DNA of 32,895 bases from Octopus sinensis (lineage: Eukaryota): assembly GCF_006345805.1 (NCBI RefSeq), contig NW_021832775.1, positions 1 through 32,895 of the forward strand. The letters are read 5' to 3'. The notes below the pieces were generated by a model that saw only the letters and a program-made list of their open reading frames with translations, did not search any database and was not told the origin of the DNA. A program made the position numbers and the translations under genes. How positions within the stretch are numbered: the stretch's first letter is position 1; every line of letters begins with the position of its first letter. Of this stretch, positions 1 to 32,895 are shown piece by piece.

Positions 1-49
1 AGATTAAAGCTGAAAGAGTCGTTCAATATCTGTTTAACTGGACCCTATT

Positions 50-277
50 TTTTTATTACCCACAAGGGGCTAATCATAGAGGGGATAAACAGGGACAGAC
101 AAATGGATTAAGTCGATTACATCAGCCCCAGTGCGTAACTGGTACTTAATTTGTCGACCCCGAAATAATTCAAAGGCAAAGTTGACCTCGGCAGAATGTG
201 AACTCAGAATGTAGCGGCAGACAAAATACCACAAAGCATTTCGACCGATGTGCTAACGTTTCTGCCAGCTCACCGCC
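50..277 (-). mobile_element. tRNA-derived SINE, family A, near full length, diverged
   Basis: Reverse complement aligns end to end with the intact copy at 30260-30490 (GGCGGTGAGCTGGCAGAAACGTTAGCAC...GGGGTCGACAAATTAAGTACCAG...GCCCCTTGTGGGTAATAAA). Confidence 0.85.
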
Positions 278-898
278 TTTAAACGGACACTATTAACGGA
301 TCAAAAAGATATTCAATATGTTCTCTCCAAAAACTATGCCTCTTAAAGGAATTTAGGGCCTCCATCGACAAAGTAAATTTCAGGAACGAGATTATTTTTA
401 TGCATGTCCACATTGCAAGAAATACATCTTGCTGGAACTTTAAAATAGGGCACAGAAACATTATAAACAATTAAAGTCTAACTTACAGCTTTTAGACGTT
501 TGTTAACAGTAACATTGGTTAGTCACTGGTGTTTTTCTTTTCGTTTTCTTCACTATTTAAAATGCCATCTTCATAAAAAGCAACTGAGGAAGGGTCTTGT
601 TCTCAGCCGGAAAAATGGCGAAATATGTGTGTATATACACATATATATATACGTATATATATATAAATAATTTTAAATAATTCGAAAATGTAGACAACTT
701 TAGATCAACAAATCAACTGGACAGCATCTGTATCTTATTATTATTATTTAATACAGAACATGACGTAAGATAGCATTTATGCGACATAACAATTCTTACG
801 GCCGTTTCCGCTTCGGATGTCAGTCAGTGCCTACAAAAGAATTCCGAAAATAATATTCTTCATATTCTTAGGATATTCGGAATAGAACATGCAGATTC

Positions 899-900
<2 letters not shown>

Positions 901-960
<60 letters not shown>

Positions 961-990
961 GTCTGTGTGTGGATATATATATATATATAT
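901..990. repeat. (TA)n microsatellite
   Basis: Direct read; abuts the left end of the 484-bp array. Confidence 0.95.
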
Positions 991-1216
991 TTTATTAATC
1001 AATATAGGGTGGAAAAAATTCTGTAGAATTTCTTGCCACCAGCGGCCTAGTGGGAAAAAAATAAATAGTCATAGACCATTTATAAGTTCAACATCACAAT
1101 CAAGGAACGGCCATAATAGGCCATTCACCCACTAGAAATAACAGCCAAAGCTTCAACCGCAAAAATAACATTAATTCCGCAAACCAGGAGAAAATTAAAA
1201 AAACATTTACCCTGTA

Positions 1217-1323
1217 ATTCTTATACGATGCACCGTTGCATCTATTGTTTAATGGTTAAACTAACCTGATTAAATTAAATCAAGCCAATCTTCCATAGGC
1301 CCTTAGATTCGTCAGTAAGAAAT
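1217..1323 (-). ncRNA. Type I hammerhead ribozyme, unit 1 (core GAAA reads GCAA: mutated or sequencing error)
   Basis: Same fold as 4601-4707, but the plus strand reads CCGTTGCATCTA instead of CCGTTTCATCTA. Confidence 0.65.
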
Positions 1324-1706
1324 AGCCAGAAAGGAACAGATATTTTCACGAGGCACTTCTGTCCCTGCCTCGGCAATATCTGACCTAAAATTTTCAAATC
1401 ATCGCACTCGCGCCAAATTTATCGGCAGCAAATAAATATAAGCCGCCGATTCCATTACGGAATCAACCAGAAAATTCATAATTAATCAATATAGGGTGGC
1501 AAAAAAATTCTGTAGAATTTCTTTGCCACCAGCGGCCTAGTGGGGGAAAAAATTAAATAGTCATAGACCATTTATAAGTTCAACATCAAATCAAGGAACG
1601 GCCATAATAGGCCATTTACCAACTAGAAATAACAGCCAAAGCTTCAACCGCCAAATAACATTAATTCCGCAAACCAGGAGAAAATTAAAAAAACATTTAC
1701 CCTGTA

Positions 1707-1811
1707 ATTTCTTATACGATGCACCGTTTCATCTATGTTTAATGGTAAACTAACCTGATAAATTAAATCAAGCCAATCTTCCATAGGCCCTTAGATTCGT
1801 CAGTAAGAAAT
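1707..1811 (-). ncRNA. Type I hammerhead ribozyme, unit 2
   Basis: Minus strand reads ATTTCTTA-CTGACGA-ATCTA...TAGAT-GAAA-CGGTGCATCG-TA-TAAGAAAT: intact core and stems I-III. Confidence 0.88.
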
Positions 1812-2187
1812 AGCCAGATCGGAACAGATATTTTACGAGGCACTTCTGTCCTGCCTCGGCAATATCTGACCTAAAATTTTCAAATCATCGCACTCGCGCC
1901 AAATTATCGGCAGCAAATAAATATAAGCCGCCGATTCCATTACGGAATCAACCAGAAAGTTCATATTAATCAATATAGGGTGGCCAAAAAAAATTCTGTA
2001 GAATTTCTTTGCCACCAGCGGCCTAGTGGGAAAAAAATAAATAGTCATAGACCATTTATAAGTTCAACATCACATCAAGGAACGGCCATAATAGGCCATT
2101 CACCCACTAGAAATACAGCCAAAGCTTCAACCGCAAAATAACATAATTCCGCAAACCAGGAGAAAATTAAAAAAACATTACACTGTA

Positions 2188-2293
2188 ATTTCTTATACGA
2201 TGCACCGTTTCATCTATTGTTTAATGGTAAACTAACCTGATTAAATTAAATCAAGCCAATCTTCCATAGCCCTTAGATTCGTCAGTAAGAAAT
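2188..2293 (-). ncRNA. Type I hammerhead ribozyme, unit 3
   Basis: Same intact core and stems as unit 2. Confidence 0.88.
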
Positions 2294-2669
2294 AGCCAGA
2301 TAGGAACAGATATTTTCACGAGGCACTTCTGTCCCTGCCTCGGCAATATCTGACCTAAAATTTTCAAATCATCGCACTGGGCGCATTTATCGGCAGCAAA
2401 TAAATATAAGCCGCGATTCCATTACGGAATCAACCAGAAAATTCATAATTAATCAATATAGGGTGGCAAAAAATTCTGTAGAATTCTTTGCCACCAGCGG
2501 CCTAGTGGGAAAAAATTAAATAGTCATAGACCATTTATAAGTTCAACATCACAATCAAGGAACGGCCATAATAGGCCATTCACCCACTAGAAATAACAGC
2601 AAAGCTTCAACCGCAAAATAACATTAATTCCGCAAACCAGGAGAAAATTAAAAAAACATTTACCCTGTA

Positions 2670-2772
2670 ATTTCTTATACGATGCACCGTTTCATCTATG
2701 TTTAATGGTAAACTACCTGATTAAATAAATCAAGCCAATCTCCATAGGCCCTTAGATTCGTCAGTAAGAAAT
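2670..2772 (-). ncRNA. Type I hammerhead ribozyme, unit 4
   Basis: Same intact core and stems as unit 2. Confidence 0.88.
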
Positions 2773-3149
2773 AGCCAGATCGGAACAGATATTTTCACGA
2801 GGCACTTCTGTCCCTGCCTCGGCAATATCTGACCTAAAATTTTCAAATCATCGCACTCGCGCCAAATTTATCGGCAGCAAATAAATATAAGCCGCCGATT
2901 CCATTACGGAATCAACCAGAAAGTTCATAATTAATCAATATAGGGTGGCAAAAAATTCTGTAGAATTTCTTTGCCACCAGCGCCTAGTGGGAAAAAATTA
3001 AATAGTCATAGACCATTTATAGTTCAACATCACAATCAAGGAACGGCCATAATAGCCATTCACCCACTAGAAATAACACCCAAAGCTTCAACCGCAAAAT
3101 AACATTAATTCCGCAAACCAGGAGAAAATTAAAAAAACATTTACCTGTA

Positions 3150-3256
3150 ATTTCTTATACGATGCACCGTTTCATCTATTGTTTAATGGTAAACTAACCT
3201 GATTAAATTAAATCAAGCCAATCTTCCATAGGCCCTTAGATTCGTCAGTAAGAAAT
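3150..3256 (-). ncRNA. Type I hammerhead ribozyme, unit 5
   Basis: Same intact core and stems as unit 2. Confidence 0.88.
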
Positions 3257-3636
3257 AGCCAGATCGGAACAGATATTTTCACGAGGCACTTCTGTCCCTG
3301 CCTCGGCAATATCTGACCTAAAATTTTCAAATCATCGCACTCGCGCCAAATTTATCGGCAGCAAATAAATATAAACCGCCGCGATCCATACGGAATCAAC
3401 CAGAAAGTTCATAATTAATCAATATAGGGTGGCAAAAAATTCTGTAGAATTTCTTTGCCACCAGCGGCCTAGTGGGAAAAAATTAAATAGTCATAGACCA
3501 TTTATAAGTTCAACATCACAATCAAGGAACGGCCATAATAGGCCATTCACCCACTAGAAATAACAGCCAAGCTTCAACCGCAAAATAACATTAATTCCGC
3601 AAACCAGGAGAAAATTAAAAAAACATTTACCCTGTA

Positions 3637-3741
3637 ATTTCTTATACGATGCACCGTTTCATCTATTGTTAATGGTAAACTAACGTGATTAAATTAATCA
3701 AGCCAATCTTCCATAGGCCCTTAGATTCGTCAGTAAGAAAT
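3637..3741 (-). ncRNA. Type I hammerhead ribozyme, unit 6
   Basis: Same intact core and stems as unit 2. Confidence 0.88.
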
Positions 3742-4037
3742 AGCCAGATAGGAACATATTTTCACGAGGCACTTCTGTCCCTGCCTCGGCAATATCTGAC
3801 CTAAAATTTTCAAATCATCGCACTCGCGCCAAATTTATCGGCAGCAAATAAATAAAGCCGCCGATTCCATTACGGAATCAACCAGAAATTCATAATTAAT
3901 CAATATAGGGTGGCAAAAAATTCTGTAGAATTTCTTTGCCACCAGCGGCCTAGTGGGAAAAAATTAAATAGTCATAGACCATTTATAAGTTCAACATCAC
4001 AATCAAGGAACGGCCATAATAGGCCATTCACCCACTA

Positions 4038-4831
4038 TTAATGTTATTTTGCGGTTGAAGATTTGGCTGTTATTTCTAGTGGGTGAATGGCCTATTATGG
4101 CCGTTCCTTGATTGTGATGTTGAACTTATAATGGTCTATGGAAGATTGGCTTGATTTAATTTAATCAGTTAGTTTACCATTAAAAAACATAGATGAAACG
4201 GTGCACCGTATAAGAAATTACAGGGTAAATGTTTTTTTAATTTTCTCCTGGTTTGCGGAATTAATGTTATTTTGCGGTTGAAGCTTTGGCTGTTATTTCT
4301 AGTGGGTGAATGGCCTATTATGGCCGTTCCTTGATTGTGATGTTGAACTTATAAATGGTCTATGACTATTTAATTTTTTCCCACTAGGCCGCTGGTGGCA
4401 AAGAAATTCTACAGAATTTTTTTGCCACCCTATATTGATTAATTATGAATTTTCTGGTTGATTCCGTAATGGAATCGGCGGCTTATATTTATTTGCTGCC
4501 GATAAATTTGGCGCGAGTGCGATGATTTGAAAATTTTAGGTCAGATATTGCCGAGGCAGGGACAGAAGTGCCTCGTGAAAATATCTGTTCCGATCTGGCT
4601 ATTTCTTACTGACGAATCTAAGGGCCTATGGAAGATTGGCTTGATTTAATTTAATCAGGTTAGTTTACCATTAAACAATAGATGAAACGGTGCATCGTAT
4701 AAGAAATTACAGGGTAAATGTTTTTTTTAATTTTCTCCTGGTTTGCGGAATTAATGTTATTTTGCGGTTGAAGCTTTGGCTGTTATTTCTAGTGGGTGAA
4801 TGGCTTATTATGGCCGTTCCTTGATTGTGAT
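4038..4831 (+). mobile_element. Inverted arm of the 484-bp array (two segments, about 1.6 units in total)
   Basis: Reverse complement of the array unit, with an internal jump at CTATG 4136-4140; ends in (TA)n. Confidence 0.92.
4601..4707 (+). ncRNA. Type I hammerhead ribozyme in the inverted arm; predicted cleavage 3' of GUA (after 4699)
   Basis: Stem I ATTTCTTA(4601-08)/TAAGAAAT(4700-07); CTGACGA 4609-15; stem II ATCTA(4616-20)/TAGAT(4679-83); GAAA 4684-87; stem III A-CGGTGCATCG-T. Confidence 0.9.
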
Positions 4832-4853
4832 ATATATATATATATATGTAAGT

Positions 4854-5164
4854 GGAGGCGCAATGGCCCAGTGGTTAGGGTAGCGGACTCGCGGTCGTAG
4901 GCTCGCGGTTTCGATTCCTAGACCGGCGTTGTGAGTGTTTATTGAGCGAAGACACATAAAGCTCCACGAGGCTCCGGCAGGGTGGTGGTTGCGATCCCTG
5001 CTGTACACTTTCGCCACAACTTTCTCTCACTCTTTCTTCTGTTGGCCTGCTCGCTTAGCCAGCGAGGTGGCGTCATTTGAAGGCTAAAACACTGCGAAGC
5101 GCATTGTGACCAGCGATGTGTAGCTACATCTGATAGCCTGGTCGGTCACGGGGATCACGGTGAT
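4854..5164 (+). mobile_element. tRNA-derived SINE, family B, tail type 1
   Basis: A box (TGGCCCAGTGG) and B box (GTTTCGATTCC); matches 31626-31924 over its length. Confidence 0.85.
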
Positions 5165-5246
5165 GTATGTATAGAGAAAGAGAGAACGAGAGAGAGAGAG
5201 GTGTACTTGCATAGCAAGTGACTTGCTCTGAGATCGTGTGCTGGAA

Positions 5247-5504
5247 CGAAAGCAATTGCAGCGTGGAAGGTGTTTATAAGTGATTTAAGAAACACACAAA
5301 ATCCGTTAGATTCACTTCAACATTTAAATTGAAATTGTCAAAATTCAAAATTCTGTGCACCACGGAATTTTATCAGTGAACAGGTCGCGGTCTCAAAGCG
5401 ACGGAAATATTTTTACAAATTCAATTTAAATGTTGAAGTGAATTACAGATTTTGTGTGTTTCTTAAATGGCTTATAAACACCTTCCACGCATCAATTGTT
5501 TTCG
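5247..5504. mobile_element. Fold-back repeat element with ~95-bp inverted arms (probable Penelope-type end)
   Basis: 5247-5343 is an imperfect reverse complement of ~5410-5504 (GCGTGGAAGGTGTTTATAAG / CTTATAAACACCTTCCACGC; TTCACTTCAACATTTAAATTGAA / TTCAATTTAAATGTTGAAGTGAA). Confidence 0.75.
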
Positions 5505-5609
5505 TATAAATATATAGTTTCGAAATTCTGTGAATGTATATAGATCAGTATATCAGTTGAATAACGTTTAATCATAGTCTGGTTTTTACGTTTTTTATTA
5601 TGGAATTTT

Positions 5610-5661
5610 AACAAAATTAGCGCTTTCACACATGATGTACTCATCAGATTTCAAATGTGTT
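5610..5661 (-). ncRNA. Minimal type I hammerhead ribozyme
   Basis: Minus strand GAAAT-CTGATGA-GTACATCATGTGT-GAAA-GCGC-TA-ATTTT; palindromic stem III AGCGCT; CUA site. Confidence 0.75.
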
Positions 5662-5852
5662 AAACTGACAGTTGAGTTCTTATCAACTTTAGTACCTCTT
5701 AGAGCAGTCCAACCAGCTGAGTTTTAGAATATCCTTTTGATCAATCCGCATGCTCATAAAAATCATGGTTTTCCAGGCATACCGATATTCTATAACATAT
5801 TTATATTTATTAATCCAGATTATTAACTGGTTGTTATATTATTGCTGTTATT

Positions 5853-6216
5853 TCATTTCAGAACAGATTCGAACATTATAATAAATCGTTTTACTTTTAT
5901 CTTCCTTCCAACCTCACTTGCGTCATGTAGTTTGTGTAAAGGAAAAATTATATACATTTTCTAACCACATGCCTCTATATGTTTGCTCGGTGTTCCGGAT
6001 TTCTTGTCTGTGGACTCGTGAGCGTTCCGATAATGCATTCTCTGTTTCGCCTACATATAATAACTCGCAATTCGGACATTTAAGGCAGTAGATCAACTTT
6101 CTGCTTTTCAGTTCATATCTGAATTTGCGAAAATCTGTTCATTTTCTTGTTCTAATGGATCTACATATATGAGTGTATTGACACGTTCCACATCTGTTAT
6201 CATTACACTTCGATAC
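5853..6216 (-). pseudogene. Penelope-like element C-terminus: Cys-rich linker plus GIY-YIG endonuclease, frameshifted
   Basis: Manual translation gives VSKCNDNRCGTCQY (from 6216), then LIYCLKCPNCELLYVGETENALSERSRVHRQEIR (from 6096), SKHIEACG and IIFPLHKLHDASEVGRKIKVKRFIIMFESVLK*. Not present in the ORF track. Confidence 0.88.
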
Positions 6217-6337
6217 TATTAATGCAAAACCGCCATTTTTAAGAGTATGCGGATTGATCAAAAGATATTTTTTAAAATTCACATGGTTGGAGCGTTCTAA
6301 GAGGTGCTACAGTTGTCAAGAACTCAACTGTCAGTTA

Positions 6338-6389
6338 AACACATTTGAAATCTGATGCGTACATCATGTATGAAAGCGCTAAATATGTT
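6338..6389 (+). ncRNA. Hammerhead copy in the inverted arm, core mutated (CTGATGC)
   Basis: CTGATGC-GTACATCATGTAT-GAAA-GCGC-TA; mirror of 5610-5661. Confidence 0.6.
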
Positions 6390-6519
6390 AAAATACCAAA
6401 ATATAAAGTGTTAAAACCACACTAAGTTTTAACTTTATTCCACTGATTTATAAATATATATATATATGCGTGTGAGTGTGTGTGTGTGTGTGTATGTATG
6501 TATTAATTATATATATATA

Positions 6520-7087
6520 ATAGAAATATAAAATTTCTAAATATATCAGAGAGATATAAGCAGTGGTGGTACGATTGAGCAGTTGTATACTGTCAACTTA
6601 ACGTGAAAGTCCCATAAAGGGAATCACACCACCGCTATTTAGCCCTTGGAAGCAACATCGCTTCCTGTTCGCCTTGACACATTTCCTGTGTCCTTATGTT
6701 TACACGGGGGAGACAAGCTCCCCCATCTAGCTAAGCCTGCAACCAGAGACTAGTTTCTGAGTCTTGGCTCGTCATCAGTATGGAGTAGCATGGCTTACTA
6801 GCCGTAGATACCTGTCTAGACATTGTAAACATATATAATTCCAGTGAAATAAATCCACTGATCACAAAAAATAGAAATGTTAAGTTTCTAAATATCTCAG
6901 AGAGATATAAGCAGTGGTAACACGATAGAGCAGTTACAAACTGTCAACATAACGGGACGGTCCCATAAAGGGAATCACGCACCGCTATTTAACCCTAAGA
7001 AGCATCAACACTTCCTGTCAGCCTTGACACATTTCCTCTGTCCTTATGTTTACAAGGGGGAGACAAGCACCCCCATCCAGCTATGCC
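6520..7087 (-). mobile_element. ~351-bp unit in 1.6 diverged tandem copies with a hammerhead (second retrozyme/pLTR-like family)
   Basis: ATAGAAAT...GAGAGATATAAGCAGTGGT recurs at 6520 and 6871; starts at (TA)n; interrupted by another repeat at 7088. Confidence 0.8.
6733..6796 (-). ncRNA. Type I hammerhead ribozyme, GUC site
   Basis: Minus strand AAGCCATGCTACTCCATA-CTGATGA-C-GAG-CCAAGA-CTC-A-GAAA-CTAG-TC-TCTGGTTGCAGGCTT; palindromic ACTAGT stem III; extended stem I with an internal loop. Confidence 0.78.
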
Positions 7088-7528
7088 ATATGTGCGCGAC
7101 ATGGTGATCTCATATCAAGATAAACTGCACATGACCTTACAGGTGGGGGTCCCAGTTAGAATTTTCCTTTGGTCGAGTAAACCATCCCGCTTGAAACGAT
7201 CCCTGAATAAGGGTTAAGAATGTTGAACGAAACACACATGTTTTCAGAGGTGAATTATCCAAAGCCCAAAGAATCCCTCTCAATACATAGCCATGATGCT
7301 GACCCACAATTTCTGCTTGTGATCAGAGTTGCACATATGGCCAGCCACTAAGGGACATGCTCAACTGGTTAAGGTCAAGCAAATGGCAAGCAAATCTGTG
7401 GTATTGAGCAGAATATTTGCTGTAGCCCATATTTTATACCAAGACAAAACAATGTACACGATAACACTTTCAATCAGTTAAGATTAGAAGCCATGAGAGC
7501 CACTGTCTGCTACTGCATCAGAGCAAAT
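7088..7528 (-). mobile_element. Non-coding (TAA)n-associated interspersed repeat, family T, partial
   Basis: Aligns with 7978-8505 (opposite strand), 17378-17832 and 18636-19055; runs into a TTA/TTG microsatellite. Strand is nominal, taken as the TAA-reading strand. Confidence 0.8.
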
Positions 7529-7791
7529 TATTATTGTTGTTGTTGTTGTTCTTCTTCTTGTTCTTGTTATTGTTGTTGTTATTGTTATTGTTCTTCTTCT
7601 TCTTCTAGTTGTTGTCGTTGTTGTTGTTCTTCTTCTTCTTCTTATTATTATTATTGTCATCATCATCATCATCATCATCATATCATTATTATTATTATTA
7701 TTATTATTATTGTTGTTGTTGTTGTTGTTGTTGTTGGTGTTGTTATTATTATTATTATTATATTATCATCATCATTATTATTATTATTATC

Positions 7792-7832
<41 letters not shown>

Positions 7833-7837
7833 TATTA
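7529..7837. repeat. Compound trinucleotide microsatellite (TTG/TTC/TCA/TTA)
   Basis: Direct read. Confidence 0.95.
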
Positions 7838-7950
7838 AGGCCTGAAATTTGGTGGGAGGAGACTAGTCGGTTACATCTTCCTTAGTTTCTCACTGGTACT
7901 TAATTTATCAACTCCGAAAGGCAGAAAGACAAAGTCAACCTCGGTAGAAT
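7838..7950 (-). mobile_element. SINE family A central fragment
   Basis: CTGGTACTTAATTTATCAACTCCGAAAGG...AAAGTCAACCTCGG is the reverse complement of the family A core. Confidence 0.7.
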
Positions 7951-7977
7951 AACATATAGTAAGAAAATTATAACAAT

Positions 7978-8505
7978 AATAAATGCCCTAATGCAGTACC
8001 AGACAGTGGCTCTCATGGCTTCTGATCTTAACTGATTGGAAGTGTTATCGTGTACATTGTTTTGTCTTGGTATATATGACGGCCTACAGCAAATATTCTG
8101 TTCAGTATCATAGATTTGCTTGTCAATTGTTTGACCTTAACCAGTCGAGCATATGGCTTAGTGGCTGAACGATATGTGCATCTCTGAACACGAGCAAGAA
8201 TCGTGGGTGAGTATAATAGCTATGTGTTGAGAAGGATTCTTTGGGGTTTAAGTAATTCGCCACTAAAAACATGAGCGTCTTGTCCATCATCCTTAAACAA
8301 CCCTTATTCAGGGAGTTTTTGAGCGGGATGGGCTACTCGTCCTACCTGGGCCTCCACCTGCAAGGACATGTTTATCTTGATATGAGATCACCAGGTCTTG
8401 AACATATATATACTTGCTGTACTTCTATGGGACGGGTAGCATATTTCGCTTCGTATAATTTGTTCCCTAGTATCACCTTGATACTGTGTTCTGCTCTCTC
8501 ACACA
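7978..8505 (+). mobile_element. Family T repeat, near full length, diverged
   Basis: AATAAATGCCCTAATGCAGTACCAG...CTGCTCTCTCACAC; reverse complement of 18636-19055. Confidence 0.8.
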
Positions 8506-8508
8506 ATG

Positions 8509-8577
<69 letters not shown>

Positions 8578-8676
8578 ATGGTGGTGGTGGCGGCGGTGGT
8601 GTGGCGGCGGTGGTGGTGGTGGTAGTTGTAGTAGTAGTATTAGTAGTAATAGTAGTAGTAGTAGTAGTAGTAGCAC

Positions 8677-8735
<59 letters not shown>
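8509..8735. repeat. (TAG)n/(GTG)n microsatellite
   Basis: Direct read. Confidence 0.95.
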
Positions 8736-9000
8736 AATTAGCTGTTATTAGTCGCTGTCAAGCATTCATTGACTACATTCAGTCTCATTTTGAAGCGTAA
8801 GTGACAGAACGTTTTACATTCGATGTCTCTAAAGTGCACAATATTTCTCTCTGAGAAAAGAAAAAAGGAAAAAGAAAAAAAAACAGGGAATAAAAATGTT
8901 TTCTGTACCATTAACACAGACAATAAATGTATTTTCTCTTCCACGCTCACCTTCGCCTCTTACAAACGTAGACATTTGCTATCGATTGCAATATGCAATT

Positions 9001-9106
9001 CGCTCTCTCTCTTTCTCTCTCACTTTCTCTTTCTACTCCTCTTTTTCCCTCTCATTCTCTTTGTTTATGAATATATACAAATATATGTATATATATATAT
9101 GTATCA

Positions 9107-9144
<38 letters not shown>

Positions 9145-9425
9145 GTACATGTATATGTGTTTGTGTGTGTGTGTAAATATAAATATATACACATGTACGT
9201 TTGTTTGTGCATATGTATGTATATAATTATGCATATATGCATGTATATATATATATATACATATATATATCTATATATGTGTGTATATATACATATATAT
9301 GTATAAGTATATAAATATGTATGTGTACAAATATAATTACATATGCAAAAGTGTGTATATGTGTCAGTGTGTGTGTGTGCCTATAGATAGATAGATAGAT
9401 AGATAGATAAATAGATTGATAGATT

Positions 9426-9472
<47 letters not shown>

Positions 9473-9473
9473 T

Positions 9474-9524
<51 letters not shown>

Positions 9525-9533
9525 CGATCGATC

Positions 9534-9586
<53 letters not shown>

Positions 9587-9686
9587 TCTGTCTCTACTTT
9601 TAACAACTTACTAAAAGAAAGGAAATTGCTCCTTTTCACACATATAAACAATGTTTTCACTTTCTTTCTTAAATTCTCTTTCCTTT

Positions 9687-9737
<51 letters not shown>

Positions 9738-9873
9738 CCCACTCTATGTTTCATTATTTGTCTAACACGCAAAGTGGGCAGAAGCCTATCTACACATTAC
9801 AATGAGACACTGTGTATCTCTCTTTCTCCATCCTCATTTCTTCATTCTCTCACACGTTCTTCCCTTCCTCTCA

Positions 9874-9921
<48 letters not shown>

Positions 9922-9925
9922 TATC

Positions 9926-9956
<31 letters not shown>

Positions 9957-10310
9957 TTATCTATCACTGTTAAACTCATATTCTCATATCTTAATGTTCC
10001 TTTCGCCAGTACGCTTCCCATCACGTCTTTTTATAGTTTCTTTTTTTCACACACACTCTCTTTCGTACTCTTTCTCTCTCTCTGCCTCTCCCCTCTCTCT
10101 CTGCCTCTCCCCTCTCTCTCTCTCGCGCTCTCTATCTCTCACGCTCTCTCACTCTCTTTCTCTCTTATACACACAATTAACTAAACTGGGCACCAATTAC
10201 ACACCACCCTTCTAATTTCTACCTTCATATTCAACGTATATTTTCCTCTATTGTTATCTATCTATCCATCTATCTATCTATCTATCAATCTATCTATTAT
10301 CTATCTATCT

Positions 10311-10344
<34 letters not shown>

Positions 10345-10351
10345 AATATAT

Positions 10352-10383
<32 letters not shown>

Positions 10384-10385
10384 GC
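9001..10385. repeat. Microsatellite-dense block: (TC), (TA/TG), (GATA) 9383-9585, (TTTC), (TC), (TATC)
   Basis: Direct read. Confidence 0.9.
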
Positions 10386-10392
10386 ATATAAA

Positions 10393-10565
10393 CAGTGGTG
10401 TAGCTAGGGTGTGACAAGCAGGGTAGATGCCCTGGTCGCCACTTAGAGGGTATCGCAATTTTGGCCAAGATCATTTTGTAATTAAGCCATTAAAAAAAAA
10501 ATTGGTCGGCCTGGCGGCGCAATTTTAGTGCTTACTCGGCGCAATTTTCCCTAGTTACGCCCCTG
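10393..10565. mobile_element. MITE, probably hAT superfamily (173 bp)
   Basis: 17-bp imperfect TIRs CAGTGGTGTAGCTAGGG / CCCTAGTTACGCCCCTG; 8-bp flanks CATATAAA / CATATATA (7/8) fit an hAT-type TSD. Confidence 0.75.
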
Positions 10566-10659
10566 CATATATATATATCTATATATACATACATATATGT
10601 ATGTGTATTGTGTTTGAATTATATGTATATATATATATACACATGTGTGTGTGTGTGAA

Positions 10660-10770
10660 AGCACGTTTCTTGGTGGTTAGAAAATTGATGTTACGATCGC
10701 TAGACTGTGGGTTCGAGTTCGGTCAACCAAAGAAACCAGCGAATTGTGCTCTTGAGCAAAACGCATATTG
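10660..10770 (+). mobile_element. Degraded tRNA-SINE head
   Basis: GTGGTTAG...GGTTCGAGTTC...TGTGCTCTTGAGCAAAAC; similar to the reverse complement of 27495-27593. Confidence 0.55.
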
Positions 10771-11050
10771 ACTAGTCGGTGTATAACATCCGAGTGTATT
10801 CTCAATCACGTGATCACTTGATACACACACACATCTATATATATGTTTCACCGCTAAATCCACAAATTTTTTTGCTTTTATTCTCTCTCTTTATATTCTC
10901 TTATTCCTTTCTGTTAAAGAGCTTAGGCACGAAATTTTAAAGACTTTTTCACTTTCCCGTGCAGCAAACTAAAACACCTGCTTATTATTCATACACAGCC
11001 TTCGACATTTGTTTTCTTAAATTTCCAATATATATATATATATATATATA

Positions 11051-11498
11051 TAATTAATTAATAAGGGTGAGAGAATAGATACTAATTAATAGTATATTAT
11101 TCAACACCAAGTGGCCTAGTGCTACGAGAAACCTGGATTTATAATATTTTATAACTATTTACAATACTTTTACAAAACAAATATAAGAGAGTGGTCAATA
11201 TATTGCTCACTCTAGCACCAGTTAATCCAAAGGTTTCAACCACGAAGATACATGTTTCCCATGAAAGCCAGTACGACTGTTAGCTCACACGGACAGGGCA
11301 AGTAAAAAATAACAAAAATACAGATTATTTTGGGACAATTGTTTCGCTATTAATGAATTAAATGTAATATTACTTACAAAAAAATCCATTTGTAGCTCGT
11401 CAGCCAAGACTATCTGGATGAAATCCACTCAATCACACGCCAGATTTTACCATAACGATAAAGAGTGAGCATATATTGACCACTCTCTTATATTTGTT

Positions 11499-11500
<2 letters not shown>
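11051..11500 (-). mobile_element. Hammerhead-bearing Penelope/retrozyme-like monomer with a short inverted end, inside (TA)n
   Basis: Inverted repeat 11176-11213 / 11462-11498; intact hammerhead; shares short motifs with the 484-bp unit; (TA)n on both sides. Confidence 0.8.
11321..11416 (-). ncRNA. Type I hammerhead ribozyme, GUC site, 43-nt loop II
   Basis: Minus strand CAGATAGTCTTGG-CTGACGA-GCTA-[43 nt]-TAGC-GAAA-CAATTG-TC-CCAAAATAATCTG; palindromic ACAATTGT stem III. Confidence 0.85.
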
Positions 11501-11553
<53 letters not shown>

Positions 11554-11562
11554 ATAGATAGA

Positions 11563-11571
11563 TAAATAGAC

Positions 11572-11644
<73 letters not shown>
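11563..11644. repeat. (GATA)n microsatellite
   Basis: Direct read; joins the LINE 3' end. Confidence 0.95.
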
Positions 11645-11645
<1 letters not shown>

Positions 11646-13217
11646 GTTTCTTTATTGGCCACACAGGGCTGCACACAGATGGGACAAGTTACAAGGTAGA
11701 GCTTTTCTTTTGGGGGATGAAGAGAACAAAAAGCAAAAGAAAAAAAAGGGAGTGGCGTAGGTTTTCGATCAAGAGGGATCGTAAAAGGGAAGAAAAGAAC
11801 AAAAAAAATGAATAAAATAAAAGGAATAAAAAGGAAAAAAAGAAAAGGAAAAGGAACAAAAGGAAAGAGAAATGAAAAAAGAAGAAAAAAGGGGAAGAGG
11901 AAAAAAAAGAACGATCAATAGGGATCGTGTATCACAGTGTTATGATATATGGTGTAAAGGGAAAGCAAGTAAGGTTTATCTGTGGGAAGAAAAGCCTACG
12001 AAAAAGACCACGGTAACCTTGGTCATATTGTTATATGTTACCACATTTGTTTGCAAGTGGGTAACCCTCTCTTTTCAATTTCTGGGTTCATAGGATTATG
12101 CTCAAGGTGGCTTCGTCATTCATACGTGCCATCCTTGCTACATTCACCCATCTTTTTAAAACATTCGCTAGACAAAACTTGCCTCTCTACTCTCACTTCT
12201 CTTTTCAAGTGGTACTTGAAGAAGTTGATGAGAGATTGACCAGAGAGGAAAGTGTTTGTCTCCAATCCTTTCAGACGCGTCCACCAGATACATTCTTTCG
12301 CCATAGCCACAAGGATGATGAAAATAGCTCTTCCTTCCCGTTTGAAGGAAGGAGGCGTGACAATATTGACGATAGACTCAGCTGATAAACCGACTCGTCC
12401 CACACGTGACAGCAGTTGTTCGACATAAGCCCACAGGTCGGAAATCGTTGGACACTGCACGAGTGCGTGCAGAACGGTTTCGTCGCTCTGACCGCATCTC
12501 GGGCAGGTCGGCCCCGTGTTTCTCGAGCCGTGTCTGTAGAGCTTATCCCGAACGGGTAGCGCTTCTCGGTAGCACTGCCAGGCCAGGGATCTCTGGAATT
12601 TGTCCATGGGCCCTGGCCCGAAAGTCGTCCTGAACAGGCGGGTCAGGTACTCCTCGTCGACGTCCAGGTTCGCCCCGAGCTCGTCGTCGTACCTCCCCTC
12701 CTCTCCTCCACTAATCCCCTATAGAATGCTTTGGTTGTGTTGAAGTCACTCAAGATCGACCCGGGACGGCAGAGTTGCTTGAGAGCAACGCGACACTCGC
12801 GGTGCAAATCGCCCTTCCTCGGCCTCTTTTTGATCCACGACTGCAGTTCGGTCATGGAGACGAGCTGCGGGAAAGCGTGCCTCACAAACGGCGACCACAC
12901 CTGTTCACCGTCGTCTACATAGAGCCAGAGATGTCGCAGTCTCAGCGCGTGTCTGCGCATCATCAACCACGGCATGCCCAGCCCTCCTTTTAGCGGGTGT
13001 TGACAGCAAACGGATCGCCTGAACATCGGGACGCATCCTTTCCACAAGAAGCGAAAGAGAATGCGTTGTAGTTTGATGATGGTAGGGTCGGGACAAGGTA
13101 CGACGTTCAGATGTAGTAGATGACGGACGCGATGTACGTGTTCGCCACCTCCGCCCGACCTTTTAGGGACAGTTTCCTTTCGGCCCATTGCCGGGCGAGA
13201 GTGACCACCCTACTCGT
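11645..13217 (-). mobile_element. 5'-truncated Tx1/L1-clade LINE (post-RT region, CCHC knuckle, pyrimidine-rich 3' UTR), frameshifted
   Basis: Peptides QWAERKLSLKGRAEVAN, RILFRFLWKG...PLKGGLGMP and WQCYREALPVRDKLYRHG...CPRCGQSDETVLHALVQCP...ECIWWTR. GC-rich island. The 3' end AATAAAGAAACT runs into (TATC)n. Confidence 0.88.

Positions 13218-13282
<65 letters not shown>
13218..13282. repeat. (GATA)n microsatellite
   Basis: Direct read; joins the LINE 5' truncation point. Confidence 0.95.
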
Positions 13283-13283
<1 letters not shown>

Positions 13284-13844
13284 CATCCATACATACATAT
13301 ATGTATAGATATATTCTTATTATACATATTCTATCTCCTTCCCTCTATCTTTCTTTCTCATTCACTTTCATTCAATCCCTCACTCATTCACTCCTTCAAC
13401 ACCAATAGTCTCTTTCATCTTCGTATCCACTTTCTTCTAACACCGAACCTTCTTGCAATTGACGTCGTATTGTCTTTTCAATATGTTTTAATTTTTATTT
13501 ATGATCCATTTATAGTTATTATGCTATTAATATTTTACAACACCACCGTCTACACCGCTCTTAGTCAACCAATCTATATTATTTTATAAGCTGCCCGATA
13601 TTCCAGACGTCATATTGACGAAGATCTGAATATATTTTTCTTATTCTAAGCACTTCGAAATATTGGAGAAATTAGTTTTAATGCAAACTCATTCAATTTC
13701 CGCGAATGCAAATTTCTTGGAATATATAAAACTTGTTTATATTTGTGATGAGTTTACTTTGAAATCTTATGTATTTTACTTATGAATAATCAGATTTTTA
13801 AAAATGTAAACTAACGATAAGGTAATAAAAGTTATTACTCGTAT

Positions 13845-13847
13845 TAT

Positions 13848-13887
<40 letters not shown>

Positions 13888-14182
13888 GAGCGAAAGTGAG
13901 AGGGAGAGAAATAAAGAGATAGATATAGCTGAAGAGATATGTATATATACATACATATGTTTATGTGTATGTACATGTGTGTGTATAGATATATATAAAT
14001 ATACATATATGTATGTATATATGTATGTATGTATGATGTGTGCATATTGAATGAGGTAGAAAGAGAGACTGACTGACAGACAGTCAGACACATAGATAGA
14101 TAAATAGATATACAGGCAGACAGACAGACAGACAGATAGATAGATAGATAGATAGATAGATACATACATACATACATACATA
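13845..14182. repeat. (TA)/(TATG)/(GACA)/(GATA)/(TACA) microsatellite block
   Basis: Direct read. Confidence 0.9.
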
Positions 14183-14624
14183 GATTGTGAATGCAATTAA
14201 ATCATATGTCGAAGGCGTTTGTAACCTGAAACACGACATTTTATAAATATAAAACCAGACCACCAATGCCGCTCACCGGAAGCATTCTACTAAAACAGTT
14301 CATCTCTTGAAGTTTCCCAAAGTCATCTATAAACTGCAAATGGCTCACTGCAACCTGCATAAGTATTTGACTATGATTATTCGTAAGTTAAACGAACCTT
14401 TCGTCACACATAAATTAACTTCCCTCACTTAACGAAGGAGTTATGTATATGGAGATGATTTCAGTATCAATTGGAAATTTAATGCCGTCATGATTGTATT
14501 GTTATTTTGTAAGAGGGACAAAATTCTTGAGTAAGTGGTAGCTTTATTAAGCAGACGCTTTATTACTTTTGTTATATTTTAACTCGCAAAAAATACTGGG
14601 GTCTTTCGAGCGAAGCTATATTTT

Positions 14625-15082
14625 GGGTTCGCCAAAAGTCACCTGACTGTAAATCAAAACCATTTAATTTCAAGATTTATTTATGTTTAACAACTGAATG
14701 AATTTAATAAAAGTATCTAAATATGTCTGGGGAGAGTCATTTTTTTTTATGCCTTCTAATGTAACACACTCACCGGTAAAATTTTCACTTTTTTCTTATT
14801 TTTATTTTCCTAACGTGTTACCGGTGAGTGTGTTAAATTATAAGGCACAAAAAGAAAATGACTCTCCCCAGACACAACAGAATATGCTTCAACACACGAA
14901 CCCATTTAAAGAATCTTGCAAACCAAATCCAAAAACGAAATATCTGCATATGAAACATCATGAAAATTGTTGAAACTGAAGTCCTCTTTGAGCGACACAT
15001 TTTTCCATTGAAGTCACTACAGAATTACAGACAGTATTTATAGAATTGTGATTTACTGTCGGGTGACTTTTGGCCAAGCCTG
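14625..15082. mobile_element. Non-autonomous DNA transposon (Tc1/mariner-like MITE), outer element
   Basis: ~32-bp imperfect TIRs GGGTTCGCCAAAAGTCACCTGACTGTAAATCA / TGATTTACTGTCGGGTGACTTTTGGCCAAGCCTG. The superfamily call is tentative. Confidence 0.65.
14724..14874. mobile_element. Hairpin MITE nested in the outer element
   Basis: ~56-bp inverted arms TGTCTGGGGAGAGTCATTTT...TAACACACTCACCGGTAA / TTACCGGTGAGTGTGTTA...AAAATGACTCTCCCCAGACA. Confidence 0.75.
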
Positions 15083-15429
15083 GATAGTTGCTAAAAATGA
15101 AGAATGGGTATACAATGCAGTGGAAAGACATCGGCTTCAAAGTTTTATTTCATTACGCCAAAAATGCTTATATACACACGCTGACATAGAACCAATGTTG
15201 AAACCCTTATTCGCAAAATTACCGAATCTGGAACTTAACTACGGTCTGTCTATAGCACTTATTCAGCATTACCTGAGACCTTTGGGTCTCAATGACACCA
15301 TTATCTCTTATATATATATATATATATATATACATACATACATACATACATACACACACACCAACAGTGCAACGACCACCGCTCCCTTCTTTGTTGACAT
15401 GAAGACAGCGGTAGCATAACAACTATCTT

Positions 15430-15850
15430 GATCATCATTATGAATATTTTCACAACGACCATCATCACCATCGTCACTATCACCGCCACCGTCGTTATCA
15501 TCATCATCATCATCATCATATCATCCTCATCATCATCACCAATCATCATCATCAGCATCATCATCATCATCAGCAGCAGCAGCATTATCCATCATCGTCG
15601 TAGTCATCATCATCACCACCACCACCACTTGATCATCGTCATTATCGTCATTATTATCATCATCATCATTACGATCAACGACGACAAAGCAGCAGCAGCA
15701 GTAGCAGCAGCAGCCGTGGCAGCAACACTGTCATCTTCGATGACACATACATCACAGTATCAGCTGTCCGCCTGAGCCGAAATCCTCTCCTCCACCTTCA
15801 CCTCCTCCTACTCCTCTTCACCACCACTACCACCACCACCTGCACCACGT
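15430..15850. repeat. (CAT)/(CAG)/(CAC) low-complexity tract
   Basis: Direct read. Confidence 0.9.
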
Positions 15851-16574
15851 CCATCTTCTACATACTCACTTACACACCAACACATCCCATTCACATCCCT
15901 TTCGCAATCCTACACGATTCAGTCGTTTACTTCGCCATGTATAATAATTTCCCCTCCATAATTAGCATCACGCTTAAAACATTGGCCAGCCGTGTTTACT
16001 TATTGATGAGATTTCGCTGATAAAGGACTGCGGAAGCTGCTAAGCTCAACGACAATTGGTGTTGATAGTCGTGGTTGTTATAATGGAAGAATGAATATGA
16101 CAAGGACGAGCGATGACTAGGACAAATATACTTAAAGAAAAGAAAAGAGGAAAAATAAAGAGAAGAGGGTGATATAGAAAATACAATTACATATTTATAG
16201 ATAAAGCACATTTGGGTTGGTTCTATTAAATAATAAATACTAACACATCTTCAGTAGATTGCTTTGTGCTGTTATGATTAAAAGCTTTGGTGTGACGGTG
16301 AATGACAGAGCGAGAAACAGGATGGAAGTGATAGAGATTATGAGAAAGCGAGGAGTGAGGTAGATCGTCAATGCAGGAAGATAGAGTGAGACGAAGAGAA
16401 TCAGAGAGTGAGAAGGAAGGGTGGAGGAAGTGATAGACAGCCAAATAGAATTTACAAGTCTCTGCGAGAGATGCTACACACCTAGATTTATGCATAAGCA
16501 TGAAGACTTCTGATTGCAGAGATAATAGTTCGGCCATTATTGATTTCTGGGCCAGCTAATTAAAAAAGGATATA

Positions 16575-17072
<498 letters not shown>

Positions 17073-17377
17073 ACACATAGTTCTTTGACATGAATTGTCT
17101 GCAGGACTCATGAAATACTAAGAATAAATAGTGACTTTAGCAATCTAGATCAGATTTGCATACTTCACAATATCTGATCAACGCAAAAGAATTTTAAACA
17201 GTAAAGGATTTGTACCTATAAAACGTACAATACAAAGCGTATTGCTGGTGTTTTCTTATCTTCTCCAAAATACTATGCAGGTAAATAAATAAGTTATACA
17301 ACAAAGATGTATTTTGTATATTGGGCACTGACCACATTAAATATGTCCGGACACACACATTCTTGTATAAGAATTAA

Positions 17378-17832
17378 TGCAAGCCTTCAAGGTGACGCTG
17401 GGTTACAAAATATACGGAACCCAATATACGCATCATCACTACCCGTCTGATGAGGGTACACGAGATACATGCATCACAACCATATGGTGATCACAACCTA
17501 CATGGTGATCTCATATCAAGACACACAGCACATGACCTTGCATATAGAGCCTAGTTAGAATTTTTGTTCGGATCGAGAAGCCCATCCCGCTCAAAAGGTC
17601 CCAGAGTAACGTTCGCTTCAGGATGATGAATGCAACATCCATATTTCCATGGGGGAATTGTTCAAACCTCAAAAAATCCCTTTAAGCACATAGCTATGCG
17701 CGTAATCAGAGATGCACATATTGTCAGTCACTAAGGTACATGCAGAAAAACAAAATATGCACAAGATAGCACTTCCGATCATCTATGATCAGATGACATA
17801 AGACACATCGTCTGCTACTGCATCAGGGCATT
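17378..17832 (-). mobile_element. Family T repeat, old diverged copy
   Basis: ACTACCCGTCTGATGAGGGTACAC...TACTGCATCAGGGCATT matches 18636-19055. Confidence 0.75.
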
Positions 17833-17854
17833 AATTATTATTATTATTATTATT

Positions 17855-18540
17855 CAGTAGTTTTATTTTTATAGCGTGCTTTCACTTCACTACCGAGCAC
17901 AGCTCTGTGTGCCTTGGGTATGTGCTGTGATTTGTTGTGATGCTCTGATGGTTATTGTATGGAAAGTGTTCTGCGTAGGATGTGTGCAGTGCCTAGTAGT
18001 GCAATTTTCTGTATGTTATATGTGTTTGTAAGTCCTGGTGTTTTTGTTATGTATTTGTCTGAATATTTTTTTATCATGCCTAATGCACCTACTATGATAG
18101 GAATTGTTTCTCTTTTCAGATTCCACATTCTAGTTACCTCTATTTCCAGGTCTTTGTATTTGAGAGTTTCTCCATTTCTTTTAGAGACACGTTGTCATCA
18201 GCCGGTATTGATACATCAATTAGAAAGCATTTTTTTTCTTCATGATCTCTGACAACTATATCTGGTCTGTTGGCCTTAATTTCTCTATCTGTGTGTATCG
18301 ACATATCCCAGAGTATGGTTGCTTTCTCGTTTTCTGTGACCTTTTCTGGTGTGTGCCTATACCATCTTTTTTCTGTTGTTATTCCATAATGTTGGCATAG
18401 CTTCCAATGTATGTAGGTTCCAACGCTGTTATGTCTGTGAATATATTCCTTCTTAGCCAAGACTGGGCAGCTAGAGATAATATGATTTATTGTTTCTTGT
18501 CCATCTCCACATATTCTGCAGTTACTTCTAATATTTCTTT
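17855..18540 (-). mobile_element. 5'-truncated R4/Dong-clade non-LTR retrotransposon (CCHC knuckle, PD-(D/E)xK RLE endonuclease, 3' UTR)
   Basis: CRICGDGQETINHIISSC, RHNSV, ILWD, NRPDIVV, IDVSIP and EKLS. One frameshift near 18160 continues YKDLEIEVTRMWNLK...IVGALG...QKIALLGTAHILRRTLSIQ* (stop 17952-54). (TAA)n on both sides. Confidence 0.92.
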
Positions 18541-18552
18541 TTATTATTATTA

Positions 18553-18619
<67 letters not shown>

Positions 18620-18634
18620 CATTATTATTATTAT
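18541..18634. repeat. (TTA)n microsatellite
   Basis: Direct read. Confidence 0.95.
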
Positions 18635-18635
18635 A

Positions 18636-19238
<603 letters not shown>

Positions 19239-20119
19239 GGTTGCTGAAGAGCTTAAAATTCTTTGCGATATTCTTTCTGTTTTACAACAATAATTGAATG
19301 AATTAATTTTGATTTTAGATTTTATTGATCGTTTTGAAATATGTACCACTTACTAGTGTTAGACAATGAGAAGTATTTTATAAAAATATTTTCACTTTAT
19401 TTTACTGTTTAGCGCTAAATTGAAAATGGCTTCTTCTTTCCCCGGACACCATATACACAATGACACAGGAAAGAAATCACGAGATCTATTAAACAAAGGA
19501 GAACATAGTGTAAGAATACAATAACAGAAGAGGAAAAAAAAATTACACTTCAGGAAAGAAAAAAACATTATAATTAACATCACGTGTAGCGACAACAGCT
19601 GTAGTACTGATACGCTATTTACGAATTTTGTATTAGCATGCATTTCCAGAAAGTGCTTGATTCTATCAAAACCAAACCCGGTAGAAATGCATACCTAAAA
19701 TTCTCACTGTCGCTTTTATTTAGTTTTTTTTTACAGCTCAAACTTTAAATGATTATCATAAATCCTGCCACAACGAAAAAAATTAAAAGAACGAATATAA
19801 AGAGATATAAATTTGAATCTAAGACATTTTGTTTGAATTATTCTGAAGTTTATTGACCCTCAAACCGTTTCTTCATAACTTTCGCAGAAAGGAATATCTT
19901 TAATATCTTTTAAAAGATGATTTGTTTCTGATACTGCCACACCTGTATTTTCATGCACACTACGTTCATCTTACCTTTGAATAAATACCGCGGTTACTTT
20001 ACCTTGGAAGACAAAAAAAGACATCCTGTCAAATATTCTCATCCTCTCTGTGTGTAAAAGTCTCTTTGCTACACAGACACTGATTACAAGGTGTCAAACT
20101 AACAAAGCAATATTTCTTC

Positions 20120-20309
20120 GCAATTTGGTGGTGGGGTAGGAGCTATTGATTATATCGACCCGAATATTCAATTGTTACTTATTTTACCGACCCTGAAAGG
20201 ATGTAAAGCTATGTCGACCTCAGCCGAATTTGAACTCAGATAGAACAAACGGACGAAACGCTATTCAGCATTTTCCCGGCTTTTAAAAAATTCTACCAGC
20301 TCACCACCT
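20120..20309 (-). mobile_element. SINE family A, degraded
   Basis: ATCGACCC...TACTTATTTTACCGACCCTGAAAGGATG...GAATTTGAACTCAGA...CCAGCTCACCACC. Confidence 0.75.
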
Positions 20310-20573
20310 ATGCAAACAAAGCAATCGGGATTTCAAATTTCTGTACATAGGCGTAGGCGTGGCTGTAAGTAGCCTGCTTACGGGTTGCTTCTGCGCATGT
20401 GCATATCAGTGTTGTGTTTGACACCGAAGATGTAAGACGTGGTTTTGAAAGCCGTCTTAAATTGAAGACTTTTGAATACTCAGCCGTAAGGTAAGAATTT
20501 TGGGGGTCTAGTGGGGACCTGTTGTATGTCGCAAATCATTTTTACAAGCAAGAAGTCCTCACTAGGCTCTAGT

Positions 20574-21116
20574 ATTGTTACGTGTGAGGAAAAATGGATT
20601 CCTTTCAACAATAGCAAATGTTATGTACGGTGTTGAGATAGAGACTAAGTGCCAAAATACAATACAAAATGAATACTCATTAAATAAATCTAATGGTATT
20701 TGTTTATTGGTCTTGCGCTGGTGTCATCCACTACAGCTTCATGAGAGCTTGTAAGTCAATTACATCGGATGTATACATTAACTAACTGGATGAAATGATG
20801 AGTGAACTTTCAATTAAACCACCGAGATTGGTCAATAGAGACCGGCCAATTCTCTTGCTAGACATGCTCGACCACATGTTTCACAGAGAACGTTACTCAA
20901 GTTACAGGAACTAAACTTGGAAGTACTCTGTTATCCACCATATTCACTAGACCTTTCATCAACTACCTAGCATGTTTTCCAGGCACTAGACAGCATTTTG
21001 CTTGGAAAAAACTTCAAATCTGAAGAATATGCAAAAACAGCCTTTCTGCCGGCATAAATATGCTACCGATAATACGGCAAAATTGTGCTGATAATTTAGG
21101 TGAATACTTTGTTTAG
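20574..21116 (+). pseudogene. Mariner (DD34D, Hsmar1/cecropia-like) transposase catalytic-domain relic
   Basis: Manual translation: IVTCEEKWI; WSCAGVIHYSF; PRLVNRDRPILLLD-ARPHV; LEVLCYPPYSLDLS; GINMLP...GEYFV*. Contains stops and frameshifts. Confidence 0.88.
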
Positions 21117-21294
21117 CTGCATTGCTTTTTGTTTAGATAAATTAAAATAAACTTTCAATTCAAAATCATTTGATTCTTAATGAACCGATATAAAGCAGTT
21201 ACCATGTGCATGTGTGCGCATCATACTCCACGAATATATAAACATTCACAGCTACATATTTCTTAATTACATTCTACAGCATGTATTGAAATAT

Positions 21295-21418
21295 TGGTTT
21301 AAAAATTTGGCACAAGTCCAGCAATTTTGAGGAAAGGTTCAAGTCGAACGCATCGATACCCAGTGCTCAACTGGCACTTATTTTATCGACCCCCGAAAGG
21401 AGGATACGTAAGGTCGAT
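21295..21418 (-). mobile_element. SINE family A-related 3' fragment
   Basis: CCAGTGCTCAACTGGCACTTATTTTATCGACCCCCGAAAGGA. Confidence 0.7.
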
Positions 21419-22176
21419 CATGGTTTAGGTATGTAGGTATGTAAATTGACATAAACCAAAAGATAAAGCTCCTTTATGTGAAGGAGCTTGTAAATATTTT
21501 TTGTACAGTCTCCTGAAGGTGTGAGTGTACGCGAGTTCGCTCGCGCGCCTGCGCACATGTTTGTCTGGATGTAGTTAAAATTAGTGTTCGCACAGTGGCT
21601 AATTCGCATCTTCCATTACGTCTCTGTTTCTTTGTACAGATGCTTAGACCACAGAGAACAAAAGCAAACAGCACGTCTGTATCTCAATAAATCAAACGTT
21701 AATCATACAACGCTGTCGAAAACTACAAATACAGGAACAGCTACTCTTCAAAAACAAGCTACTAGACAGAAACCCAAGAATGAGTCAGCATGCGGTTTCT
21801 CAACTTGCTAAAAATAGCAGCTAGTTCTACCTTAATTATACCCTGTCTTCTTAAGAGGAAAGACACCTTGTGTTATACAGTGTGTAGATAAAATCCCTGA
21901 AAAGAATCACTGGATGGTCGTTGATACAATGCTTTTTACTACGCATCTGCTTCGTAAGGGTTGATCTGCGGCTAAACAACAACAGCTGTTAGACATAACA
22001 GTGTATTATTACACCAAAGGTAACAATTACTATTGTTTTTTGTTTTTACTCTTTTTTTCCCATTGTAGATTGGCTGTAATGAGAGAATATGTAAACAAAC
22101 GAATGCGTCGCTGGCAAAGGAAACCCCAGCATCATGATCTCCACAATTGTTCCTATAATTTATTGCTAATCATAAT

Positions 22177-22960
22177 GCAGTGAACTGGCAAAAACTTTAA
22201 CACTCCCGCCGAAATGCTTAGTAGTACGTTCTGAGTTCAAATTCCGCTGAGGTCGACTTTGCCTTTCATCCGTTCGGTGTCGATAAATTAAGTAGGAGTT
22301 ACGCACTGAGGTCGATGTAATCGACTTAATCCGTTTGTCTGTCATTGTTTGTCCTCTCTATGTGTAGCCCCTTGTGGGTAGTAAAGAAATAGGTATTTCG
22401 TCTGCTGTTACGTTCTGAGATCAAATTTCCCCGAGGTCGTCTTTGCCTTTCATCCTTTCCGAGTCGATAAATTAAGTACCAGTTAAGCATTGCGGTCGAT
22501 TTAATCGACTTAATCCGTTTGTCTTTTCTTGTTTGTCCCCTCTATGTTTAGCCCCTTGTGGGCAATAAAGAAATAAGAAACTTTATCACGCCGGGCGAAA
22601 TACTTAGCTGCATTTCGTCTGTCTAATTCCGACTTTGACACTCATCCTTTCGAGGTCGATAAATTAAGTACCAGTTGCGTACTGCGGTCGATCCACAAAA
22701 TGTCGGGCTTTATGACTAGAGTAGAAAAGTATATTTTAACACTTTATGCGGTGAGCTGGCAGAAATTTTAGCACGCCGAGCGAAATACTTAGCGGTATTT
22801 CGTCCGTGTTTACGTTCTGAGTTCAAATTCCGCCGAGATCGACTTTGACTCTTATCCTTTCAGGGTCGATAAATTAAGTACCAGTTGCGTACTGGGGTCG
22901 ATATTATCGACTGGCCCGCTTCCCTAAAATTTCGGTCCTTGTGTCTAGAATAGAAAAGAA
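22177..22960 (+). mobile_element. Cluster of four head-to-tail or nested family A SINE units
   Basis: Units 22177-22391, 22392-22575, 22576-~22730 and 22748-22960, each with GTCGATAAATTAAGTA; 16-bp direct repeat around the cluster. Confidence 0.88.
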
Positions 22961-23046
22961 TTTATTGCTAATCACCACCATAATCATCATCACCATCATT
23001 GCCATCATCATTATTATTGTCGTTGTCATCATCATCATCATTGCTA

Positions 23047-23145
23047 AAGCGGTGAGATGACAGACTCGTTTGCACGTCGGGCAAAGTGTTTAATGGCGAT
23101 TTTTGCCCTTCTTACGTTCTGAGTTCGAATTCCATTGATGTTGAT
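23047..23145 (+). mobile_element. SINE family A head fragment
   Basis: GCGGTGAGATGACAGA...TTACGTTCTGAGTTCGAATTCC. Confidence 0.65.
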
Positions 23146-23409
23146 ATTTGATGGCAACAAAATAAATACGAGTTAAATACGTGAGCGAATGTAATCGACA
23201 AGCCTTCTTCTCCTGAATATGACTAAAGTAGAAATTATTTGTATTATTATTAAGCGAGGAATTACCAAAATCTTTGCAATAGAAATAAAGATTTCGCAGC
23301 ATTGCTTCAGCTCTTTATGTTCCGAAATGAAATTCCGCCGAGTTCGAATTAGCATTCATAACCGGTAAAATATTGTGAGTCGCAGAAATCTGGACACTAT
23401 TGTGCAGAG

Positions 23410-23613
23410 GTTGTTGTTGTAGATGATGGTGGTAGTGATGGTGATAATGCTGCTGCTGCTGCTACTGCTGCTGCTGATGATGATGATGATGGTGATGACC
23501 CGGAGGCTTAGAGAGTGGACAAAATTCTAAAATATGACCTATGAGCAAAAAAAAAAAAGAAAGAAGCCCTGGTTGGTGTCTGCGTCGAATTCTCACGAAC
23601 AAAGACATTAGAC

Positions 23614-23651
<38 letters not shown>

Positions 23652-24068
23652 ACTAATACTACAACTACTTCTACGACTACTACTATATTACTACTAATAC
23701 TACTACTATTATTAATACTAATACTCATGCTACTGTTGCTGTTGCTGATGATAAATATACTACTAGTACTATTACTACTACTACTACTACTATTTCTACT
23801 GCTACTACTATTACGACTATAACTGCTACTACTACTACTACTACTACAACTACTACTGTTGCTGCTGCTACTGCTGTTACTACTATCACTGCTGCTTTTG
23901 CTGCTGCTGCTGCTGCTGCTGCTGCTACTACTACTACAACTAGTAGAAAAAATAACTGTAGAAAAATAACTGTAGTAGTAGTAGTAGAAGTAGTAGTAGT
24001 AGTAGTAGTAGTATGACTGATTACGACTATCGCTACATCTACTACTACTACTACTACTACTACTACAA
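23410..24068. repeat. Trinucleotide tracts (GAT/GCT, TAC, TGC, TAG)
   Basis: Direct read. Confidence 0.9.
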
Positions 24069-24246
24069 TAGGCTTCCACAATACCAACAACAGCAATACT
24101 GTCACACTGGCACACTCCAAAAAACATTTCAATTATAATCACAAATTTCAGGGCCTCAGTAATTAACGCCATTACAATTGGTAACGTATTTACTGTTGAC
24201 GCTGTCACTAACTGGATAAGCGTGGAAGAGCAAGAGTGGAAGGGTA

Positions 24247-24287
<41 letters not shown>

Positions 24288-24570
24288 GGGGGATATTTGT
24301 TACATTCACGCAAAAACAATAGAAATGACAGCAAGAAGAATTACAAAAATAATAACAATAACAATAACAAAAACAAGGATAAATATAAACTGTGAAGTCC
24401 AAACACAATCACATCACAGACACAGCACAGCACGAACGGCTGCGAAGCAGAGAAAAATCATGGCGGACAATATACAAAGCAATTACGACACACAGCGCAT
24501 CTCTACTGACTTTCGAGAGATGCAGAACAGCTACGTAGAACACATATGCACATATGCCGGGCTGTAGAAA

Positions 24571-24572
<2 letters not shown>

Positions 24573-24631
<59 letters not shown>

Positions 24632-25300
24632 GCATACACACACAGATTGAGACGTGCATATATGTACATTCAGACATGCAAACACGTACGCAGTGTGACA
24701 CAACGCGTATACATACTCACGACACGCATACACACAAACACCCAGACACACAGAATGGGAGGCGCCTATACATACAATACACATACATACAAACCACAGT
24801 GAAACACACACTCTTAGACACGCTTATACACACACACCACACACACACCATCTGCATACACACAAACAGAAATACACACAGATTGTAAGACATGCATATA
24901 CATACACAAATAAGGCATACACGATAACTTACAGACAATCACGGAGCGCGGGATATACTTATATCCATACGCACAACACGTGTACACACATGCACACAAA
25001 CACAAAAACATACAGAGGGTGTGAGCGATGCATTTACATACACACAACACACATGCACACTAACATACACGCAGTATGTGATACAACACACACACGCACA
25101 CGCATAAAGACACACACACACAGTTTGAGAAATGCATATAGACACACAACACGCAACACAAAACACGCACACAGTCTAAGACATGCATATGCATACGCAC
25201 AGACACACACGCACACGACATACATACACACACACACGCACACACAGAGAAACAACGTGAGGTATACGCATAGACATACGCACTCTTCCCTCATACGCAG
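24573..25300. repeat. (CA)-rich degenerate micro/minisatellite
   Basis: Direct read; loose recurring motif CACAG..T..GA.ATGCATAT. Confidence 0.8.
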
Positions 25301-25939
25301 ACATTGAACGAAACATCAAACATTAAGCAGACATCTCCCAGAAGCAAATCTGTCTCTGCCTTCTCCTTCTACGTATTTATCTGGACAGTATAATGTCACG
25401 TTTAATGGCCCCCGTGTTGGAAGAAGACAATTTATCATAAGCTTCTGTTTGTTCAACCTTGATTTGCCTCCTTTCTGGATGTTGTCTTAAAAACGCAGAA
25501 AAGAAACTTTCAAGAACCAACCGGAAGAAAGGAAAAAGATGTGACACAACAGAGGTGTCTTTGTTCTCTCCTTGTCTGGCCATTCTCTCATGAATCAGAA
25601 CGTTCTATGAAGTATGTTAGACAAATGCATATTTAAATTAAGAAATATACACGTAAGTGTATTCACATACGCAAGCACACAAAGAGGCACGGACGTATAC
25701 ACATACTCACACTCATATATATATATATGTAACACATACGCACACAAGAATTCTTGACGTAGATCCATTGAAAATTACACCGTAACTGTGGATGACACCA
25801 GGTAGCCCAAATGGTAAATGTGCTATAATCAGCATATTAAAAGACATATACCTAAAGTCCAAATAGTCACACACACACACACACACACATACACACACAC
25901 ACACACACACGTACACACACATATATAAATAAGTTTGTT

Positions 25940-26125
25940 TACCCCACTACCGAATGACAACCGGTGTTGGTGCTTCCGCCTCCCTAACTAAGCAATCCCG
26001 GCAAAATGTATCGATAGAATAAGTACCAGGCTTACGAAAGAAGTACTGGAGTCGAGTCATTCGACTAAAATATCAATATAGTACCCCAGCACGGCCGCAG
26101 TTTAATGACTGAAGCAAGCAGAAGG

Positions 26126-26128
<3 letters not shown>
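25940..26128 (+). mobile_element. SINE family C, 3' half, degraded
   Basis: GACAACCGGTGTTGGTG...GATAGAATAAGTACCAGGCTTAC...CCAGCACGGCCGCAG...TGACTGAA; similar to the reverse complement of 31140-31335. Confidence 0.7.
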
Positions 26129-26157
<29 letters not shown>

Positions 26158-26203
26158 TATATATTATATATATATATATATAATATATGTATATATGTGA
26201 ATA

Positions 26204-26520
26204 TCTATTATTTAAAATCTGTTCTGTTTGTCTGTGTGTGTGTGTCATCTAGGATCTCGGGCATCCTCCATCCGATTGCGCTCAAATTTGATATGTAGAT
26301 ATGTAGATACCGACGGTATAATGGCGTGTATAATCTTGAAAATCTACAAAATTCGATTCCAGGTGAGAATGCGATCGATAAAGCCGTGGCACCGTGCATT
26401 TGTACGCGCAAGTACATCAACTGTTGCGATCGATAATACGCGTACGCGAGAAAAATGCACGTGCAGTTTGCACAAAAAAGCCGGCTTGTTTGGTGTCTCA
26501 AATTTAGGTTAAATCAGTGT
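26204..26520 (+). mobile_element. Possible non-autonomous Helitron/DINE-like element, 5' part
   Basis: A|TCTATTATTTAAAA start, (TCTG/TG) run and CCGATTGCGCTCAAATTTG motif recall such elements. No 3' CTRR end or hairpin found; the end coordinate is arbitrary. Confidence 0.4.
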
Positions 26521-26664
26521 TTCTCAAAGGAGAGGCCTATGGGATGGTCGAACAAGTTGTTTTGAGAAAATTTGGGTTAAATGCTTGACAACTCAGCGTT
26601 TTGCTCGTATGTATATGTACGTGTGTTTGCATGTGTGTGCGTGTCTGTGTGTGCGTGTGTGTGT

Positions 26665-27020
26665 GGAGGTGCAATGGCCCAGTGGTTAGGGCAGCGGACT
26701 CGCGGTTTCGATTCCCAGACCGGGTGTTGTGAGTGTTTATTGAGAGAAAACACTTAAAGGACAGCGAGGCAGGGGTGGTAGTGAACCCTGCTGTACGCTT
26801 TCACCACAACTTCCCCTCTCTCTTTCTTCTTGCTTCTGTTGTACCTGTATTTCAAAGGGCCAGCCTTGTCAAACTCTGTGTCATGCCGAATCTCAACGAG
26901 AACTACGTTAAAGGTTCTCGTGTCTGTGGAGTGCTCAGCCAGTTGCACGTTAATTTCACGAGCAGGCTGTTCCGTTGATCGGATCAACTGGAACACTCGA
27001 CGTTGTTATCGACGAGTGGC
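26665..27020 (+). mobile_element. tRNA-derived SINE, family B, tail type 2
   Basis: Head as at 4854 and 31626 (with a small deletion); 3' part matches the reverse complement of 28290-28490. Confidence 0.85.
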
Positions 27021-27051
27021 CACCACATATATATATAATATATATATATAT

Positions 27052-27105
<54 letters not shown>

Positions 27106-27299
27106 GTGTGTGTGTGTGTGGTGTTATGTATATATGTATATCAAATTAAGGAGGAGAGAAAACAAATTCAAAGGTCAATGTATATATTCATTCAATCCAT
27201 ATTAGCGAAATTCTCCTGGTACACAAAATATATACATAGATGCATTCATATATGATATATAAAAAATTTCTATAATTCACAAACCACAGCATACACCAC

Positions 27300-27342
<43 letters not shown>

Positions 27343-27411
27343 TATATTTTATTTATATTATATATATATATACACAAACACACATGTAAAAATCTAAATA
27401 ATAAAAAACAT

Positions 27412-27593
27412 AAATGTGCCCTTTTTAAAGCCTAGCCAGGCTCATGGGCCCGGTTTTCCCGTTTCAACGTAGACTGAAGAAACGTGAAACGAAGTGTTTT
27501 GCTCAAGAACACAACGCGTCGCCCAGTCCAGGAATGGAAACTACAACCTTACGATTAAGGTGCTGACACCCTAACCACTAAGCCACGCCCCTC
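27412..27593 (-). mobile_element. tRNA-derived SINE, internally deleted
   Basis: Minus strand GGCGTGGCTTAGTGGTTAGGGTG...GTTTCCATTCC...GTGTTCTTGAGCAAAACACTT. Confidence 0.7.
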
Positions 27594-27931
27594 GACCATG
27601 TAAAATATATAATGCGTTCTATATTAAGTATACCGCATTACTGTATTTTTATTGTCATAAGTATTTACTTACGCTCTGGGCTTCATTTAATCCGTTCTGC
27701 TTTGAATGTACCCAACATTAATGATTTTACTAATAGAATTAGTAAAATTACTTCCATTAATAAACCACTATGTAATTATTGCAAAGCTTCATACGTATTT
27801 CAATTGTTGAGACAGAAATTTACATTTACTTTTACATCTATTTCCTATATTATTATTCTTTAACTCTCCTCTGTTCAAAGAAATATTATACACACACACC
27901 ACACTTATATATATATGTATATATTTCTTTA

Positions 27932-27994
<63 letters not shown>

Positions 27995-28289
27995 CGTGAA
28001 ATCGTTAGAGGAATATTTGTTCATTAGTAAAATCCTATATGTATATATATTATATATATATATATATATAACATATAAAACTTATACAATCTTATAAGTG
28101 TAATTTCATACGTTTCCATTTGTACAGGTATAAATATGAAATTATTAACGCGTACAAATAAATAAGACTTCTCATAAATGTATGCAAACAGTCATGGAAA
28201 ACAATCCAGAAACGAGACTGAGACGCTTTCAATCATGCGTACAATCTTCAATGTCCTGACCGATTCATGTATATAATATCTCTTCTGAA

Positions 28290-28581
28290 GCACTCCGTCG
28301 GTTACGACGACGAGGGTTCCGGTTGATCCGAATCAACGGAACAGCCTGCTCGTGAAATTAACGTGTAAGTGGCTGAGCACTCCACAGACACGTGTACCCT
28401 TAACGTAGTTCTCGGGGATATTCAGCGTGACACAGAGAGTGACAAGGCCGGCCCTTTGAAATACAGGTACAACAGAAACAGGAAGTAAGAGTGAGAGAAA
28501 GTTGTGGTGAAAGATCACAGCAGGGATCACCACCATCCCCTGCCGGAGACTCGTGGAGCTTTAGGTGTTTTCGCTCAATAA
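28290..28581 (-). mobile_element. SINE family B, tail type 2, 5'-truncated
   Basis: Reverse complement of ~26738-27020. Confidence 0.85.
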
Positions 28582-28904
28582 GTATATAATATATGGATTT
28601 ACAAATACAATGGTTACGCAAACTCGACAGTCGAGGAAAACGCGTAACAGTTCAAAGAAAATAGGTAAAAAAAAAAGAAAGAAGATTTAGCACATTCTTT
28701 GTTTTGTCAAAAAGTAAATGTAGGTCAAATGTGAAAGGTAAAAGTGGAAATATTTGTTGCAATAAAAATCGATTGATTCAATTTCTAGCTATTAATTAAT
28801 GTATCGTCGAGACGATTTTCTACAACAGAGTGAGCATTCCATACGCTTCCATTAGATTTATTCCATATCTACATAACTGTGTCTCTTTAATTTTCTCCCC
28901 ATCA

Positions 28905-28980
<76 letters not shown>

Positions 28981-29398
28981 AATTCATAAATGAGGGCAAA
29001 GGAAAAAATTCTAATGCCAAATATGCCGAAAATTTGGACATATTGTCCATTAACCATATAATTTTTTCACAGCCTCGAATGGGCTGGAGTATTTCTATTT
29101 TGGATGTATTTGGGGTACTTAATTGTGCCCATGACTTAGTATTTGCTTCATCCATGGTGCAAGTAGGTATCTCATTTATTTCTTTTGCCACATGTATCAC
29201 TGATAAAGAGAGGGCTCTTAGTAGCTAACTCTGAAATCGGTCCGATATGGTAATAATGAAATTTTTTAGAAATTTCTGTTGACCTTTTTTCGAGTAGCGT
29301 GCGTATTGTGAAAAAATTATATGGTTAATGGACAATATATCCAAATTTTCAGCATATTTGGCATTAGAAATTTTTTCCTTTGCCCTCATTTATGAATT
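28981..29398 (+). mobile_element. Penelope-like remnant with 90-bp inverted arms and a central hammerhead
   Basis: 28981-29070 is a near-perfect reverse complement of 29308-29398; preceded by (TA)n. Confidence 0.75.
29195..29252 (+). ncRNA. Type I hammerhead with a G8A core change
   Basis: TATCA-CTGATAA-AGAG-[18 nt]-CTCT-GAAA-TCGGTCCGA-TA-TGGTA. Confidence 0.65.
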
Positions 29399-30259
29399 GT
29401 TTATAAATTTAACCGTTAAAGGTATTTTTTAATATGCTGGCCATTGATAAATTTTTTTTCGAGAAAATATTTTTTTTCGAAAAGAATTTTATCCTCACAT
29501 TTGATATATATTTATATATATACAATTAATAATATCAAAGGTAATGAGAAATATTAGAACTTTCTACTCCCAGTGGGTTAGAGTGCAAAAATTTAGTCAA
29601 TAGGATATATATTTTAATTTACAACTAGTGTTACTTCGTCAGTTGTAAATTAAAATTGTTTTATTTTAATTTATATAAGATTGCAGAAACTATGCATAGT
29701 TCAGAAAAAATAAGATAAATGCTTTTATTTTTCATTCCCTTTCAGAATTACAACTATTAGTGGCTTGGAGTTTTAACTGCTCTTTCTAGTGAATCAGATG
29801 TCCTATTATTGGTCATCTCTTATGTGTTTAAATGTACACTGTATATATATATATAAGACGTGAGCTTCACTACAACTTTTTCAGACGTATTTTATGTGGT
29901 GATTCTCAACCAATCTATGTTAATTTTACTTCACCATACTCAGAACCTTCCCTGCGTTAGACCTTGAGCTTGCAGAGGATCGTGGAACATGTGCCAGAGT
30001 ATGCTCATGCGTGATTTTAAGTATACGTTGAGTACATTTCGTATATTTGTCTACCTTCATAACTTTGTTATTTGAATACCTTCATTCCCTTGGATCCTGA
30101 AAATTTTATTATATATAGTATATGTGTGTGTACTGCTGTCAAATCATTCGACTAAAAATCAAGGCAGTGTTCCAGCATGACTGAGGTCTAATCGCCGAAA
30201 GAAATGAAAGATAAAAGCGAGTTAGATACATATAGATATGTATACATATATGTTTACGA

Positions 30260-30490
30260 GGCGGCGAGCTGGCAGAAACGTTAGCACGCCGGGCGAAATG
30301 CGTAGCCGTATTTCGTCTGCCGCTACGTTATGGGCTCAAATTCCGCCGAGGTCGACTTTGCCTTTCATCCTTTCGGGGTCGATAAATTAAGTACCAGTTA
30401 TGCACTGGGGTCGATATAATCAACTTAATCCGTTTGTCTGTCCTTGTTTGTCCCCTCTGTGTTTAGCCCCTTGTGGGTAGTAAAGAAATA
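30260..30490 (+). mobile_element. SINE family A, full length, with target-site duplication
   Basis: tRNA-like head and central CCTTTCATCCTTTCGGGGTCGATAAATTAAGTACCAG (resembles Nin/Deu-type SINE domains). TSD ATATATGTTTACGA / ATATATGTGTACGA. Confidence 0.9.
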
Positions 30491-30500
30491 TATATGTGTA

Positions 30501-30998
30501 CGAGGGGACACCCACAAGAAACCGGAATTTTGCAATATTATATTATTCAATTTGTTTTACATGTTTACACTCATATCGTTTTCAAAGTATTCTCCATGTG
30601 AAGTAATGCATTGATCCAGGCGCGTTTTCCACTACTCGAAACAGTGCAGGAACTCTTACGAAGTGATGTTTTTCAACGCCTGCATCGTTTTATCCTTCAC
30701 CGCTTCCACATCTGCAAATTCCGTAGCATTAGCTTTCATCATCTGTGATGACCTTCCACAATTCTTTCAGTTCAGGACACGCATTCAATCGTGACTGCTT
30801 TTGATCTTCCGTGAGCAAGCGAGGCACATATTTTGCTGCAACACTTTTCATTCGCAACTTCTTGCTCAAAAATTTGTTGGCAGGAGCTCCAGGACACACC
30901 GGTTGTATCAACAAGTTCATCAAGTGTTCGCTGACGTCTTCCAAGATAAGTTAGTGAATTCATGACGTTTTCATTCGTTCCAGAGATCGACGGCCGTC
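30501..30998 (-). pseudogene. Internally deleted mariner element with 3' end
   Basis: TLDELVDTTGVSWSSCQQI (HTH); AKYVPRLLTEDQKQSRL (WVPHEL-like); VITDDES (first catalytic D motif); then a jump to FADVEAVK...WKTRLDQCITSHGEYFE. The end reads TA-CGAGGGG on the plus strand. Confidence 0.85.
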
Positions 30999-31139
30999 GC
31001 TAACTAATGACACCGGTCGGCAGAATAATGACTAATGCTAGTGTGTGTGTGTGTGTGTGTGGTGTGTGGTGTGTGTGTGTGTGTGTGTGTGTGTATGGTA
31101 TGTGTGTGTATGTGTGTATGTGTGTGTATACATATATTC

Positions 31140-31377
31140 TTTTTTATATGTTTCACTCATTTGACTGCAGGCATACTGGAGCACTGCCTTTAGTCAAACA
31201 GATAGGCACCAGGACTTAAACTTTGCAAGCGTATTAATTATTTTATCGGTCTCTTATGCCGAACCGCTAAGTTACGGGGATGTAACTTTGCGATTCGGCT
31301 ACTCACCAACATCAGTCGTCTAGCGATGGTGGAGTGGTGGAGACAAACACAAAGGCACAAACATATATGTACACACA

Positions 31378-31415
<38 letters not shown>

Positions 31416-31598
31416 ATGTATATATATATATACGTCAGGCTTCTTTCAGTTTCCGTCTACTAAATCCACTCACAAGGCTTTGGTCGGCCCGATGCAATAG
31501 TAGAAGACACTTGCCCAAGGTACCAGGCAGTGGGACTGAACCCGAAACCATGTGGCTGGTACGCAAGTGACTTTACCACACAGCCTCTCCTGCGGCTA
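31140..31598 (-). mobile_element. tRNA-derived SINE family C with an internal (TA/TG) microsatellite
   Basis: Minus-strand head GGCTGTGTGGTAAAG...GGGTTCAGTCCCACTG...CTTGGGCAAGTGTCTTCTACTA (CORE-like), internal microsatellite ~31360-31432, then the 3' part. Confidence 0.8.
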
Positions 31599-31625
31599 TA
31601 TATAAACATATGTATATCCAAACAT

Positions 31626-31924
31626 GGAGGCGCAATGGCCCAGTGGTTAGGGCAGCGGACTCGCGGTCGCAGGATCGCGGTTTCGATTCCCAGACCAGGC
31701 GTTGTGAGTGTTTATTGAGCGAAAACACCTAAAAGCTCCACGAGGCTCCGGCAGGGGGGGGGGTGATCCCTGCTGTACTCTTTCACCACTCTTTCTTCTG
31801 TTGGCCTGCTCGCTTAGCTAGCGGGGTGGCGTTATTCGAAGGCTAAAACAATGCGAACGCATTGTGACCAGCGATGTGTAGCTACATCTGATGGACTGGT
31901 CGGTCACGAGATGGTGATGGTGAT
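31626..31924 (+). mobile_element. tRNA-derived SINE, family B, tail type 1
   Basis: Matches 4854-5164. Confidence 0.85.
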
Positions 31925-32134
31925 ATGCAAACATACATTTATGTAGGCGTGTGAAATATATATTCATATAGGCGAGAAGATAAACAAAAAGACTCATGAA
32001 AACAAAGTTGGTAATTCCATAATTCCGACAGAAAAATAAAAAGGGATTTTGTTTATTCAACGGCTCTGAGATGGCAATATTATATTCATAAATCTGCTAA
32101 GAATACTTAAAATATATATATCTAACAATAAAAA

Positions 32135-32318
32135 CTCACATACACACACACATACGCGCACACACTCATACATATGTGCGTGTGTGTATGAATGTATGCA
32201 TTTATGTATGTAGGTTTATATATGTATATGTAAGAACATTTTATTGTCAAGTCACATATAAGCACCATCTTAAACACTAATTCACACACATACACACATA
32301 TATATATGTGTGTGTGTG

Positions 32319-32354
<36 letters not shown>

Positions 32355-32440
32355 ATAACAATATAATAAATAACACATATGCATATATACATACATATAT
32401 GTACATACTTAAATCTATATGTATATATATACATGCATAT
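32135..32440. repeat. (CA)/(TA)/(TG) microsatellite block
   Basis: Direct read. Confidence 0.9.
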
Positions 32441-32895
32441 ATGCGTACAGGACACCACAAATAAACGTAGAACACAACGAGAAACGAAAACATAAAATCA
32501 AACAAGGAGACGGACTTTTTTTAACAACGAAAAAACAGAGTACAGGACAAACAATACAAGGAAAATTCCCCTTCATCAGCTGCCCCTGGTTCCACTCAAT
32601 GCGTGTTTCGAAGGTAAGGGCAGAACACGATCCGTCCGAAATAGTCCTTCCTGCAAAAGGAATTAAATAAAATTCTTTTACAGAGGGGTAAAACAAGTGA
32701 CAAGAACAGAACGTAAAAGCAATACAAATGAAGAAAAAAACAGTAGAAAAAACAGTACAAATAAAGAATAACAGGACAAGGAAACCAACAGTAAGGGCTT
32801 TTTTAAGCCTAGACGGTGGAAAAATTCGTTAGCACACATGTGAAAAAATCGGCTTCACATGCATTCTAGCGAATTTTTCATCGATGAGTTAGTGT

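Follow-up and report, generated by a model that had tools for sequence, protein, structure and literature searches.

Organization of the locus

The window, i.e. the whole 32,895-nucleotide stretch of Octopus sinensis DNA that was analysed, carries close to its start a tandem array (positions 994-4037; 6.3 copies, period 481, 95% matches) followed directly by a shorter arm of the same repeat in opposite orientation. The tandem units are, in order, 487, 484, 483, 482, 484 and 481 bp long and are followed by a partial unit of 143 bp. A preliminary description of this DNA had reported six near-identical tandem units with an inverted arm and (TA)n on both sides, and both statements are confirmed by the following features (unit places refer to the right-arm copy at 4346-4831):

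973..990, no strand: (AT)9 tract flanking the left arm, equal in length to its right-hand counterpart; possible target-site duplication
994..4037, minus strand: left arm, six full units (481-487 bp) and the 143-bp partial unit; hammerhead strand minus, 3' end at 994
4037..4038, no strand: head-to-head junction, 5' ends of both arms; unit places equal to 4790 and 4751
4038..4831, plus strand: right arm, about 1.6 units; hammerhead strand plus, 3' end at 4831
4136..4141, plus strand: internal jump in the right arm from unit place 4364 to 4631, with 5-nt microhomology; break 4140/4141
4830..4847, no strand: (AT)9 tract at the right end, same length as the left tract; possible target-site duplication

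The hammerhead strands of the two arms face outward, and both outer ends of the locus are 3' ends of that strand, each adjoining an (AT)9 tract. The equal length of the two tracts suggests a target duplication, although inside a microsatellite this is weak proof. In unit places, the two outer 3' ends correspond to 4443 and 4831, and the 5' ends meet at 4790 and 4751; the left-arm 5' end lies only about 41 nt from the right-arm start site. The ribozyme cut site corresponds to unit place 4699, with which neither outer end of the locus coincides, and therefore neither primer end equals a cleaved end. Together the arms traverse all eight cut sites or their remnants, the internal jump of the right arm having deleted the 5' half of one hammerhead.

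The window is dense in microsatellites. Directly beyond the right (AT)9 tract lies a SINE (4848-5170) that seems to resemble octopus SINEs. Two zf-RVT fragments are situated 7 and 13 kb from the array; a LINE-like fragment with zf-RVT is located at 12119-12718, and the one named relative among its 10 matches is an Argonauta hians protein (61% identity). Taken with the density of microsatellites, this match indicates an octopod host. No tRNA gene was detected in the window.

A hammerhead with an extended helix II

Each unit was searched with a descriptor of the type I hammerhead (CUGANGA, GAAA, UH site, three helices). It matched in five of the six tandem units on the minus strand and once in the arm on the plus strand; there was no other match anywhere in the window and none in 2000 shuffled units. 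The hammerheads are:

1217..1323, minus strand: unit 1 hammerhead; not intact in the assembly, with GCAA in place of GAAA and stem I short of one base
1707..1811, minus strand: type I hammerhead, cut after 1715
2188..2293, minus strand: type I hammerhead, cut after 2196
2670..2772, minus strand: type I hammerhead, cut after 2678
3150..3256, minus strand: type I hammerhead, cut after 3158
3637..3741, minus strand: type I hammerhead, cut after 3645
4601..4707, plus strand: type I hammerhead of the right arm, cut after 4699

The preliminary description had assigned one intact hammerhead to every full unit. This holds for five of the six and for the arm; unit 1 reads GCAA and lacks one stem I base, so not all units are intact as assembled. 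Nor are the cut sites exactly one unit apart, as had been thought: owing to indels, their actual spacing is 480-491.

All matched hammerheads share an 8-bp stem I, a 5-bp stem II, a 4-bp stem III, the CUGACGA/GAAA core and a GUA site. In the right arm, stem I is formed by 4601-4608/4700-4707, the core by 4609-4615 and 4684-4687, stem II by 4616-4620/4679-4683, and helix III with its near-palindromic loop by 4687-4698. Stem II is closed by a long hairpin (4629-4670). Instead of a short loop, helix II thus carries a hairpin insert of about 58 nt, consisting of an internal loop and the long hairpin, and the two core halves are separated by 68 nt. No comparable long helix II appears in the passages of PMC3088659 on hammerheads that we compared. 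Checking the unit against the Rfam Hammerhead_1 model, as the preliminary description had proposed, gave a negative answer: there was no hammerhead match at gathering score and none among the nine matches at E<=10, likely because of the long helix II insert. No other ribozyme family was found in the unit at E<=10 by this search, which also missed the sense hammerhead.

Helix III is a short, self-complementary element with a predicted self-duplex of -17.5 kcal/mol. By this prediction it suits a double hammerhead; weak helix III and cleavage as dimers have been described for hammerheads (PMC7761336). The predicted active fold lies 3.8 kcal/mol above the minimum of the circle (P 0.002; 0.011 alone).

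Coding capacity and fold of the unit

The array had been described as non-coding, and this is borne out: its only ATG open reading frames of at least 30 aa are four of 46-71 aa, none of which recurs in more than one unit. No reverse transcriptase or GIY-YIG reading frame is present within or beside the array. The unit has a GC content of 0.37; it lacks an octamer as well as any exact match to the Pol III A or B box.

Circular minimum free energies of the monomers range from -136 to -148 kcal/mol. For two of five monomers the fold gave z scores of -4.2 and -5.2 (30 shuffles each), the opposite strand giving -4.4 and -4.8. The predicted circular fold is highly paired and branched rather than rod-like. 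All three hairpins named in the preliminary description are present in the sequence and two of them form in the predicted circle. One further feature is needed below:

4394..4429, plus strand: long hairpin of the unit; both partners of the pair 4396/4427 vary in the family

An abundant and varied family

Part of the stretch was found in 20 of 24 listed public sequencing runs, belonging to 9 studies and 4 organism codes; the best of them may be the source sample. Four of the 20 positive runs (X1, X5, X12 and X14) were mapped onto one unit. Contigs matching the unit number 6946 in X1 and 14256 in X5, with likeness from below 90% to above 99%, and cover 25 of 30 bins of the unit in both runs, the other five bins being skipped as repeats. 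Summed depth reaches 0.1-4.5 million, a figure which is no copy number and fits only an abundant, varied repeat. With thousands of variant contigs in X1 and X5, the family is evidently both abundant and varied. None of the runs listed as positive is listed as RNA. X12 and X14, which are only guessed to be RNA, also cover 25 of 30 bins, and some of their contigs bridge the cut site; contigs carry no information on ends, strand or level, and we do not count this as evidence of expression or of circles.

These data bear on the possibility that an autonomous Penelope-like element has the unit as its pseudo-LTR, the locus being a 5'-truncated tandem and inverted insertion that has lost its reading frame. 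Penelope-like elements do have type I hammerheads in their pseudo-LTRs and are known with tandem and inverted forms and (TA)n targets (PMC8557442), and 24 of 57 Xenopus retrozyme families match transposable elements, nearly all of them Penelope-like element ends (bioRxiv 10.64898/2026.07.22.740005). The share of sequence continuing into unlike sequence is 0 to 0.06 across the four runs (0 in X1 and X5), and no dominant exit was seen among 24 of 159 loose ends. The locus itself consists of six pure repeats with no reading frame, and its hammerhead has all three helices, unlike the minimal type of Penelope-like elements (PMC7761336). We therefore regard a pseudo-LTR origin as very unlikely.

Selection on the ribozyme was approached through 40 of the 74 variants recorded in the runs. 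Among these 40, none affects the 11 invariant core positions, while N7 varies at about 48%. Both partners vary in three pairs, one in stem I (4604/4704), one in stem II (4620/4679) and one in the long hairpin (4396/4427), a number with P of about 0.04 by random placing, the variants being unphased. When the hammerhead is enforced in the fold, 17 of 23 paired-site variants keep their pair and 6 break it; one of the stem II variants, at 4683, breaks its pair unless the partner change sits among the other 34 of the 74. When the fold is left unconstrained, pairing survives in 13 of the 23 paired variants, 11.6 being the expectation for the same types of change. The support for selection therefore concerns the ribozyme and one hairpin, not the whole fold. 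Judged from these variants, core invariance and two-sided stem changes point to selection acting on the ribozyme.

The preliminary description called the repeat viroid-like. Its circular fold is indeed highly paired by the z scores given above and the heterogeneity of the family is high, as might be expected of an integrated infectious RNA that replicates from RNA to RNA. Against this, the opposite strand of the unit has no exact CUGANGA core (the sense strand has one), the fold is branched, the repeat abounds in runs guessed to be DNA, and the exact hammerhead motif has no match in metagenome contigs and none in viral contigs. Viroids of the Avsunviroidae type moreover have ribozymes in both polarities and no DNA form, and here we find a genomic array with flanks. 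With no opposite-strand hammerhead and a unit that is an abundant genomic repeat, the label was overstated, and such an origin is extremely improbable. A looser motif with short helix II hit 17 metagenome loci, none of which forms stem I (at most 2 bp); we dismiss these hits as chance.

All copies at the locus carry one rare variant

Next, the copies were compared with each other at 15 sites that vary in the family. In the six tandem copies, 88 of the 90 cells show the letter of the right arm; the remaining two are gaps, and no other letter occurs. At six of the 15 sites the letter of the locus is the minority one in X1 and X5, where the other letter accounts for 65-97%. Since all copies carry one rare variant, the locus is clonal and young. 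Over 2870 bases, the six copies differ from the arm copy by 22 substitutions and 49 indel events, 42 of the latter lying in homopolymer runs, and most of the differences between copies look like long-read errors.

Such noise raises the question of whether the copy number or the head-to-head joint might be an assembly or long-read chimera in an otherwise real family. The two internal junctions of the locus are absent among the joints listed for the four public runs, in which places 4820-4900, including the right junction, were left out as repeats, so that the layout is known from the assembly only. A simple fold-back artefact is ruled out, as the right arm has no mirror match to the array (14 of 40 letters). 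The flanks of the two arms differ too, one rare variant is common to both arms and both end in (AT)9. A chimera is accordingly left with a slim chance.

Three differences, at alignment columns 75, 350 and 492, recur together among the copies. Two templates, a donor array or polishing could each be their source. A single monomeric circle does not readily account for them.

Origin of the insertion

Taken together, we consider it probable that a non-autonomous non-LTR retrozyme inserted here recently, in the genome of an octopod-like animal, by internally primed, two-strand copying of the Penelope type. The retrozymes of animals give multimeric transcripts that cleave themselves and build up as circles; it has been proposed that Penelope-like elements mobilise these retrozymes (PMC7229834). 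At AT-rich DNA, both strands are cut and extended by a Penelope-like protein, which begins reverse transcription inside the RNA (PMC11167929). Penelope-like elements also include inverted copies with 5' truncation and have (TA)n targets (PMC8557442), and 30 recently active Penelope families are reported in Octopus vulgaris (PMC13282606).

By analogy with known families, multimeric transcripts of the octopus repeat would be cut by their hammerheads, probably as double hammerheads held by the self-complementary helix III, and the resulting monomers of about 485 nt would then be ligated into circles. The layout of the locus suggests how the later steps may have proceeded. A Penelope-like reverse transcriptase-endonuclease would have introduced nicks into both strands of an (AT)n tract and primed cDNA synthesis at two positions within the template, be it a circle or a multimer. 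One cDNA may have run for 6.3 units and the other for about 1.6 units with one microhomology jump. Joining of the far cDNA ends would leave two head-to-head arms whose 3' ends face outward and which are flanked on either side by (AT)9. The observed end geometry fits the footprint expected of Penelope-type priming on both target strands.

The preliminary description had envisaged rolling-circle copying of a circle by a Penelope reverse transcriptase. Anatomy, ends and clonality agree with an internally primed, unit-repeating template; the part that does not stand easily is the single circle, given the three linked differences. The same differences would fit an element whose template was an uncleaved, linear multimeric transcript made from a donor array, or a short insertion that had grown locally as a satellite, with the hammerhead weak or a mere passenger and no circle involved. 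The 41 nt or so that separate the left-arm 5' end from the right-arm start in unit places would also be expected from twin priming on linear RNA. The predicted active fold is weak. Uncleaved RNA was moreover the main substrate of the Penelope-like protein in vitro, and hammerhead mutants were still inserted (PMC11167929). A caution for the preferred reading is that only one of nine Xenopus retrozyme dimers cleaved in vitro (bioRxiv 10.64898/2026.07.22.740005). On the other side, core invariance and two-sided stem changes indicate selection on the ribozyme, and circles were obtained from every tested invertebrate retrozyme, coral and mussel (PMC7229834). A linear or satellite origin is, in our opinion, unlikely, and the retrozyme insertion described above remains the preferred reading. 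If correct, the clonal insertion, with its two ends, (AT)9 tracts and internal jump, gives locus-level support to the hypothesis that Penelope-like proteins copy retrozyme RNA from internal starts.

Excess of A-to-G changes

Polarised by the majority letter in X1 and X5, 33 of the 40 variants could be used, seven with a share below 0.02 being dropped. On the hammerhead strand there are 15 A>G changes against 5 T>C (P 0.002, runs and sites not being independent). The 5' neighbour is U or A in 13 of the 15, a weak trend (counted by hand; P 0.07), and three A>G changes fall at A-C mismatches of the fold. Paired sites contain 12 of the 15. Unpaired sites have three A>G changes and one T>C (P 0.15), numbers by which ADAR and structural selection are not separable.

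In coleoids, repeats are a widespread target of A-to-I editing (PMC9068888), and edits could therefore be written back by reverse transcription. It is conceivable that double-stranded octopod circles are edited by ADAR and reverse-transcribed into the germ line, the heritable A-to-G changes driving evolution of the family and the locus being a direct fossil of a circle copied by Penelope with internal priming on two strands. We hold this scenario to be quite unlikely. Structural selection accounts for the excess equally well, because paired sites tolerate A>G or are stabilised by it, which is not usually true of T>C. The literature listings consulted showed nothing on retrozymes with ADAR, on twin priming with Penelope or on retrotransposition of edited RNA. 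This family would make it possible to test whether the heavy editing that coleoid repeats undergo as RNA is linked to heritable changes in sequence.

Comparison with known systems

The closest counterparts are the metazoan non-LTR retrozymes of coral, Mytilus galloprovincialis and axolotl (PMC7229834), with which the octopus repeat shares a non-coding tandem arrangement, a single type I hammerhead in each unit, a GC content under 45% (37% here), a highly paired circular fold and a heterogeneous, high-copy family. It differs from them by the helix II insert of about 58 nt and by the head-to-head copy with two outward 3' ends. Their circles have been demonstrated, whereas the octopus family is known here from sequence alone. 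The main text of that study names no cephalopod.

Their units, of about 170-400 nt, are shorter than the 485 bp or so found here, in agreement with the preliminary remark that the unit is long for an animal retrozyme. Vertebrate non-LTR retrozymes, however, span 51-972 bp (bioRxiv 10.64898/2026.07.22.740005) and the pDo500 satellite of Dolichopoda crickets has a unit of about 500 bp (PMC2837043), so the length is not exceptional. In the vertebrate survey, which sampled no mollusc, a retrozyme is defined by two or more units in succession that bear a complete type I hammerhead; five consecutive intact units are present at our locus. Six to seven units are typical there, and 75% of families have at most seven.

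As described, pDo500 further resembles the repeat in its type I hammerhead, the G-U pair of stem III, stems I and II with compensatory changes and the proposal of a double hammerhead (PMC2837043). Its ribozyme is compact, 49 nt against about 107 nt here, and it was described as a satellite.

With Penelope-like elements (PMC8557442, PMC11167929) the locus has in common the type I hammerhead, the tandem and inverted 5'-truncated layout, the AT-rich or (TA)n target and, in the present reading, reverse transcription that begins internally and at a distance from the cut site. Unlike them, it has no reverse transcriptase or GIY-YIG reading frame, its hammerhead has three full helices and it is a pure multimer of one unit.

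We found no cephalopod hammerhead or retrozyme in the literature listings and passages searched; Repbase, Dfam, the Zenodo library of PMC13282606 and the bioRxiv supplements may hold the family under another name. On this literature, the repeat apparently represents an undescribed family of known animal non-LTR retrozymes in octopods, an abundant hammerhead repeat missed by Rfam and probably also by descriptors with short helices. The locus has the testable features of animal non-LTR retrozymes and lacks those of autonomous Penelope-like elements and of viroids. The retrozyme class being already known, the present finding extends it.

Sequence variation and arrangement of the retrozyme copies

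Comparison of the retrozyme copies (994-4037 and 4444-4831) revealed three single-base differences that are linked and recurrent, located at columns 75, 350 and 492 of the copies' alignment. Their order along the copies is non-periodic. One monomeric circle leaves these three linked recurring differences without explanation. Separately, helix III is perfectly palindromic in one copy, owing to C in place of T (4200-4210); this helix lies in the half hammerhead that remains after the internal jump in the right arm.

Next to the outer 3´ ends of the locus, one and the same hexamer is found 3-5 nt before the end on both sides.

994 (equivalent place 4435-4443): left outer 3´ end
4821-4831: right outer 3´ end

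This hexamer, spotted post hoc and occurring four times per retrozyme unit, is possibly a signal for the start site. Because the retrozyme arms lie head to head, read-through transcription from either flank would yield long double-stranded RNA over 3240-4831.

Other repeats in the window

A SINE-like repeat begins directly after the right (AT)9 tract. It has motifs resembling the A and B boxes, and the window contains three additional copies of it (78-88% identity).

4848-5170: SINE-like repeat
26663-26830, 28477-28581, 31625-31908: further SINE-like copies
12116-13209, minus strand: decayed LINE-like fragment, zf-RVT match; octopod relatives found
18140-18658, minus strand: decayed LINE-like fragment, zf-RVT match
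22225-22575: tandem repeat (184-bp unit, 1.9 copies, 87% matches), likely two adjacent copies of a different short repeat

Possible diverged retrozyme subfamilies in public sequencing runs

When placed on 4623-4755, two longer contigs, one from each of two public runs, differ from the window in 13 (X12) and 18 (X1) letters over about 100-130 bases. These differing contigs suggest diverged subfamilies of the same retrozyme element.
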